The notes under the pieces: model-generated | What the model was told of the DNA's origin: nothing | What the model saw: the letters and a program-made list of their open reading frames with translations, nothing else | The model's database searches: none | Shown: positions 1 through 64,000 of the stretch, in pieces | Numbering within the stretch: the first letter of the stretch is position 1 | Layout: every line of letters begins with the position of its first letter | NCBI GenBank assembly: GCA_043803405.1 | Contig: JAZDKB010000018.1 | Span: 192,001 to 256,000, forward strand | Reading direction: 5' to 3' | DNA from: Spirochaetota bacterium | GTDB taxonomy: Bacteria; Spirochaetota; UBA4802; JAFGDQ01 | Length of the DNA: 64,000 bases | Translations under genes and position numbers: made by a program

Positions 1-1
1 A

Positions 2-1390
2 TTGATTGACAGGTTCAATATATAATACTGGTTCGGATGGCGTATCCTTAAATGTAATGAACTGTTCAATTTTATCAGGTTCACGCTTAAAATGAGTTTT
101 AAGTTTCCTGTTCAGTATCATCGCATCATTCTCGGTAACCTTCTTCGCAAGCTTCAATGTCGGGAATTGTTCCGTGATATTTTTATAGCTTAAGAGCATT
201 AATTTTTTTACCGAGTCCCAGAATTCCATTACTTTATTGAAATCCCATGTGTCAAAATTATCGAGATCCGATATTTTATCCATGTTCCATTGCCATTCTT
301 TGACATACTGGAACATTATTTCAACTTTATACGGAATATTTTTATTGTCTTTAACCCCCAGGTACTTTGAGAGCTGCGGATCGATTTTAAGGTAAAGATT
401 TTTCTTAAGCATCTCCAGAAGGTTTTTGTCCCTGATCCTTGAGCTGTAGAAATCATAAACTTCCTTAAACATCATTAAGTACGAATCCAGTACGGTATTG
501 TCGAATGTGCTGTTTTGCACATTAATTTTAACCTTCTGGCTCATAAGCGGTGAGTCGTTAGTAATTGAAAGATATTTTTCAAGGAGCCCTATTTTAATTA
601 TAGATTTAAAAGGATTCCCAAGCGATTTTATTATCTGGAAAAGGGCTGCTCCTAAAAAATCTTCCCTGGATATTTCATAAAGATTTCCAAGATCGACAAA
701 ATCCTTCTCAATCATTTCCTTTGGAAGCCTTGAGAACATCTCGTTATATTCTTTATCTTTTATCAGTTGAGGGACAACCCACCAGAACGGTATTTTTCCT
801 GCAATAATAATTGAGCTTCTTAGAAATTCATCTTTCAAAACTGCACCTACTGTTGAACCGAATGCTTCTACTTCATCTACCGCAAAAATATTCTGTTTAA
901 CAAGCTCAACATCATTTATAAAAATATGTACAGGCAGTTTTATTTCCGAAGCAGCCCATTTCTGAACAGCCTCTACTTTTTTCTTGAAAAGCTCAAAAGA
1001 TTCCGGAGATGTTTCTCTGAGGTCTATGCATGCCCAGTAATCGAAGTCGGATTTTTTGTTATACGCGATAGTTCCTATACTGCCCATAATGGCCAGCATC
1101 TCAATAAAAGGGCGTTTGGTCTGTGATATTTCCACCGTAGTTGCAGGAAATTTTCCGCGGATAAATCTTCTTGTATCTTCATCCAGTTCGTAATTGGCTA
1201 TTCCAAGCGGGACATTACCATCAACATATCCCGGAAATTTTTTATGATTAACGCTTAGAAAAAATGGAATGGAATTAATAACTTTTTTTGTATTTGTGTT
1301 GCCTACAAATTGCTGGAAACGCTGATATTTAATTTTATTGAATTCCAGAAATTTATTTTTATTGTTTTCGATTTGTTCCAAAAATTCCAT
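2..1390 (-). CDS. cyaA: Class I adenylate cyclase-like protein (partial, runs off the left edge; absent from the ORF track)
   Basis: Manual translation from ATG at 1390: MEFLEQIENN...IPFFLSVNHKKFPGYV...LAIMGSIGTIAYNKKSDFDYWAC...VHIFIND...GAVLKDEFLRSSIIIAGKIPFWWVVP. The GS..SDxDxW pol-beta nucleotidyltransferase motif and the LxDEFxR...AGKxPxWW block match class I adenylate cyclases. Confidence 0.85.
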   Translation of the reverse strand, partial: MEFLEQIENNKNKFLEFNKIKYQRFQQFVGNTNTKKVINSIPFFLSVNHKKFPGYVDGNVPLGIANYELDEDTRRFIRGKFPATTVEISQTKRPFIEMLAIMGSIGTIAYNKKSDFDYWACIDLRETSPESFELFKKKVEAVQKWAASEIKLPVHIFINDVELVKQNIFAVDEVEAFGSTVGAVLKDEFLRSSIIIAGKIPFWWVVPQLIKDKEYNEMFSRLPKEMIEKDFVDLGNLYEISREDFLGAALFQIIKSLGNPFKSIIKIGLLEKYLSITNDSPLMSQKVKINVQNSTFDNTVLDSYLMMFKEVYDFYSSRIRDKNLLEMLKKNLYLKIDPQLSKYLGVKDNKNIPYKVEIMFQYVKEWQWNMDKISDLDNFDTWDFNKVMEFWDSVKKLMLLSYKNITEQFPTLKLAKKVTENDAMILNRKLKTHFKREPDKIEQFITFKDTPSEPVLYIEPVNQ

Positions 1391-1454
1391 AATTTGTTTT
1401 AATATGTTCTTTTATTGCTGTCAAAATTATTAATAATATTATTACTCAAAAAAA

Positions 1455-2483
1455 TTATTCCGCAGGTTGCAAAATAATTTCAGTAACAAGTTCAAATATC
1501 GGATTGGATATGACGTTATTTGAATAACTGTAACTTTTTATCTGTTTATCTGTTTTATAGATCAAAGGGAATATTGTTTTTATGCTTTTTTGCGAAAATG
1601 CTTTCAGGCTTTCGTTGAAATTAGCCTGGTTCCTCGGATTTATTCCTATTTCATTCATTGCAGCTTCGCTGTTCAAGTTATTTTTAATTAAATCATAGTA
1701 TTTTTCAATCAGCTCAGTCTGTCTCATTATCAGTTTTAATATTGCAAGCTCATGCGTCCCGTTATCAAGAACTCTGGCGAGTTTATAATAACTGCTTTTT
1801 TCTTTTTTAAATAATGACTCGATAAATTCAAAGACCGAAAACTCCTTTGAATTCTGTATATACTTATTAATGATTTCCTTTGTAATGTGTTTCTCACCTG
1901 AATCGATAATCATTCCCAGGGATTCATCGATTTTATGAATGTCCCTGCCTGTCAGATCGATTAAATGAATTGCTGCCGATCTTTCCATCTCTAAACCGTT
2001 TTTACGAAATGAAGCTGTAATATAGCCTAATATATCATTTTCGAACAATCTCCAGAACTGATATGCTTTAATAAATTTTAAATCTTTGCTGTCAATTACC
2101 GCCGGTATCTTATTTTCAGGGCTTGTCATAATCAGAATAGTTTCATCAGGTTTGGAGCTAATAACTTCTTTGAGGAGTTGACGGTCTTCGCTTTTTGCCT
2201 TTAACGAATTAATGTTCAGCATTACGCAGACTTTATTATCGGAGAACATGGAAGCGGAAAGCGCAAATTCTGCCGCATCCTTAAAGTCGCCGCTTTCAAG
2301 GTGGAATCTTCTGGCTGAATATTCTTTTTCATCAGGGCCGGTAATCGCTATATCGGTAATTCTGCTGATTATCTTTTCCTTTTCTCCTTCTTCCTCACCC
2401 AGAAAAAGATACATGTTTTCAAGCTTGCCGGATTTTATTTCTGCAGCAAGCTGTTTTGAATTCGGAAATTTTTGATATGCCAT
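1455..2483 (-). CDS. holA: DNA polymerase III subunit delta
   Basis: YLFLGEE start, SMFSDNK motif, 342 aa, FSVFEFIESL C-terminal block; lptE-holA gene order. Confidence 0.85.
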   Translation of the reverse strand: MAYQKFPNSKQLAAEIKSGKLENMYLFLGEEEGEKEKIISRITDIAITGPDEKEYSARRFHLESGDFKDAAEFALSASMFSDNKVCVMLNINSLKAKSEDRQLLKEVISSKPDETILIMTSPENKIPAVIDSKDLKFIKAYQFWRLFENDILGYITASFRKNGLEMERSAAIHLIDLTGRDIHKIDESLGMIIDSGEKHITKEIINKYIQNSKEFSVFEFIESLFKKEKSSYYKLARVLDNGTHELAILKLIMRQTELIEKYYDLIKNNLNSEAAMNEIGINPRNQANFNESLKAFSQKSIKTIFPLIYKTDKQIKSYSYSNNVISNPIFELVTEIILQPAE

Positions 2484-2484
2484 C

Positions 2485-3102
2485 CTACTTTTTCCCTTTC
2501 TCAGCCGGAGTCATTAATTCCGTATACCATCCGTTTATTGTTTTAAAGGCTATTCTCCCTGCCAGATCGTCAAGAACTTTCTCCAAAGTCAGTGTTTCAG
2601 AAGAAATGGGAGGTTTTATTTCCGAGAATTCCTTAAATGCCTGTATCTCCTTTTCATAAAATATTTCATTTTTATTGTTCATATCGAATAATTTTACTGA
2701 AGCTGTAATTCTGAGCCTTTTCTTAACCGGTTTATCGAAACCGTTATATTCCAGACCCTGCACCTGATATTCTTTTATTATTCCGCTAAGGATCAGATCC
2801 GCATTTTCATTTTCAGATACAACAGCAAGCCGTCCGTCCAGCCTTATTTGTTCTCTTAATTTGACCGTAAGTTCCTCGGATATGGAAGATAATCCTGTTA
2901 AATTGTTAAATACAGGAACGCTTATTTTATTTGCCTGTCTCGGAACGACAGGTTCGCCTTTAAAATTCTTTAAAACATCTTTAACTGAATGATCTTTCCT
3001 GTTTTCGTCCGAAACGCAGCCCGATAAAAAAACAATAAAGGAAAAAGCAGCCGTAATTAGTATTTTTTTGTTTAAAAAAACAAAAAACATTATAAACCTC
3101 AT
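2485..3102 (-). CDS. lptE: LptE-like LPS assembly lipoprotein
   Basis: Lipobox LSGC, ISVPVFNN and ADLILSGII segments typical of the LptE family; directly upstream of holA. Confidence 0.7.
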   Translation of the reverse strand: MRFIMFFVFLNKKILITAAFSFIVFLSGCVSDENRKDHSVKDVLKNFKGEPVVPRQANKISVPVFNNLTGLSSISEELTVKLREQIRLDGRLAVVSENENADLILSGIIKEYQVQGLEYNGFDKPVKKRLRITASVKLFDMNNKNEIFYEKEIQAFKEFSEIKPPISSETLTLEKVLDDLAGRIAFKTINGWYTELMTPAEKGKK

Positions 3103-3241
3103 AAATCAATAAAAAAAATTCTAATGGAACCGGATATTTATCCGATAATATCAGTATATCATTTTATACTCTAAGTTATAGGTCTTCCTTATTTTGTATT
3201 GTTGCACTCAAACACCTACAAACTAATGAAGATAATAAAAT

Positions 3242-3274
3242 AAAAAACGGGATATGTAAATTATCCCGTTTTTT
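3242..3274. terminator. Intrinsic terminator downstream of the GH13-GT5 gene
   Basis: AAAAAACGGGATA-N7-TATCCCGTTTTTT inverted repeat with A and T tracts. Confidence 0.8.
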
Positions 3275-3277
3275 TAT

Positions 3278-6200
3278 TTATATTGTCCTTAAAAGTTCCC
3301 TGAATTTATACATCTCGTCGATATATTTTTGCGCCGACAGATCCCAGTAACTGACCGACTTTTCCGCAAGAATCCTTGCCTTGTATACGATTTCGTCATT
3401 GTTGTTTTTAAAAAAAGCCGATGCTCTTTCCACTGCGTCGTAAAATGCCCATGGGCTGAAGTCCGAAAACAAAAATCCGCTCCCCTGAACCCTGTCCCCG
3501 CTTACGCTGATGGGAAATACGGTATCCCGGAGGCCTCCTGTCGCACGCGCTATTACAAAACAGCCGCATGCAAGAGCCTCAAGCTGGGATATTCCGCCTG
3601 GTTCGTTCATTGACGGCATACAGAAAAAATCGGTAGATAAAAGCGGTATGCGCACATCCTGAAATCCGAAGGAAACCCGTACATTATCCGGATAACAGTT
3701 TCCCAGAATGTAAAGCCCGTGAGCTATTTCTTCGGCCCGGTTGTCGCCCGAAGCGACAGCTCCTCCTATTATTGCCTGGCACCCCAGGCGGGTAAATATT
3801 CCTTCGGAAGCTTCAAGCAAAAGCTGAAAACCCTTTTGTTCCGATATCCGGTGAATCATGCATAAAAGCATTATATCAGGATCTACTTTCAGGTTTTTTT
3901 CCAGTTGAAGCATCATTTTATTAATTAATCTTTTTATAATATACTTACGTTTTTCATCTTCTATATCATTAATTGTTTTTATGCCTTTTATAATTTCAGG
4001 ATACCTTGTCTCGATCTTCTCCCTGAGACGATTTTCTTTTTTTATTTTTTCGATCAGCAATGGATAATATTGTTCAAAAAATCCGGAGCTTTTATAATGA
4101 TGATTAACTCTTTTGCGGAAATCACGTCCAATTGCATTGCTTATCCCCAGAACGTTTTTTACTATGCGTTCAAGTCCGTCGCATGCCCTTTCGATCTGCA
4201 GGGCATAGGACGGGCTTACAGTTATTACTTTATCGGCAAACCGGACCGCAGCTGCCATACAGTTTAGCCTGTCGGGGTGCACGGGATCTGCAAAATCGCC
4301 GGCTCTCCATTGCGGAAGATTAAAAAGATTAAATATGTTAAATCCGTTCTCAAAAAAATGAAATGAGTCGAAATACTGCCATCCGCCGTTATGTATTATA
4401 TGAAGAAATTTAGTCATTGCAAAGTTAGGATTATTTGCATAAAAGGAATCGGAACGGACAATCCCGTTAAATAAACCCGCGTAAGCGTCATTCGTGAAAG
4501 TGAAGTACGGATTTAACTCGAAATTTATTATAACTTCCACGCTGGCTCTTGAAAACGCAACCCTTCTCCTTATCTTTTCCGAGGAAGTAATACCCCAGTA
4601 AAGGCCGTCAAAAAATTCATGATGGTCCAACAGAAAATATTTTACTCCGTCGACTATACCGGAATAAACACCTGCCGTATATTCATCCCCTAAAATCTTA
4701 AATTTTATATTTTTACCGGTATAAGAAATATTATATTTTTTGACCGCCTCTGCCATTTTTTTTACTGCTTTGTCATCTCCATGTTTATAATAACCTGATA
4801 TTACATATACTTCTTCACCCATTCTGGCAAACTCTCTCGGCAGTTCGTATACTACATTTGCAAGTCCGCCGCTTTTTGAAAACGGCTCGGCTTCTGCCGA
4901 TAAAAATACAATGGCTCCTTTTTTATTGTGAAACCTGATATATTCAGCAATTTTCCTTAAAGTATCATCAGGATGCGCTGACAACAGATTTATATAATTA
5001 ATCACAATTTCTTTACTCAGTATATCGTTAATTGAAAGATGGAACAGCGCGCGTTTTATTCCCAGTTCCAGGATGCTGATTTTATCTGCATTGAATAAAG
5101 GTTTAAGTGTAAGCAGGATGTCTGTAAATTTTTCGTAAGTGGAACTTTTAGACGCAATTTCATTAAATGCAAAGTTGGATTTAAAATGTCGCACATCGGA
5201 TATATTGCTCATTCTGGCAAACGAGTCCTTTAAAAAATCATCATAATATTCGCCGATCTCGTCAACTTTAACCAGCTGCAGCAGTTTAATCCTTTCAGTG
5301 AATGATACTGTTGATGTAAGCCTGCTTGTTTTAAGTTCGCGCCCGGTATAGAATCCGTGTTCTCCGGTAATATGCGAATATAACGGATCCACGATCTTGT
5401 AAAACGCATCATCGTCTATCGGAAGAACAGGGTTATCGAACTGAAGCGAAACAAACTGGTTTGAATCTGCGAAGTTGAATACACCGATCCATGTAATATC
5501 CTCGGAGAAATTGATTGCCGCGGCAACCATGTTATTATTTGTCCAGATCAGGTAGCCTTTGCCGGTTATTTTTCTGTGGAATCCGTACCATTCCCTGTAA
5601 AATCCCGAGACGCTGCGGTTTGCCGCATTTTCGAACTGGTTCCAGTTCACATAAATATTGTCAAGGAAGACCTTCCAGCCCTCGCCTTCGGCGCTTCCTT
5701 CGTAATCCATAATTACGCTGCTCATGAACATTGTCAGCCCTACTGCAGCGCGAAGCCCCCTGTGCCCGAACGTATTTAAAGCTCTTCGTTCGTCGTGGTT
5801 CCCCAGAATTCCCAGGAGCTCGGTTCCGGGAGGCAATACTGAAGGATAATGCTGATCATAAATATGATAAATTTCCCTTACATCCGTTTTCCCGTGAATA
5901 ATATTTTCACAAATTTTAAATAAAGCGGAATTATAAGGAACTATGCCTGTGCGGGTCAGATATTTTTCATGGCCCCAGTAACATTCCGCTATATTTAAAA
6001 AGTAATTTTTATTTTTCTCTTTAAGCTTCTTCTCAATACTCAGCATCAGAAAATAATGCAAAGGAACAGCCATAGTATCCCTGCATGCCGAATCGTAATA
6101 ACCTGTTGTGATAAAATGCCCGTCTTCCCTGTCGTTTACAATTATTCTGCCTTCAACCATTTCTTCATGCGTTCTTTTACTGCCGTTTATGAATGGATAG

Positions 6201-8128
6201 TTATTTTTCTTCATCATGATAGGGACCGCATGGGCGGAATCGAACCTGATGCCGTCAATATCGAATTTATCTATAAGCAATGCGACGGAGTCTGCAAGCC
6301 ACTCCCATACTTCGAACTTTCTGTAATTGTGAAGCCTGCCGTCGTCCCAGCTCCCGTAGCGGCCGTCGGTTGACGCCCGCTCAACCAGCTGCCCTTCGTG
6401 GTTGTAGCATTTGACTATGTTATCGGCCGGGAAGTTGCTCTTCCTGTTCAGATGCGGGACAATATCCACTATTATTTTTATTCCGATGGAATGGGCTTTT
6501 TTAATCAGGTTGATAAGTTCAGCCTCGCCGCCGAGGTTCGGTTCGATTTCCGTAAGGCTCATAGGCGAGAAGGGGGAAGGCGATGTAGCGCCCGGCGCCC
6601 AGTCTTCCCTGTTATGACCTCTCAGCTGAACCCCGAGAAGGTAAATGGATGTAATATAATAACGGCTTTTAAGATGCTCAAGGTGAGCTGTAATATCCGA
6701 AAAGTTGCCTAGCCGTATTACTTCGCCGTGTTCATTAAAAACAAGTCCCGGATGGCCGTCGCCGTCCTTCCAGAATCTGCCGGTATGCCCGTGTATATCA
6801 GGAAAAATTTCAAATATGATCTCGCCTCTCATGTCCGGCACTATGTTTATTCTGCCGCTTGAGCCTGCAATGTTAAGCCATCCCTGTTCTTTTTTATCTT
6901 TATACACAAGAAAATCATAATGCCCGAGCTGATCAAACATCATATCTGCAAAATGTATTTTCTTTGTATCGTCATATTCCAGTGGAACATCAAAAAACTC
7001 TATGGAATTTTCAAGTGATATCCTGTTTAAAATATTATATTTATAAATCCTTACAAAATATTTTTGCTTTCCGGCAGGCAGTTTAAAATCCAGCCTGGAC
7101 TTTAAACCAGCTCTTATATTTACAAAACGCTCAGCCATGGGCGCATCGAATTCCTTTGGAGAAAAAATCTTTTCCAGAATAATATTCGCCCTGTTCCTTA
7201 TCTCGTGAATGTCATGACCGGAAGCCGAAACCAGAAGCCTTACTATTTCCTTTATGGATTCCGCATCGCCATCTTTTTTGTATAACCTGGCAAATTTTTC
7301 AAGCGATTCGATCGCCTCCATATTTATATTATAATTAAAATGCATTTCATTGCCGGGCATCCTCGCATCCAGCTTGCTTAAAGCAATTTCACGTTCCTTG
7401 TGAGTGAACCTGGTTATTTTTACAGGCTTAACTTTTACTATTTCCACTTTTTCCGGAGCTAATTTCACCAGTTCATCAACAAGCTCGTTTAAAGCTCTGG
7501 ACACGTAAGGAGGGAAAATCTCTATATGAGCGTATCCGGTTTCAATTGCCCTTGATTCGATCATTAGAAGCAGTTTAAAGGATTCGAACAGCATATTGCC
7601 GTTTTTCTTCTGCTCATTGGCAAGCACGTCAAAAATATTCAGGCCGAGATATATGGAAGGGATTTCATCCCACTCCGGTCCTGTGCCTACATGCGAAATT
7701 ACTGTAGTGCTCTCGGATATATGATAGATTGTAGGCTTCCCGGGCTTTTCCTTTATTATTACGAATCTTCTGTTGTTAAGATTTGTCAGGGCTCCCTCTG
7801 CAATTGCCTTATGAATAAAAAGCGCGGCAGATACCAGGCGGGAAGAGAGCCTTGCGTCGCTCATTAACCTGTTACGATAATTTTCATCGCCGTTTGAAAT
7901 TTTATCAATAATGCCGTTTTTAATCGCGATAAAGCGGTCGCTTAATTGTTCCTGCGAAGCACCTGCTTTAAACTCCGATATAATTAACGAGTCGGGTGAA
8001 AAATCGAAACATCTCTGGTTCATGAAGGCTTCGGTTATTTCATTTCTGACCAGTAAGTCAGTAACTAGATGCTCGTCCTTTAAGCTGAACCTTGAAAGGC
8101 TGCTGAGAGTTGAAGTTGATTTTTGCAA
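3278..8128 (-). CDS. Fusion of a GH13 alpha-amylase-family domain and a C-terminal GT5 glycogen/starch synthase domain, with an uncharacterised N-terminal region
   Basis: GH13 regions DIVPH, GIRFDSAHA, AECYWG, GNHDERR; GT5 motifs SAEAEPFSKSGGLANV, IIHN, TVSPSYA, HRISEQKG, PSMNEPGGISQLEAL, RATGGLRDTV; TTG start with GAGG RBS. Confidence 0.85.
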   Translation of the reverse strand: MQKSTSTLSSLSRFSLKDEHLVTDLLVRNEITEAFMNQRCFDFSPDSLIISEFKAGASQEQLSDRFIAIKNGIIDKISNGDENYRNRLMSDARLSSRLVSAALFIHKAIAEGALTNLNNRRFVIIKEKPGKPTIYHISESTTVISHVGTGPEWDEIPSIYLGLNIFDVLANEQKKNGNMLFESFKLLLMIESRAIETGYAHIEIFPPYVSRALNELVDELVKLAPEKVEIVKVKPVKITRFTHKEREIALSKLDARMPGNEMHFNYNINMEAIESLEKFARLYKKDGDAESIKEIVRLLVSASGHDIHEIRNRANIILEKIFSPKEFDAPMAERFVNIRAGLKSRLDFKLPAGKQKYFVRIYKYNILNRISLENSIEFFDVPLEYDDTKKIHFADMMFDQLGHYDFLVYKDKKEQGWLNIAGSSGRINIVPDMRGEIIFEIFPDIHGHTGRFWKDGDGHPGLVFNEHGEVIRLGNFSDITAHLEHLKSRYYITSIYLLGVQLRGHNREDWAPGATSPSPFSPMSLTEIEPNLGGEAELINLIKKAHSIGIKIIVDIVPHLNRKSNFPADNIVKCYNHEGQLVERASTDGRYGSWDDGRLHNYRKFEVWEWLADSVALLIDKFDIDGIRFDSAHAVPIMMKKNNYPFINGSKRTHEEMVEGRIIVNDREDGHFITTGYYDSACRDTMAVPLHYFLMLSIEKKLKEKNKNYFLNIAECYWGHEKYLTRTGIVPYNSALFKICENIIHGKTDVREIYHIYDQHYPSVLPPGTELLGILGNHDERRALNTFGHRGLRAAVGLTMFMSSVIMDYEGSAEGEGWKVFLDNIYVNWNQFENAANRSVSGFYREWYGFHRKITGKGYLIWTNNNMVAAAINFSEDITWIGVFNFADSNQFVSLQFDNPVLPIDDDAFYKIVDPLYSHITGEHGFYTGRELKTSRLTSTVSFTERIKLLQLVKVDEIGEYYDDFLKDSFARMSNISDVRHFKSNFAFNEIASKSSTYEKFTDILLTLKPLFNADKISILELGIKRALFHLSINDILSKEIVINYINLLSAHPDDTLRKIAEYIRFHNKKGAIVFLSAEAEPFSKSGGLANVVYELPREFARMGEEVYVISGYYKHGDDKAVKKMAEAVKKYNISYTGKNIKFKILGDEYTAGVYSGIVDGVKYFLLDHHEFFDGLYWGITSSEKIRRRVAFSRASVEVIINFELNPYFTFTNDAYAGLFNGIVRSDSFYANNPNFAMTKFLHIIHNGGWQYFDSFHFFENGFNIFNLFNLPQWRAGDFADPVHPDRLNCMAAAVRFADKVITVSPSYALQIERACDGLERIVKNVLGISNAIGRDFRKRVNHHYKSSGFFEQYYPLLIEKIKKENRLREKIETRYPEIIKGIKTINDIEDEKRKYIIKRLINKMMLQLEKNLKVDPDIMLLCMIHRISEQKGFQLLLEASEGIFTRLGCQAIIGGAVASGDNRAEEIAHGLYILGNCYPDNVRVSFGFQDVRIPLLSTDFFCMPSMNEPGGISQLEALACGCFVIARATGGLRDTVFPISVSGDRVQGSGFLFSDFSPWAFYDAVERASAFFKNNNDEIVYKARILAEKSVSYWDLSAQKYIDEMYKFRELLRTI

Positions 8129-8359
8129 AATTTTACCTCTACCACTTAAATATACAAATTTTTATTATTGAGAATTAATAAGTCAGATAATCAATCCGGT
8201 GCGGGATAATCCGTAATCACAATCTCTTTATAACATTAAAATATATCGACAAAAAATGCAATTAAATTATCTTTCAAAATACACTGTTAAGTTCTTGACT
8301 TTAATAAAACGATATATTAAATTTTTTTAATAAATAATATTTCCCCAGGAGGAAGAAGT

Positions 8360-8809
8360 ATGAAAACAGTTAAGGACATTCTTCAAAACAAAACAATTAA
8401 GGAAATATGGTCAGTATCACCGAAGGCTTTTGTATACGATGCTCTTGTTCTTATGAACGAGAAGGGGATCGGCGCCGTACTGGTTATGGACGAGAAAGAA
8501 AAGATTGCCGGAATATTTTCAGAACGAGATTATGCCAGAAAGATTATCATCAAAGGAAAATCCTCAAAGGAAACGAAAGTAGAGGAAGTAATGACTCCTG
8601 CTTCGAAAATGTATACGGTTAAACCTGATAGTCCTCTTGAAGAATGTATGGCTCTTGCAACTGAGAAACACATCAGGCATTTGCCTGTTTTCGAGCAGGG
8701 CAAATTCATAGGACTTATTTCTACAGGCGATATTGTAAAAATATTGATTTCGGAAAAACAGGACCTAATAAATCAATTAAGCGATTATATTGCCGGTATT
8801 TACACATAA
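8360..8809 (+). CDS. Stand-alone tandem CBS (Bateman) domain protein
   Basis: VKDIL...MNEKGIGAVLV...GIFSERDY and VEEVMT...HIRHLPV...GLISTGD; strong AGGAGG RBS. Confidence 0.9.
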   Translation: MKTVKDILQNKTIKEIWSVSPKAFVYDALVLMNEKGIGAVLVMDEKEKIAGIFSERDYARKIIIKGKSSKETKVEEVMTPASKMYTVKPDSPLEECMALATEKHIRHLPVFEQGKFIGLISTGDIVKILISEKQDLINQLSDYIAGIYT

Positions 8810-8919
8810 AATCGTGTTGTTCCGGATAATAAAAATTGCCTATTGTAACGACAAGATCGCATCACAAAACATGTAAACAGTAAATTTATTTTTGGCAGGT
8901 TTCGGGATACGATCTTAAT

Positions 8920-8950
8920 AAAAAAGCGGGAATCAGTCTCCCGCTTTTTT
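8920..8950 (+). terminator. Intrinsic terminator between the CBS gene and the cNMP-GGDEF pair
   Basis: AAAAAAGCGGGA-atcagtc-TCCCGCTTTTTT. Confidence 0.8.
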
Positions 8951-9024
8951 ATTCGGACTAAAAAGTACTTGCGAAAATATTTTCGTTTATCTAATAATTT
9001 GAGCATATATTTTTTATAAAGGAT

Positions 9025-10023
9025 TTGTATTACTTTAAAATGACAGAAAAAGATTTACTTATTGAAAAAATACAATTGCTCCGCAATGCGAGTCTTTTTT
9101 CAAAGTTGAGAGAAGCCGAGCTTGAGATAGTCGCGGCCTACAGTGAATACTATACTTTTAACCAGGGACAGACTATATTCAGCGAAGGAAGCAATGCCGA
9201 AGTGCTTTACATTATTAAGGACGGCGAGGTTTTAATCAGCAAGGAGAAGAAAAACCTTGGTGTTATCGATCTTGCCCGTTATATTTCCAATGAAAGCTTC
9301 GGCGAGATGAGCCTTCTTACAAATAAATCCAGAACCGCAAAAGCGGTTGCGGAGAAGGATACAACAGTACTTATTTTTCCCATGGAAGGAGTAAAGTTTA
9401 AGGATGTTCTTGAAAAGCATCCGGAAATTTCGGCGCGTATACTGCATAAATTTTTGGCCATAATCGCAGGAAGAATACGCAACACCAACAGGCTTATTTC
9501 GGAGAGAACTCCGTGGATAAGGGATCTGCGCCGGCAGCTCTACAGCGATAAGCTCACAGGGCTTTATAACCGCACATTTATTGAAGAAGATTTTGCTGCG
9601 TTCCTGCCGCAGTACGGGGAATACACAAGCCTCATTATGATTAAACCGGATAATTTTAAGGATATTAACGATAATTTCGGACATGATGTAGGCGACAAGG
9701 TTTTGCGGCTTCTAGCGATCTTTTTGCAGTCCATCCTTAGAGAAGAAGATATGGGAGTACGGTACAGGGGAGACGAGTTTGCTGCAATTCTGCCGAACAC
9801 AAGCACCGAAGAAGCGATAGAGATTGCAGATGACATAAGGTCGACCATTATGGAAATGGATATAGGAAATGCCACGAACGGCGAGCTGAACAAAATAACG
9901 GTAAGCATCGGGCTCTCGACTTATCCGTTCCATGCGAGCGATAACATTATGCTTGCGGACAGGGCACACGAAAAGATGTTCGAGGCGCGCGAAAAAGGCG
10001 GCAACCGCGTGATCAGCGTGTAG
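9025..10023 (+). CDS. cNMP-binding domain + degenerate GGDEF domain protein (RGDEF)
   Basis: FGEMSLL..RTA phosphate-binding cassette; DKLTGLYNR; IKPDNFKDINDNFGHDVGD; RYRGDEF. Start may be ATG 9040. Confidence 0.9.
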   Translation: MYYFKMTEKDLLIEKIQLLRNASLFSKLREAELEIVAAYSEYYTFNQGQTIFSEGSNAEVLYIIKDGEVLISKEKKNLGVIDLARYISNESFGEMSLLTNKSRTAKAVAEKDTTVLIFPMEGVKFKDVLEKHPEISARILHKFLAIIAGRIRNTNRLISERTPWIRDLRRQLYSDKLTGLYNRTFIEEDFAAFLPQYGEYTSLIMIKPDNFKDINDNFGHDVGDKVLRLLAIFLQSILREEDMGVRYRGDEFAAILPNTSTEEAIEIADDIRSTIMEMDIGNATNGELNKITVSIGLSTYPFHASDNIMLADRAHEKMFEAREKGGNRVISV

Positions 10024-10141
10024 CAACTTATGCTGCTAGTCATCTTAAAAATTAAGTTTTATATTAAGTAGATTGAATGTTTTAAAATCATATTTTTAAG
10101 ATAAGTTATTATATAATATTATTTGTGATAATGTAATTATT

Positions 10142-11113
10142 ATGAAAGCCACCATTGAATTTCTGCAAAACGTAGATTTATTCTCGCTCCTCTCGGATGA
10201 AGAGATGGGCAGGATAATAAAATCACTTCATCCTGTTGAGAAAGAGGCGGATGAAATATTGTTTAAAGAAGGAGACGAGGGCAACGAACTCTTTATAGTA
10301 ATGTCGGGCAAAGTTGCCAGCTTTGTAGTGTTGCCTAAAGGCACAAAGCGTGAGATCGCCGAGTTTAAGCCCGGGGATTTTTTCGGCGAAATGTCAATTT
10401 TTGAAAACACGCACAGATCGGCAACCTGCTATACAAAAGAAAAAAGCTCTCTCTTAACCCTGAGGGAAAGAGACCTCTTTGAACTGATACTTTACGACCC
10501 GGAAATCGCAATTAAAATAATGTACCGCATGCTTAACATTACAACTGACCGGCTTCTCGACAGGAGCGAATTTTTATCGGACATGGTACAGTGGGGGGAG
10601 GAAGCGCGTAAAAGGGCAATCACGGACGAGCTGACCGGCATTTACAACAGGCGTTTTCTTGATGACTCCCTGACAGATTATTTTGAAAAAGCAAAAAACA
10701 GCGGCGAATCATTATCTTTCATAATGCTGGACATAGATAATTTTAAACAATACAGCGAAATGTTTACGCAAAGCCAGGTTAACCGTTTAATAATTGAAGT
10801 CGTATCCGTATTTAAAAAATATTTCAGGGAAAACGATATAATTGCAAGGTACGGAGGCGATGAATTCACCGCCATATTGCCGGATACGGATCCGGAGTCC
10901 GCATTTAAGATTGCCGACGAGATACGCAAAGCTGTCAGCGAATTACGCTTTGCGGAATTGCTGAATAGCGACATCGGGCAGATAACAATCAGCCAGGGAA
11001 TTTCCTCATATCCTCAAAATGCCGATGATCCTGAAACCTTAAGAGTAAAAGCAGACAAAGCGCTTTATAAAGCAAAACTGGAAGGCAGAAATAAAGTCGT
11101 TCTTGCAGAATAG
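10142..11113 (+). CDS. cNMP-binding domain + GGDEF domain protein with altered guanine-binding site
   Basis: FGEMSIF..RSA cassette; DELTGIYNR; LDIDNFKQYSEMFTQSQVN; RYGGDEF; ADKALYKAKLEGRN. Confidence 0.9.
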   Translation: MKATIEFLQNVDLFSLLSDEEMGRIIKSLHPVEKEADEILFKEGDEGNELFIVMSGKVASFVVLPKGTKREIAEFKPGDFFGEMSIFENTHRSATCYTKEKSSLLTLRERDLFELILYDPEIAIKIMYRMLNITTDRLLDRSEFLSDMVQWGEEARKRAITDELTGIYNRRFLDDSLTDYFEKAKNSGESLSFIMLDIDNFKQYSEMFTQSQVNRLIIEVVSVFKKYFRENDIIARYGGDEFTAILPDTDPESAFKIADEIRKAVSELRFAELLNSDIGQITISQGISSYPQNADDPETLRVKADKALYKAKLEGRNKVVLAE

Positions 11114-11116
11114 ATT

Positions 11117-11803
11117 TTACTTTAATTTATTTGTTTTTCCAATAATAGAAATCTTTATTCTGAGGTTCTTCATTGTAAAAGAAGTAAATCTGTCGGGCCT
11201 TAACTTCATCAGATTAAAATCGATTACGGAACCGTCTTTTGTATTTGGATGGATATTTACTTCAAGGCGGGATGCTGTCGGAATTCTTCCAACGCCGTTG
11301 CATACATGGCAGTATCTGTCCTCTCCGCGGCACACATGGCAATCCATCCTTGAAGGCAGTTCCACATAAGCCACTGCCCCGTTTTCGGATTCTTTCGGAG
11401 TAATAAAAATCTCGATATCCTGGCCGAATGCGCGCATCCTTTCTTTTCTTCCGATCTTTTTATTCAGAAGCCTGGTTGTGAGCAGATCCTTGAGAGATAT
11501 GGAGTATTTAATGCGGTTTTTAGGAAGATAAACATAGCCTTCACTGCTAAACCTGCCGTTTAACAGCACTTTTGTATAATCGCGTCTGAGTTCATCGTTT
11601 ATTAGTATCTTGTAGCCTTTGATAATAAGATCGACTTTCTTTTTTTCTTCATCGGAGTTTTTTCCCGAAATATCCGGATGATATATTTTAATTAAATTAC
11701 AAAAAGCAGACCGGATTAATTCCTTCTTTGCTTTGTAAGGAATATTCAGGATCTCATAAAAGTCGATCAAATTGCCTTTATCGTCGCAATAAGGCTTATT
11801 CAT
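11117..11803 (-). CDS. J-domain (DnaJ-like) protein with a single Cys4 zinc-finger unit
   Basis: DFYEILN...YHPD J domain; CHVCRG..CHVCNGVG; short DnaJ C-terminal-like segment. Confidence 0.75.
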   Translation of the reverse strand: MNKPYCDDKGNLIDFYEILNIPYKAKKELIRSAFCNLIKIYHPDISGKNSDEEKKKVDLIIKGYKILINDELRRDYTKVLLNGRFSSEGYVYLPKNRIKYSISLKDLLTTRLLNKKIGRKERMRAFGQDIEIFITPKESENGAVAYVELPSRMDCHVCRGEDRYCHVCNGVGRIPTASRLEVNIHPNTKDGSVIDFNLMKLRPDRFTSFTMKNLRIKISIIGKTNKLK

Positions 11804-11881
11804 TTGAATAACCGTATACTATCTTTTAAATATAATTATATAAATATGCAGACTTAGAGTGCGTGCTAAAACATCGCCGGT

Positions 11882-13606
11882 TTAGTTCTGCACCGCGGCC
11901 TGTGCGCGGATCAAATCATGCAGAGTAATTATTCCATAGACTGAATTTTTGCTCCTGTCAAGTACAAGCAAAACATGAACAGCAGATTCAACAAACTTAT
12001 TTCCAACGTCCTTAACTGATTCATCTGAATAACAAGTGCTGATTTCCTGCATCACTGGAATATTATGCCTTTTAACAGCATCCTTTATTTGCTGACGAGT
12101 AACTATACCCTGTATCTGTTCATTTATAATAACAGGAAAAGCATTGAACGGATATTGATCGAGCAAAGCCTGCATCTTTTTTTCTGTAAATTCTTCAAGT
12201 ACAACAGGATTGGGACTTGCAATGGCTGAAACCGGTAGACTCTGCCAGCTTTGCAGATCAAGCGGCGGCCTGATTTTGTGAAGCTCATGCCCGTCCTGAA
12301 CAAGGAGAGCGTCATAAAAATTCAGCTTGCCGGAGCGCCGGGCAATCGCCTGGCTGATGATCGTCCCCAGCATAAGACCCGGCACAATAGCGAACTGATG
12401 CGTCATCTCAAACACAATAAGCATGGACGTTAAAGGCGCACGGACGATCGTTCCCAGGCATGCGCTCATTCCAACAGAAGCAAGCACAATATGATCAGCC
12501 TGTGTTAATGGTATAAACAAATTTGCCAGTCCGGCAAAAAAATAACCTGTTAATCCCCCAATAAATAAAGACGGGGCAAATATGCCTCCGCAGCCACCGA
12601 AACTGTAGCCGGCAATTGTAGCGAATAATTTAGCACAGACAAGAATGCCTGCGATTTTCCATTCAAAGTTATTGCTTAATGCAGCAGAAAGATCCTGATA
12701 GCCAAGACCGAACACGCCAATTTTTCCGGTTGCCATGAAGACACTGCACCCGATGATCCATGTGATAATCCCGCCGCACAACGGAAGCAGCCATAAAGGG
12801 ATTTTCTTCTGCTTTTTCAAATTTCCCCTGAAAAAGACAGTTGCGCGTTGAAAAATTACACCTGCAAAAGATGCGACAAGAGAAACGAGCGATACAACAA
12901 GATAATGGAACCAGCTGATGTCTTCAACAGACGGTATTGAAAACGCCGGCTGCCTGCCGAGAATGGCATATACTACAAAAGCGCCTATTACAGATGAAAG
13001 TACAACGCGTCCCAGAAACCTGCTGTTTAGATCCCCAAGTATTTCTTCAATAACAAAAGTAATAGCTGCGATAGGCGTGTTAAAGGCGGCCGCAAGACCG
13101 GCCGATGCGCCAATCAGAGTGGCGCTTCTCCGCTGACGAAACGACGCTCCCAGTAATCCATCCAGGCCGGAAGATATGCCGCTGCCAATATACACGGAAG
13201 GACCTTCCCGTCCAAGGCTGTTTCCTCCGCCAATGCTTAATACTCCTGCGACAAATTTAACTAATACCGGCTTAAAGCTCATGTATCCTAGCTCTTTCCA
13301 GTAAGCTGTTTTAACCTGGGGAATTCCGCTGCCTGCTGCTTCCGGGCTGAATACATTCAATAAATAACCGACAAGCAGGGAAGTGGAAGTAATGACAAGG
13401 AAACTTGCTGTTATAAAAAAGACAGGCGATTTTGTTTTAAAATAGATATATGTATGCGAAAACAGTAGATTTGTTAAAAATAAAAAACTGACTGCAGCCA
13501 GACCGGCAGCCATACTTAGAACACATGTTACTATTATAGATCTAATATTTTCAGGAAAGCGCTGCAGTAAATTTACTATAAATTTTTGATTTAACTCATT
13601 ATTCAA
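11882..13606 (-). CDS. ClC family H+/Cl- antiporter with C-terminal CBS pair
   Basis: GSGIP, GREGP (gating Glu), FVIEE, GGIFAP, FYDALL motifs; C-terminal CBS repeats. Confidence 0.9.
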   Translation of the reverse strand: MNNELNQKFIVNLLQRFPENIRSIIVTCVLSMAAGLAAVSFLFLTNLLFSHTYIYFKTKSPVFFITASFLVITSTSLLVGYLLNVFSPEAAGSGIPQVKTAYWKELGYMSFKPVLVKFVAGVLSIGGGNSLGREGPSVYIGSGISSGLDGLLGASFRQRRSATLIGASAGLAAAFNTPIAAITFVIEEILGDLNSRFLGRVVLSSVIGAFVVYAILGRQPAFSIPSVEDISWFHYLVVSLVSLVASFAGVIFQRATVFFRGNLKKQKKIPLWLLPLCGGIITWIIGCSVFMATGKIGVFGLGYQDLSAALSNNFEWKIAGILVCAKLFATIAGYSFGGCGGIFAPSLFIGGLTGYFFAGLANLFIPLTQADHIVLASVGMSACLGTIVRAPLTSMLIVFEMTHQFAIVPGLMLGTIISQAIARRSGKLNFYDALLVQDGHELHKIRPPLDLQSWQSLPVSAIASPNPVVLEEFTEKKMQALLDQYPFNAFPVIINEQIQGIVTRQQIKDAVKRHNIPVMQEISTCYSDESVKDVGNKFVESAVHVLLVLDRSKNSVYGIITLHDLIRAQAAVQN

Positions 13607-13809
13607 TTGAAATATCCTATTTTAAAAATTTCAGGTTAAAGTTATATATTGTTATTCCGTTATTTTATTCAATAAATTTTTTATTCAGCCGGCACAATGC
13701 TGATGCAGAAGCATTGTGCCTGGCAAGATGTATTTTTTAATTCGTTTTAAATGAAAACTTTTAATCTGCATTTAGTAATTCATCTTCATCTAATTCGATG
13801 AAGATTTTA

Positions 13810-14871
13810 TTACCGTTCTTTAAAATGATCCTTAATCAATTTAGAGAGCTTCTTTTCCCTGGCTTTTTTCTCGAGCCTGGCTTTTACATCCGTTTTCGAA
13901 TTAAGAAAGGATATCTCGCCTTTCATTCCCAGGTAATTTTCATATCTCGCATGATCGAGTATTCCTTCAAAGAGCGCTTTCTGTACAGCGCAGCCAGGTT
14001 CGCTCTGATGCGTGCAGTTCCTGAACCTGCATTTTTTTGCAATTACAGAGATATCGGAGAAAGCGTTGTCTATACTTTTTTCATCCGCCCATAGACCAAG
14101 TTCCCTTAGTCCCGGAGTGTCTATAAGCATCAGTCCGCCCGGAAGGAAGAAGAGTTCCTTGTGTGTTGTAGTGTGCCTGCCGCGCAGGTCATCCTGCCTC
14201 TGCGCACCCGTACGTATTTTTTGTTCTCCAAGCAAAGTGTTGATGAGCGCGGATTTCCCGACTCCCGAAGGTCCAGTTAGCGCAATAGTTGACATGGGCG
14301 CGCAGCCGGCAATAAGTTCGCGGAGCCCTTCTCCGGTAAAAGCGCTTACAATATGTACAGGTATATCCTCAGAAAAAGTTGCCTCTCGCATTGCCTGCTC
14401 CTTGTCTTTGCAAAGATCGGACTTGTTTAAGACAATAACTGGTCTGGCTCCGCTTTCACCTGCCATGGTGATATATCTTTCTATACCTCTCATATTAAAA
14501 TTCCTTCCTCCGTCAAGGCCGTTCACTATAAAAAGGATGTCTATATTCGCAGCAATGATCTGTTCGTCAATTTCCCTGCCTGCAGTTTTACGCGAGAAAG
14601 AACTCCTGCGTTCAAGGACTTTTTCTATAACAAATGTCCCGTCTGTTTCAGTCATTGCTACCCAATCGCCTATTGTCGGATAATCGGATCTCATAACCGC
14701 AGTATAATGGAACGCGCCGCTGACCTGGGCCGTATGTCTCCCGCTCTCAGACTCGACATCGTAGATATGGCGCGTCTCGCGTATAATCCTCGCAGGCATA
14801 AGTCCATGATTTCTGTATTGAGAAAATCTTTGTTCGAAAAAATCGTCCCATCCTAGTTGCTTTAGATTCAT
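13810..14871 (-). CDS. rsgA: Ribosome small subunit-dependent GTPase A
   Basis: Circularly permuted G motifs NKSD, GPSGVGKS, GRHTTT, DTPG; zinc finger CRFRNCTHQSEPGC. Confidence 0.95.
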   Translation of the reverse strand: MNLKQLGWDDFFEQRFSQYRNHGLMPARIIRETRHIYDVESESGRHTAQVSGAFHYTAVMRSDYPTIGDWVAMTETDGTFVIEKVLERRSSFSRKTAGREIDEQIIAANIDILFIVNGLDGGRNFNMRGIERYITMAGESGARPVIVLNKSDLCKDKEQAMREATFSEDIPVHIVSAFTGEGLRELIAGCAPMSTIALTGPSGVGKSALINTLLGEQKIRTGAQRQDDLRGRHTTTHKELFFLPGGLMLIDTPGLRELGLWADEKSIDNAFSDISVIAKKCRFRNCTHQSEPGCAVQKALFEGILDHARYENYLGMKGEISFLNSKTDVKARLEKKAREKKLSKLIKDHFKER

Positions 14872-15260
14872 GGCCTTTCTCCTTTGATACCGAGCAGGAA
14901 TGTATCTTTCAATAATGTTTCAGCCGGAAACGGCATTGACATGAACGGCCTGGTTGCCAGCAGCACCAGCAATAGTTCGCTGTCGTCTCCTGCAATGCGG
15001 TTTGTCCTTATAATGCCGCATTTGATGCATCTGTGTATTATGCTCCATTCTTTCTTTTTCCCGGCCCATATTCCGATTGGTTCCATCAGTCCGCGGCATC
15101 CGGACCTCCTGTCTCCAACGCATATATCTATATGAGAGCTGAAAAGGCAGAAGGGGCAATGATTGCGAAAATGCGTACCGCTTTCCGCTGAAGCAACGGG
15201 ATTGCCGCAATTACCGCAAATAAAAGGATCGTTGTTGCTTTGAATTTTATGTCTGGACAT
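14868..15260 (-). CDS. RNHCP domain protein
   Basis: FICGNCG...FRNHCPFCLFSSHID...GDR...CRGLMEPI...IIHRCIKCG..RTNRIAGDD; ATGA overlap with rsgA. Confidence 0.92.
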   Translation of the reverse strand: MSRHKIQSNNDPFICGNCGNPVASAESGTHFRNHCPFCLFSSHIDICVGDRRSGCRGLMEPIGIWAGKKKEWSIIHRCIKCGIIRTNRIAGDDSELLLVLLATRPFMSMPFPAETLLKDTFLLGIKGERP

Positions 15261-15413
15261 AGTTGTCTCCGTATATACTTTTTATGTAATAATTATTTTT
15301 TAACAAAAGTTGTATTAACGGACGGATGTCCTGTTCTGGTTTTACAGAGAAGAAAAGATCTGGGTGCTTCTGTAGACGGGGTTATTTTAAAAACGAATTT
15401 ATTAAACCTGCTT

Positions 15414-15464
15414 TTATAAAATAAATCCCCTGAACAGGAACATCCTTACTGCTATATTCAACAT
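15414..15464 (-). CDS. Putative 16-aa leader peptide (MLNIAVRMFLFRGFIL) of the RNHCP-rsgA operon
   Basis: AGGAGG RBS at 15469-15474, ATG at 15464, TAA at 15416-15414; lies within extensive pairing; TTGACA at 15524-15519 upstream. Confidence 0.65.
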   Translation of the reverse strand: MLNIAVRMFLFRGFIL

Positions 15465-15559
15465 AAAACCTCCTTTTATTTTAATTTTATAACTGTCTTT
15501 ACTTATATTGAGAAATACTGTCAATATTATTTTAAAAAAAATCTTATAAAAAATATTAA

Positions 15560-16510
15560 CTATTTTCTATTTCTTTTCTTTTTAAAAATTGCAAGCGCTT
15601 CAGATTTTATAATAGATGCGGTATCCTGCTTAAAGATGCTTTTTAATATATCATAAAGTTCGGGGCTGTTCTTTTTCATCTTTTCCGGATGCTCAAAGAA
15701 TTCCTCGCCTGCAACTGCAAGGAATTCTGCTTCCTCTGTCAGTGCATATGAATCGATATCCGATCTGCCGGACTCGATCTTCTCCATCTCCGACTCTCTG
15801 ATAGTTTTCCATTTGCCGAGTTCCTCCCTGTTAAGCATAAGCAGAGGAAGTCCGTCTATCACCCCATCCTCTTCATCAATTTTATGAATAAATTCATGAA
15901 TGGCAGTATTTCCTCCATCCATTGAGGCAAATCCCCTGAATAGTTCCTTTTTAGAAATGATTAAAGAGGAAGCATGCTGCTCCACCATGCCGAGCACATC
16001 CCTGTCGCCGGATTTAAAATTATAGTTATGATCGAACCTGTCAGGATAAACAAGTATCTCGCCCAGTGTATCGTATTCCCAGTCCTCAATTTTAAAAACA
16101 GGGATAATTGCAGCAGAAGCTATCAGGAGTTTTGTGCTGTCATCGACTTCTGTCCCAATGCCTGTGATTATTTTTTCAGCAAGAAATATCTGCACTTTTT
16201 TCTCAAAGTAATATTTCTCATCATCGCTGAGCGTCCTGTAAAAGAAAACCAAATCTGATAATATTTTTTTCCATTTTTCCGGAAATGGAATTGATGCTAT
16301 CTTTTTTCTTTTTCTGTATTTTCTGGTAATAAAAAAATGAAGAAATATAAACACGGATGCAGTGATAACGCCTGTCAGGTTTTCCATATCCGGAAAAAAT
16401 TTTCTTAATAAAAATGAAACTACATTAGCAGCAACTATAGCTGTTATTATTGAAACTATCAGCGAGAATAAGAGATTAATTTTATATCTACGCGTGAATA
16501 CTGCTTCCAT
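15560..16510 (-). CDS. Membrane-anchored MtfA/peptidase M90 family zinc-dependent peptidase
   Basis: Two N-terminal hydrophobic helices; EILVYPD, HEFIHKID, YALTEEAEFLAVAGEEFFEHP. Confidence 0.85.
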   Translation of the reverse strand: MEAVFTRRYKINLLFSLIVSIITAIVAANVVSFLLRKFFPDMENLTGVITASVFIFLHFFITRKYRKRKKIASIPFPEKWKKILSDLVFFYRTLSDDEKYYFEKKVQIFLAEKIITGIGTEVDDSTKLLIASAAIIPVFKIEDWEYDTLGEILVYPDRFDHNYNFKSGDRDVLGMVEQHASSLIISKKELFRGFASMDGGNTAIHEFIHKIDEEDGVIDGLPLLMLNREELGKWKTIRESEMEKIESGRSDIDSYALTEEAEFLAVAGEEFFEHPEKMKKNSPELYDILKSIFKQDTASIIKSEALAIFKKKRNRK

Positions 16511-16720
16511 ATATCAGGAATCCTTTTGATCTGCCGAAAATTACACTGCTCCCGTACGCCCGTGCCCCACGAACGTTTTTGTTCTGCATTCTCCTGAACA
16601 TCTGCCTTCCAAATCCTGTCCAAAATAAAAAAGCAGACTTAACGTGGAATACTATTCTTATGCTAAGAAACTATCTCAGTAAATAATTTGTGAAAGAGTT
16701 TTACTCTACTGGAATAGGCA

Positions 16721-18643
16721 TTAAATCAGTTTTTCAATAAAATGATGATGTAAAAGCTGCATGGATATTATGCCCACGATCGTCATGTCGTCGCGCTCGC
16801 TTACGTTTTTACTTTCGGGCGATAATTTATTGAGCAGGCCTTCGGTAATCTTAGAGTCAAAATAACCTCCCTTTTCAATCGCTTCTTTTGAGATCATTTT
16901 TGAGGCATCATTATCCCTGTTATAAAAGCACTGGCTGATAGGCGCCCTGTAGGGCTGTTTGTATCTTTTTACAATCGACTCCGGAAGAATATCTTCATAG
17001 GTTTTCTTAAGTATATATTTTTCGTTTAATATTTTTATCTTATATTTGGGCGGGATCGTATTCGCGAATTCGATTACATTATGGTCGAGAAAAGGAAAAC
17101 GCCCCTCGATTGAATGGCCCATCATCATCCTGTCGCCCTGCGACGAAAGAAGATAGCCGGACATGAAAAGCGTTGCTTCCAGGTACTGCGCCCTGCAGAG
17201 CGGATGCCATCTCATTATGTCCGGATCGACGTAGTCATCGAGTTCATGAAAGAGACGCTCGCCGCTGAATGAGTCCCTGTGCTGCCCGGTAAAATAATTT
17301 TTAATTTGTGATGTATTGTTCCAGCGTATAAGGTGCGAGTAATATTTATTGTTCGTATCCGCAAGATTTTTTCTGAAAAAGGACTGCCAGAATCTCCCGA
17401 TCCTGGGGTCCCTTGATACGTCAGGGTAAAGCGACGACAGAAGATTCGCGCGCCATTTCGAATCAGGGCTTTTGGCCCAGAACCTGCGGACTTTATCCTC
17501 CTTGAATATGTCGTAACCTCCCAGGATCTCGTCCGATCCTTCGCCGGTAAGCACGACCTTTATGTTATTGTCGCGCACCAGGCCTGAGAGAATATACAAC
17601 GGAGCAGGCGCTGTCCTTAACATCGGTTTCTCGGAAAAGTAAACTACATCGGAAAATGTTTTTCCTATGTTATCATAGTTCGCTTCTATAATGCGGTGAT
17701 CGGTCTTAAGGTAATCCACCATCTGCATCTGGTAAGCGCGCTCATCGAATTTAGTATCGCCGAAAGCCACGGAAAACGTGATGAGGTCGTTGTTATGATA
17801 CTTCTTGACAAGCGATGTTATAACCGATGAGTCCAGGCCGCCTGACAGGTACGCGGCAACCGGCACGTCGGCCCTCAGCCTGATCGTTGTCGCTTCGAAC
17901 AGCCTCTCTTTAAGACCCGCCATGTAATACGAAAGAGGCCTGTCCTCATAATCGTTTTCATCCGGGAACTCGAACTTCCAGTACCTGTGAGCGGCTGCCC
18001 TGCCTTCGCTGACAGTCATCAGGTGGCCGGGCGCAAGTTCGTTAATATTTTTAAACACAGTCCTCGGCGGAATGTTAACCCATAAGGTAAATATCTGCTC
18101 AATGCCGCGCATGTCAATCTCGGGCGTTACGCCGGGATAGCGGAATATTGCTTTCATCTCAGAGGCAAAAAGAAATGTCCCGTCCGGGAGCATGGAATAA
18201 AAAAGCGGCCTTATCCCGACCCGGTCGCGGGCGAGCACAAGCCGTTTCTCTTTCGCGTCCCATATTGCTATCGCGAACTGGCCTGTAAAATGCGTAAAGC
18301 AGTCCCTTCCCCATTCCTCATAACCATGGACAATAACTTCGGTATCGCTGTGAGTGGCCAAGCGGTGTCCTTTCTTTTCCAGCTCTTCCCGGAGTTCAAT
18401 GTAATTAAATATCTCGCCGTTGAAAACAACGCATATGGATCCGTCCTCGTTAAACATGGGCTGTTTCCCGCCCGAAAGGTCGATTATAGAAAGCCTGCTC
18501 TGGGCCAGGCCAACTTCATCCTTTATGTAAAATCCGCTTTCATCCGGGCCCCTGTGTTTAAGGCTTTCTATCATGCTGCTCAGGGTTTTCGAATCAATTC
18601 CCCTGTCGTTCGCACTGTTTAGTATACCTGCAATTCCGCACAT
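16721..18643 (-). CDS. asnB: Asparagine synthase (glutamine-hydrolysing) family amidotransferase
   Basis: MCGIAG Ntn nucleophile, HRGPD, RLSIID, FNGEIFN, LSGGLDSS, LTGEGSDE, IEGRFPFLD. Confidence 0.92.
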   Translation of the reverse strand: MCGIAGILNSANDRGIDSKTLSSMIESLKHRGPDESGFYIKDEVGLAQSRLSIIDLSGGKQPMFNEDGSICVVFNGEIFNYIELREELEKKGHRLATHSDTEVIVHGYEEWGRDCFTHFTGQFAIAIWDAKEKRLVLARDRVGIRPLFYSMLPDGTFLFASEMKAIFRYPGVTPEIDMRGIEQIFTLWVNIPPRTVFKNINELAPGHLMTVSEGRAAAHRYWKFEFPDENDYEDRPLSYYMAGLKERLFEATTIRLRADVPVAAYLSGGLDSSVITSLVKKYHNNDLITFSVAFGDTKFDERAYQMQMVDYLKTDHRIIEANYDNIGKTFSDVVYFSEKPMLRTAPAPLYILSGLVRDNNIKVVLTGEGSDEILGGYDIFKEDKVRRFWAKSPDSKWRANLLSSLYPDVSRDPRIGRFWQSFFRKNLADTNNKYYSHLIRWNNTSQIKNYFTGQHRDSFSGERLFHELDDYVDPDIMRWHPLCRAQYLEATLFMSGYLLSSQGDRMMMGHSIEGRFPFLDHNVIEFANTIPPKYKIKILNEKYILKKTYEDILPESIVKRYKQPYRAPISQCFYNRDNDASKMISKEAIEKGGYFDSKITEGLLNKLSPESKNVSERDDMTIVGIISMQLLHHHFIEKLI

Positions 18644-19068
18644 AATTTTTCCGTTAAATAATTTCGTTAATTTAAACTACTAAAAAACTGAATACTTATC
18701 ATTCATTTTATAAAATAATATTTTTAAAAGTAAAAAATCAAGCCACTATTAATTAAGGCAAAATGATTTGGCTATTTTTCATTTCCTTTATGTAAAATAA
18801 TCCGGTATTGCGTATTCCGGAAGAAATGCTGTCAGGTTAATTATCTGCCATAGTGAAATTCAAGACAATTAATTTCCCTTTTATTATCAGATTGGCCGAT
18901 CTTTTAATTTTATTGCGTTTTAATTCCATTTTTTTTCCAAAACTAAAATGGCGCTAATCAAACGATAAAAAATTTACATGCAGTGATGATTTACAGAAAG
19001 AATAAATTTCTGTTGACTTGTAATAATTACACGATTTTATTTCTATAAATTCCTCAGGTGATTGTTCA

Positions 19069-19533
19069 ATGAAAACAAATGCTATACGAATCCTTGAATC
19101 GAAAAAGATCGCTCATACAACGGCTGAATACGGATACGATGAGGATGAGTTGAATGCCGTCAGTGTTGCGAACTCGATTGGAGCGCTGCCTGAGACAGTT
19201 TTCAAGACTTTAGTCGCGCGAAATGATAAAAATAATGTCATAGTATTCGTGATCCCCGGCAACTTTAACCTCAATCTAAAAAAGGCCGCAACATCTTCAT
19301 ATTCAAAGAACATTGAAATGCTCAAGGTCAAAGAACTTTTTCCTATCACCGGATATATTCGCGGCGGATGCTCCCCGATAGGCATGAAAAAATTTTTTCC
19401 GGCATTCATAGACGAAACTGCCCGGCTTCATGAAAAAATATATATAAGCGCCGGAATTCGCGGTATGCAGATCTGTCTTTCTCCTTTAGATCTTGCGAAG
19501 GTCATTGAAGGGATATTTGCAGATCTGATATAA
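19069..19533 (+). CDS. ybaK: Cys-tRNA(Pro) deacylase
   Basis: KTNAIRIL, VFKTLV, TGYIRGGCSPIG, ISAGIRG. Confidence 0.92.
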   Translation: MKTNAIRILESKKIAHTTAEYGYDEDELNAVSVANSIGALPETVFKTLVARNDKNNVIVFVIPGNFNLNLKKAATSSYSKNIEMLKVKELFPITGYIRGGCSPIGMKKFFPAFIDETARLHEKIYISAGIRGMQICLSPLDLAKVIEGIFADLI

Positions 19534-19561
19534 AGTCTTAATATGAAATATGTTTATAAAA

Positions 19562-19614
19562 AAAGGATCATACTTTACACTCGTGTTTCAAAAAACTGTA
19601 AAGTATGATCCTTT
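19562..19614. terminator. Long hairpin between convergent ybaK and methyltransferase genes
   Basis: 18-bp perfect inverted repeat AAAGGATCATACTTTACA...TGTAAAGTATGATCCTTT. Confidence 0.65.
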
Positions 19615-19684
19615 GTAAACATGTATGACGAATATTCTGAAAGCATTTTCTCAAGTTAACGGGTTTAAAAGCAGTATAATAATA

Positions 19685-20533
19685 TTATAATTTCTTCGCT
19701 GAAACGATCATCATATCTCCTAAATAAAATTTCTTTGCCAGATAATCTGCCAGGTTTCTGATAATCGATCCGCTTTTTCCGAAATTGCTTCCATAAGTTT
19801 TATAGCGAACAACCTGGAATCCTGAATTCTCCAGAATCTCTTTTAAAGTTCTGTACGAAAAAAAGAATATGTGCTCTGGAAAATTATAGAACCTCCACTC
19901 TTTGCCGAAAAGCCTCATAAAGTTTAAACCCCCGGCTCTGCATGTTGAGATGCACAGAATCCCGTTTGCATCCATATCTTTATAAATTTTTTTTAATACC
20001 AGATCGGGCCGGTGCAAGTGCTCAATTGTCGCCCATAAAGTTATAAGCTGAAATTTTTTTGAATAATTGATCTTAAGATAATCACCAGGGCGGACATCCA
20101 TTCCCGATTTGCGGGCAAAAGCTACGCAGTCTTTTGAAACATCAATGCCCGAAGAATCCCATCCCCTTCCTTTCATGAAATTTACGAAATATCCTGCGGC
20201 GCAGCCTATATCAAGACAGTTTTTCCTTCCCTTTAACCAGTCCTCAAATTTAAAAAAGTCAAGGTCTGCCAGGTTAAGTTTAAATACACGTTCAATTTCA
20301 TTTCTGACTTTATCGGAAAAATAATTATCATAACCGCGCTCTGTTCTTTTAGTAAAATATTCTTTGCTGTAATATTTTTTTATTTCTTTTTCATCGGGCA
20401 CAGATGAAAGGAAGCGCATTCCGCACCTGCTGCATTTGACAAGCGTAAATTCGTCGCCCCTTTCGGACGCTTTTTTAAACTGCGGCGTAAAATTTTTAGA
20501 TCCGCAAACAATGCATGTATCGATTGTTATCAT
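19685..20533 (-). CDS. Class I SAM-dependent methyltransferase with N-terminal Cys pairs
   Basis: CIVCGS/CSRCG, LDIGCAAG, GIDVS, ITLWATIEHL, PEHIFFF. Confidence 0.85.
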   Translation of the reverse strand: MITIDTCIVCGSKNFTPQFKKASERGDEFTLVKCSRCGMRFLSSVPDEKEIKKYYSKEYFTKRTERGYDNYFSDKVRNEIERVFKLNLADLDFFKFEDWLKGRKNCLDIGCAAGYFVNFMKGRGWDSSGIDVSKDCVAFARKSGMDVRPGDYLKINYSKKFQLITLWATIEHLHRPDLVLKKIYKDMDANGILCISTCRAGGLNFMRLFGKEWRFYNFPEHIFFFSYRTLKEILENSGFQVVRYKTYGSNFGKSGSIIRNLADYLAKKFYLGDMMIVSAKKL

Positions 20534-20635
20534 AAATTTTTTCCGGCTTATTCGTTAAAGCTGCAACGCACTCGCTTTTTTAAAGTGATTTGTGTACATT
20601 TAATATTACGTTGTAGCGAATAACGCATTATCGGT

Positions 20636-21796
20636 TTACTGATCGTTTAACAGCGATAAAACTATTTTAGCAATTCTGTTGATCGCGTTCGGCTTCCCAA
20701 GCTTGCGTTTAACATCTGCAATATTTTTAATCATATCATTCAATAAACTTTTGTTGTCCAGATATCTGCTGACTTCCAGAAATATTTTTTTGCCTGTCAC
20801 ATTTCTTTGAAGAAGCTCTGTGCAAATTCTTTTGCCTGCAACAATATTGACTAGGGCAATATTTTTTATTTTAAGAACAAGCCTTGCGATCAATTCGGAA
20901 AAGAGGTCTATTTTATAAACGACTATCATCGGCTTGCCTATTATTGCTGTTTCCAGGGTAGCAGTGCCGGATGAGATTATTATAAAGTCGCATTTCTTAA
21001 TGGCTTTGTATGTATTGTCGGATATAATGCGAATTTTTAATTCAGAATAGGCGGGGTTACTCATATATAATTTTACAAAGTCAATTGCCTCTCCTTTTAT
21101 TAATGGCAGCAAAAAAGAAGCACCGTATTTTTTTTGCAGGATAACTGCTGCGTCGAGCATTGCAGGAAGATGTCTCTTTACCTCCGACAATCTTGAGCCT
21201 GGCAGAATGCCTATGCATCTTCCTGTGCTCCCGGCAGCAGTGCTGCGTGCTCCAGATAAACCGGATGAGACAAGATCGACCAGCGGGTTGCCTGCGAAAA
21301 AAACTTTTACACCCTCCTTCCTGTATATCTCCTCTTCAAACGGATACAGAACTATCATTGCATCAACATATTTTTTTATCTTTTCAATTCTCGAGTAATG
21401 CCATGCCCATATTTGCGGAGAAATATAATATATAATCTGTATGTTGCTTTTTTTTAGTTTTTCCGCAAGACGCAGATTAAACCCCGGAAAGTCTATTAAA
21501 ATTACAGTATTAATCCCTTTCGATAATACGAACTCAAGAATATTATTAAGCGCTTTTTTGTAGAAAGAGAGCTTAAGCAAAGGTTCAATCATTCCCATGC
21601 TTGCGAAGTCTTTGTAATTATAAATAAGCTTAACTTTTTCTTTATTTAAATTTTCTCCGCCTACGCCATAAAACCCGATATCCTTACTCAGCTTTTTTAT
21701 GGCGTTCACAAGAAGGCCGCCATGCATATCGCCGCTTGCTTCTCCGGCCATTATAAAAATTTTTTGTGTATGTTTCATAGCATTGGATGATCTCAT
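20636..21796 (-). CDS. lpxB: Lipid-A-disaccharide synthase
   Basis: AGEASGDMHG, IDFPGFN, YYISPQIWAW, LPGSRLSE, SGTATLE; start may be ATG 21778. Confidence 0.95.
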   Translation of the reverse strand: MRSSNAMKHTQKIFIMAGEASGDMHGGLLVNAIKKLSKDIGFYGVGGENLNKEKVKLIYNYKDFASMGMIEPLLKLSFYKKALNNILEFVLSKGINTVILIDFPGFNLRLAEKLKKSNIQIIYYISPQIWAWHYSRIEKIKKYVDAMIVLYPFEEEIYRKEGVKVFFAGNPLVDLVSSGLSGARSTAAGSTGRCIGILPGSRLSEVKRHLPAMLDAAVILQKKYGASFLLPLIKGEAIDFVKLYMSNPAYSELKIRIISDNTYKAIKKCDFIIISSGTATLETAIIGKPMIVVYKIDLFSELIARLVLKIKNIALVNIVAGKRICTELLQRNVTGKKIFLEVSRYLDNKSLLNDMIKNIADVKRKLGKPNAINRIAKIVLSLLNDQ

Positions 21797-21962
21797 GGAA
21801 TAGAGTACTTATTAATTTGTATAATAATTCCTCCGGAAAGTTCATTGTTAGCTATTATATATTTTTGTACGTTTGTCAATCAAACAAATAATTCATTTGA
21901 CATGATAAGATTATTATTTCTATACAAAAAGAGTAAGGAAATAGAAGAACATAAATAATACA

Positions 21963-22880
21963 ATGAGCAATCACAAATACTGGATAGCCTTAGAGCAGGC
22001 AAAGGGAATAGGCCCCGCGAATCTAAAGATTATTTATGATAAATTAAAAAGCTTTAATCTGTCAATAATTGATCTTTTTAACCTAACTCCTGCGGAGATC
22101 AAAAGCGAATTTGCCTTGCACGAAAATGTAATTAACGCAATCGGGAACGCAAAGAATTCCATATATAGAATAGAAGAAGATTATCATTCATTGATTGATG
22201 CGGGAGTTGAGCCTTTACTTTTTTTTGAGGAAGCTTATCCGGTGCGTCTGCATAACATATTAAAGACATCGATCCCGCCTGTGCTGTATATATATGGCAA
22301 CAGAAATATCCTTAAAGAAAAAGGCGCTGCAATACTCGCTGAAAAAGATCTGAGCGAAAGAGGAGAAAATATCACTTATCTTGCTGCGAAAGAACTTTCA
22401 ATGCACAGGATTGCGGTAATAAGCGGTATGGCCAAAGGTGCGGATATTGCGCACAGAAGCGCTCTTTTAAACGGAGGCGCCACAATTGCGATATTACCGC
22501 ATGGCATATTTCATTTTAAAATTCCTGATCTTTTAAAAGATGTATATGATCCCGAAAAAATTCTTATAATCTCGCCTTTTTATCCTTCTGCAGAACCGAA
22601 TAAATATAATGCTTATATCAGAAACAGGCTGATTTGCGCTCTCTCTTATGCTGTTTATATAACGGAAGCTGCTCAGGACGGCGGAATTTTTGAAGCCGCG
22701 AAATCTGCAAAGAAATTAAATGTGCCGTTATTTGTAACTGAATATAAAGACTATCCAAAGAGCGCTTCTGCAAATAAATCTTTAATTGATGATGGAGCTT
22801 TTCCTGTTAAAGGCAGGCTCATAAATAATGAGCTGACCCCCAACCTGGATGATTTAACAGGCATTGTAAAATTTAAATAA
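21963..22880 (+). CDS. dprA: DNA-processing protein DprA/Smf
   Basis: YPVRL..PPVLYIYGN, ISGMAKGADIAH, RNRLICALS, ITEA. Confidence 0.85.
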   Translation: MSNHKYWIALEQAKGIGPANLKIIYDKLKSFNLSIIDLFNLTPAEIKSEFALHENVINAIGNAKNSIYRIEEDYHSLIDAGVEPLLFFEEAYPVRLHNILKTSIPPVLYIYGNRNILKEKGAAILAEKDLSERGENITYLAAKELSMHRIAVISGMAKGADIAHRSALLNGGATIAILPHGIFHFKIPDLLKDVYDPEKILIISPFYPSAEPNKYNAYIRNRLICALSYAVYITEAAQDGGIFEAAKSAKKLNVPLFVTEYKDYPKSASANKSLIDDGAFPVKGRLINNELTPNLDDLTGIVKFK

Positions 22881-22926
22881 AACGTCTGCTACTAACCATT
22901 ATTTAATGCAGTTATTATAATTCAAC

Positions 22927-22955
22927 TTGACGTAAAAGTTTTACTTCGATATATT
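22927..22955 (+). promoter_or_regulatory. Sigma70-type promoter of the toxin-antitoxin pair, with a short palindrome in the spacer
   Basis: TTGACG-N17-TATATT; GTAAAA-G-TTTTAC palindrome at 22932-22944. Confidence 0.55.
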
Positions 22956-23058
22956 AAGAATCTATTACATTGGATAGTTTATGAACGAGTTAAAAGGATA
23001 ATTTCCAATCTGTTAAGATAGATTCTGAGCCATATTTATTATTATCGGGGCATAAGTT

Positions 23059-23289
23059 ATGAATGCGTATAAACTACTTACAAATATACCTAAAGAAAGA
23101 AAAATTTATCTCGAAATTCCTTCATCCTTTCCTGTTGGGCCAGTTGAAATTATTATGCTTTCTGGCGATAAAGCAGAAAGCGTGAATGAAGAAAATATAA
23201 AAAAAATTTATGGTTCTTTTAAAGGAAGCAAATTCAACTCTGAACGATTTATTCAGCTTAAACAAGAAGAAAAGGAATTAGATCGATAA
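23059..23289 (+). CDS. Putative antitoxin
   Basis: 76-aa ORF with TAATG overlap to a PIN-domain gene; acidic C-terminal end. Confidence 0.65.
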   Translation: MNAYKLLTNIPKERKIYLEIPSSFPVGPVEIIMLSGDKAESVNEENIKKIYGSFKGSKFNSERFIQLKQEEKELDR

Positions 23290-23702
23290 TGGAGACTTAT
23301 GTTTTTGACGCCTGCTCTTTGATCGCTTTTTTTGAAGGAGAACCCGGGTCCGATAAAGTCCGAGATATTATAATTAAAGCCAATAGAGGGAATTGTATTA
23401 TATACATAAATAAAATCAACTTACTCGAAATTTACTATGGGTTTCTTCGAGACGATGGCCGCGAAACTGCAGAAAAAGCTTTTAGTGATGTTTTGTCCCT
23501 TCCTGTCAGTATTGTTGATATTCTAGGAGATGATCTAATTAAAGAAGCTGGAAGGATAAAAGCAGTTTATAAAGTTTCTCTAGCTGATTCGATTGCAATA
23601 GCTGAAGCAAAAATTCGAAAAGCACGTCTAGTGAGTTCAGACCACCATGAGTTAGATATTATTGATAAAAAAGGTGAGGTAGACTTTCTTTGGATCAGAT
23701 GA
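23289..23702 (+). CDS. vapC: VapC-like PIN-domain toxin
   Basis: YVFDAC, LLEIYY, SLADSIA, LVSSD supply the four conserved acidic PIN residues; 137 aa. Confidence 0.88.
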   Translation: METYVFDACSLIAFFEGEPGSDKVRDIIIKANRGNCIIYINKINLLEIYYGFLRDDGRETAEKAFSDVLSLPVSIVDILGDDLIKEAGRIKAVYKVSLADSIAIAEAKIRKARLVSSDHHELDIIDKKGEVDFLWIR

Positions 23703-23955
23703 GAATATTCTAACCGTCATTTTAAAATTATAGTTCTTAATATTAGCCCCCCTCCGTTTGTTACGAACATATTACAATCATATTAACCAAATGTAAATTT
23801 AATCCTAAAAACTGGTGTTTCTGGATTCTGCTGTTGACTCTTAATGCCTGAATGTCTATCAATAGATCAAAAAGTAACACAAAATATTATTTTAATATTA
23901 AATTAAACATTAAAATAAAAATAATAAAATATTTTATTTAGCCGGAGGTTATTAT

Positions 23956-25179
23956 ATGATAAACTATGTGGATACCGTATGGATGCTGATATCCACTGCG
24001 ATGGTTATGCTTATGACTCCAACCCTCGCATTCTTTTACGGCGGTTTAGTCCGGAAGAAAAATGTTCTCTCCATATTAATGCAGACATTTGCGATCCTTG
24101 CAGCTGTTTCCCTGCAATGGATTCTTTTCGGGTATAGTATTGCATTTGGCCCGGATTTCGGCAGCATAATAGGAAAGCTTGATTATATAGGTTTAAGCGG
24201 AGTAGGAATGGCTCCTCTTGACGGACAGACAATACCGCATCAGGTTTTTGTGTTATTCCAGATGATGTTTGCTGTAATAACCCCGGCACTGATCATTGGT
24301 GCATTTGCGGAAAGAATCAAATTCTGCGGTTTTTTATTGTTCATTATTTTATGGACAACATTTATTTACGACCCGATGGCTCACTGGGTCTGGTCTCCTG
24401 CCGGCTGGCTGGCAAAACTCGGAGCTCTTGACTTTGCCGGAGGAACAGTAATTCACATTACAGCAGGAATATCAGCTCTGGTTATGGCATTATTGCTTGG
24501 CAAACGTTCCGGGCTTACTGTCGGCAAAGCGCCTCATAATCTCCCTTTTGCGGTTCTGGGTGCGGGTTTCCTATGGTTCGGCTGGTTCGGTTTTAATGCA
24601 GGAAGCGCGCTTTCCGTGGGACCTGTGACAGTATCTGCTTTTTTAAATACAAATACAGCGGCAGCAGCGGCCGCACTTACATGGATGTTCCTGGACTGGA
24701 TGATAAACAAAGTTCCTACGGTGCTTGGAGTGATTACAGGCCTTGTTGCGGGACTTGTAGCCATAACTCCTGCTGCGGGTTATGTAACGCCCATTGCTTC
24801 GATTTTTATAGGAGCAAGCGGCAGCGTACTTGGCTTTATTTTCGTATCTAAAATAAAACCAAAATTCGGATATGATGATTCTCTGGATGTATTCGGCGTG
24901 CACGGCATCGCAGGGATTACGGGAGCAATTCTGACAGGTGTTTTTGCCACAAAAACGATTAATACGGCAGGAGCAGACGGTCTTCTGTACGGGAATCCAT
25001 CGCAGCTTTTTGTGCAGGCAATAACTGTATTAGTCGCAATAGTCTATTCGGCATTGGGTACTTACATATTGTTTAAATTAGTCGATGCTGTTATTGGACT
25101 AAGAGTGGATGCTAAAGATGAATATATCGGCCTTGATCTCACACAGCATCACGAAGCCGGGTACACCTTAATGGAGTAG
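23956..25179 (+). CDS. amtB: Ammonium transporter
   Basis: [56 protein letters not shown]. Confidence 0.97.
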
Positions 25180-25190
25180 GGAGAAAAAAT

Positions 25191-25532
25191 ATGAAATACG
25201 TAATAGCAGTCATCAGGCCGCATAAACTGGAGGCCGTTAAAGCTGAGCTGGAAAAAGAAGAAGTCCATCTTATGACAATAAGCGAAGTTCTCGGATGCGG
25301 ACGTCAGAAAGGGATCACTGAGGTATATCGCGGTGTTAAAGAAGTAGACAACCTTTTACGCAAAGTAAAGCTGGAGATTGCAGTTAACGATTCTTTTCTT
25401 GAAAAAACAATCTCGGCCATTACAAGAGGTGCCGGCGAGGGAAAAATCGGAGACGGCAAAATATTCGTTCTGGACCTTAACGAATGCATCAGGATAAGTT
25501 CCGGCGAACGGGGCCATGTCGCAATCGGCTAA
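25191..25532 (+). CDS. glnK: P-II nitrogen regulator
   Basis: [21 protein letters not shown]-loop, [10 protein letters not shown]; adjacent to amtB. Confidence 0.92.
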
Positions 25533-25631
25533 AATTAATAATAGTGATATTTGTTTATGTTGGATATCTGCGAAACAATCTTAATATTTATAACAGGATT
25601 GTTTCGCAGTAATTATTTGAATGATACAGGA

Positions 25632-25832
25632 TTATTTTATCTTGTATTTCTTCTTGAATTTTTCAACGCGGCCTGTGCTGTCTACAATTTTCTGTTTTTT
25701 AGTGTAAAATGGATGACAGCTGGAGCAAATTTCAACGTGAAGATCCTTTACAGTTGATCTTGTTTTGAATTCCTGCCCGCATGCGCATTTAATAGTAGTT
25801 TCTTCATAAGCAGGATGTATACCTTCTTTCAT
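25632..25832 (-). CDS. rpmE: 50S ribosomal protein L31 (zinc-binding type)
   Basis: [28 protein letters not shown]. Confidence 0.97.
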
Positions 25833-25889
25833 ATTTATCTCCCTAATTGGTTCAATTATAGTATCGTGAATTTAAATCTCTCTTTTTGT

Positions 25890-27335
25890 TTAAGCTCCGG
25901 AATTCATTGCTCCGAAAAACGCTTTATTGTTTTTAGTCGCTTTCATCTTTTCAACCAGCAATTCCATTGCCTCAACAGGGCTCATTGGAGCAATTGCCTT
26001 TCTGAGTACCCATAGCTTACTTAGCTCTTCTTCGTCAAGCAAAAGTTCTTCTCTTCTTGTTCCGGATTTGTTAATGTCTATAGCAGGGAATACCCTTCTG
26101 TCAACGAGTTTCCGGTCAAGATTTACTTCACAGTTGCCGGTGCCCTTAAATTCTTCAAAAATTACCTCATCCATTCTGCTGCCGGTATCTATAAGAGCAG
26201 TCGCAAGAATTGTAAGGCTTCCGCCTTCTTCTATGTTTCTTGCTGCTCCGAAAAATCTTTTCGGTTTATGTAAAGCGTTTGAATCAACGCCGCCGGAAAG
26301 AATTTTACCGCTCGACGGCACAACCTGATTGTATGCTCTAGCAAGCCTTGTTATAGAGTCAAGCAAAATTACTACATCTTTTTTGTGTTCGACCAGCCTT
26401 TTCGCTTTCTCCATTACCATCTCAGCTACCTGCACATGCCGCGAAGCAGGCTCGTCAAAAGTGGAAGAAATTACTTCTCCTTTGACAGACCTTTGCATAT
26501 CTGTAACTTCTTCGGGCCTTTCATCTATCAGTAATACAATAAGGTATATTTCCGGATGATTTGTAGTTATTGAGTTTGCGATCTGCTGAAGAAGTATTGT
26601 TTTACCTGTCCTGGGTGGCGCTACAATTAAAGCTCTTTGACCTTTCCCCAAAGGAGTAAAAATGTTAACAATTCTCATACTTACGTTGTGTGCTTCAGTC
26701 TCAAGATTAATTCTGTTCTGAGGATAAAGAGGGGTAAGATTGTCAAAAAGAGCTCGTTTCTGCAGTTTCTCAGGATTTTCATAATTTACGGCTTCTATCC
26801 GGAGAAGCGCGTAAAAACGCTCATTATCCTTAGGAGGCCTTATTTGTCCTGTTACATTGTCGCCTGTTCGTAACCCGAAAAGTCTTATTTGAGATGGCGA
26901 AACATATATATCGTCGGGACCTGGTAAATAATTATAATTCGGAGAACGGAGGAAACCGTATCCGTCGCTTAATATTTCCAGAACCCCGCTTGAAAATATC
27001 AGACCACTTCTTTCAGTCTGCACTTTGAGTATTTCAAAAATCATATCCTGCTTTTTTAAACTTGAAACTCCTTCTATGCCCATTTCACGGGCAATAGCGG
27101 ATAATTCGCTGATAGTCTTATCTTTCAATTCAGCAAGGTCCAGTTTGCTGTCAGTTCCTGTAGATTTCTTTTTTTCAACACGGCTTTCATTTTTTATCCT
27201 GGGATTGCTTTTTCCTGTTGAAGGAACAGGTTTCTTATCAAAATGGTTGCTGCCATTTGAGCCGCTTGCGCCGTTCGTTCCATTAGAACCATTGCTTTTT
27301 ATATCAGCTTTTACAGTTTCAGTTGGTTTTATCAT
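25890..27335 (-). CDS. rho: Transcription termination factor Rho
   Basis: [56 protein letters not shown]. Confidence 0.98.
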
Positions 27336-27885
27336 AAATCACCTTTAAAATATATTAATTATTGCATTATTCTGAGAAACAGGGAAAGTCTGGATGCAGA
27401 AAATTATCTCCATTGTTTGGAACAGTATTTATTAATGTACACACTAGTATTTAATATGCGAGAAAAGAATCCAAAATTGTTTTAAAATCATAAATTGAAT
27501 AATAAGTATTTTTTAAGATATTTATAAGTATTTATCCATTATATGTAGTTATATATTGTATTCCACAATTAAATTTAATAAACGTTTCCTGGCTTCATTT
27601 TATCAAGAAATATTGTGAGTTACCAGATATTTAATTTTCTCTTGCAGGATTTTGATAAAGATCATTAAAATTAAAGGAGAAATTGCCTCATAAATATTTA
27701 TAGAAGATGTATAAAATAAAAATATACTCGTTAAATAATAAAAGTTATATATTATTCTACAGGGAAAGTTGAGTTTAAAACCATAAGTATAACTTTTTCT
27801 CTGCAGTTAATTTAAGAAATAGTTTTGAAATTTAAAACTGTTTGATCATGAGGATAATAATCGGAATTATTTATACCTGTTTGAT

Positions 27886-27914
27886 AGATTAATATCACAT
27901 GACAAATTAGTCAA
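27886..27914 (-). promoter_or_regulatory. Candidate sigma70 promoter for rho
   Basis: TTGACT-N17-TAATCT on the minus strand, about 550 nt upstream of the rho ATG. Confidence 0.45.
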
Positions 27915-27953
27915 GGAAAATATTTTTGTTTTAAATTAAAATTTATTAATTTC

Positions 27954-27981
27954 TTGACATTTATAAATTTTAATTTAGACT
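27954..27981 (+). promoter_or_regulatory. Candidate sigma70 promoter for the flaA operon
   Basis: TTGACA-N16-TAGACT. Confidence 0.5.
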
Positions 27982-28314
27982 AAAATAGTTAAAAAATTAA
28001 ATATTTAGACCGCAAAATTTCAATAGTCCGGGTGCGCTATCGGTTAATTAAAATATTCATGCCTTATTGGAGCGGCTACCCAACCTAATATAAAACAGCG
28101 GAGGTAATGGTTGTTAAATCTTTAAATTAAAAATAAAATTAAATTGAATAATTTTATATTTAATTTCTTCAGATTATATTCCGATATTGATAATAAGGAT
28201 ACTCATATTTTTATCCTTGAGAAGGGCAAAAATATATTAAAATCTTAAAACAAAAAGTCTGATATACGGCAGGTAATATACTGCCGTCAAAACAATTTAT
28301 TAAGGAGTTAAGAC

Positions 28315-29082
28315 ATGAAAAGGGAGGTCAAATCAATACTGCCGGCAATGTCCATCGGATTATTAATTTTATTTATAGGAATAGGCAGCATACAACTAAA
28401 AGCCCAAGCCCCTGCAACAACGGCTCCGGCTACTACAACAGCTCCAGCACAGAGCGCTCAGAAACAACAATCCGGCCTTTATGAAGACTGGATGAGTGAT
28501 TTTGAAACCTGTGAAGACTGGAGAGCGCTTTCAACAACACCGCTCGGTGACTCAAAAATAAGAAAAATACCGGGAAAGCCGAGACCAATGGATGATCAGG
28601 GGAATGTCACTGAATTTCCGAACGAGATTACTGATGAAAACGGAATAACACATAAAAATGAGAATGTGCTCGGAGTTAAGGGTTATGTTATAGATAGAGG
28701 ATTTGACAGGGTAGAAGTTCTCCCTCCAAATGAATTTATTATTCGCGGAAAAGCGAAAGAATTAAAAGTCTGGGCATTAGGCAGAAAGTTCAGACATACA
28801 TTATTTGTAAAATTCAGAGATTACAGAGGAAAATTCCATAAAATTAAAGTTGGCAGACTGGATTTCTGGGGATGGAGAGAAATGTCGGTTATTATACCCG
28901 GATGGATACCGCAGTCTGCAACTTATGCCATGCTGGATAAAAACCTTCATTTTGTATCCTTTTTTATTGAAAGCGACCGGTATGAAGTGCCTGGAACTTA
29001 TTATGTTTATTTAGATAACTTCAGGATATTAACCGATCTGTCCGAATTTACAGGCGATACTTTCATTAAAGATACATGGTAA
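28315..29082 (+). CDS. flaA: Periplasmic flagellar filament sheath protein FlaA
   Basis: Signal peptide; DFETCEDW, VLGVK, KVWALGR, GRLDFWGWR, YVYLDNFR; paralogue of the next gene. Confidence 0.85.
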   Translation: MKREVKSILPAMSIGLLILFIGIGSIQLKAQAPATTAPATTTAPAQSAQKQQSGLYEDWMSDFETCEDWRALSTTPLGDSKIRKIPGKPRPMDDQGNVTEFPNEITDENGITHKNENVLGVKGYVIDRGFDRVEVLPPNEFIIRGKAKELKVWALGRKFRHTLFVKFRDYRGKFHKIKVGRLDFWGWREMSVIIPGWIPQSATYAMLDKNLHFVSFFIESDRYEVPGTYYVYLDNFRILTDLSEFTGDTFIKDTW

Positions 29083-29136
29083 AATCTGCCAGATACCAGA
29101 TAAAAATGCAGATAAGAATCGACAAGGAGGCGATAT

Positions 29137-30009
29137 ATGAAAAATAATAAATACAAGGTTTTTTCGATAATAGCAATTTTTCTCGCTGTTTTAATTTTTG
29201 GATTCCCCGGAGCTAAGACAGCTAATTCAAAAGTAATAACCAATGTTCCGGCAGACATCAGCTCAAAAGAATTAAGGGCTGTTGTAGTCGAGGATTTTGA
29301 AACACCTGCCGAATATACGCTGGAGACAGTCCCGAAGAAGAATACTGATCCTAAGAGGGATCCTGTCCCCACGCTTCAACTGAAATATATTGACAGCGGG
29401 CCCGCGGATTTGAAGGCTGAAAAATGGAGCGCAGATAAGAAAGGAATGGAAAAGAAAAAAGTCCTCGGGGTCCACTTCAGATTCAAATATCCGGGATATA
29501 ACCGCGTAGATATTATTCCGCCGCTGGAAGTACAATGGGATGACCCCAGCCGGAAAATTACTACATACGATTCCAGAACAGGAAAATATATTCAGGAAAA
29601 CGCGATTCAACTGCCAGGACAGGCAAGAGGATTGTCTATGTGGGTACACGGCAGAGGAGATGATTATTATCTGGATTGCTGGGTTAAGGACTGGAAAGGA
29701 GAAGTGCATATCCTTAAATTCGGGTCTCTCAATTATGTAGGCTGGAAGCCTTTGATGGCGGAAATACCTCGTTATATTCCGCAGGAAGTGGAAACTTATC
29801 CTCAGACAAAACTACTAAAAGTAATAAGATTTGTAATAAGGTCAACACCTGACGCAGCAGCACAGGATACATATATATTCTTTGATCAGCTGAAAGTGCT
29901 GACCGATATTTATGAAGTAAATTTTGACGGACAGGAACTTGATAAAGCTTTTAATGACGGCAGTGCGCCTTCAACAGCGCCAAGCAGCACGCCTAAAGAA
30001 AAGAAGTAA
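29137..30009 (+). CDS. flaA: Periplasmic flagellar filament sheath protein FlaA (second paralogue)
   Basis: Signal peptide; VVEDFE, VLGVHFRF, SMWVHGRG, GSLNYVGWKPL, YIFFDQLKVLTD. Confidence 0.88.
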   Translation: MKNNKYKVFSIIAIFLAVLIFGFPGAKTANSKVITNVPADISSKELRAVVVEDFETPAEYTLETVPKKNTDPKRDPVPTLQLKYIDSGPADLKAEKWSADKKGMEKKKVLGVHFRFKYPGYNRVDIIPPLEVQWDDPSRKITTYDSRTGKYIQENAIQLPGQARGLSMWVHGRGDDYYLDCWVKDWKGEVHILKFGSLNYVGWKPLMAEIPRYIPQEVETYPQTKLLKVIRFVIRSTPDAAAQDTYIFFDQLKVLTDIYEVNFDGQELDKAFNDGSAPSTAPSSTPKEKK

Positions 30010-30045
30010 ACATATTTAATTTTTTCATAATACATCCTGAAGCAA

Positions 30046-30084
30046 AATACCCATCCTTTAATTGTGATGGGTATTCTGTTTTTG
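30046..30084 (+). terminator. Intrinsic terminator after the flaA pair
   Basis: AATACCCATC-N10-GATGGGTATT followed by a T-rich tail. Confidence 0.7.
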
Positions 30085-30237
30085 TAATATATCAGATTTT
30101 TTTATTTCAAGGCGGAAGGCGTGCGATAGCATCGGGGATTTGCCCTAGGGAATTTTACTAAGCCATGAATCTGATTATAGTGATGCTTCTATAAATTATG
30201 ATGAAACATAATATTAAATTATTAACCAGGCACAGAT

Positions 30238-32958
30238 ATGGATAAAGAGAAAACAATGGATAAAGAGAAAATATTAGAACGACTTAAATCATTATTTAAA
30301 GAAGAACAGTGGGGAAGAATAGATCCCAAGGATATAGGCATCTCCAAATTCAAAATTCTGGATGATATTTTCAACAATCTTGTAAGTGCCGGATTGCTTA
30401 AAGATGCATCAGTTGAATGCAAAACATATCTTACGGAACATCCTGACTCAATAATTGCATCATATTTAGTTGGCTGCATGGGCCATCATTTGGGACAAAT
30501 CGAAGACACGATACAATTAAGATTATTAATAGATCTTTTTACAAAAAATCATAAATGGGCAATAGTAGAATTATTATCGGAAAAAGTACTTGAATACGGA
30601 GAGAACAGGATTGCTCTAAAGGCGCTTGCTACAAGTCTTGAGCGGCTTGGCAGGAACAGAGAGGCCACTCCTGTGTGGGAAAATCTTCTTAAACTGGACA
30701 GATTCGATACTGAGGTTGCAAAAAAACTTGCATTTGCTATTATCGACGAGGATCCGGAGAAAAGCGCCCAGTATATGAAGCTTTCAATAGAAGGATTTAT
30801 AAAAAACGGTGAATTTAATGAGATTTTAGCACTATGGAATAAATTAATTTCTATTTCTTATGAAGATACTCAGTTTTTTGACAGAATAGAGAGAATGCTT
30901 GTTGAGTCCAAACATCTGGAATTAACGGCAACATTGCTTAAATCCCTTTTTCAAAAACATAAGGATGATGAAAATCCGAATCAATCAATAGAGATTCTAA
31001 AGAAAATACTGGATTACTCTCCTGAGGATATAAATTCAAGAAAGGAATTGATTAAATTTTATTTAAAAAAATACGGCAATCATTCTCAATATGAGCAATT
31101 TTTAAAACTTTCAAAATTGAATAATTTCAAATATCCCGTGAAGCACGCTATTCAGGATTTTGAAAAAAATATAGTTTTCGATAAAGGTAATTACGTTTAT
31201 CACAGATCATGGGGAGTTGGTAAGATTTCCGATATTGAGAATGAATTTATCGTAGTCGATTTTAAGGAAAAAACAGGGCATAAAATGTCTATCCAGATGG
31301 CGCTTCAATCTCTAATGCCCATAGGAAAAAACCACATATATGCGATGGAGCATGAAGACCCGCAAACCCTTCATGCTTTGTTCAAAGATCAATTTATAGA
31401 TTTTTTTGAAATATTAATAAATTCATTTGAAGGAAATATATTTTTAAATGATATAAAAAAAGAGCTGATCCCGAAATATGTAAGCCTTAAAGAATGGTCA
31501 AAATGGTGGGCAAGGGCGAGAACTGAAATTAAAAAGAATCCTCATTATGGCGTTTCATTAAAGAAAAAAGATTTAATTTCACTCAGGGACAAACCTTTGA
31601 CATTTGCCGATGAATTGCTGGACAATTTTATTAAGTCAGGATCATTCAGCGAAAAGCTGGATATTGCAATAGAATTTGTCAATAATATTGAGAGCGAGGA
31701 AGGAAAACCTGTTGCGCAGTATTTTCTGGATTATTTCAGTTCTCAGACAAAGGAAGGGTCTCCTACAAAGGAGATATTGTCATATTTTATTCTTAATGGA
31801 TTTTCAAAATTTATCGATTCGCAAAAATTGAAGCTTGATGCCATACTTGCAAAAATTACTCAATTCATTAAATCGAGCAATGATCTTCCATTGATTTCAA
31901 GAAAAATAACAAGCTATGACTATAAAAAGGATTTCATTAATTTAATCGAAAATACAAGGGAAGACTGGCCTAGTGTAGTATCCGGAATATTATTTGAAAC
32001 GCCGGTCAGAATTCACAAATACATAGTAAATAATTTAATCAGAGCAAACTCGTTTAATATTATTAATCTTTTTATTGACAGAATAATAACAGGCGCGAAA
32101 CAGAATTCGGAGGTTTTTATCTGGCTCGCAAAAAATATACTAAGCGGTGCATGGGATTATTACTGGCTGGATTATTCAAGAGAGCGTTTGATCCTGACTT
32201 ATTTTCGCGTTTTAAATGAATTGAAAAAGATCGAGATTAAAGGAAACCGCTTAAAAAACATGGCGATGGAATTATTGTTTGATAATGATTGTGAAGTATT
32301 CAGGAATATTATCAATCAAAGTTCATCGACTTTTTTAAACAAGATTTACGATTTGTTTAAAAACATAAGCTATATTGAAGACTCGCATAAGGAAAAAATA
32401 TTTTCAATTATTAAAATAAAATATCCCGATTTTAACGTTGCAGATAAAAAAATGAGCGATGAGGAATGGGAAGTCGAACTGGAAAAACTGATCGTTTCCA
32501 GAGAAGGATATAACCGAATGCAGAACGAACTGAACAGGATGGTTAATATTGAAATGGTAAATCTTTCAAAAGATCTGGCAAAAGCATCCGATGTATCCGG
32601 AGATGTAAGAGAAAATGTGGAATATAACGCTTTAATAGAAAAACAAACTACATTGAAGATGGCAATCAACCGTCTGGATAATGAAATAAAAAAAGCTGAA
32701 ATTTTAAATCCCGAGATTGTATCCACAGACAAAGTTAATATAGGAACCAAAATAAATTATTCCGATGCCGACACAAATGAGAATAATAATTATATTATCC
32801 TCGGCCCATGGGATGCGGATTACGGCAGAAGAATTTTATCTTATCGTTCTCCTATAGCAAAGGCTTTCCTTGGGAAAATAGTAGGTGATAAGGTAACTTT
32901 AAAAATAGGGGAAATGACTAAAAATTTAACAATTAATTCTATTGAGAAATTTATTTAA
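30238..32958 (+). CDS. greA: Long-form transcription elongation factor GreA with helical-repeat N-terminal extension
   Basis: C-terminal GDVRENVEYN, VNIGTK, ILGPWDAD, LSYRSPIAKAFLGK; central YVYHRSWGVG module. Confidence 0.9.
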   Translation: MDKEKTMDKEKILERLKSLFKEEQWGRIDPKDIGISKFKILDDIFNNLVSAGLLKDASVECKTYLTEHPDSIIASYLVGCMGHHLGQIEDTIQLRLLIDLFTKNHKWAIVELLSEKVLEYGENRIALKALATSLERLGRNREATPVWENLLKLDRFDTEVAKKLAFAIIDEDPEKSAQYMKLSIEGFIKNGEFNEILALWNKLISISYEDTQFFDRIERMLVESKHLELTATLLKSLFQKHKDDENPNQSIEILKKILDYSPEDINSRKELIKFYLKKYGNHSQYEQFLKLSKLNNFKYPVKHAIQDFEKNIVFDKGNYVYHRSWGVGKISDIENEFIVVDFKEKTGHKMSIQMALQSLMPIGKNHIYAMEHEDPQTLHALFKDQFIDFFEILINSFEGNIFLNDIKKELIPKYVSLKEWSKWWARARTEIKKNPHYGVSLKKKDLISLRDKPLTFADELLDNFIKSGSFSEKLDIAIEFVNNIESEEGKPVAQYFLDYFSSQTKEGSPTKEILSYFILNGFSKFIDSQKLKLDAILAKITQFIKSSNDLPLISRKITSYDYKKDFINLIENTREDWPSVVSGILFETPVRIHKYIVNNLIRANSFNIINLFIDRIITGAKQNSEVFIWLAKNILSGAWDYYWLDYSRERLILTYFRVLNELKKIEIKGNRLKNMAMELLFDNDCEVFRNIINQSSSTFLNKIYDLFKNISYIEDSHKEKIFSIIKIKYPDFNVADKKMSDEEWEVELEKLIVSREGYNRMQNELNRMVNIEMVNLSKDLAKASDVSGDVRENVEYNALIEKQTTLKMAINRLDNEIKKAEILNPEIVSTDKVNIGTKINYSDADTNENNNYIILGPWDADYGRRILSYRSPIAKAFLGKIVGDKVTLKIGEMTKNLTINSIEKFI

Positions 32959-33014
32959 GAATATATTATTTTTCCTTGATAATTTACAAGCAGTGTTTTA
33001 ACTAAGTCATTAAT

Positions 33015-33098
33015 GCCGCGATGGCGGAATTGGTAGACGCGCCAGGTTCAGGGTCTGGTGGGCGTATGCCTGTGTGGGTTCAAATCCCTCTCGCGGCA
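33015..33098 (+). tRNA. tRNA-Leu (anticodon CAG)
   Basis: Acceptor GCCGCGA/TCGCGGC, D-loop GGAATTGGTAGAC, anticodon arm CCAGG-TTCAGGG-TCTGG, long variable arm, GGTTCAAATCC; CCA not encoded. Confidence 0.95.
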
Positions 33099-33184
33099 AT
33101 AAGCTTTCCCATCTGGATTGAGTTGTTTAATAATTACGCAGACCCCGTTTTGACTCTAATCTTCATATCCCAAATGATTTCACT

Positions 33185-33856
33185 TTATTTAGTGTACTGT
33201 TTTTCAATATTTTTAACTAAATCGTAGATCACTTTAAAATTATCTGCTATCCATTCCGCTCCTTCAAGTTCATTTACAGCATGCCCGAACGAACAGCCGA
33301 TAAAAGGAAGATTATTTTCTTCTGCTGCCAGTCTGTCTGAACTCCTGTCTCCAATCATTATAAATAAATCATGGCCGCTTATTTTATCTTTATATTGTTT
33401 TAATATTCCCGTCTTATTGGTAATAATTTCATTTAATACAATAATCGGCTTTATAAAAAAGCCGGCTAAGCCGCTTGTATGCAGAATTGCTTCAATATAT
33501 TCCAGTTTTCCATTTGAAGCTGCAAAAAGCCTGTATCCTTCTTTATGGAATTTTTCTATAGTTGGATACGCGTTTTCGTAAATGTAACCTCCGCCATTAT
33601 TTATCATCTCAGCAAGCACATCAGTGCAAAGATCCGTCATCTGTTTTTGCTCTATTGTTTCGAGATATGGAAACAATTTCTGAAAAATTGCATCTGTCGG
33701 TATTCCAAGAGTTGATATTATTTCTTCACGAGAGGGCATTTTAATATCCTTTGGATTACGTTCAATCATTATGGCAATTGTTCTTTCAAAAGCTTCTACA
33801 ATTATATCGCCGCAGTCAAAAATAGTCCCATCTATGTCAAATGCCAGGCATGTCAT
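33185..33856 (-). CDS. HAD-family hydrolase
   Basis: FDIDGTIFD motif I, ASNG motif II, K, MIGDRSSD motif IV. Confidence 0.9.
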   Translation of the reverse strand: MTCLAFDIDGTIFDCGDIIVEAFERTIAIMIERNPKDIKMPSREEIISTLGIPTDAIFQKLFPYLETIEQKQMTDLCTDVLAEMINNGGGYIYENAYPTIEKFHKEGYRLFAASNGKLEYIEAILHTSGLAGFFIKPIIVLNEIITNKTGILKQYKDKISGHDLFIMIGDRSSDRLAAEENNLPFIGCSFGHAVNELEGAEWIADNFKVIYDLVKNIEKQYTK

Positions 33857-34028
33857 AAAATATCCTTAATTGTTTTGTCCAATGTGAAATAAAGATTCTT
33901 TTTTTGCGATTATTTTTTTAATAATACAATTCAGTATTTAGTTGCAAAATAGTTGACTATTGCTATTAATATTTATTTACTCTGGCAATATATTTAATAA
34001 TAAATGATAAATCATTTAGGATAAAATT

Positions 34029-34934
34029 TTGAAAACGTCAGTTAAAATTGGTAGTTTAAGTTTAAAAAATCCGGTGACTGTTGCATCCGGAACTGCCGGA
34101 TATGGCGAAGAACTATCCGAATTTTTAGATCTGTCTAAACTAGGGGCCATTTTCACCAAGGGATTGTCGTTAAATCCAAGAGAAGGAAATAAAGGCCACA
34201 GAATAATAGAAACACCTTCCGGTGTATTAAATTCAATCGGGCTGCAGAATGTCGGGTTAAAAGCATTTATTGAAGAAAAACTTCCATTGCTGCTCAGAAA
34301 AAACGCTGTGGTAATTCCGAATGTAGCAGGGCATTCAATCGATGAAAACACCGAACTATGTTCTATACTTTCCGGAACAGAAGGTGTTTCGGCCCTTGAA
34401 CTAAATGTGTCGTGTCCGAATGTGGAGCATGGCGGCATGGCGTTCGGTACAGATATCCATATATTTTCGCAGCTGTTAAAAAGAGTACGTAAAGTTACAA
34501 AAGGAATCCTTATCGTAAAATTGTCTCCCAATGTAACAGATGTTATCACATTTGCTAAGATTGCAGAGGATCTTGGAGCGGATGCTGTATCTGCTATCAA
34601 TACAGTCCTGGGAATGAAAATTGACGTAAAATCGCGTAAGCCGTATTTTCAAAGGAAATCTGCAGGTTTAAGCGGCCCGGCAATAAGGCCGATTGCGGTC
34701 AAAATTGTTTATGATATTTATGAAAAAGTAAAAATACCGATAATAGGGCTTGGCGGCATTTTCTGTCTTGAAGATGCCCTTGAATTTTTTATGGCAGGAG
34801 CCACTGCAATCAGTATAGGTACAATGAACCTGGTTAATCCTTTGACGGCTTCGGATTTATTAGAAAAACTTAACGAATATATGGTTTCTGAAAATATTAA
34901 CGATATTAACGATCTTGTCGGGGCTGCTCATTAA
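34029..34934 (+). CDS. pyrD: Dihydroorotate dehydrogenase family 1 catalytic subunit
   Basis: KNPVTVASGT, LNSIGLQN, ELNVSCPNV, VKLSPN, GLSGPAIRP. Confidence 0.95.
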   Translation: MKTSVKIGSLSLKNPVTVASGTAGYGEELSEFLDLSKLGAIFTKGLSLNPREGNKGHRIIETPSGVLNSIGLQNVGLKAFIEEKLPLLLRKNAVVIPNVAGHSIDENTELCSILSGTEGVSALELNVSCPNVEHGGMAFGTDIHIFSQLLKRVRKVTKGILIVKLSPNVTDVITFAKIAEDLGADAVSAINTVLGMKIDVKSRKPYFQRKSAGLSGPAIRPIAVKIVYDIYEKVKIPIIGLGGIFCLEDALEFFMAGATAISIGTMNLVNPLTASDLLEKLNEYMVSENINDINDLVGAAH

Positions 34935-35010
34935 GAACAGTAAGTGCGCGGATCGCATTAATATTAGAATATCTTTTTTATAAAAAAAATATTACTATCC
35001 GGAGATTCAA

Positions 35011-36063
35011 ATGAAGTACTGGAATTCGAAGTTAAAAAAAATGACGGAATACATTCCGGGCGAACAGCCTGCGAATGTTGAAGAATACACAAAGTTAAAT
35101 TCCAATGAAAATCCTTTTCCGCCTTTTAAGCAGGTTTTGGAAACCATAAAAAAAACTGCCGATGAAAAACTTCGTTTTTATCCTGACCCCAACTCCAAAT
35201 CGTTAAGGGAAACTTTTGCGAAACAGAACAGATTGAAGTCGGAGAATGTTTTTGCAGGCAATGGATCGGATGAAATTTTTACCCTGATCTTCAGGGGATT
35301 CATAGAGCCTGGCGGCGTTGCTGCATTTCCTTATCCTTCATATTCTTTGTATTATACTATGGCAGAAGCTCATGGGATAAAATATGATAAAATTAATTTA
35401 AAGAAACCTTTTGATGTTGATTTTAATGAATTTTTAAAGAAAAAATATGAACTCGTGATTGTCGCTAATCCTAATAATCCTACAGGCCGAGGTATAGAGA
35501 CAGATAAAATAGAAAAATTTTTGAAAAAATTCAATGGGTTACTCGTTGTCGATGAAGCATATGTTGATTTTTACGGCGAATCGGCCATTGATTTGATAAA
35601 CGAATATGATAATATCATCATCACCAGGTCATTTTCTAAATCTTATTCTCTGGCTGGTCTTCGCATAGGGCTGGCAATCGCAAATTCTGAAATCATAAGG
35701 GGTTTGTTCAAACTCAAGGATTCATATAATTTGAACAGGATTTCCGAAGCAGCTGCCATTGCGGCCGTACTGGACAATAGAAGTTTTAAATATAATATAG
35801 AGATGCTAATTAATAATAAGGAGTACCTGGAAAATCAGCTTACGATGCTCGGCTTCGAAACAATTCCGTCAAAAGCAAATTTTTTATTTGTTACGCATCC
35901 ACAAGTAAAAGCAAAACAGATATATGAAGAACTGAAAAATAAAAAAATATTAGTGCGCTACTTTGAAGGGCCTATCCAGGCCGATTATATAAGGATTACT
36001 GTAGGAACAATGATGCAGATAAAAAGTCTGGTAGCAGAGCTTAGCTCTATCGTAAAAGTCTGA
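35011..36063 (+). CDS. hisC: Histidinol-phosphate aminotransferase
   Basis: YIPGEQP, KLNSNENP, GNGSDE, NPNNPTG, DEAY, RSFSKSYSLAGLRIG. Confidence 0.93.
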   Translation: MKYWNSKLKKMTEYIPGEQPANVEEYTKLNSNENPFPPFKQVLETIKKTADEKLRFYPDPNSKSLRETFAKQNRLKSENVFAGNGSDEIFTLIFRGFIEPGGVAAFPYPSYSLYYTMAEAHGIKYDKINLKKPFDVDFNEFLKKKYELVIVANPNNPTGRGIETDKIEKFLKKFNGLLVVDEAYVDFYGESAIDLINEYDNIIITRSFSKSYSLAGLRIGLAIANSEIIRGLFKLKDSYNLNRISEAAAIAAVLDNRSFKYNIEMLINNKEYLENQLTMLGFETIPSKANFLFVTHPQVKAKQIYEELKNKKILVRYFEGPIQADYIRITVGTMMQIKSLVAELSSIVKV

Positions 36064-36673
36064 TGATTTTTCCTTCGGTATTGGTTATAAAATTACGCTG
36101 AATAATTTCGTCAAATGTGAGCTCCTTTGCTTCAAAACGCATTACGTCATGCTTGTCTATCCAGATCGTTACACTCTCTGTTACTGTTTCGCGTACCCAT
36201 CTGACGCCTATAACAGAACCGACTATTTCTTTTTCTACAAAAATTGTCCTGCAGGATTGCAGGATATAAAGAATGTCGGTCAGGTATTTACGCAGTTGGG
36301 ACAATGCTATTGTCTGATATGGAGAATTACCCGGAGAAATGTCCGGCGGCACATTGATATCTATGCCAAGATACAGTTTATTTTTTTTATCTTCTCTTTT
36401 ATCATAGTAATAGCCGATACTTTTTTCCGCGATGGAAATATTTTTTTCCTCTGTAACTGACCGGGCAATGCCAATAAGGTACTGGTAATACTTGTTATGA
36501 TACTCAGCCCCTATTGTGGTATAGTTATCCGTATTAACCAGATATATCTCATATTTATTTTGTTTTTCCTTGTCATCGGAATATTTTAATATTTTTTCTT
36601 CCCTGGAATCTGCCGAGGAGCAGGATGTTAAAATTATAAGGAAAAAAACAATAAAAGATTTTTTTAATAGCAC
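36047..36673 (-). CDS. Hypothetical lipoprotein
   Basis: GTG start with GGAG RBS, hydrophobic signal peptide, ILTSC lipobox; 17-bp convergent overlap with hisC. Confidence 0.7.
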   Translation of the reverse strand: MLLKKSFIVFFLIILTSCSSADSREEKILKYSDDKEKQNKYEIYLVNTDNYTTIGAEYHNKYYQYLIGIARSVTEEKNISIAEKSIGYYYDKREDKKNKLYLGIDINVPPDISPGNSPYQTIALSQLRKYLTDILYILQSCRTIFVEKEIVGSVIGVRWVRETVTESVTIWIDKHDVMRFEAKELTFDEIIQRNFITNTEGKIIRLLR

Positions 36674-36850
36674 AAGCTACTCCATAATATTTTTATTTAA
36701 AGTGCCGCGTAAAATGGTGATTAAATCATATTCTGTATATTGATTATATATGTTAACTTGAAATTAAAATAGCAAATATTTTTAATTTATAGGATAAATA
36801 TTTTTTTAATAGCCGAAAATAAATAAAAACCGGCTTAAATTGAGTAAACG

Positions 36851-38110
36851 ATGTTTAAAATGAGATACATTATTTTAAGTTTAATAATTATACTTTTTGT
36901 TTTTTCATGCGTAAAATCCAATAATGTACCTGCCCGTAAGTACAGCAAAATTACCATAGGTCTTGATAATTTTTTAAATAATTATGCAGGAGATTATAAA
37001 GGTAAAAAAGCCGCAGTCGTTACAAATCATTCAGGTCTTGATTCTTGTCTTCGTACTAATATAAATCTGCTGAGAGAAAAAAATATTGAAATAGCGCTGA
37101 TACTAGCTCCTGAGCATGGGCTCTACGGATATCAAAATGAATATGATAAGGAGATTTATTTAACGGAAGACAGCTCAAATGCCATAGTATATAATCTGCA
37201 TTTGCTTAATAAAAAAAAATTCATTCATTTAATAAAAATTGCAGATTTTGTTATTTTTGACATGCAGGATATGGGTATGAGATGTTATACATATATTTCA
37301 TCATTAAAATTTATTATGGATTCTTTGTCAGGATCTGATATAGAGTTGATAGTATTTGATAGACCCAATCCTCTCGGTTTTTTATATGTTAACGGACCTT
37401 TTTTGGAAAAGAAATTTTATTCCAAAGAAATATCTTCTTTCCCTGCTCCGCTTTTTTATAATATGACTATCGGAGAAGCATCGTTATATTATAATGGCGA
37501 GTATTCGAAAAAAGTTAAGTTAAAAGTAATCCCAATGGAAGGATACTGGCGCAGGATGCTGTATAGCGACACTAAGCTTCCTTGGGTCCCCCCATCCCCG
37601 AACCTGCCAACATATTTAAGTTCAATAATTTATTCATGTGTTGTATTGATGGAAGGCATTAACATTTCGATCGGCAGGGGAACCGTAAAACCTTTTGAAT
37701 ACATAGGCGCGCCGTGGATTGAGCCTGTATCATTTTGCAGGAGATTGTCGGAGCTTAACTTAAATAATTTTATATTCAGGCCCGTTTATTTTGAGCCTAC
37801 TTTCTCAAAATATAAAGGTGAAAAATGCGGCGGGGTTCAGATAATTTATACAGGCGGTAATTTTGATCCAATGGAAATATCGTATAAGCTTATTTCCTAT
37901 ATTATGAACAATTACCGCGAGTTTGAATGGCAGGCTTTTAATAATATATATCATATTGATCGTCTGGCAGGCACTGATAAATTCAGGAATGCCCTGATGA
38001 GGAACAAAAGCTATAAAGAATATTCAGATGAAATTGAAGATGGGAAAGCTTCTTTTTCAGATAAGAGAAAAAAATATTTAATATACCGCGATAATAATTT
38101 CCCGATATAA
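36851..38110 (+). CDS. DUF1343 / NamZ-like exo-beta-N-acetylmuramidase (lipoprotein)
   Basis: VTNHSG, APEHG, FDMQDMGMRCYTY, DRPNPLG, PPSPNLP, GRGTVKPFE. Confidence 0.88.
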   Translation: MFKMRYIILSLIIILFVFSCVKSNNVPARKYSKITIGLDNFLNNYAGDYKGKKAAVVTNHSGLDSCLRTNINLLREKNIEIALILAPEHGLYGYQNEYDKEIYLTEDSSNAIVYNLHLLNKKKFIHLIKIADFVIFDMQDMGMRCYTYISSLKFIMDSLSGSDIELIVFDRPNPLGFLYVNGPFLEKKFYSKEISSFPAPLFYNMTIGEASLYYNGEYSKKVKLKVIPMEGYWRRMLYSDTKLPWVPPSPNLPTYLSSIIYSCVVLMEGINISIGRGTVKPFEYIGAPWIEPVSFCRRLSELNLNNFIFRPVYFEPTFSKYKGEKCGGVQIIYTGGNFDPMEISYKLISYIMNNYREFEWQAFNNIYHIDRLAGTDKFRNALMRNKSYKEYSDEIEDGKASFSDKRKKYLIYRDNNFPI

Positions 38111-38277
38111 TAATAGCACTTTTATAATCTAACAGTAAAAACACATACAGGCAGATAAATTGCTTGTGCATTAAAAATAGTATAATATCCATTAGAAAAA
38201 TAATTTGATTGCGCTTAAATTATTTACTAATAGGATTTACTTGATTCAAAAAATCATTAAACTAATTCCACAAGGTA

Positions 38278-38721
38278 TTGCTGATGAAAACAATAAATGA
38301 CAGTAAACTTTATTTATATTTTATAATTATTACTTTTTGTATAGGCATAATTCTGGGCCTTATTTTTTCTTATTCTGCATTTATTGTAGAACCGGAAATA
38401 AAAGAACTGATTTTAAGCGAAGATAATATTGACGAAAATTTAAAAAAAGCTTATCAGAAACTTAAAGATCCTCAGATTTTTGCAAGATATGAAAATTTCG
38501 ATTTCCATGCGGTATCTATTAAATCAATAATTAATGTTTATGATAAAAAATTAGAAACTAATGAAGAATTTAGTAAAAACGACAGGATATATCTTCAAAT
38601 TCTTTTAAACAGAAGGGAACTAGGCAGCCTGCTGACAAGAAATACTATGATATTTTTCTTTTTATTATCGCTTCTGGGGTCTGCGTTTTATATTTATGAG
38701 CTAAAAAAGAGTAAAGAATAA
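38278..38721 (+). CDS. Hypothetical two-TM membrane protein
   Basis: N- and C-terminal hydrophobic helices; start probably ATG 38284. Confidence 0.65.
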   Translation: MLMKTINDSKLYLYFIIITFCIGIILGLIFSYSAFIVEPEIKELILSEDNIDENLKKAYQKLKDPQIFARYENFDFHAVSIKSIINVYDKKLETNEEFSKNDRIYLQILLNRRELGSLLTRNTMIFFFLLSLLGSAFYIYELKKSKE

Positions 38722-38812
38722 TTTATTAAATAAATTTTTAAATTAATATAGATTAAGAGAAATCCAAATATCTTTTAAGACTTCTCTTAATTTAAATCGC
38801 TAAAACGCCAAT

Positions 38813-39916
38813 TTATTCAAATGCTACTTTTTCTCCTTTCAGCTTGTCAAATTCCTTCAGCAATTCCTTTTGTTTCGAAGAAAGTTTTTTTGGAATAAGA
38901 ATATTAACTTTAATCAGCTGGTCGCCTCTGCCGTAAGATCCAAGATATGGTATGCCGTTTCCTTTTAATCTAAAAATTTGAGCACTCTCTGTACCGGGCG
39001 GGATTTTCATTTTTGCAGTCTTCCCGGAAATTGTCGGGACCTCAATCTCGCCGCCAAGACAGGCAATTGGAAACGATATTTCGACAACATTCAGCAGATC
39101 GTTGCCGTGCCTTTCAAATGTCGGATGTTTTTTTACATGGAGAAATACATAAAGGTCTCCGCTGGGCCCGTTATTCGGTCCTGCTTCGCCTTCCCCGGTT
39201 ATCTTTAATCTGGAACCTGATTCCACTCCAGGAGGAATTTTTACAGTAATTTTTCTTTTCTTTGATACAACGCCGCTTCCTTTGCAGGTTTTACACGGAG
39301 ACGAAATAATCTTTCCTTCTCCCCTGCATTTGTAACATGTTTGTGTTACTGAAAAGAAGCCCTGTGTCTGTCTCACCTGGCCTGTGCCGTTGCAGACCGA
39401 GCATACAGAAGGCTGAGACCCTGCAGCAGCACCTGTGCCGCTGCAGGTTGTGCAGGCTTCATTTCTAGGTATTTCCACCTGCACTTCTTTGCCGGAAACA
39501 GCTTCTTCCAGTGAGATAGTGAGCTCGTACTGAAGGTCCGCGCCTCTTCTGACTTTTTTTGCTCTTGCCCTTTGACCGCCTGCTCCTCCTCCGAAGAAAC
39601 GTTCAAATATGTCGCCTAAATCGAAGTCGAAGTCGCCGAATATGTCGGAAAAATCTGCAGCAGCTCCTCTTCCAAAGCCTTCAAAGCCGGAAATGCCGTC
39701 ATGGCCGTACCTGTCGTACATTGCTCTTTTCTGAGGGTCTCTCAATATCTCGTAAGCTTCAGTTGCTTCCTTGAATTTTTCAACTGCTTCGGGATTATCT
39801 TTATTCCTGTCAGGATGATATTTTAAGGCTAATTTTCTATATGCCTGTTTAATCTCATTTTCGCCCGTTGTTTTATTGACGCCCAGTATTTCGTAAAAAT
39901 CTCTCTTTGTAGCCAA
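38813..39916 (-). CDS. dnaJ: Chaperone DnaJ
   Basis: HPD J domain, G/F-rich linker, four CxxCxGxG repeats; TTG start. Confidence 0.97.
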
Positions 39917-39965
39917 GTTCTACCTCTTTAAAGAAATCCCCAGCAAAAAAATAATTTAACTTAAA

Positions 39966-41909
39966 TTATTTGTCTTTATCATCATCAACAACTTCATAAT
40001 CGGCATCGTAAACTTTCTGGCCTGCATTTTTTCCTGATGATTCGGTATTTGCGGAACCGGTATCCGGCTTGCTTCCTCCGGTATCTGTAGTACTGCCTGC
40101 GCTCTGTGCAGATTCCTTGTATATTCTTTCAGCAAATTTATGTGACACCTGCTCGAGTTTGCTCTTAGCATTCCGGATAGTTTCAACATTATTGGAATCC
40201 ATTGCTGAACGCAGATTTTTTATCTCGGATTCGATGCTTTGCTTTTCACTTGCATTTATTTTTCCTTCATTGTCTTTAATCATTTTTTCAAGAGAATAAA
40301 TGATAGTGTCTGCTTCATTTTTTATCTGGACAAGTTCTTTTGTTTTTTTGTCTTCATCTGCGTGTTCTTCAGCATCCCGAACCATCTTTTTAATTTCTTC
40401 ATCCGATAATCCGCTTGAAGATTCAATCCTTATCTTTTGCTCTTTACCTGTACCCAGATCCTTTGCGGAAACGTGTACAATACCGTTGGCATCAATATCA
40501 AATGCAACCTCTATTTGAGGAACACCTCTGGGAGCAGGCGGTATGCCTACAAGCTCAAAGCGTCCCAGCGTTCTGTTCTGAGTAGCCATTTCTCTTTCGC
40601 CCTGCAGAACATGGATCGAAACAGCAGGCTGATTATCAGCTGCGGTTGAAAATACCTGGCTTTTTTTTGTCGGAATTGTTGTATTCCTTTCAATTAGTTT
40701 TGTCATCACGCTGCCAAGCGTTTCAATGCCAAGAGACAAAGGAGTTACATCGAGAAGCAGCACGTCATGTACGTCTCCCGCTAAAACCCCGCCCTGTATT
40801 GATGCTCCAACTGCGACAACTTCGTCCGGATTAACGCCTTTATGAGGCTCCTTTGCAAATATTTCCTTAACCAGTTCCTGAACGGAAGGTATTCTTGTTG
40901 ATCCTCCAACCAGTATTACTTCATCAATTTCCGCTACAGAATAACCTGAATCCTTTATCGCTCTCATACATGGGTCTTTTGTAGATTTTATAAGGTCGCC
41001 GACCATCTGTTCAAAATTAGCGCGGGTAAGAGTAATTACAAGGTGCTTTGGCCCGCTTTGATCTGCAGTAAGGAAAGGAATGTTGATCTCTGTCTGAAGT
41101 TTGCTGGAAAGCTCTATCTTTGCTTTTTCAGCTCCTTCTTTGAGCCTTTGCAGGGCCATTTTATCTGTTACAACATTAATACCTGTCTGTTTTTTAAATT
41201 CGGTAATCAGCCAGTCCATTATCCTTTGATCCAGGTCATCTCCGCCCAGATGAGTATTTCCGTTGGTTGATTTTACTTCAAAAACACCATCTCCTAACTC
41301 CAGTATTGAAATGTCAAAAGTGCCTCCGCCTAAATCGTATACAGCGATCTTTTCGTTTACTTTTTTCTTATCAAGCCCGTATGCCAGTGCTGCAGCAGTC
41401 GGTTCATTGATAATACGTTCAACCTTTAATCCGGCGATAGCGCCAGCATCTTTGGTTGCCTGACGCTGAGAATCGTTGAAATAAGCAGGTACCGTAATAA
41501 CAGCTTTCTCGACTTTTTCTCCAAGAAAATCTTCGGCTGTCTGCTTCATTTTCTGGAGTATTCTGGCAGAAACTTCCTGAGGTGACAATTCCTCAAAGTC
41601 AGTTTTTACCTTAATCCCGCCTTTCCCGTCCTCAATTACTTTATAGGGAATCATCTTCTTTTCTTCCGTAATTTCCGAAAAACCGCGGCCCATAAATCTC
41701 TTTATGGATCTGATTGTGTTTACGGGATTAGTAATTATTTGATTTTTTGCAACCTGTCCAACCAATCTCTCACCTTTATCGGTAAGCGCCACTATTGAAG
41801 GAGTAGTTCTTTGCCCTTCAGAATTCTGTATAACAACAGGCTCTCCTCCCATCATAACAGCTACGCATGAGTTGGTAGTACCTAGGTCAATGCCAATTAT
41901 TTTACTCAT
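39966..41909 (-). CDS. dnaK: Chaperone DnaK
   Basis: [42 protein letters not shown]. Confidence 0.99.
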
Positions 41910-42010
41910 TTTTTTTCTCCTTATATATATTCGAAATTATTTTCAATATTATTCAAACTTTAACGTCGCTAAGTATGTTAACATATAAAACAAAAAATCC
42001 GTGAAATTAG

Positions 42011-42724
42011 TTAATTAATCGTTTTTTCCGGTTCATTAACTGCGCTTTCAGAATTTTGATTATTATCGTTTTGCTGTCCACTATTATCCGCCGGCTTTTT
42101 TGGCTTTGTGACTTTTACTTTTGCAGATCTTATTACATAGTCCGATAACCGAAATCCCTTTTGATGGACCTTTGTGACCGTATCGCAATTAACATTTCCA
42201 TTTTCATCCATCTCTACAGCTTCGCAGATATTCGGATCAAACGGATTATTTAATGCATCAATCTCATTAATTCCATATTTTTTCAGAAGTTCTTCAATAT
42301 TTTTCGATATCATCATAAAACCATCAGAAAATGTATTACAGATATCTTCTACGGATTTTTCCCTGTTTATATTGCATGCAGCCTCAAATGCTCTTAATAG
42401 ATCATCATTAATGTTAATTACATCAAGAGCAAAGTCTTTAATGGCAAGTTTAGATTGTTCCTCCTGCATTTTTGACATTCTCTTTTTGTAATTCTCAAAA
42501 TCGGCCTGACGCCGTTTCATTGTTTCAGTTAAGGTTTCTATTTCTTTGTTTTTCTTTTCAAGTTCAGTTTGTAATTCTGTATCTTTTAGTTCAGTAATAT
42601 TGGAATTATCTTTAGAATTTACTTCGTCAGTTTTTTCAACTGACGGCTCGTTTTGTTTAGTTGAAGCTTCTGTGTCTTTTATCTCTTCAGTTTCATTAGG
42701 ATTATGTTTTTTCATTTTCATCAT
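42011..42724 (-). CDS. grpE: Nucleotide exchange factor GrpE
   Basis: ADFENYKKR, FDPNICEAV, QKGFRL..VIRSAKVKV; operon position. Confidence 0.95.
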   Translation of the reverse strand: MMKMKKHNPNETEEIKDTEASTKQNEPSVEKTDEVNSKDNSNITELKDTELQTELEKKNKEIETLTETMKRRQADFENYKKRMSKMQEEQSKLAIKDFALDVININDDLLRAFEAACNINREKSVEDICNTFSDGFMMISKNIEELLKKYGINEIDALNNPFDPNICEAVEMDENGNVNCDTVTKVHQKGFRLSDYVIRSAKVKVTKPKKPADNSGQQNDNNQNSESAVNEPEKTIN

Positions 42725-42826
42725 ACAATCTTACCTGCTTAAATATTATGTTAAAAAAGCTACCTGAATTAAATAAGTAAAAAAATCTATCTGTGCATTC
42801 GGCAGATGAACTATTTTAATATTAAT

Positions 42827-43882
42827 TTATTTTGCCATTTTTGTTAATAAATCGGAAACTACTTTTCCCGTGTAATCGACAAGAGGAACTACTTTCTCGT
42901 AATCCATTCTTGTAGGGCCAAGAACCGCGAGCGAACCTACATTCTGATTACCTATTTTATAGGAAGATGAAACGATACTGCAACCACATATGTCTTCTCC
43001 GTTTATCTCATCCCCAATAAAAGTATTAACTCCATTTGTTTCGATGTTTTTTTCCAGTATAAATTTTAATATATCTTTCTTCTTCAACAGATAAAGAAGT
43101 GTTTCCAGATGATTTGCCTCAATCATATCAGGGATATATAATAAATTTTCAATGCCGTCTATAAATAAATTGGGTTTCTCGGTTTTCGACAGCGCCAATT
43201 CAGCTATATCCAGTGCAATTTCTTCACTTGCGCTTAATAATTTATTTTTTCGTAACTTATCGAATACTTCTTTCTTAATATCATAAAGCGAATAACCGCA
43301 TAATTCGCTGGTAAGGTATTTAGAATATGAATGCAGATCGTCATGGCTAAAACTTGAAGAAATCGTTATTTTTTGATTTACCAGTACTCCCATTCTCGTA
43401 ACAAGGATAAATAATATTGTGTTTTCTCCCAGCGGAACCAGTTCAATGTGTTTAACTATTGAATGATCCGGTATTGGAGTAAGTACAATACCTGCATATT
43501 TTGATACTGAAGAAAGCATTTTTGTTATAGAAGAAAACATTTGATCAACGTGCAATTCTCTCTTTAATGTTTCTTCGTTAATATTCGTGTTATTATTCAT
43601 TGAAAATTCGTATGTATCCGGAAGCGAATCCACATAAAATCTGTAACCCTTATCTGTTGGAAGTCTTCCGGCAGAGGTGTGAGGATGAGTTAAATATCCC
43701 ATTGTCTCAAGATCAAACATTATATTCCTCATGGTTGCAGGAGAAATTGAAAAGGAATATTTAATTACAAACGATCTTGAGCCTATCGGTTTTCCTGATG
43801 AAATATACTCATATACAATCGCTTTAAGCACGGACGATTCTCTTTCATCAAGCTGTCTTTTTTGTTTATTATCTTTTACCAT
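42827..43882 (-). CDS. hrcA: Heat-inducible transcription repressor HrcA
   Basis: PIGSR, SPATMRNIM, HPHTSAGRLPTDKGYRFYVD, VLGPTRMDY. Confidence 0.97.
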   Translation of the reverse strand: MVKDNKQKRQLDERESSVLKAIVYEYISSGKPIGSRSFVIKYSFSISPATMRNIMFDLETMGYLTHPHTSAGRLPTDKGYRFYVDSLPDTYEFSMNNNTNINEETLKRELHVDQMFSSITKMLSSVSKYAGIVLTPIPDHSIVKHIELVPLGENTILFILVTRMGVLVNQKITISSSFSHDDLHSYSKYLTSELCGYSLYDIKKEVFDKLRKNKLLSASEEIALDIAELALSKTEKPNLFIDGIENLLYIPDMIEANHLETLLYLLKKKDILKFILEKNIETNGVNTFIGDEINGEDICGCSIVSSSYKIGNQNVGSLAVLGPTRMDYEKVVPLVDYTGKVVSDLLTKMAK

Positions 43883-43903
43883 AAAACATCTACTAAGAAT
43901 TTA

Positions 43904-43930
43904 TTAGCACTCTTTCATATCGAGTGCTAA
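43904..43930 (-). promoter_or_regulatory. CIRCE element (HrcA operator)
   Basis: Perfect TTAGCACTC-N9-GAGTGCTAA 21 bp upstream of hrcA, just downstream of TTGACA(43960-43955)-N17-TAATTT. Confidence 0.97.
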
Positions 43931-43999
43931 TAAATTAACCAAAAAAAAAAGCTATGTCAAGTCAAAAAAAATATTTTGATTACTTAATTTTAAAAATTT

Positions 44000-44809
44000 T
44001 TATTTTTTCTTCTTTTTCAAATCCTTTTTCCTTTCCTCGGATTCAAGTCTTTCTTTTAATGCGTCAATAGTGTTTTTTAATTTTGCAGCTTCGTCTGATT
44101 CTCCGGTTAATACATTTATTTTTCTAAGAGCAGTCAGCAGTTCAATGGATTTAATAATGTCAGCCGGCACCTGTGCTGAAATCTCATATCTTGACCTGAA
44201 TTGCTGTGCTGCCATGTTTAAATTGGTCTTGCAAAATTTGAGTAAATCACGCCTTTCCTTAAAAAATTCTATTCTTGGATCCCTGCTTTTTTGAAGGGCA
44301 GTAAAATTAATAAAGTTTTTAATAATAACAGCCATTCTTCCCTGAATATCGACAAATGACCATTTCCATTTTGAACTTTCCCCGAATCCTTTTATGAGTT
44401 TTGATATTACTTCCATAATCAATTGCATAAGATTTAATATTTGTGCAGGATTAACTTTTTCAATTTTTATTAAATAATCTTCGTTCTCTTTTAATGATCT
44501 GTCCAGGTCGTTTCCCACAATTTCTTCAGCTAATTGCAAAATTTTATAAACTTCTTTTCTTGCATTATTTAAATAGGTTTCGTTTTTCTGTCCAAGCATA
44601 TCAAAAGATATGTCGTTCATTTTTAAAAATAATTTAATGATCTTAAGACTTTCAATAATTGCTTCAATTTTAAGGTATCCGGAAATCGCGTGCATTGATT
44701 TCATTTTGGCGGTTATTTCTTTTATTTTGGCTCTGATTTTTTCAATTTCGGATTGATGTTCTTTGACATAGTTGGTATATGCAACTTTTTCGGCTTTTGT
44801 TATTGCCAT
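44000..44809 (-). CDS. Hypothetical helical protein
   Basis: 269-aa ORF with ATG and AGGA RBS; no motif recognised. Confidence 0.7.
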   Translation of the reverse strand: MAITKAEKVAYTNYVKEHQSEIEKIRAKIKEITAKMKSMHAISGYLKIEAIIESLKIIKLFLKMNDISFDMLGQKNETYLNNARKEVYKILQLAEEIVGNDLDRSLKENEDYLIKIEKVNPAQILNLMQLIMEVISKLIKGFGESSKWKWSFVDIQGRMAVIIKNFINFTALQKSRDPRIEFFKERRDLLKFCKTNLNMAAQQFRSRYEISAQVPADIIKSIELLTALRKINVLTGESDEAAKLKNTIDALKERLESEERKKDLKKKKK

Positions 44810-44941
44810 AAATCATTCCTGTACAGACGAATTAATTATTGCTTCATTAGTTCAAATTCTATAACAAAAAATTTACATATCAGTTCAAGATTGTCAATCC
44901 ACTTTCTAAAATCTGCTTGATTAGTAGAGGCATTTATTTTC

Positions 44942-47467
44942 ATGTCATTATTTATGAATAGATATAACAAAAAAATAATAAATCGCCTTGTCTTTAATCT
45001 CAGAAAACCGGGCAGGTATATAGGCTGTGAATTAAACAGCATAATAAAAGAAACGCCTTTTATCAGAATGGCTGTTTGCTATCCGGATCTTTATGAAGTC
45101 GGGATGTCGAATAACGGAATAAGAATATTATACGATATCGCCAACAAGCAGCCTGATGTATTATGCGAGCGTGTGTTTTCTGTTGAGGACGATTTTGAAA
45201 AAAAAATAAGAGACATGAACATGCCTCTTTACACTCTTGAAAGCTATACGCCTCTATGCGATCTGGATATGATCGGGTTTAATCTCGCTTATGAGCTTTT
45301 ATACACGAATGTTCTTCAGGTTCTCGATCTTGGGCATATACCGCTTTACAGCAAAGACAGGGGGGCTGATCATCCGCTTATTATTGCCGGCGGCGAAGCT
45401 GTATCGAATCCTTTGCCTGTAAGTGATTTTTTTGATGCTTTCTTTTTAGGTGACGGTGAAGAAGGTATAATCGATATATTAAACACTATACGGACATCAA
45501 AAAACGAACATTTACATAGAATAGAAACTCTTGATTTATTAAGCCGAATAGAAGGCGTGTATGTTCCCTCCAAAAAACCTACCGGAATTTTTAATGAAAA
45601 AAATATTGAGCAGACAGAATTAAACCGAGGTATATTGCCTCATGCGGTTAAATCGTATCATTCAATTAAAAAAAGATTTATTAGTGCAGATTCTCTTTAT
45701 AATCCGCAGCATCCAATTATTCCGAATTTGCGGATAACACAGGAAAGACTGGTCATTGAAATCACACGTGGATGTAAAAACTTGTGTAATTTTTGCCATG
45801 CCGGATATTATGAACTCCCGTACAGAAGCAGTAAACCAGATATGCTTTCAAGTCAAATCCTGTCATTAATTGATAATTCATATTATACTGATATGACTTT
45901 ATCATCGCTTTCTATAAGCGATTATAAATATTTGATCCCATTGCTGAATTCAATTCTCCCATCACTAATAGAAAAAGGCATATCCATTTCTCTGCCTTCC
46001 CTAAGGGTAGATAAAAGAACGCTTCCTGTAATTAAACAAATTTCGGATTTACGTAAAACTTCGCTTACATTTGCCGTGGAGTCTGCATGTGAAGAGATAC
46101 GCAGCATGGCAAACAAAAAGCTGCAGACTGATGATATCTTATCCATTGCAGAGCATGTATTCGCAGGAGGATGGAAACTGCTGAAACTGTATTTTATGAT
46201 AGGCCTGCCCGGCTGTGAAGAATATGATGAAGCAGCAGCAATTATAGAGCTGCTGAAAAAGCTGTATTTAACAGGGGGCAGAAAACGCGAGCTTAATGTA
46301 ACCATATCGCCGTTCGTTCCAAAGCCGCACACGCCTTTCCAGTGGGAAAAACAAATGGATGCCGGTTATTTTACAGATACTATTTTAAAAATAAAACGCG
46401 GTTTGCCGAGACAGCTTGCAATAAAAGCGCATGATGTTAATGCTTCCCTTCTTGAAGGCATAATCTCAAGAGGCGATTCAGACTTAAACCGGGTTATTTA
46501 TAAGTCTTACATTGACGGCGCCAGGCTGGATTCATGGAAAGAACATTTTAAGTTTGATATCTGGAAAAAAAATCTGGATGATTTACAGGACTGGAAAAAG
46601 TACACAGCCGCAAGGGATAAAAACGCGGCTTTGCCCTGGAGTTTTATTTCAAACGGATTCGAGAAAGTTATCATGAAGCAGAGAGAAAAGATAAGCTCTT
46701 CATGCAGACAAGTAAGTCAAAAGCCGCCTTTCGAAGAACTGGATGCTGTTTCTATAGCCGGAGCGATTAACAGTTTCAAAAGGAAATACGAAGTAAAGAA
46801 AAGAATACGCATAAAATTTGCCAAGCAGGGAATGGCAAAGTATATTTCTCATCTTGATTTTATGCAGGTAATTATACGGGCTCTCAGGATTGCAGATGTG
46901 CCAGTAGCATTTACTCAGGGCTTTAATAAAAGAGAAAGAATAGCAATGGGTTTCCCGGTTCCGGTTGGTATTGAGAGCGAATGCGAACTGTGCGATGTTG
47001 ATCTGTATGATGATATAAATATGGATTCTGTAGCAGCAAAGCTGAATAATTGTCTTCCTGAAGGGATTGTTGCCCATAATGTAATAACTTTAGAAAACAA
47101 AAAGTCAATTATGAGCATAACTGCTGCTGCACTATTTGAAATTGAAATAAACGACGATATTTTATATTATAATTTTATAAAAAATTCGGCTTTAAAACAT
47201 GATTTTGTTAAAGAATCGGACAAAGGAAAAAGAAATATAAAATTTGATGATGCAGTATTCTGGTGTAATATCCAAAATGGAGATACTGCCCTTGGAACGA
47301 GGAAAATATTAATTAAAATAGCGATTGGCAATGAAAACTCAGTCAGGATAGACAATATTGCCGTTGCTCTTGCAGGTACGACTTATGATGAGTTTTACAA
47401 ATTAAGAATTACTAAACTATGCCAGTACAGCAGGGATAAGACTGACGGTGAGCTGAAGGAAATATAA
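44942..47467 (+). CDS. TIGR03960-type radical SAM protein fused to a TIGR03936/DUF2344-type domain
   Basis: KPGRYIGCELN, YPDLYEVGMSN, EITRGCKNLCNFC (CxxxCxxC), LKLYFMIGLP, PKPHTPFQW; C-terminal YISHLD...FTQGFN...GIESECE. Confidence 0.85.
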   Translation: MSLFMNRYNKKIINRLVFNLRKPGRYIGCELNSIIKETPFIRMAVCYPDLYEVGMSNNGIRILYDIANKQPDVLCERVFSVEDDFEKKIRDMNMPLYTLESYTPLCDLDMIGFNLAYELLYTNVLQVLDLGHIPLYSKDRGADHPLIIAGGEAVSNPLPVSDFFDAFFLGDGEEGIIDILNTIRTSKNEHLHRIETLDLLSRIEGVYVPSKKPTGIFNEKNIEQTELNRGILPHAVKSYHSIKKRFISADSLYNPQHPIIPNLRITQERLVIEITRGCKNLCNFCHAGYYELPYRSSKPDMLSSQILSLIDNSYYTDMTLSSLSISDYKYLIPLLNSILPSLIEKGISISLPSLRVDKRTLPVIKQISDLRKTSLTFAVESACEEIRSMANKKLQTDDILSIAEHVFAGGWKLLKLYFMIGLPGCEEYDEAAAIIELLKKLYLTGGRKRELNVTISPFVPKPHTPFQWEKQMDAGYFTDTILKIKRGLPRQLAIKAHDVNASLLEGIISRGDSDLNRVIYKSYIDGARLDSWKEHFKFDIWKKNLDDLQDWKKYTAARDKNAALPWSFISNGFEKVIMKQREKISSSCRQVSQKPPFEELDAVSIAGAINSFKRKYEVKKRIRIKFAKQGMAKYISHLDFMQVIIRALRIADVPVAFTQGFNKRERIAMGFPVPVGIESECELCDVDLYDDINMDSVAAKLNNCLPEGIVAHNVITLENKKSIMSITAAALFEIEINDDILYYNFIKNSALKHDFVKESDKGKRNIKFDDAVFWCNIQNGDTALGTRKILIKIAIGNENSVRIDNIAVALAGTTYDEFYKLRITKLCQYSRDKTDGELKEI

Positions 47468-47581
47468 TTTTTGTGCTTTTATGCAGAATCCATCTTAAAA
47501 ATATAAATTTCGTAATGTATTTCATTCTATCCGTCAGTAAGCAAAATTTACTTATGATATAACTTGCAGACATAAAACAAG

Positions 47582-47607
47582 AAGGGCGAACCGGTATGTT
47601 CGCCCTT
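47582..47607. terminator. Terminator between convergent radical SAM and ino1 genes
   Basis: AAGGGCGAAC-N6-GTTCGCCCTT. Confidence 0.75.
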
Positions 47608-47638
47608 TGTATTTGAGATTTATTTGTTAATTATGTTC

Positions 47639-48952
47639 TTAATCGTACGATTCTGAGCCGAGGAATGTAACCGGTGGCACGTCCATAATCCAGCGTAAGG
47701 TATTCTTTAATTTCATAAGCTGAACAAACAGGTCGTGTGTTGGCTGCATGCCGGTTTCATACATCGGGCTTTTCCAGTAGAAAGAGAGCCATTCCTGTAT
47801 TCCGTACATTTCACATCTCTGTGCAAGATCGCAAAGTAGCGCCAGATCGAGCACTATCGGAGCTGCGAGTATGGAGTCCCTGCACAGAAAATCGATCTTT
47901 ATCTGCATCGGGTATCCGAGCCAGCCGAATATGTCTATGTTGTCCCACCCTTCCTTATCGTCTCCTCTTGGAGGATAATAATTTATGGTAACCTTATGAT
48001 AAAAATCCTTGTATAATTCCGGATATAATTCCGGCTGAAATATACGGTCAAGCACTGAAAGCTTACTTACTTCTTTTGACTTGAAAGATCCCGGATCGTC
48101 CAGTACCTCTCCGTCGCGGTTGCCGAGGATGTTGGTCGAGAACCATCCCCGAACTCCGAGCATTCTCGCCTTTAAGCCTGGACCCAGTATTGTTTTCATT
48201 AGTGTTTGTCCGGTTTTGAAATCCTTGCCTGTAAGAACAACTCTTTTTTTATCCGCAAGCTCGCGAAGTGCAGGAATATCGGTGCAAAGATTCGGCGCTC
48301 CGTTTGCATACGGGATTCCGAGATCAATCGCAGCGTAAGCGTAAATCATGCTCGGTGCTATTTTCGGATTGCTCTCTTTTAGTGCTTTCTCGAAGTTGGC
48401 AAGCGTATCGTGCACACCGGGAGCGATCTCCTGATGAATTTCCGTGCTTCCGCACCAGACCATAACAACCCTGGTACAATTCTTTTCCTTTTTAAAATTT
48501 ATAATATCATCCTTAACCATCTGGGCAAGATCCCAGTATGTTGATGCTTTTTTGACCCATTGCCCGTCCAGCCTTTTAACATATTCCCTGTTAAATACAG
48601 CTTTCCATGGTTTTATTGCTGAAAGTTCCGCTTTTATCGGTTCAAGATGTTCTTTTCGGAGCACTTCGGCATTAACTGCTGATTCGTAGGCATTGTCTTC
48701 AAATATATCCCAGCCGCCGAATTCTATATCATTTAAATTAGCAAGCGGAACAAAATCCTTTAGGTTGATATCCTTTGCGCTATCACCTTTTCCTACCCTG
48801 ATTTTCCCCATTTGCGTCAGCGAACCGAAAGGAAGGTTAAGGCCTTTTTTTACAAGAAGAACGCCGGCAATAAAAGTTGTGCAAACTGCGCCCATGCCCG
48901 GAGTAACTATGCCGAGTTTCCCATCAGGTTTTTTAATATTTTCTTTGTTCAA
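47639..48952 (-). CDS. ino1: myo-inositol-1-phosphate synthase
   Basis: GMGAV, FGGWDI, VWCGSTE, NGAPN, GKDFKTGQT, NILGNRDG, CRDSILAAPIVLDL. Confidence 0.93.
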   Translation of the reverse strand: MNKENIKKPDGKLGIVTPGMGAVCTTFIAGVLLVKKGLNLPFGSLTQMGKIRVGKGDSAKDINLKDFVPLANLNDIEFGGWDIFEDNAYESAVNAEVLRKEHLEPIKAELSAIKPWKAVFNREYVKRLDGQWVKKASTYWDLAQMVKDDIINFKKEKNCTRVVMVWCGSTEIHQEIAPGVHDTLANFEKALKESNPKIAPSMIYAYAAIDLGIPYANGAPNLCTDIPALRELADKKRVVLTGKDFKTGQTLMKTILGPGLKARMLGVRGWFSTNILGNRDGEVLDDPGSFKSKEVSKLSVLDRIFQPELYPELYKDFYHKVTINYYPPRGDDKEGWDNIDIFGWLGYPMQIKIDFLCRDSILAAPIVLDLALLCDLAQRCEMYGIQEWLSFYWKSPMYETGMQPTHDLFVQLMKLKNTLRWIMDVPPVTFLGSESYD

Positions 48953-49155
48953 TTTTTAAAAATCTCCTTTTTTACAATAAAACATAAGTTAACGAACTTA
49001 TAATTGCATAATATTCCCTGATTTTCACGATATATTAGGATTACTGTCAAGAATAAATTATTCATTAATTCACAAACAGCCTGAATATATTATCTTGACA
49101 TTAATGCGTTTTATAGGGTATTTTAATATAAGTTGTTAAATAATACAATATCCTT

Positions 49156-49881
49156 TTGAAGGAGGAATATATGGCTGATTCAGGTTTTAGTTTTCAAAAG
49201 ATACTTGATGATTCTAAAACTGTTTTAACAAACCCTAAGCAATATTTTTCGTCAATGGCAAAAGAAGGCGGTTTCGTAGAGCCGATCATAAAAGCATTGG
49301 TTTACGGCGTTATTGCAGGCATTATCAGCTTAATATGGTCTCTTTTGCATCTTACTGTTGCCGCTTCCATGCTTGGCGGGATGTTCGGTTCCGGAGTTGC
49401 GGGAATTATGGTACTGGTTTACTCTGTAATAGGATCGGTTATTGCAGTATTTATAGGCGGAATAATTATTTTAATTATTTCAGCAATATGCGGCGGAAAT
49501 ACTAATTTTGAAACAAATGCCAGGGTGGCCGCATCTTTAATGGTATTAAGCCCTATAAGCGCATTGCTGAGCGTAGTCGGTGCCTTTAGTTATCCTTTCA
49601 GCGCGTTCATTACATTAATTATTTCTCTTTACGGGCTTTATTTGCTTTATATAGCGCTTATAAATGCGCTTGGAGCAAAAAAAGAAACAGCAAAGATAGT
49701 GTCTATAGTGCTTGCAATTATCCCGGTTCTTATGCTTTTAAGCGCCCTTTTATGCGCATCTGCAGCAAGCAGATATACGGAAAGCGTAATAAAAGATATT
49801 CCAACCGGAAACAGTAAAGAAATTAAAGATATGCAGGAAAAAATAAGAGAATTGCAGGAACTGCAGAAAAAGATGAAATAA
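49156..49881 (+). CDS. Yip1-family membrane protein
   Basis: VLTNPKQYF start, five hydrophobic helices, ICGGNTNFE; start probably ATG 49171 (GGAGG RBS). Confidence 0.8.
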   Translation: MKEEYMADSGFSFQKILDDSKTVLTNPKQYFSSMAKEGGFVEPIIKALVYGVIAGIISLIWSLLHLTVAASMLGGMFGSGVAGIMVLVYSVIGSVIAVFIGGIIILIISAICGGNTNFETNARVAASLMVLSPISALLSVVGAFSYPFSAFITLIISLYGLYLLYIALINALGAKKETAKIVSIVLAIIPVLMLLSALLCASAASRYTESVIKDIPTGNSKEIKDMQEKIRELQELQKKMK

Positions 49882-49907
49882 ATAATAAGAGGATTTGCTT
49901 AAATATA

Positions 49908-49968
49908 TGTCATTTAGAATCTGGCTTTCTTTTGCTTTTGCAATGTATGCGCAGGATTCTAAATGACA
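49908..49968. terminator. Hairpin between convergent Yip1 and RND genes
   Basis: 14-bp inverted repeat TGTCATTTAGAATC...GATTCTAAATGACA. Confidence 0.55.
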
Positions 49969-49985
49969 GAATTTATAATTATTCT

Positions 49986-52900
49986 TTAACTTTTCTTTTT
50001 GGTGCTAGTTGACTTTTTTAACTTTTTAAATTCCTGCATCATTATTTCCTCACAGCTTGTTTCTTCCAGTTTATCCATTTGTTTGGGTCTGAATTTGCTT
50101 TCAATAAACTCCCTGAATTTATCAACATACTCGAATATTGCAGGTACAACAATAAGCGTAATCCCGGTTGAAATTATAAGCCCGCCCAGTATTACAACGC
50201 CCATGCCTGTTCTGAATTTCGCTGCTTCACCTACCCCGAGAGCCATAGGCAGAGTGCCTGCGAGCATAGCGAAAGTCGTCATGAGTATCGGTCGCAGTCT
50301 TATTTTCCCAGCTCTCTTGATCGCTTCTTTTCTGCTAAGCCCGGAGCGTACTCCTTCGAGCGCGAAGTCGACAAGCAGGATCGAGTTTTTTGTTACAAGT
50401 CCCAGAAGCATGATAATACCGATCATGCCGAACATATCCATATTCTTGCCTGTTAAAAGAAGTGCAAAGAACGCTCCCGAGAGTGCAGGCGGCAGTGCCA
50501 TTAAAATTGTAGCAGGCGTGAAGAAGGATTCATACAGGCTCGACAGCACCAGGTATATGAAGATAATCGAGAGCACAAAGGCTGTTATAATATTTATTAT
50601 CATATCTTTAAACGCGTCAGCCTGGCCCTTGAAAGAATAAGTAACTCCCTTTGGAAGCGGCATTTCTTTTGTTAGAATCTCTTCAGTACGGCCTATAGCA
50701 GTACCCATGGCGCCACCCTGTGAAATATTGGCGTATATCTGAACAGCTCTTGACCTGTCCTGCCTTATTATTTTGGATTGTCCGGTTTTTAATTCACCTT
50801 TTGCCAGCGCTGTAAGAGGTATCATTCTGTTCTGTATGTTAGGCACGCGCGTTTCCATATATGTTCTGGAGAGATCGCGCTGGTCAGGTTTTAGCCTTAA
50901 GCGCACGTCGTATTCAAGGCCCTTTTCGCGGAGTTTGCCCGCCACGGTTCCTGCTATATGATAGCGAAGTTCTGTGCCTGCTGTTTTGTTTGCAACTCCA
51001 AGCATCTGCATTTTATTTTCGTCCAGAACAATCTGAAATTCCGGTTTGCCTGCTATATAACTTGACGAAATCTCAGTGAGATCCTTTATTGATTTTAATT
51101 TTTCTATTAGATTTTCCGAATAGACATTCAGTTCGTCAAGATTTTCGCCGTTTAGATTAAGGGTATACGGTTTTGAGCTTCCCATGCTTGTTCTTGAATA
51201 ATTGGTTATCGATGGTTTAGCGTATTGAAATTCGGCAAGTATTTGCCTGATGTCTTTTTTTAAACCATCCATGTCTTTTTTTCTTTGATTTCTGGGGAAC
51301 ATGAATACCCCAATGCTTCCAATATTGCTTTCGTTATTAGCGTTCCCTGCCTGTATTGTCATATAATTAAGATCAGGTATTGTTTTAATTCTATCCGCTA
51401 TTTTATTGGCAACTTCGTATGTGCCGGTAAGGCTTGTTTTAGACGGCAGTTCAATATTTACAAGAACTTCCGGCTGATCTGAGTCCGGCATAAAAGTCTT
51501 TTTTACTGCACCAAAAGCCCATATACTGCAAAAGAAAACAACACACGTTATGCCTATAACAACAAATACGTGATCAATGCTGTAGCTTACTATTTTTTCG
51601 TAGTATACATCCAGCCTGTCCTGGAAACGGTCAAAGGCCATGACAGCCCTGTTTTTTGCTTTGCCTCCTTTGCCTGCAAAATAAGCGGAAAGAAGCGGAG
51701 CAACAGCCAGCGCGTCGAAAAGGCTTATTGCCATTGCGAACACAACAGTGAGGCCGAACTGTTTGAAAAACCGGCCGATAATTCCGCTAAGGAATCCGAT
51801 CGGCAGGAAGACTGCAATGATCGTAAGCGTTGTTGCTATTACAGGGAGCATAACCTCGGTAGTGCCGAGTTCTGCAGCTTTCATAGGATGCATTTTTGCT
51901 TCAAGCTTTCTGAATATGTTTTCGCGCACAACAATGGCATCATCGACAAGGAGTCCTACAGTTAGAGAAAGGGCCATGAGAGTCATTATGTTGACAGTGA
52001 AGCCCATAACATACATCAGTAAAAATGCACCCAGCAAACTGTTCGGTATAGCTATTCCGGTAATTATTGTTGAGCGTATATTCCCGAGGAAGAAGTACAC
52101 GACTATAATAGCGAGTATTATTCCTATTATCATTGTTTCCACAACGTCGTCTATATTGTTTCTGATATATTTAGCACTGTCGAAAACATAGAACAGCCTT
52201 GGCTTCCCTTCCGTATTTTTTATAATATCGTTTATGGCAGGCATGCGCGCATTGATTTTATCCACAACGCTGACAGGATTGGAGCCAGATTGTTTGAAAA
52301 CATCCAGAATAATGCATGGCCTTGTTTCCATTTTTCTGGCTTCCTGTTTACTGTTGCTGAATATTCTTTTAAAGAAACCTGGTTTTTGATTTATATCGCT
52401 TACCGAAGAGTATATTGAGGTTATGGTTGTTGCTTCCTCTGCTCCGTCGCGTACAGTCCCTAGGTTTGCTATCGTTATTGATTTATTTACATCTCCGGAA
52501 AAACTTACTATGCTTTTCCTGATCTGCTCAAGATTGGTGTATTCTCCGATTGCGCGGAAAAGAGTAGAAGTAGTGTCTCTGTCAAATTTGCCTACTGGCA
52601 CATTTGCGCCCGCATTTTTAAGCTGGTCCGCTATAGTACGCGCAGGTATCTCGTACGCGTTCAGCTTGTTGCGGTCAAGTTCTACCTGTATTTCTCTTCT
52701 GGTCCCGCCGCTTATTCTTACTTCGCCCACACCGTCCGACTGTTCTATCATAGGTTTTATGCGTTCTTTTGCGAGGTCGTACAGTTCGGTTGCTGAAAGG
52801 CTTGCGCTTATTGCAAGAGTAAGAACAGGAGTGTCTGTTATGTCAAACTGCTTGACAAGAGGATCATCCTCTAAATCATCCGGAAGATTGTTCCGCGCAA

Positions 52901-53240
52901 GATCGACTTTTTCGCGCATTTTTTGTTCAGCGTATTTAATCTCTGTTTCATACGTGAACTCGGCTATTACAATTGAAATGCCCTCCATATTCTGTGAAGA
53001 AAGAGTCTTTAGGCCGGATATTGTGCTTATCTGTTCTTCAAGCGGTTTTGATATAAGTTTTTCAATGTCTTCGGGGCTTGCACCTGTATAATATGTAGTA
53101 ACCGTTATAACCGGAAAATCAACAGGCGGATAAATATCGACGCCTATGCGTTTAAGCCCTATAAATCCCATTATTACAATAAGAGCTACTATACAGCATA
53201 TAAAAATAGGTCTTTTGATCGACAACCGCGCGATATTCAT
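49986..53240 (-). CDS. AcrB/AcrD/AcrF-family RND efflux permease
   Basis: SIKRPIF, GASPEDIE, GLLVDDAIVVRENI, GLVTKNSILLVDF, RLRPILMTT. Confidence 0.95.
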   Translation of the reverse strand: MNIARLSIKRPIFICCIVALIVIMGFIGLKRIGVDIYPPVDFPVITVTTYYTGASPEDIEKLISKPLEEQISTISGLKTLSSQNMEGISIVIAEFTYETEIKYAEQKMREKVDLARNNLPDDLEDDPLVKQFDITDTPVLTLAISASLSATELYDLAKERIKPMIEQSDGVGEVRISGGTRREIQVELDRNKLNAYEIPARTIADQLKNAGANVPVGKFDRDTTSTLFRAIGEYTNLEQIRKSIVSFSGDVNKSITIANLGTVRDGAEEATTITSIYSSVSDINQKPGFFKRIFSNSKQEARKMETRPCIILDVFKQSGSNPVSVVDKINARMPAINDIIKNTEGKPRLFYVFDSAKYIRNNIDDVVETMIIGIILAIIVVYFFLGNIRSTIITGIAIPNSLLGAFLLMYVMGFTVNIMTLMALSLTVGLLVDDAIVVRENIFRKLEAKMHPMKAAELGTTEVMLPVIATTLTIIAVFLPIGFLSGIIGRFFKQFGLTVVFAMAISLFDALAVAPLLSAYFAGKGGKAKNRAVMAFDRFQDRLDVYYEKIVSYSIDHVFVVIGITCVVFFCSIWAFGAVKKTFMPDSDQPEVLVNIELPSKTSLTGTYEVANKIADRIKTIPDLNYMTIQAGNANNESNIGSIGVFMFPRNQRKKDMDGLKKDIRQILAEFQYAKPSITNYSRTSMGSSKPYTLNLNGENLDELNVYSENLIEKLKSIKDLTEISSSYIAGKPEFQIVLDENKMQMLGVANKTAGTELRYHIAGTVAGKLREKGLEYDVRLRLKPDQRDLSRTYMETRVPNIQNRMIPLTALAKGELKTGQSKIIRQDRSRAVQIYANISQGGAMGTAIGRTEEILTKEMPLPKGVTYSFKGQADAFKDMIINIITAFVLSIIFIYLVLSSLYESFFTPATILMALPPALSGAFFALLLTGKNMDMFGMIGIIMLLGLVTKNSILLVDFALEGVRSGLSRKEAIKRAGKIRLRPILMTTFAMLAGTLPMALGVGEAAKFRTGMGVVILGGLIISTGITLIVVPAIFEYVDKFREFIESKFRPKQMDKLEETSCEEIMMQEFKKLKKSTSTKKKS

Positions 53241-53244
53241 ATTA

Positions 53245-54813
53245 TTATTCCTTTATATTTTTTGGACTTAAATATTTTTCCACATTTATGTTATAGCGTT
53301 CGAATATTTCATTCTTTGCCATGTCAAGCTGCAGAACTGCGATATTGTAACCGACCAAAGCCTCGAGTTCCTGCTGGCGCGACTGCACCATGGAGTCAAG
53401 CGCAAGTTTCATGGCAACCGAATTGACTTTGCCCTGCCTGAACCTCACTAGCAGTTTTTGATAATATGTTTCCGATTCTTTGCGTGCTATTCTTGATTTA
53501 GCAAGAGTTATGTGTTGCAGTTCAACACTTTCAATATTGCTGTGGATATCGTCCCGGACTTCAAGTTTTATATTCTGCAGATTATATTCAGTCTGTTTTG
53601 CTTTAAAGTACGAGTTCCTTAATTTCGCTTTTTGTTCAGTATCATCGAGCGGATAGCTCATCTTCAGTGTCAGGTTTAAGTTAGGATATTTTGACGACGT
53701 TGAATCTGCGAACGCGTTTGCGTAATTCGGATCCTGTCCTGCAGTGGAGAGATCTGCCCTGAACGTGAGGGAAGGAAGCGAATTGTTTTTGCTGATTCCA
53801 AGGTCCTTCTTCGCGTTCTCGTTCTCGACAATTGCGTTTTTATAATCAGTACGTTTTGCGAACGCGGCATTAAGCGCTTTTTCTTTATCCAGGTCGGGCA
53901 GCATGTCTTTTAGCTCAGTTACGCCTTTTATCTGCGTTTCATACGGCATGTTTACTGTTCTTAAAAATTTTCTGACAGCATCGCGGTACTGTTTTGAGCT
54001 TGATGCCAGCTTTGTTTCCGCTCCTGCTACAAGCGCATTATACTGGTTAAGGTCATAGCTTTCCGCGAGCCCATACTGCGAATTCCGCGCAATGATGTCT
54101 CTCACTTCCTTATCCGATTTTAGCTCAATATCTGCATTTTCCATTGCGGATTTTTTAACCGCAAGGCTCCAGTAATCTACAAGCGCGTTCAAAACCAGAC
54201 CTGTCAGTTTGTCTACTATTGCCGCGCGCTGCATCATTGCCGTATTTGTTTTCAGCTCCCTCTCTGTCCTCTCATTGTATCCGAATGCATTTTTAAGCAG
54301 TTCCTGTTTCAGGTTAATGAAGAATGAGGGTTTATGCTGAGCAGGTGTCTTCTCAACGCCGAACGCCGGCATACCGGGATCATTCGCGTCGTAATAGATT
54401 TCCCTAACGCCTGCTGTAAGGTTGGTCGCAGTAGGGAAAAGTTTTGAAAGAGACGCAGAAGCGCTGTACTGGTAACTCTTATCTCCTGTAATCGCAGTCA
54501 TACCTCCAGGAGGCTGTTTCTGGTAATTGTATCCTCCTTCAAGATTCGCTGTTGTGGAATAACGCTTGTCAAATGTCTGCAAGTCGGTATCAGTCATAAT
54601 AACATCGTATTTGGCAGACTGAAGCGTGAGGTTGTTATCCAGAACGATTGAGACAATTTCCTCCAGACTCAGATTTTTATTGTTTAACGTGATAGCTTGT
54701 GTATCGTTTGAAATATTTTTTGCATCATTGTTTTCGTTCTCTTTTGCCGACAAAGCAAAAGCGGAATTAACTATTATTATGGTAAAAGCAATAATTGTAA
54801 TGTAATATTTCAT
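53245..54813 (-). CDS. TolC-family outer membrane channel
   Basis: Signal peptide, LSLEEIVSIVLDNN, two OEP-type helical repeats; directly upstream of the RND gene. Confidence 0.88.
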   Translation of the reverse strand: MKYYITIIAFTIIIVNSAFALSAKENENNDAKNISNDTQAITLNNKNLSLEEIVSIVLDNNLTLQSAKYDVIMTDTDLQTFDKRYSTTANLEGGYNYQKQPPGGMTAITGDKSYQYSASASLSKLFPTATNLTAGVREIYYDANDPGMPAFGVEKTPAQHKPSFFINLKQELLKNAFGYNERTERELKTNTAMMQRAAIVDKLTGLVLNALVDYWSLAVKKSAMENADIELKSDKEVRDIIARNSQYGLAESYDLNQYNALVAGAETKLASSSKQYRDAVRKFLRTVNMPYETQIKGVTELKDMLPDLDKEKALNAAFAKRTDYKNAIVENENAKKDLGISKNNSLPSLTFRADLSTAGQDPNYANAFADSTSSKYPNLNLTLKMSYPLDDTEQKAKLRNSYFKAKQTEYNLQNIKLEVRDDIHSNIESVELQHITLAKSRIARKESETYYQKLLVRFRQGKVNSVAMKLALDSMVQSRQQELEALVGYNIAVLQLDMAKNEIFERYNINVEKYLSPKNIKE

Positions 54814-54918
54814 TTGGCCTCCATTTACAATTGCTTAAATAAGACAATATTTATATTTTTAAATAATTAAATCAAATTCTCGAAGCACCGGTTATTTTGG
54901 GGTGAGTTCCAAAATTTT

Positions 54919-55656
54919 TCAGGTAGCAGGCTGTTCCTTAACATCCTGACCTCTTTGCATCTCTTCAATAATTGAATCAATTGTTTCAGTTGCTTCCTTA
55001 ATTATGCTGTCGGGAATGCTTGGTATTATAACTTTTTTTCCCGCAGGGCAAAGCGCTTTAAAAGTGTGTTCAATAAGAAAATCAAAAGCTTTTTTGGAAT
55101 AGTCTTTTCCATAGAAATTATCGAACCACTTTGTGTTTGTAAAATGTTTGCGAAAATTTTCATAATGTGTGGTGAAAAGAATAAGTTCAAATATAACGAA
55201 CATAGTATTACTGGTTTCAAATTCGCCCGATTCCACACCTTTTTTAAGTGTGTTTTCCAGAAGCTGGAATTGCGGTAAAAAGAATTTGCTTATTATGGAA
55301 AATACTCTTTCCAGTCCTCCCCGTCCTATGTTCATTAGCAATATTCTTTCAAAGTCCGGATCCTTTGGCCTGATGTACAATTTAACAAAAAGAAATATTT
55401 CCATGTATAAACGCTCAGAAGGCGCAAACTGGTATTTATCCAGAAAACTGATCATCCGGTTTTTTTGTTCTATCCTGCATAAACGCAAAACCACCTGTTC
55501 ATGAAGATTTTCTTTTGACTGGAAATAATAGTGAATCAGGGCCTGATTTACTTTAGCCCCGCGGGCAATTGCGCCCATGCGCGCTCCGTCAAATCCTTTC
55601 TCGGAGAATTCGCGTTTTGCTGCCATGAGAATCCGTTCTTTTGTTTCAAACTCCAT
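54919..55656 (-). CDS. TetR/AcrR family regulator
   Basis: KERILMAAKREFSEKGFDGARMGAIARGAKVNQALIHYYFQSKENL helix-turn-helix. Confidence 0.93.
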   Translation of the reverse strand: MEFETKERILMAAKREFSEKGFDGARMGAIARGAKVNQALIHYYFQSKENLHEQVVLRLCRIEQKNRMISFLDKYQFAPSERLYMEIFLFVKLYIRPKDPDFERILLMNIGRGGLERVFSIISKFFLPQFQLLENTLKKGVESGEFETSNTMFVIFELILFTTHYENFRKHFTNTKWFDNFYGKDYSKKAFDFLIEHTFKALCPAGKKVIIPSIPDSIIKEATETIDSIIEEMQRGQDVKEQPAT

Positions 55657-55696
55657 TTTATTTCCTGAAATATTTTTTTTCGGATGTATGATAGGG

Positions 55697-55720
55697 TGTT
55701 AATTAATCAGTTAATTAACA
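55697..55720 (-). promoter_or_regulatory. Probable TetR operator overlapping the -10 region
   Basis: TGTTAATTAA-N4-TTAATTAACA palindrome; TTGACG at 55742-55737 on the minus strand, 17 nt upstream of GTTAAT. Confidence 0.65.
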
Positions 55721-55854
55721 ATGAATTCGATTATTACGTCAAGATTTTTATTAAAAAATTATAATTACCGGAAAATTTTATTATAAAGACCATGAAAATT
55801 AAATTTGACTTTTAATCGATCTGCTTTCGGAATCCCCTTCAAGCGATCGAGTAA

Positions 55855-56052
55855 AAAAAGAAATACAGCAGGGATGATGCCCGGTTTATTATTGCTTCAC
55901 ATTCTCCTATTCTTCTTGCATGTCCGGAAGCAGTTATTTATAATTTCGATGATTCATGCATAAAACAAATAAAATATGAAGATACATCTCATTACAGGAT
56001 ATATAAAAGCTTCATGGAAGACAGAAATAAATATTTATATAATAAGGATTAA
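55855..56052 (+). pseudogene. 5'-truncated remnant of a COG3910-like ABC-type ATPase
   Basis: Start-less open frame ...ARFIIASHSPILLACPEAVIYNFDDSCIKQIKYEDTSHYRIYKSFMEDRNKYL with an ABC H-loop; stop lies 2 nt before the manC ATG. Confidence 0.7.
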
Positions 56053-56054
56053 AC

Positions 56055-57125
56055 ATGAAAACAGTACCAGTAATTCTTGCCGGAGGAGCCGGCACAAGGC
56101 TTTGGCCATTAAGCTGTGAAGAGAAGCCCAAACAATTCCATGATCTTACAGGCGAAGGCACATTGCTGGAAACCACGATTAAAAGGCTTTTGCCGCTGCA
56201 CCCCGATTTTTGCATTATCGCGACATCGGGTAATTACGAACAAATGAGCAAAAAAGAAATAAAGAAAACCGGCCTTAACGGAATAGTGCTTGTTGAACCA
56301 ATGCCGAAAAACACAGCGCCTGCAATTCTTTACAGTGCTATATATCTTTCAAAATTATTCGGCGAGTCCATAATGATAGTTCTGCCTGCGGATCACTATA
56401 TCAGCAAAAAAGCAATATTTGTAAAAGCAATAAAATCAGCAGTAAAAGAAGCCCAAAAAGGACTGCTTGTGACCATAGGAATTAAACCGGAATCGCCCGA
56501 GACCGGCTATGGATATATTAAAGCAGGTAAAGGAAACGGGAATGTGTTTGAAGTTGACTGCTTTGTTGAAAAACCCGACAGAAATACTGCTGAAAGATAT
56601 TTAAGCGACGGCAATTACTACTGGAACGCGGGGATGTTCATCTGGAAAACATCCGCAATACTATCAGGTTTTAAAACTCTTATGCCTGATCTTTACGAAG
56701 CATTTGCCCCTCTGACAGAATTAAAAGCAAATCAAATCGCTTCCGGCAAAGGAAAGGCTTTAGCGTTAAAAGAAAAAATATTTGCTTCTTTAAAAGGAAT
56801 ATCGATCGATTACGGGATCATGGAGAAAGCCGGTAACAAAGCAGTAATACCGGCAGACTTCGGCTGGACGGATCTCGGAAGCTGGAATTCCATAGACAGG
56901 ATATTAATGCCGGATACAAACACAAACAGATGCCCGGGTAAAACAAATCCTGTTTTTGTGGCCTCGAACAACTGCTCTGTTTTCTCCGAAGGCAAAACAA
57001 TAGCGCTTGTAGGTGTCGAAAATCTGGTAGTTGTCGAGTCCGGCAACAATATACTTGTAATAAACAAAAACAATAACCAGCAAGTCAGGGACGTTGTAGA
57101 GATCATCAGGAAAAGAAAGAAATAA
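56055..57125 (+). CDS. manC: Mannose-1-phosphate guanylyltransferase
   Basis: ILAGGAGTRLWPLS..KPKQF, EPMPKNTAPA, LPADHYI, ETGYGYI, FVEKP, SIDYGIME, WTDLGSW; no cupin PMI domain. Confidence 0.92.
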   Translation: MKTVPVILAGGAGTRLWPLSCEEKPKQFHDLTGEGTLLETTIKRLLPLHPDFCIIATSGNYEQMSKKEIKKTGLNGIVLVEPMPKNTAPAILYSAIYLSKLFGESIMIVLPADHYISKKAIFVKAIKSAVKEAQKGLLVTIGIKPESPETGYGYIKAGKGNGNVFEVDCFVEKPDRNTAERYLSDGNYYWNAGMFIWKTSAILSGFKTLMPDLYEAFAPLTELKANQIASGKGKALALKEKIFASLKGISIDYGIMEKAGNKAVIPADFGWTDLGSWNSIDRILMPDTNTNRCPGKTNPVFVASNNCSVFSEGKTIALVGVENLVVVESGNNILVINKNNNQQVRDVVEIIRKRKK

Positions 57126-57128
57126 AGC

Positions 57129-57986
57129 TTACACTATTTTATTTGCATTCTTATAAGTCACAAGGATATCTTCTGCTTTTTTAAATTCGCCTTTATAAGT
57201 ATATAGCAGGCTCAATTTCGTCAGTTCGCGCGCTGCCGGCTTTTTATTCATCATCTGCTTTTCCATCTCCAGTATGGTAGCATCAATATCGCCTATTTCT
57301 TTAAGTTTATTTTCAATCGTAAGGCTTTCCAGATAATCCTTAAACTTTAAATAATGAGGACTTGATTTAACAGCAGTTGTTAAATAATCCAAAGCATCGC
57401 CGTACTGGCCGAGATGAAAATAGCAAAATCCAAGATACTTGTTTAAAAACAGTTTATCATCCGCTATATCTTTAATATTATTTAAGTGATACAGGGTTTT
57501 TTCGTACTCTTTCCAGTCATAGTAAATATATGAAAGAAAATAATTTGATTTCAAATGCCTGTTTTCAATCTGAACAACATTTTTAAAATATTTCTCAGCC
57601 ATTCGCTGATCCTTTAAATTAAAGGATGCCATGCCCGAATAAAAGTTGCCTTCAATGAAATCCGGTTTTCTGGAAAGCGATTCTTTAAAATAGTTCAGTG
57701 CGGATTTATAATCCATGTGATTATAATATTCAACGCCAAGATTAAGCAGCAGGCGCGGGTTCCTGTCTATCCTCAATGCTCTTTCATAAGTGGATATTGC
57801 CAGATCGTTTTTGCCTGTCCTGGAATATATTTCACCGATATTATTATATGCTTCTACAAAATTAGGGCAGATGTTTATCGCTCTTTTATATTCGTTTAAA
57901 GCAGTGTTTACGTCGCCCTTATTCGAATAATCGAGCGCTTTATTATAGATATTCAGAACCTCAATTGGAACAGCAGAAGTATTCAT
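57129..57986 (-). CDS. Tetratricopeptide repeat protein
   Basis: Repeated TPR units such as EAYNNIGEIY..AISTYERAL and LNLGVEYY..ALNYFKESL. Confidence 0.88.
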   Translation of the reverse strand: MNTSAVPIEVLNIYNKALDYSNKGDVNTALNEYKRAINICPNFVEAYNNIGEIYSRTGKNDLAISTYERALRIDRNPRLLLNLGVEYYNHMDYKSALNYFKESLSRKPDFIEGNFYSGMASFNLKDQRMAEKYFKNVVQIENRHLKSNYFLSYIYYDWKEYEKTLYHLNNIKDIADDKLFLNKYLGFCYFHLGQYGDALDYLTTAVKSSPHYLKFKDYLESLTIENKLKEIGDIDATILEMEKQMMNKKPAARELTKLSLLYTYKGEFKKAEDILVTYKNANKIV

Positions 57987-58119
57987 AATAATCCTCCTTC
58001 CTGATTTAAATATCGGTAAAAAATATAATTCAAATGATAATTATTATAATGCCATGTACGGCATATACGACATTTATAATAAATTAAAGGCTTATTTCAC
58101 AGAATAATTCTCAAATGAG

Positions 58120-58611
58120 TTAAAAGTCTTCCGATTTGCCGTTTTTAACTGAAATAATTTCAAATTTATTGGATAAATATTTTAATTTAATTTTATTTCC
58201 CATAAAAACATATTCTTTTAAATCAGCATCAACAGGATGAAACCATGCAGATTTTCCGTTGCTCACGTGAACCTTTAAAAGATAAAAATTGTTTTTATCA
58301 TCAGCGAAAATCAAATAAAGGAATCCTTTGTATAATAAATGTAAAAAAGATCTCCCCGGTATAAACCAGCTTGTTGACCCGCTTTCTTTTTTAACTGCAA
58401 GGAATTGTCCGTTTATTTCACCTGAACCGCATGCAATATAATATCTCCTGCTGTCTTCAATAATATCCGAAACAAACAGATCGTTTAATTTCTTGACCCA
58501 CAGTTTTCTTCCGCCCGCTTTCAACCGGCATAATAATATCGAAGTCTCAGGATCAAAGCGCAGCTCTGATCCTTCCATTTCAAAGGAGATAACATTTATA
58601 TTCCTTTTCAT
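58120..58611 (-). CDS. Hypothetical protein, possibly beta-propeller (PQQ-like) repeats
   Basis: Recurring G-x-x-x-W units (GRKLW, GSTSW, GKSAW). Confidence 0.55.
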   Translation of the reverse strand: MKRNINVISFEMEGSELRFDPETSILLCRLKAGGRKLWVKKLNDLFVSDIIEDSRRYYIACGSGEINGQFLAVKKESGSTSWFIPGRSFLHLLYKGFLYLIFADDKNNFYLLKVHVSNGKSAWFHPVDADLKEYVFMGNKIKLKYLSNKFEIISVKNGKSEDF

Positions 58612-58689
58612 CGATTACTATATAATAAACGCCTTTATTGTAATAATCAATAGATTTTAAAGCATATATATGCAATCCGGTTTCCGGCT

Positions 58690-59571
58690 CTATTTTAATG
58701 AAGCAATCCTCTGCCCCATTCTGATTTTCTGGCCTTTTTTAATGCTTGCGAACTTGACGGAATTTTTTCGGAACAGCAGAATAACGGTTGAACCGAGATG
58801 AAAAATCCCGATCTCCTGCCCTTTCTTTACAGAAGGTTGACCATTTTTATTAAAAAGCAATTCTTTCTTTTCCCCGGATAATCTGTTAGTTTCTACATCC
58901 GCATAGCTAAGCGTAATTCTGCCGACATTCATTGCGCCGATTTTACACACTGCGCAAATGCCTTTGCTGTTTTTTATATAAGTAATTGCCCTTTCATTTT
59001 TTGAAAATAGCCCGTTAATGCCGTTTACCATTGCCTCTTTAACAGGAAATAAATTTCCCGGTATAGAGAAATAACCTGCGACCTTTCCGCTGACAGGAGA
59101 ATGTATCCTGTGATAATCTGCAGGAGACAGGTAAAGAGTAATAAACGAACCGTCCGCAAATTCATCTGCCATGGCAGATGGGACAAGTTCTCTTAAGCTG
59201 TATTCAATGCCCTTTGCCTGGATAATCCTAAACTGGTTTATTTTGCCGAACTCGTCAATCCGCGCGTCAACAGGCGACACAATTGAATCGGATTTTAAAT
59301 CTATTTTATGAACGCCGGCTTTCAGCTTTCTCGTAAAAAATTCATCAAATGATTTAAATCCTGCTGCCGGATAATCAATCTCGTACTGATTGACTTTATA
59401 TGCATTACAATAATGCCGGATAACAAATTCCATAACCGAAGCAGGCAGTTGAAGGCGCGCAATGCTCCCGAATGCTCTTGATATAAAATTTTTCGGGATT
59501 ATTTTAAAGAAAAATACTAAAAAAATTTTATGTCTCATTAAATATTTTGCTCTTTTTTTTATAACTGACAA
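58690..59571 (-). CDS. psd: Phosphatidylserine decarboxylase proenzyme
   Basis: FDEFFTRKLK, SPVD, QAKG, YLSPADYHRIHSP, NER, FHLGST self-cleavage motif. Confidence 0.93.
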   Translation of the reverse strand: MSVIKKRAKYLMRHKIFLVFFFKIIPKNFISRAFGSIARLQLPASVMEFVIRHYCNAYKVNQYEIDYPAAGFKSFDEFFTRKLKAGVHKIDLKSDSIVSPVDARIDEFGKINQFRIIQAKGIEYSLRELVPSAMADEFADGSFITLYLSPADYHRIHSPVSGKVAGYFSIPGNLFPVKEAMVNGINGLFSKNERAITYIKNSKGICAVCKIGAMNVGRITLSYADVETNRLSGEKKELLFNKNGQPSVKKGQEIGIFHLGSTVILLFRKNSVKFASIKKGQKIRMGQRIASLK

Positions 59572-59701
59572 ATGTTACATCACATTTGTTTTAGAAGTTA
59601 ATACAGCTTTAAATTAAAATACAATAAGTGTTATTGCATACAAATATAACTAATTTTAGACTAGTATGATTAATCCGCTGTGTCAACAATATAAATTGGC
59701 A

Positions 59702-60634
59702 TCAGCTATTTTCAAGTTTATTTATAAAATCCGTAATATGCTGCGGTAATGGAATGCTAAAACACATCTTTTCACCGGTTTCCGGATGTTTGAATTCCAG
59801 ATACACTGCCGCAAGCATAAGAAAAGGCACTTTATACTTTGCCCATTTTTTGGAATATATCTGATCGCCGATTATCGGATGTCCGATTGACGAAAGATGA
59901 ACACGTATTTGATGAGTTCTGCCGGTATGCAGCGTCAGATCCAGAGAAGAAAACAGGCCGCTCTTTGCGTTCCAGATTTTTTTTAAAATATATTCCGTTA
60001 TTGCTTCCTTTCCGTTTTCGATTACAGCCATTTTGTGCCTGTATTTCGGATGTCTCCCGATCGGTTTGTTGATTACCCCGCTGGCTGTATCCGGTCTTTC
60101 ACTGATTATCGCAAAATATTTCTTTACAATTCTTCTGGAAGCAAAATCTTCAGACAGTACTTTATGCGCGATGTCGTTTTTAGCTATTACCATAAGCCCG
60201 CTGGTATCCTTATCAAGCCTGTGAACAATCCCGGGCCGGATTATACCTCCTATAGAGGACAGCTTTTTAAGGTGAAAAAGCAGGGCATTAACAAGGGTTT
60301 TATCCCAGTTTCCGGGACCCGGATGCACCACCAGCCCTGGCTGTTTATTGATTACAGCAATTGAGTTATCCTCGTAAATTACTTCAATCGGGATATTCTG
60401 CGGGATAATGTCGAGCTGTTCCGGATCGGGTATAATAATTTCAATATTATCATCCGATTTAACCTTATAATTCTGTTTTATCCCCTTGCCGTTAACCGTA
60501 ATATTATTACTTTTAATAAGCTTCTGAATATATGTTCTTGATATATCCGTTTCGAGCGAATTAGTTAAAAACTTATCTATCCGCTCAAGATGATATTCTT
60601 CGGGAACCGTAAGTTCAATTTTTTCCAAAGGCAT
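59702..60634 (-). CDS. rluD: RluA/RluD-family pseudouridine synthase with S4 domain
   Basis: RIDKFL S4 domain, NKQPGLVVHP, VHRLDKDTSG, TGRTHQIRVH, PIIGDQIY. Confidence 0.9.
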   Translation of the reverse strand: MPLEKIELTVPEEYHLERIDKFLTNSLETDISRTYIQKLIKSNNITVNGKGIKQNYKVKSDDNIEIIIPDPEQLDIIPQNIPIEVIYEDNSIAVINKQPGLVVHPGPGNWDKTLVNALLFHLKKLSSIGGIIRPGIVHRLDKDTSGLMVIAKNDIAHKVLSEDFASRRIVKKYFAIISERPDTASGVINKPIGRHPKYRHKMAVIENGKEAITEYILKKIWNAKSGLFSSLDLTLHTGRTHQIRVHLSSIGHPIIGDQIYSKKWAKYKVPFLMLAAVYLEFKHPETGEKMCFSIPLPQHITDFINKLENS

Positions 60635-60844
60635 ATTATTTTCATTAATCCTGAATAAATTTTTACCGGCGTTTCTATTAGTTAATACGGCATTTTTATG
60701 CAGTCAATATATTTATATATTTTAATGCCGCATGCAATAAATAATTATTTTATCAGATGCTATCTAAAAAATAAAATATATCAAAATATACTAGAATGGA
60801 AAAAGTAATTGACAAAAATATATTCTTTCTAATAATCTGCGCCC

Positions 60845-61261
60845 ATGATTGAATTCGAAGATAGCACTTGCTTTGGCTGCGGGCAGGAAAACGAATGCGG
60901 TTTAAAACTAAAACTGCATTACGACTTGGATACTCAAACAGCGTTTGGAGAATTTACGGCTAACCAGCAGCATGAAGGATTACCCAATATTATTCACGCC
61001 GGTATTGTAACCGCAATGCTGGATGAAACAATGACAACCATAAATAAATACCTTGAATTCACGGCATTAACCGGAGAACTGGCAATCAGATATCTTCAGC
61101 CGGCATTTATTAATGAGAGACTGCATATCAGGGGCTGGCATGTTAAAAAAAATAAACGCGTAATTGAAAACAGAGCTGAAATAGAAAATGAAATGGGCAA
61201 GGTTGTCGCCAGAGCAAAAGGCAAATACATAGAAGTGGATGAATTTCCGCAACCCGAGTAA
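60845..61261 (+). CDS. PaaI-family hotdog thioesterase
   Basis: [41 protein letters not shown]. Confidence 0.88.
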
Positions 61262-61330
61262 ACCTAACCGGATATTTCGACAAACAAAGCATAATAATAA
61301 CATAAAAACATAGACGGTTTTTTTATTATT

Positions 61331-61414
61331 GCCGAAGTGGTGAAATTGGTAGACGCAGCGGACTCAAAATCCGCCGGGGGTAACCCCATGAGGGTTCGAT
61401 TCCCTCCTTCGGCA
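61331..61414 (+). tRNA. tRNA-Leu (anticodon CAA)
   Basis: Acceptor GCCGAAG/CTTCGGC, anticodon arm GCGGA-CTCAAAA-TCCGC, variable arm GGGG-GTAA-CCCC, GGTTCGATTCC; CCA not encoded. Confidence 0.95.
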
Positions 61415-61614
61415 ATTTTCAATTTCCCCGCTTCACATTAGTTGCTATGCATCATTCAGCCGGTTGTAATCATTATAATTAACAAATAAATTCAATATTT
61501 TATTGTCGAATAATACATTATTGTTTATAATATCATATAGAGTAAAATTTACAAATTAAATTATTTATTTAGTTTGTTACAATATAACATAATAAATTTG
61601 CAGGTTAATAATAT

Positions 61615-63126
61615 ATGAGTAATCCATTATATGAATCGAAAAATGAATGGGAAGAAATTTCCAGTGCAATGTCAAATAAAAGCGCTAAAGCGGAAGCTGA
61701 CCCGGTCGGCTCCAAACCTGGTGTTCCGAGAAAGGATTCAATTTTAAGATTTAATCTTAAACCGGAAGAACTGGAAAGCTACCTTAATAGATATATAGTA
61801 GGCCAGGAGGAAGCTGTTGAGGTTATAGCGACCAAGGTCTGCACTCATTTTAACAGGATGGAAATTGAGAAATCTATCCCTGAAGATGAAAAAATAGTCG
61901 GCAACATAAAAAGCAATATGCTGCTTGTAGGGCCTACAGGCGTCGGTAAGACTTACATTATAAAGCTGATCGCAAAGAAAATAGGCGTTCCCTTTGTAAA
62001 AGCCGACGCCACAAAATTCAGCGAAACAGGCTATGTCGGAGGCGACGTAGAGGACCTGGTAAGGGAGCTTGTACACGAGGCAGACGGCGATATTACCCGG
62101 GCCGAATATGGCATCATTTATCTGGATGAAATAGATAAGATTGCAGCTTCTGGCAACAGTTATGGACCGGATGTCTCAAGGACCGGAGTGCAGAGAAATC
62201 TGCTTAAACTCATGGAAGAGGCCGAAGTAGATCTGAAGACGCCTCATGACCTTGCTTCGCAGGTTGAAGCTGCAATGGAAGCCCAGAAAACAGGCAAGGT
62301 GACAAGAAAAAAAATAAACACGAGGAACATATTGTTTATCGTATCCGGCGCGTTTAATTCTCTGGAAGAGATCATCAAGAAAAGACTCAACAGGCAATCA
62401 ATCGGCTTTGACAAAGAACATAATGCATGTGAAGAAAAAAAGAATATTTTCAGGGAAGTCAAAACCGAAGACCTCATAAAATACGGTTTTGAATCGGAAT
62501 TTATCGGCAGGCTTCCTGTTACGGTTCTATTGAATGAACTCGAAGAAGACGGTTTGTATAAAATTCTAAAGAATAAATACAGTAGCGTTGTGCTGGGCAA
62601 AAAGCTGGACTTTAAAGCATACGGCATCGATCTTGATTTTACTGATGAAGCTTTAAAAATACTGGCAAAAAGAGCATGCCAGGAAAAAACCGGCGCCCGC
62701 GGACTTTTAAGCGTTTTTGAGAATGCTTTAATTAAGTTTGAAAAAACGCTGCCGTCAACAAATATAACGGCGATTTTAATAAACAAAGACGTAGTGGAAA
62801 ATCCGGAAAAAGAGCTGCAGAAGATGCTTTTAATTTTTATTGAGGATGATATTAAAAAATTCCAGAGGGATTTTTTAATAAATCACGGGATATTCCTGGA
62901 ATTTGAAAAAGATGCAATAGACTCAATAAAGGATTTCGCGCTTAAAAACAATAAAAGTATTAAGCAGATATGCAGCGATTCTTTTCATGATTATCATTTC
63001 GGGATTAAGCTTATGGAAAAGGATACATTTACGATAAGCAAAGAAGCTGTATTAAGTCCCAATGAATATTTGAATAATTATATAAAGAAAAATTATAAGA
63101 AAGAACCTGTGGAAAACAAGAGTTAG
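61615..63126 (+). CDS. ClpX-like AAA+ ATPase lacking the zinc-binding domain, with a C-terminal extension
   Basis: YIVGQEEA, GPTGVGKT, DATKFSETGYVGGDVE, YLDEIDKI, SIGF, EFIGRLP, TGARGL. Confidence 0.85.
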   Translation: MSNPLYESKNEWEEISSAMSNKSAKAEADPVGSKPGVPRKDSILRFNLKPEELESYLNRYIVGQEEAVEVIATKVCTHFNRMEIEKSIPEDEKIVGNIKSNMLLVGPTGVGKTYIIKLIAKKIGVPFVKADATKFSETGYVGGDVEDLVRELVHEADGDITRAEYGIIYLDEIDKIAASGNSYGPDVSRTGVQRNLLKLMEEAEVDLKTPHDLASQVEAAMEAQKTGKVTRKKINTRNILFIVSGAFNSLEEIIKKRLNRQSIGFDKEHNACEEKKNIFREVKTEDLIKYGFESEFIGRLPVTVLLNELEEDGLYKILKNKYSSVVLGKKLDFKAYGIDLDFTDEALKILAKRACQEKTGARGLLSVFENALIKFEKTLPSTNITAILINKDVVENPEKELQKMLLIFIEDDIKKFQRDFLINHGIFLEFEKDAIDSIKDFALKNNKSIKQICSDSFHDYHFGIKLMEKDTFTISKEAVLSPNEYLNNYIKKNYKKEPVENKS

Positions 63127-63160
63127 CAATAATCAGTTAAATCTAACATCTTGCGCGACT

Positions 63161-63201
63161 TTTCTGGCGGGATATAATATTCATAAATTTTCCGCCAGAA
63201 A
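63161..63201. terminator. Hairpin between the convergent ClpX-like and HTH genes
   Basis: TTTCTGGCGG...CCGCCAGAAA inverted repeat. Confidence 0.6.
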
Positions 63202-63246
63202 TACCCCATCCATGGACTCTGCGGCGGTCGGCAACCTCTTGTTTCC

Positions 63247-63999
63247 TTAAATCTGTTTTACTTTGATCCCGTACTTCTTAATTTTGTTAACGAGCGCTTT
63301 GCCGGATAATTTCAGCTTTTTTGCGGTTTCCGGAATGCTGTTATTATTTTGCCGTATGGCATCGACAATAATTGATCTCTCTGCCGATTCGAGCATTTCA
63401 TTCAATGACATTGTGTTCATATTGATTCCGGGAAAGCTTACGCCCGAAGTTCCGCCCAGGGAATTATCAATATATATCAAATAGCCGACATTCTTCCCGT
63501 CTGAAACAAGTTGCATCTTTTCATAATAAAACATCATGTCTTTATTATAAAAATACATTTCTTTATTATCCTTCTTTTTATAAAAGAAGTCGTTTTTGTC
63601 CGGATTGCTTAATGTCGCTTCAATAAAACCTGCATCCACATCCTTGCCTGAATGTTTATTATACAAATCTTCAAAATGGCTGTTATAGAAAATTGTTTTG
63701 CCTTTTTCGTTTAAAGCGTATAATGGCCGCGGGATATGTTCCAGTACAAGATAAATCATCCATTCGAGCACCTGTTCTTCCCTGTGCTTCGGAGCTTCCT
63801 TGTCGGTTTTTCCGCCCGATTGCTCGCAGGCAGCAAAGAGATCGAGCCTTGACCATTTTCCGTATATGTCGCCGAATAAATTAATGACTATGAATTCCTT
63901 TACATTACCGACAACCGGCAGCAGTTCGTCCAGCGTCATTTTTTTTGAAATCTTGATTATAAAAGCGTCTATTTTCTGCTTTCCTACTCTTTCAAGGTC
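63247..63999 (-). CDS. PAS-like + C-terminal Fis-type HTH protein (partial, N-terminus beyond the right edge)
   Basis: Frame stays open past ATG 63939 to the edge (DLERVGKQKIDAF...); LEHIPRPLYALNEKGKTIFYN PAS-like start; LESAERSIIVDAI..TAKKLKLS..LVNKIKKYGI Fis HTH. Confidence 0.75.
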   Translation of the reverse strand, partial: DLERVGKQKIDAFIIKISKKMTLDELLPVVGNVKEFIVINLFGDIYGKWSRLDLFAACEQSGGKTDKEAPKHREEQVLEWMIYLVLEHIPRPLYALNEKGKTIFYNSHFEDLYNKHSGKDVDAGFIEATLSNPDKNDFFYKKKDNKEMYFYNKDMMFYYEKMQLVSDGKNVGYLIYIDNSLGGTSGVSFPGINMNTMSLNEMLESAERSIIVDAIRQNNNSIPETAKKLKLSGKALVNKIKKYGIKVKQI

Positions 64000-64000
64000 G

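Follow-up and report, generated by a model that had tools for sequence, protein, structure and literature searches.

A tandem pair of cNMP-GGDEF proteins in Spirochaetota with divided catalytic residues, a candidate heterodimeric dinucleotide synthase

Two adjacent genes share the residues of a diguanylate cyclase

We propose that two adjacent genes, here called A and B, in the window (the whole 64,000-nucleotide stretch of DNA that we analysed) encode the subunits of an obligate heterodimer that is regulated by cyclic nucleotides and has one catalytic centre, a reading that we consider fairly likely. This obligate pairing is argued chiefly from conservation: one set of half-site residues is kept between the two proteins when these are mapped on a modelled diguanylate cyclase complex. 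The A/B family is a real and conserved variant of GGDEF signalling, and apparently one that is unpublished. A full-text literature search, mainly of openly readable main texts, covered linear dinucleotides, cNMP-GGDEF proteins of spirochaetes, and diguanylate cyclases that are heterodimeric, tandem or pseudoenzymes; among the papers listed, such a pair appeared in no title or abstract start.

Residue numbers are those of PleD. The alignment of B with PleD is free of gaps (adding 130 to a position in B gives the PleD number), which makes the PleD numbering of the original prediction valid, and DgcR numbers are converted by adding 153. Both proteins match Pfam cNMP_binding and GGDEF, with GGDEF above the Pfam cut-off; they are 30% identical and their linkers are in equal register.

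Gene A (9040..10023, on the plus strand like all gene features below) encodes a cNMP-binding domain, a coiled-coil linker and a GGDEF domain without its metal site, and would be the acceptor subunit. It had been placed at 9025..10023; the frame holds, but the likely start is the ATG at 9040 and not the TTG at 9025 that opens the frame. Translation from the ATG gives 327 amino acids, the length of the database protein. In the guanine-pocket stretch (9643..9696) the pocket and the trans-acting residues are intact and the first metal ligand is missing: Lys-Pro replaces D327-I328 (9643), followed by K332 (9658), N335 (9667), D336 (9670), H340 (9682), G343 (9691) and D344 (9694). The GGDEF motif reads RGDEF (9766..9780), with Arg in place of G368, as in 105 of 130 A proteins in the family alignment. 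At the C-terminal end (9967..10002) the changes D435H (9967), Y439F (9979), K442R (9988) and R446G (10000) would remove the cross-dimer partners and the gamma-phosphate ligand.

Gene B (10142..11113) encodes a protein of 323 amino acids with a cNMP-binding domain, a coiled-coil linker and a GGDEF domain whose metal and triphosphate residues are intact, and it is the putative donor subunit. Its base pocket (10730..10783) appears rebuilt: D327 (10730) is present, together with N335S (10754), D336E, H340Q (10769), G343V (10778) and D344N (10781). The GGDEF motif (10853..10867) and the C-terminal set (11054..11089; D435 at 11054, Y439 at 11066, K442 at 11075, R446 at 11087) are both intact. All codons named in the original prediction are in frame where it placed them (in A, the Lys at 9643, Asn at 9667, Asp at 9694 and RGDEF at 9766; in B, the Ser at 10754, Asn at 10781 and GGDEF at 10853). 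It had overlooked G343V and H340Q in B and the invariant I328P in A. In summary, the metal ligands D327/E370 and the phosphate ligands K442/R446 do not occur together in A, whereas B has all of them, and neither chain of the window combines the guanine readers N335/D344 with a metal site.

Both cNMP domains contain the G-E and the Arg of the phosphate-binding cassette. Translation gives FGE...RTA in A (9298..9339) and FGE...RSA in B (10382..10423), and the cassettes are thus as intact as had been described. The cassette Arg is present in just 89 of 130 A proteins, and in B in 33/33 members of the window's clade. An I-site had also been assigned to both proteins. RxxD is indeed found in each, but the third residue of the primary site, R390, is Asp in A and Glu in B, which makes product inhibition at these incomplete I-sites doubtful. 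The full set (RxxD + R390) occurs in 4/130 A and 13/109 B proteins.

A 15-bp perfect inverted repeat with A/T tails (8917..8953, no strand assigned) was read directly from the sequence and is not in the consensus-scan output, whose promoter matches carry no weight as evidence. It is likely a two-way terminator between the upstream CBS gene and gene A. The neighbours of the pair in the window encode the CBS protein, a DnaJ-like protein, a glycogen enzyme and a chloride channel, and are shared solely with close relatives. An Rfam search returned no family near A or B, and two tRNAs far off. In one metatranscriptome two short contigs fell on the CBS gene and nothing was informative for A or B. 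Searched for c-di-GMP-I riboswitches, the genome gave nothing, but neither did the controls, which makes the result uninformative.

The catalytic residues are divided between A and B throughout the family

The roles of the residues are best described for DgcR. According to the sections of PMC8041772 on this enzyme, the metals are contacted by D327, E370 and E371, the guanine base by N335 and D344, and the gamma-phosphate by K442 and R446. The paper models the competent dimer with K179 (K332) acting on the alpha-phosphate of the partner and with the pairs D183-Y286 (D336-Y439) and D282-H187 (D435-H340) crossing the dimer; K332 and the cross-dimer roles come from a modelled rather than a solved complex. 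For GacA, the corresponding part of PMC6456294 proposes that E371 serves as a base in trans and that R300 stacks against the base held by the partner.

We collected 293 A and 291 B modules, which were reduced to 130 A and 109 B by de-duplication at 70%; as kin are not independent, residue and locus counts overstate the number of events. K332, D336, H340, G343 and D344 are kept in 130/130 A proteins and N335 in 129/130. D327 is found in none of the 130, all of which have Lys at this position, and the C-terminal residues are largely gone (D435 in 0, Y439 in 13, K442 in 1 with Arg in 117, R446 in 1 with Gly in 129). In B, D327, D370 and E371 are each present in 109/109 and R300 in 108/109, and at the C-terminal sites, which could be scored in 108 proteins, D435 and K442 are present in all and Y439 in 105. 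The trans-acting set is mostly absent from B, with K332 in 7 of the 109, D336 in 18 and H340 in 51. The change at K332 is a mild one, chiefly to Arg.

Ordinary GGDEF domains hold both residue sets in one chain. As controls we used the 84 domains with intact metal residues among 69 GGDEF domains of non-family loci and 18 others of the source genome, a set skewed by the pattern used in the search, with 23 Ser344 domains in it. These keep K332 in 80, D336 in 77, H340 in 81, D435 in 80, Y439 in 75, K442 in 82, and both N335 and G343 in all 84. Furthermore, an independent search of 50%-identity clusters gave 107 A-type representatives, in which K327, P328, K332, H340, G343 and D344 are present in 107/107 and N335 in 104. 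E371 is present in only 87 of these distant representatives, an observation that counts against the heterodimer.

By these counts exactly one of two symmetric half-sites has been kept, made up of the trans-acting residues of A and the metal site of B. The split is sharper than the original prediction had seen, as the cross-dimer contacts named for DgcR are also divided. The conservation pattern in turn agrees, independently, with the modelled DgcR Michaelis complex.

Gene order, fusions and selection

Named homologues of A and B belong to Spirochaetota. In the source genome A precedes B in three pairs, of which one lies in the window, one, of the canonical type, on contig C15 and one on C39; each is closest to the orthologous pair in relatives. 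The A profile matched 106/401 Spirochaetota genomes at E <= 1e-60, a survey in which B-type genes also pass the threshold and five candidates per genome were scored; it gave zero matches in two large families (0/80 and 0/37).

Among 140 non-duplicate loci, fetched via A or B matches, A lies directly upstream of B in 102 and is fused to it in 18, while at 11 loci A stands alone and at 9 B does, in one case at a contig end. The 20 loci with one partner speak against the heterodimer, though six genomes hold a lone A together with a lone B. The distances among A proteins correlate with those among B proteins (r = 0.85 over 110 pairs), a value that shared ancestry alone could yield. The division into a metal-free guanine acceptor half and a metal/triphosphate donor half, as originally put forward, is thus borne out by the family-wide residue division, by adjacency and fusion, and by co-divergence.

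A search started from one fusion returned 57 proteins, about 50 of them fusions, and all 47 full-length fusions that were aligned have A before B, joined by a short linker whose length does not vary. The predicted fold of a natural 645-aa fusion (47-row alignment) had a mean pLDDT of 85.5 and a pTM of 0.38, which makes the domains confident and their arrangement not. A fold search with this fusion and an Atlas search with A found known cNMP and GGDEF structures only. A linker of few residues is hard to reconcile with an intrachain parallel dimer, and the fusions may need domain-swapped oligomers.

Judged from the nucleotide changes, A and B are under strong purifying selection. Among 5 close genomes, compared in 10 pairs, pN was 0.06-0.16 for A and 0.10-0.19 for B; pS was 0.72-0.88 and hence saturated, so that dN/dS is not estimable. 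The low pN against saturated pS, and a residue pattern kept over hundreds of homologues, agree with the earlier view that neither gene is decaying.

The base pocket of B is remodelled in the window's clade

The loss of the guanine helix in B had been seen as the mirror image of the defect in A. This symmetry does not extend to the family: N335, G343 and D344 are all kept in 71/109 non-redundant B proteins (129/130 for A), and thus, of what was expected of homologues, adjacency and the catalytic split were found family-wide and the loss in B was not. By parsimony on a 128-row FastTree tree, which contains the trait's own columns, the B pocket changed 8 times, at least 4 of them on strongly supported branches.

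The window's clade (support 85 in a quick tree and 99 in the 128-row tree) includes one pair from each of the 7 genomes in its own family. In our sample of it, 33 proteins among the 120 best B matches, position 343 is beta-branched (Val, Ile or Thr) in 33/33, and S335 is found in 27, N344 in 28 and Q340 in 26; the other 5 have Asp at 344, and N335 is kept in 2. At the same time D327, D370, E371, D435, K442, R300 and the sensor Arg are all present in 33/33. Position 332 is Lys again in 25/33, as against mostly Arg in other B proteins, which leaves room for B homodimers. Five of the 8 clade-diagnostic positions listed for the GGDEF domain fall in residues 198-214. A Hypr identity for B was rejected on these residues (Ser or Thr at 344 in 0/33, N335 in 2/33).

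With its pocket residues fixed and its catalytic residues invariant, the clade's pocket looks rebuilt rather than decaying, and full remodelling is, on the residues compared, limited to this clade. The C39 pair falls in a second clade, where D344N occurs with N335 kept and a degenerate B sensor. By our own reasoning, a beta-branched residue at 343 would fill the space of the guanine 2-amino group and Asn344 could read adenine; the clade's donor site is probably no longer GTP-selective. In two genomes of the family, the remodelled pair is the sole match to either query. Tentatively, we regard the window's clade as the best candidate within the family for an altered product.

Probable cyclic nucleotide input and a linked phosphoesterase

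With the cassettes described above, the pair may be gated by cAMP or cGMP. The source genome has seven class III cyclase domains, so that a source of the ligand exists. The sensor Arg is present in at least one subunit in 109/110 pairs, which is weak evidence since its loss from B is essentially that of one clade.

DHH/DHHA1 enzymes cut linear and some cyclic dinucleotides. A DHH/DHHA1 gene directly follows B, or is fused to it, in 31/140 loci, and the Atlas contains a 52-member cNMP-GGDEF-DHH cluster. The DHH gene was found in 92/401 genomes, 82 of which are A-positive and 10 without a full-length A-type match. Strict coupling of the two was rejected, as 82/92 DHH genomes match the A profile and 82/106 A-positive genomes have the DHH gene. 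In the source genome it sits on a separate contig, C34, where a class III cyclase gene immediately precedes it. The DHH link fits a dinucleotide product without telling which. A class III cyclase gene adjoins the C39 pair, and the next gene after that pair is a GAF-HD gene whose GYP motif points to c-di-GMP for it.

Proposed mechanism and alternative explanations

In the proposed heterodimer, the guanine nucleotide on A would be bound without metal; in place of Mg, the invariant Lys at 327 would bind phosphate together with R368 and R442. B would hold a metal-bound triphosphate, and the 3'-OH of the nucleotide on A would attack the alpha-phosphate on B to give pppGpN. Following the DgcR and GacA models, A would present K332 to the alpha-phosphate on B and pair its D336 and H340 with Y439 and D435 of B, which in turn would contribute R300, E371, K442/R446 and the metals. 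The other half-site would be silent. One bond would be made per binding event, and binding of cAMP or cGMP would set the coiled-coil register. For the majority of the family, whose B has a guanine pocket, the reaction would give pppGpG, and then c-di-GMP if the intermediate rebinds reversed. With an adenine-preferring B it would end at linear pppGpA; as A reads G alone, this product could not be cyclised.

Given a heterodimer, we see roughly an even chance that the pairs of the window's clade make a product other than c-di-GMP, most likely linear pppGpA. About a third of the expectation goes to a clade pair that still makes c-di-GMP, and the rest to one that makes no product. As a possibility that we do not favour strongly, the window's pair may be a cAMP/cGMP-gated single-site ligase that joins GTP on A and ATP on B to linear G-p-A, which the family-linked DHH/DHHA1 phosphoesterase would remove. 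This speculative ligase would include a B pocket in which V343, N344 and S335 keep out the guanine 2-amino group. We know of no linear G-p-A messenger from GGDEF enzymes.

An unlikely alternative is that B is an ordinary homodimeric cNMP-regulated cyclase like XC_0249, and A a dead paralogue which binds GTP or c-di-GMP and tunes or poisons B by competing for dimerisation. Most B proteins do keep the metal, phosphate and guanine residues, and B stands alone at some loci. In E. coli, moreover, degenerate GGDEF domains interact with active ones and are proposed to be inhibitors, such heteromers being described in the relevant part of PMC5635695 as possibly inhibitory and not as catalytic halves. 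But a dead A leaves unexplained why B has lost K332 (7/109), D336 (18) and H340 (51), which controls keep in 77-81 of 84, and why exactly these three are retained by A. A permanent fusion of enzyme and inhibitor, as at the 18 fused loci and in the about 50 fused proteins, would be awkward, and a B homodimer in the window's clade would have no guanine pocket.

The altered pocket itself could mean that A and B do form a heterodimer which, in the window's clade, is a non-catalytic nucleotide sensor or slow NTPase, with B unable to hold a base. We hold this to be improbable. N335, G343 and D344 are all changed in this clade, while the controls keep N335 and G343 in 84/84; as N335 and D344 are stated to be essential for diguanylate cyclase activity (PMC7288161), the window's B may simply not bind nucleotide. 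Degenerate GGDEF domains are known as a GTP sensor (CC3396) and as an ATPase (YybT/GdpP) (PMC7288161), and in precomputed Pfam lists the GdpP-type domain PF24898 is matched by 26/33 clade members and 7/87 other B matches. However, PF24898 scores below the cut-off of 30 bits for the window's B (25.4 bits, and 27.5 bits in a second scan) and higher for an A-type gene, and is thus unspecific. Further points against a sensor are the absence of an output domain and the state of B in the clade, where catalytic residues are invariant and pocket changes fixed rather than scattered. Slow independent decay of a duplicated cyclase retains next to no credence. Each gene lacks residues called essential in canonical cyclases (PMC7288161), but the substitutes are invariant over 107 clusters at 50% identity, purifying selection is strong, and gene order, fusions and co-divergence are conserved; from the sequences compared, decay is refuted in substance.

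Implications

The usual view of GGDEF cyclases is that they are homodimers, and GGDEF domains without the metal Asp are annotated as dead. The A/B family suggests another role for a 'dead' domain of this kind, as a dedicated half of a catalytic centre. It also offers a natural experiment on which residues act in trans and on whether the bonds of c-di-GMP are formed one at a time. With donor and acceptor on separate genes, donor specificity would be free to change alone, and the B pocket has been altered at least 4 and perhaps 8 times. New dinucleotides, linear or mixed, could arise by this simple path.

Comparison with known systems

A and B resemble canonical diguanylate cyclases (PleD, DgcR, PadC) in fold, in the DxLT turn and in the coiled-coil input, and together they make up one full catalytic set. 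They differ in that each chain has half a set, which would leave one workable site of two, and in the lack of a full I-site. For PadC, the first bond is proposed to be made asymmetrically, via pppGpG, in the pertinent section of PMC6005682.

Among single-chain cNMP-regulated enzymes, treated in parts of PMC8846402 and PMC3770947, XC_0249 of Xanthomonas campestris shares the cNMP-binding and GGDEF domains and an adjacent class III cyclase gene, as found beside the C39 pair. In contrast to A/B, it is a cGMP-stimulated, self-sufficient single protein that makes c-di-GMP, with no dead partner described in the relevant sections of PMC3770947.

The Hypr enzymes (GacA, Bd0367), with which B had been compared originally, share a changed D344, a GGDEF rather than GGEEF motif and the possible entry of ATP. 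The analogy fails at the residue level. Hypr enzymes are homodimers with Ser or Thr at 344 and N335 kept, according to the parts of PMC6456294 and PMC9140294 concerned, and the 23/23 Ser344 control domains keep N335 and G343. The window's B has Asn344 with Ser335 and Val343, and its cross-dimer residue 300 is still Arg.

GdpP/YybT likewise joins GGDEF to DHH/DHHA1, as in the B-DHH fusions, and there is the weak PF24898 match. Compared by description rather than at the residue level, it differs from B, which has an intact GGDEF motif and a cNMP sensor. To cyclise its product, a single-site GGDEF pair would need a turning of the linear intermediate like that in cGAS and DncV, which take two steps in one active site (PMC6456294, in the passage on these enzymes) and have an unrelated, monomeric nucleotidyltransferase fold.

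In its way of working, the pair would be most like soluble guanylate cyclase and the heterodimeric adenylate cyclases, which are also built from complementary paralogous subunits. As set out in the section of PMC8196705 on its architecture, soluble guanylate cyclase is an obligate heterodimer whose subunits are ~30% identical and which has a single active site alongside a pseudosymmetric one. It is a class III mononucleotide cyclase with one substrate, whereas A and B are GGDEF proteins that would join two nucleotides; the step from homodimer to heterodimer would be the same one that soluble guanylate cyclase took.

Neighbours of gene A and further A-B pairs

Upstream of gene A, the window encodes a stand-alone CBS-pair protein (8360-8809, + strand), and a terminator-like hairpin lies between the two genes. 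Among the parts of the A/B region, only the CBS-pair gene had near-identical contigs in a groundwater metatranscriptome. On the - strand, positions 3278-8128 of the window encode a 1616-aa protein, in which an alpha-amylase-family domain is fused to a glycogen synthase domain at the C-terminus.

Two other A-B pairs of the source genome lie outside the window. In the second pair (contig C15, 154847-156835), the guanine pocket of B is canonical, which makes this pair a natural control for enzyme tests. The third pair (contig C39, 7031-12508) is preceded by a divergent class III cyclase gene and followed by one that encodes a GAF-HD protein with a GYP motif. Here, B carries D344N (PleD numbering throughout) and its cNMP cassette is degenerate.

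Residue changes in fusions, a further B clade and control domains

In the alignment of 47 A-B fusions, all members have a short A-to-B linker of one length and all have Asn in place of D370 of A. In a further B clade (loci L121-L126, L136-L139 and L089), G343 is replaced by Cys and K332 by Gly or Ser, and the partner A is strongly diverged; this clade includes complete genomes of approximately 2.8 Mb. Ser at D344, the Hypr signature, was found in 23 GGDEF domains of the non-family control loci L175-L234, which are mostly from Nitrospirota, Acidobacteriota and Vicinamibacteria.

Link to a DHH/DHHA1 phosphoesterase

On contig C34 of the source genome (8740-12171, outside the window), a gene encoding a 748-aa class III nucleotidyl cyclase lies 15 bases ahead of the family's DHH/DHHA1 phosphoesterase gene. 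This adjacency ties the phosphoesterase, whose gene is found behind gene B at other loci, to cNMP synthesis. Furthermore, cNMP-GGDEF(B)-DHH fusions occur (proteins P0291, P0292, P0295 and P0296; loci L097 and L105). These resemble GdpP in domain architecture, but differ from it in that their GGDEF motif is intact.
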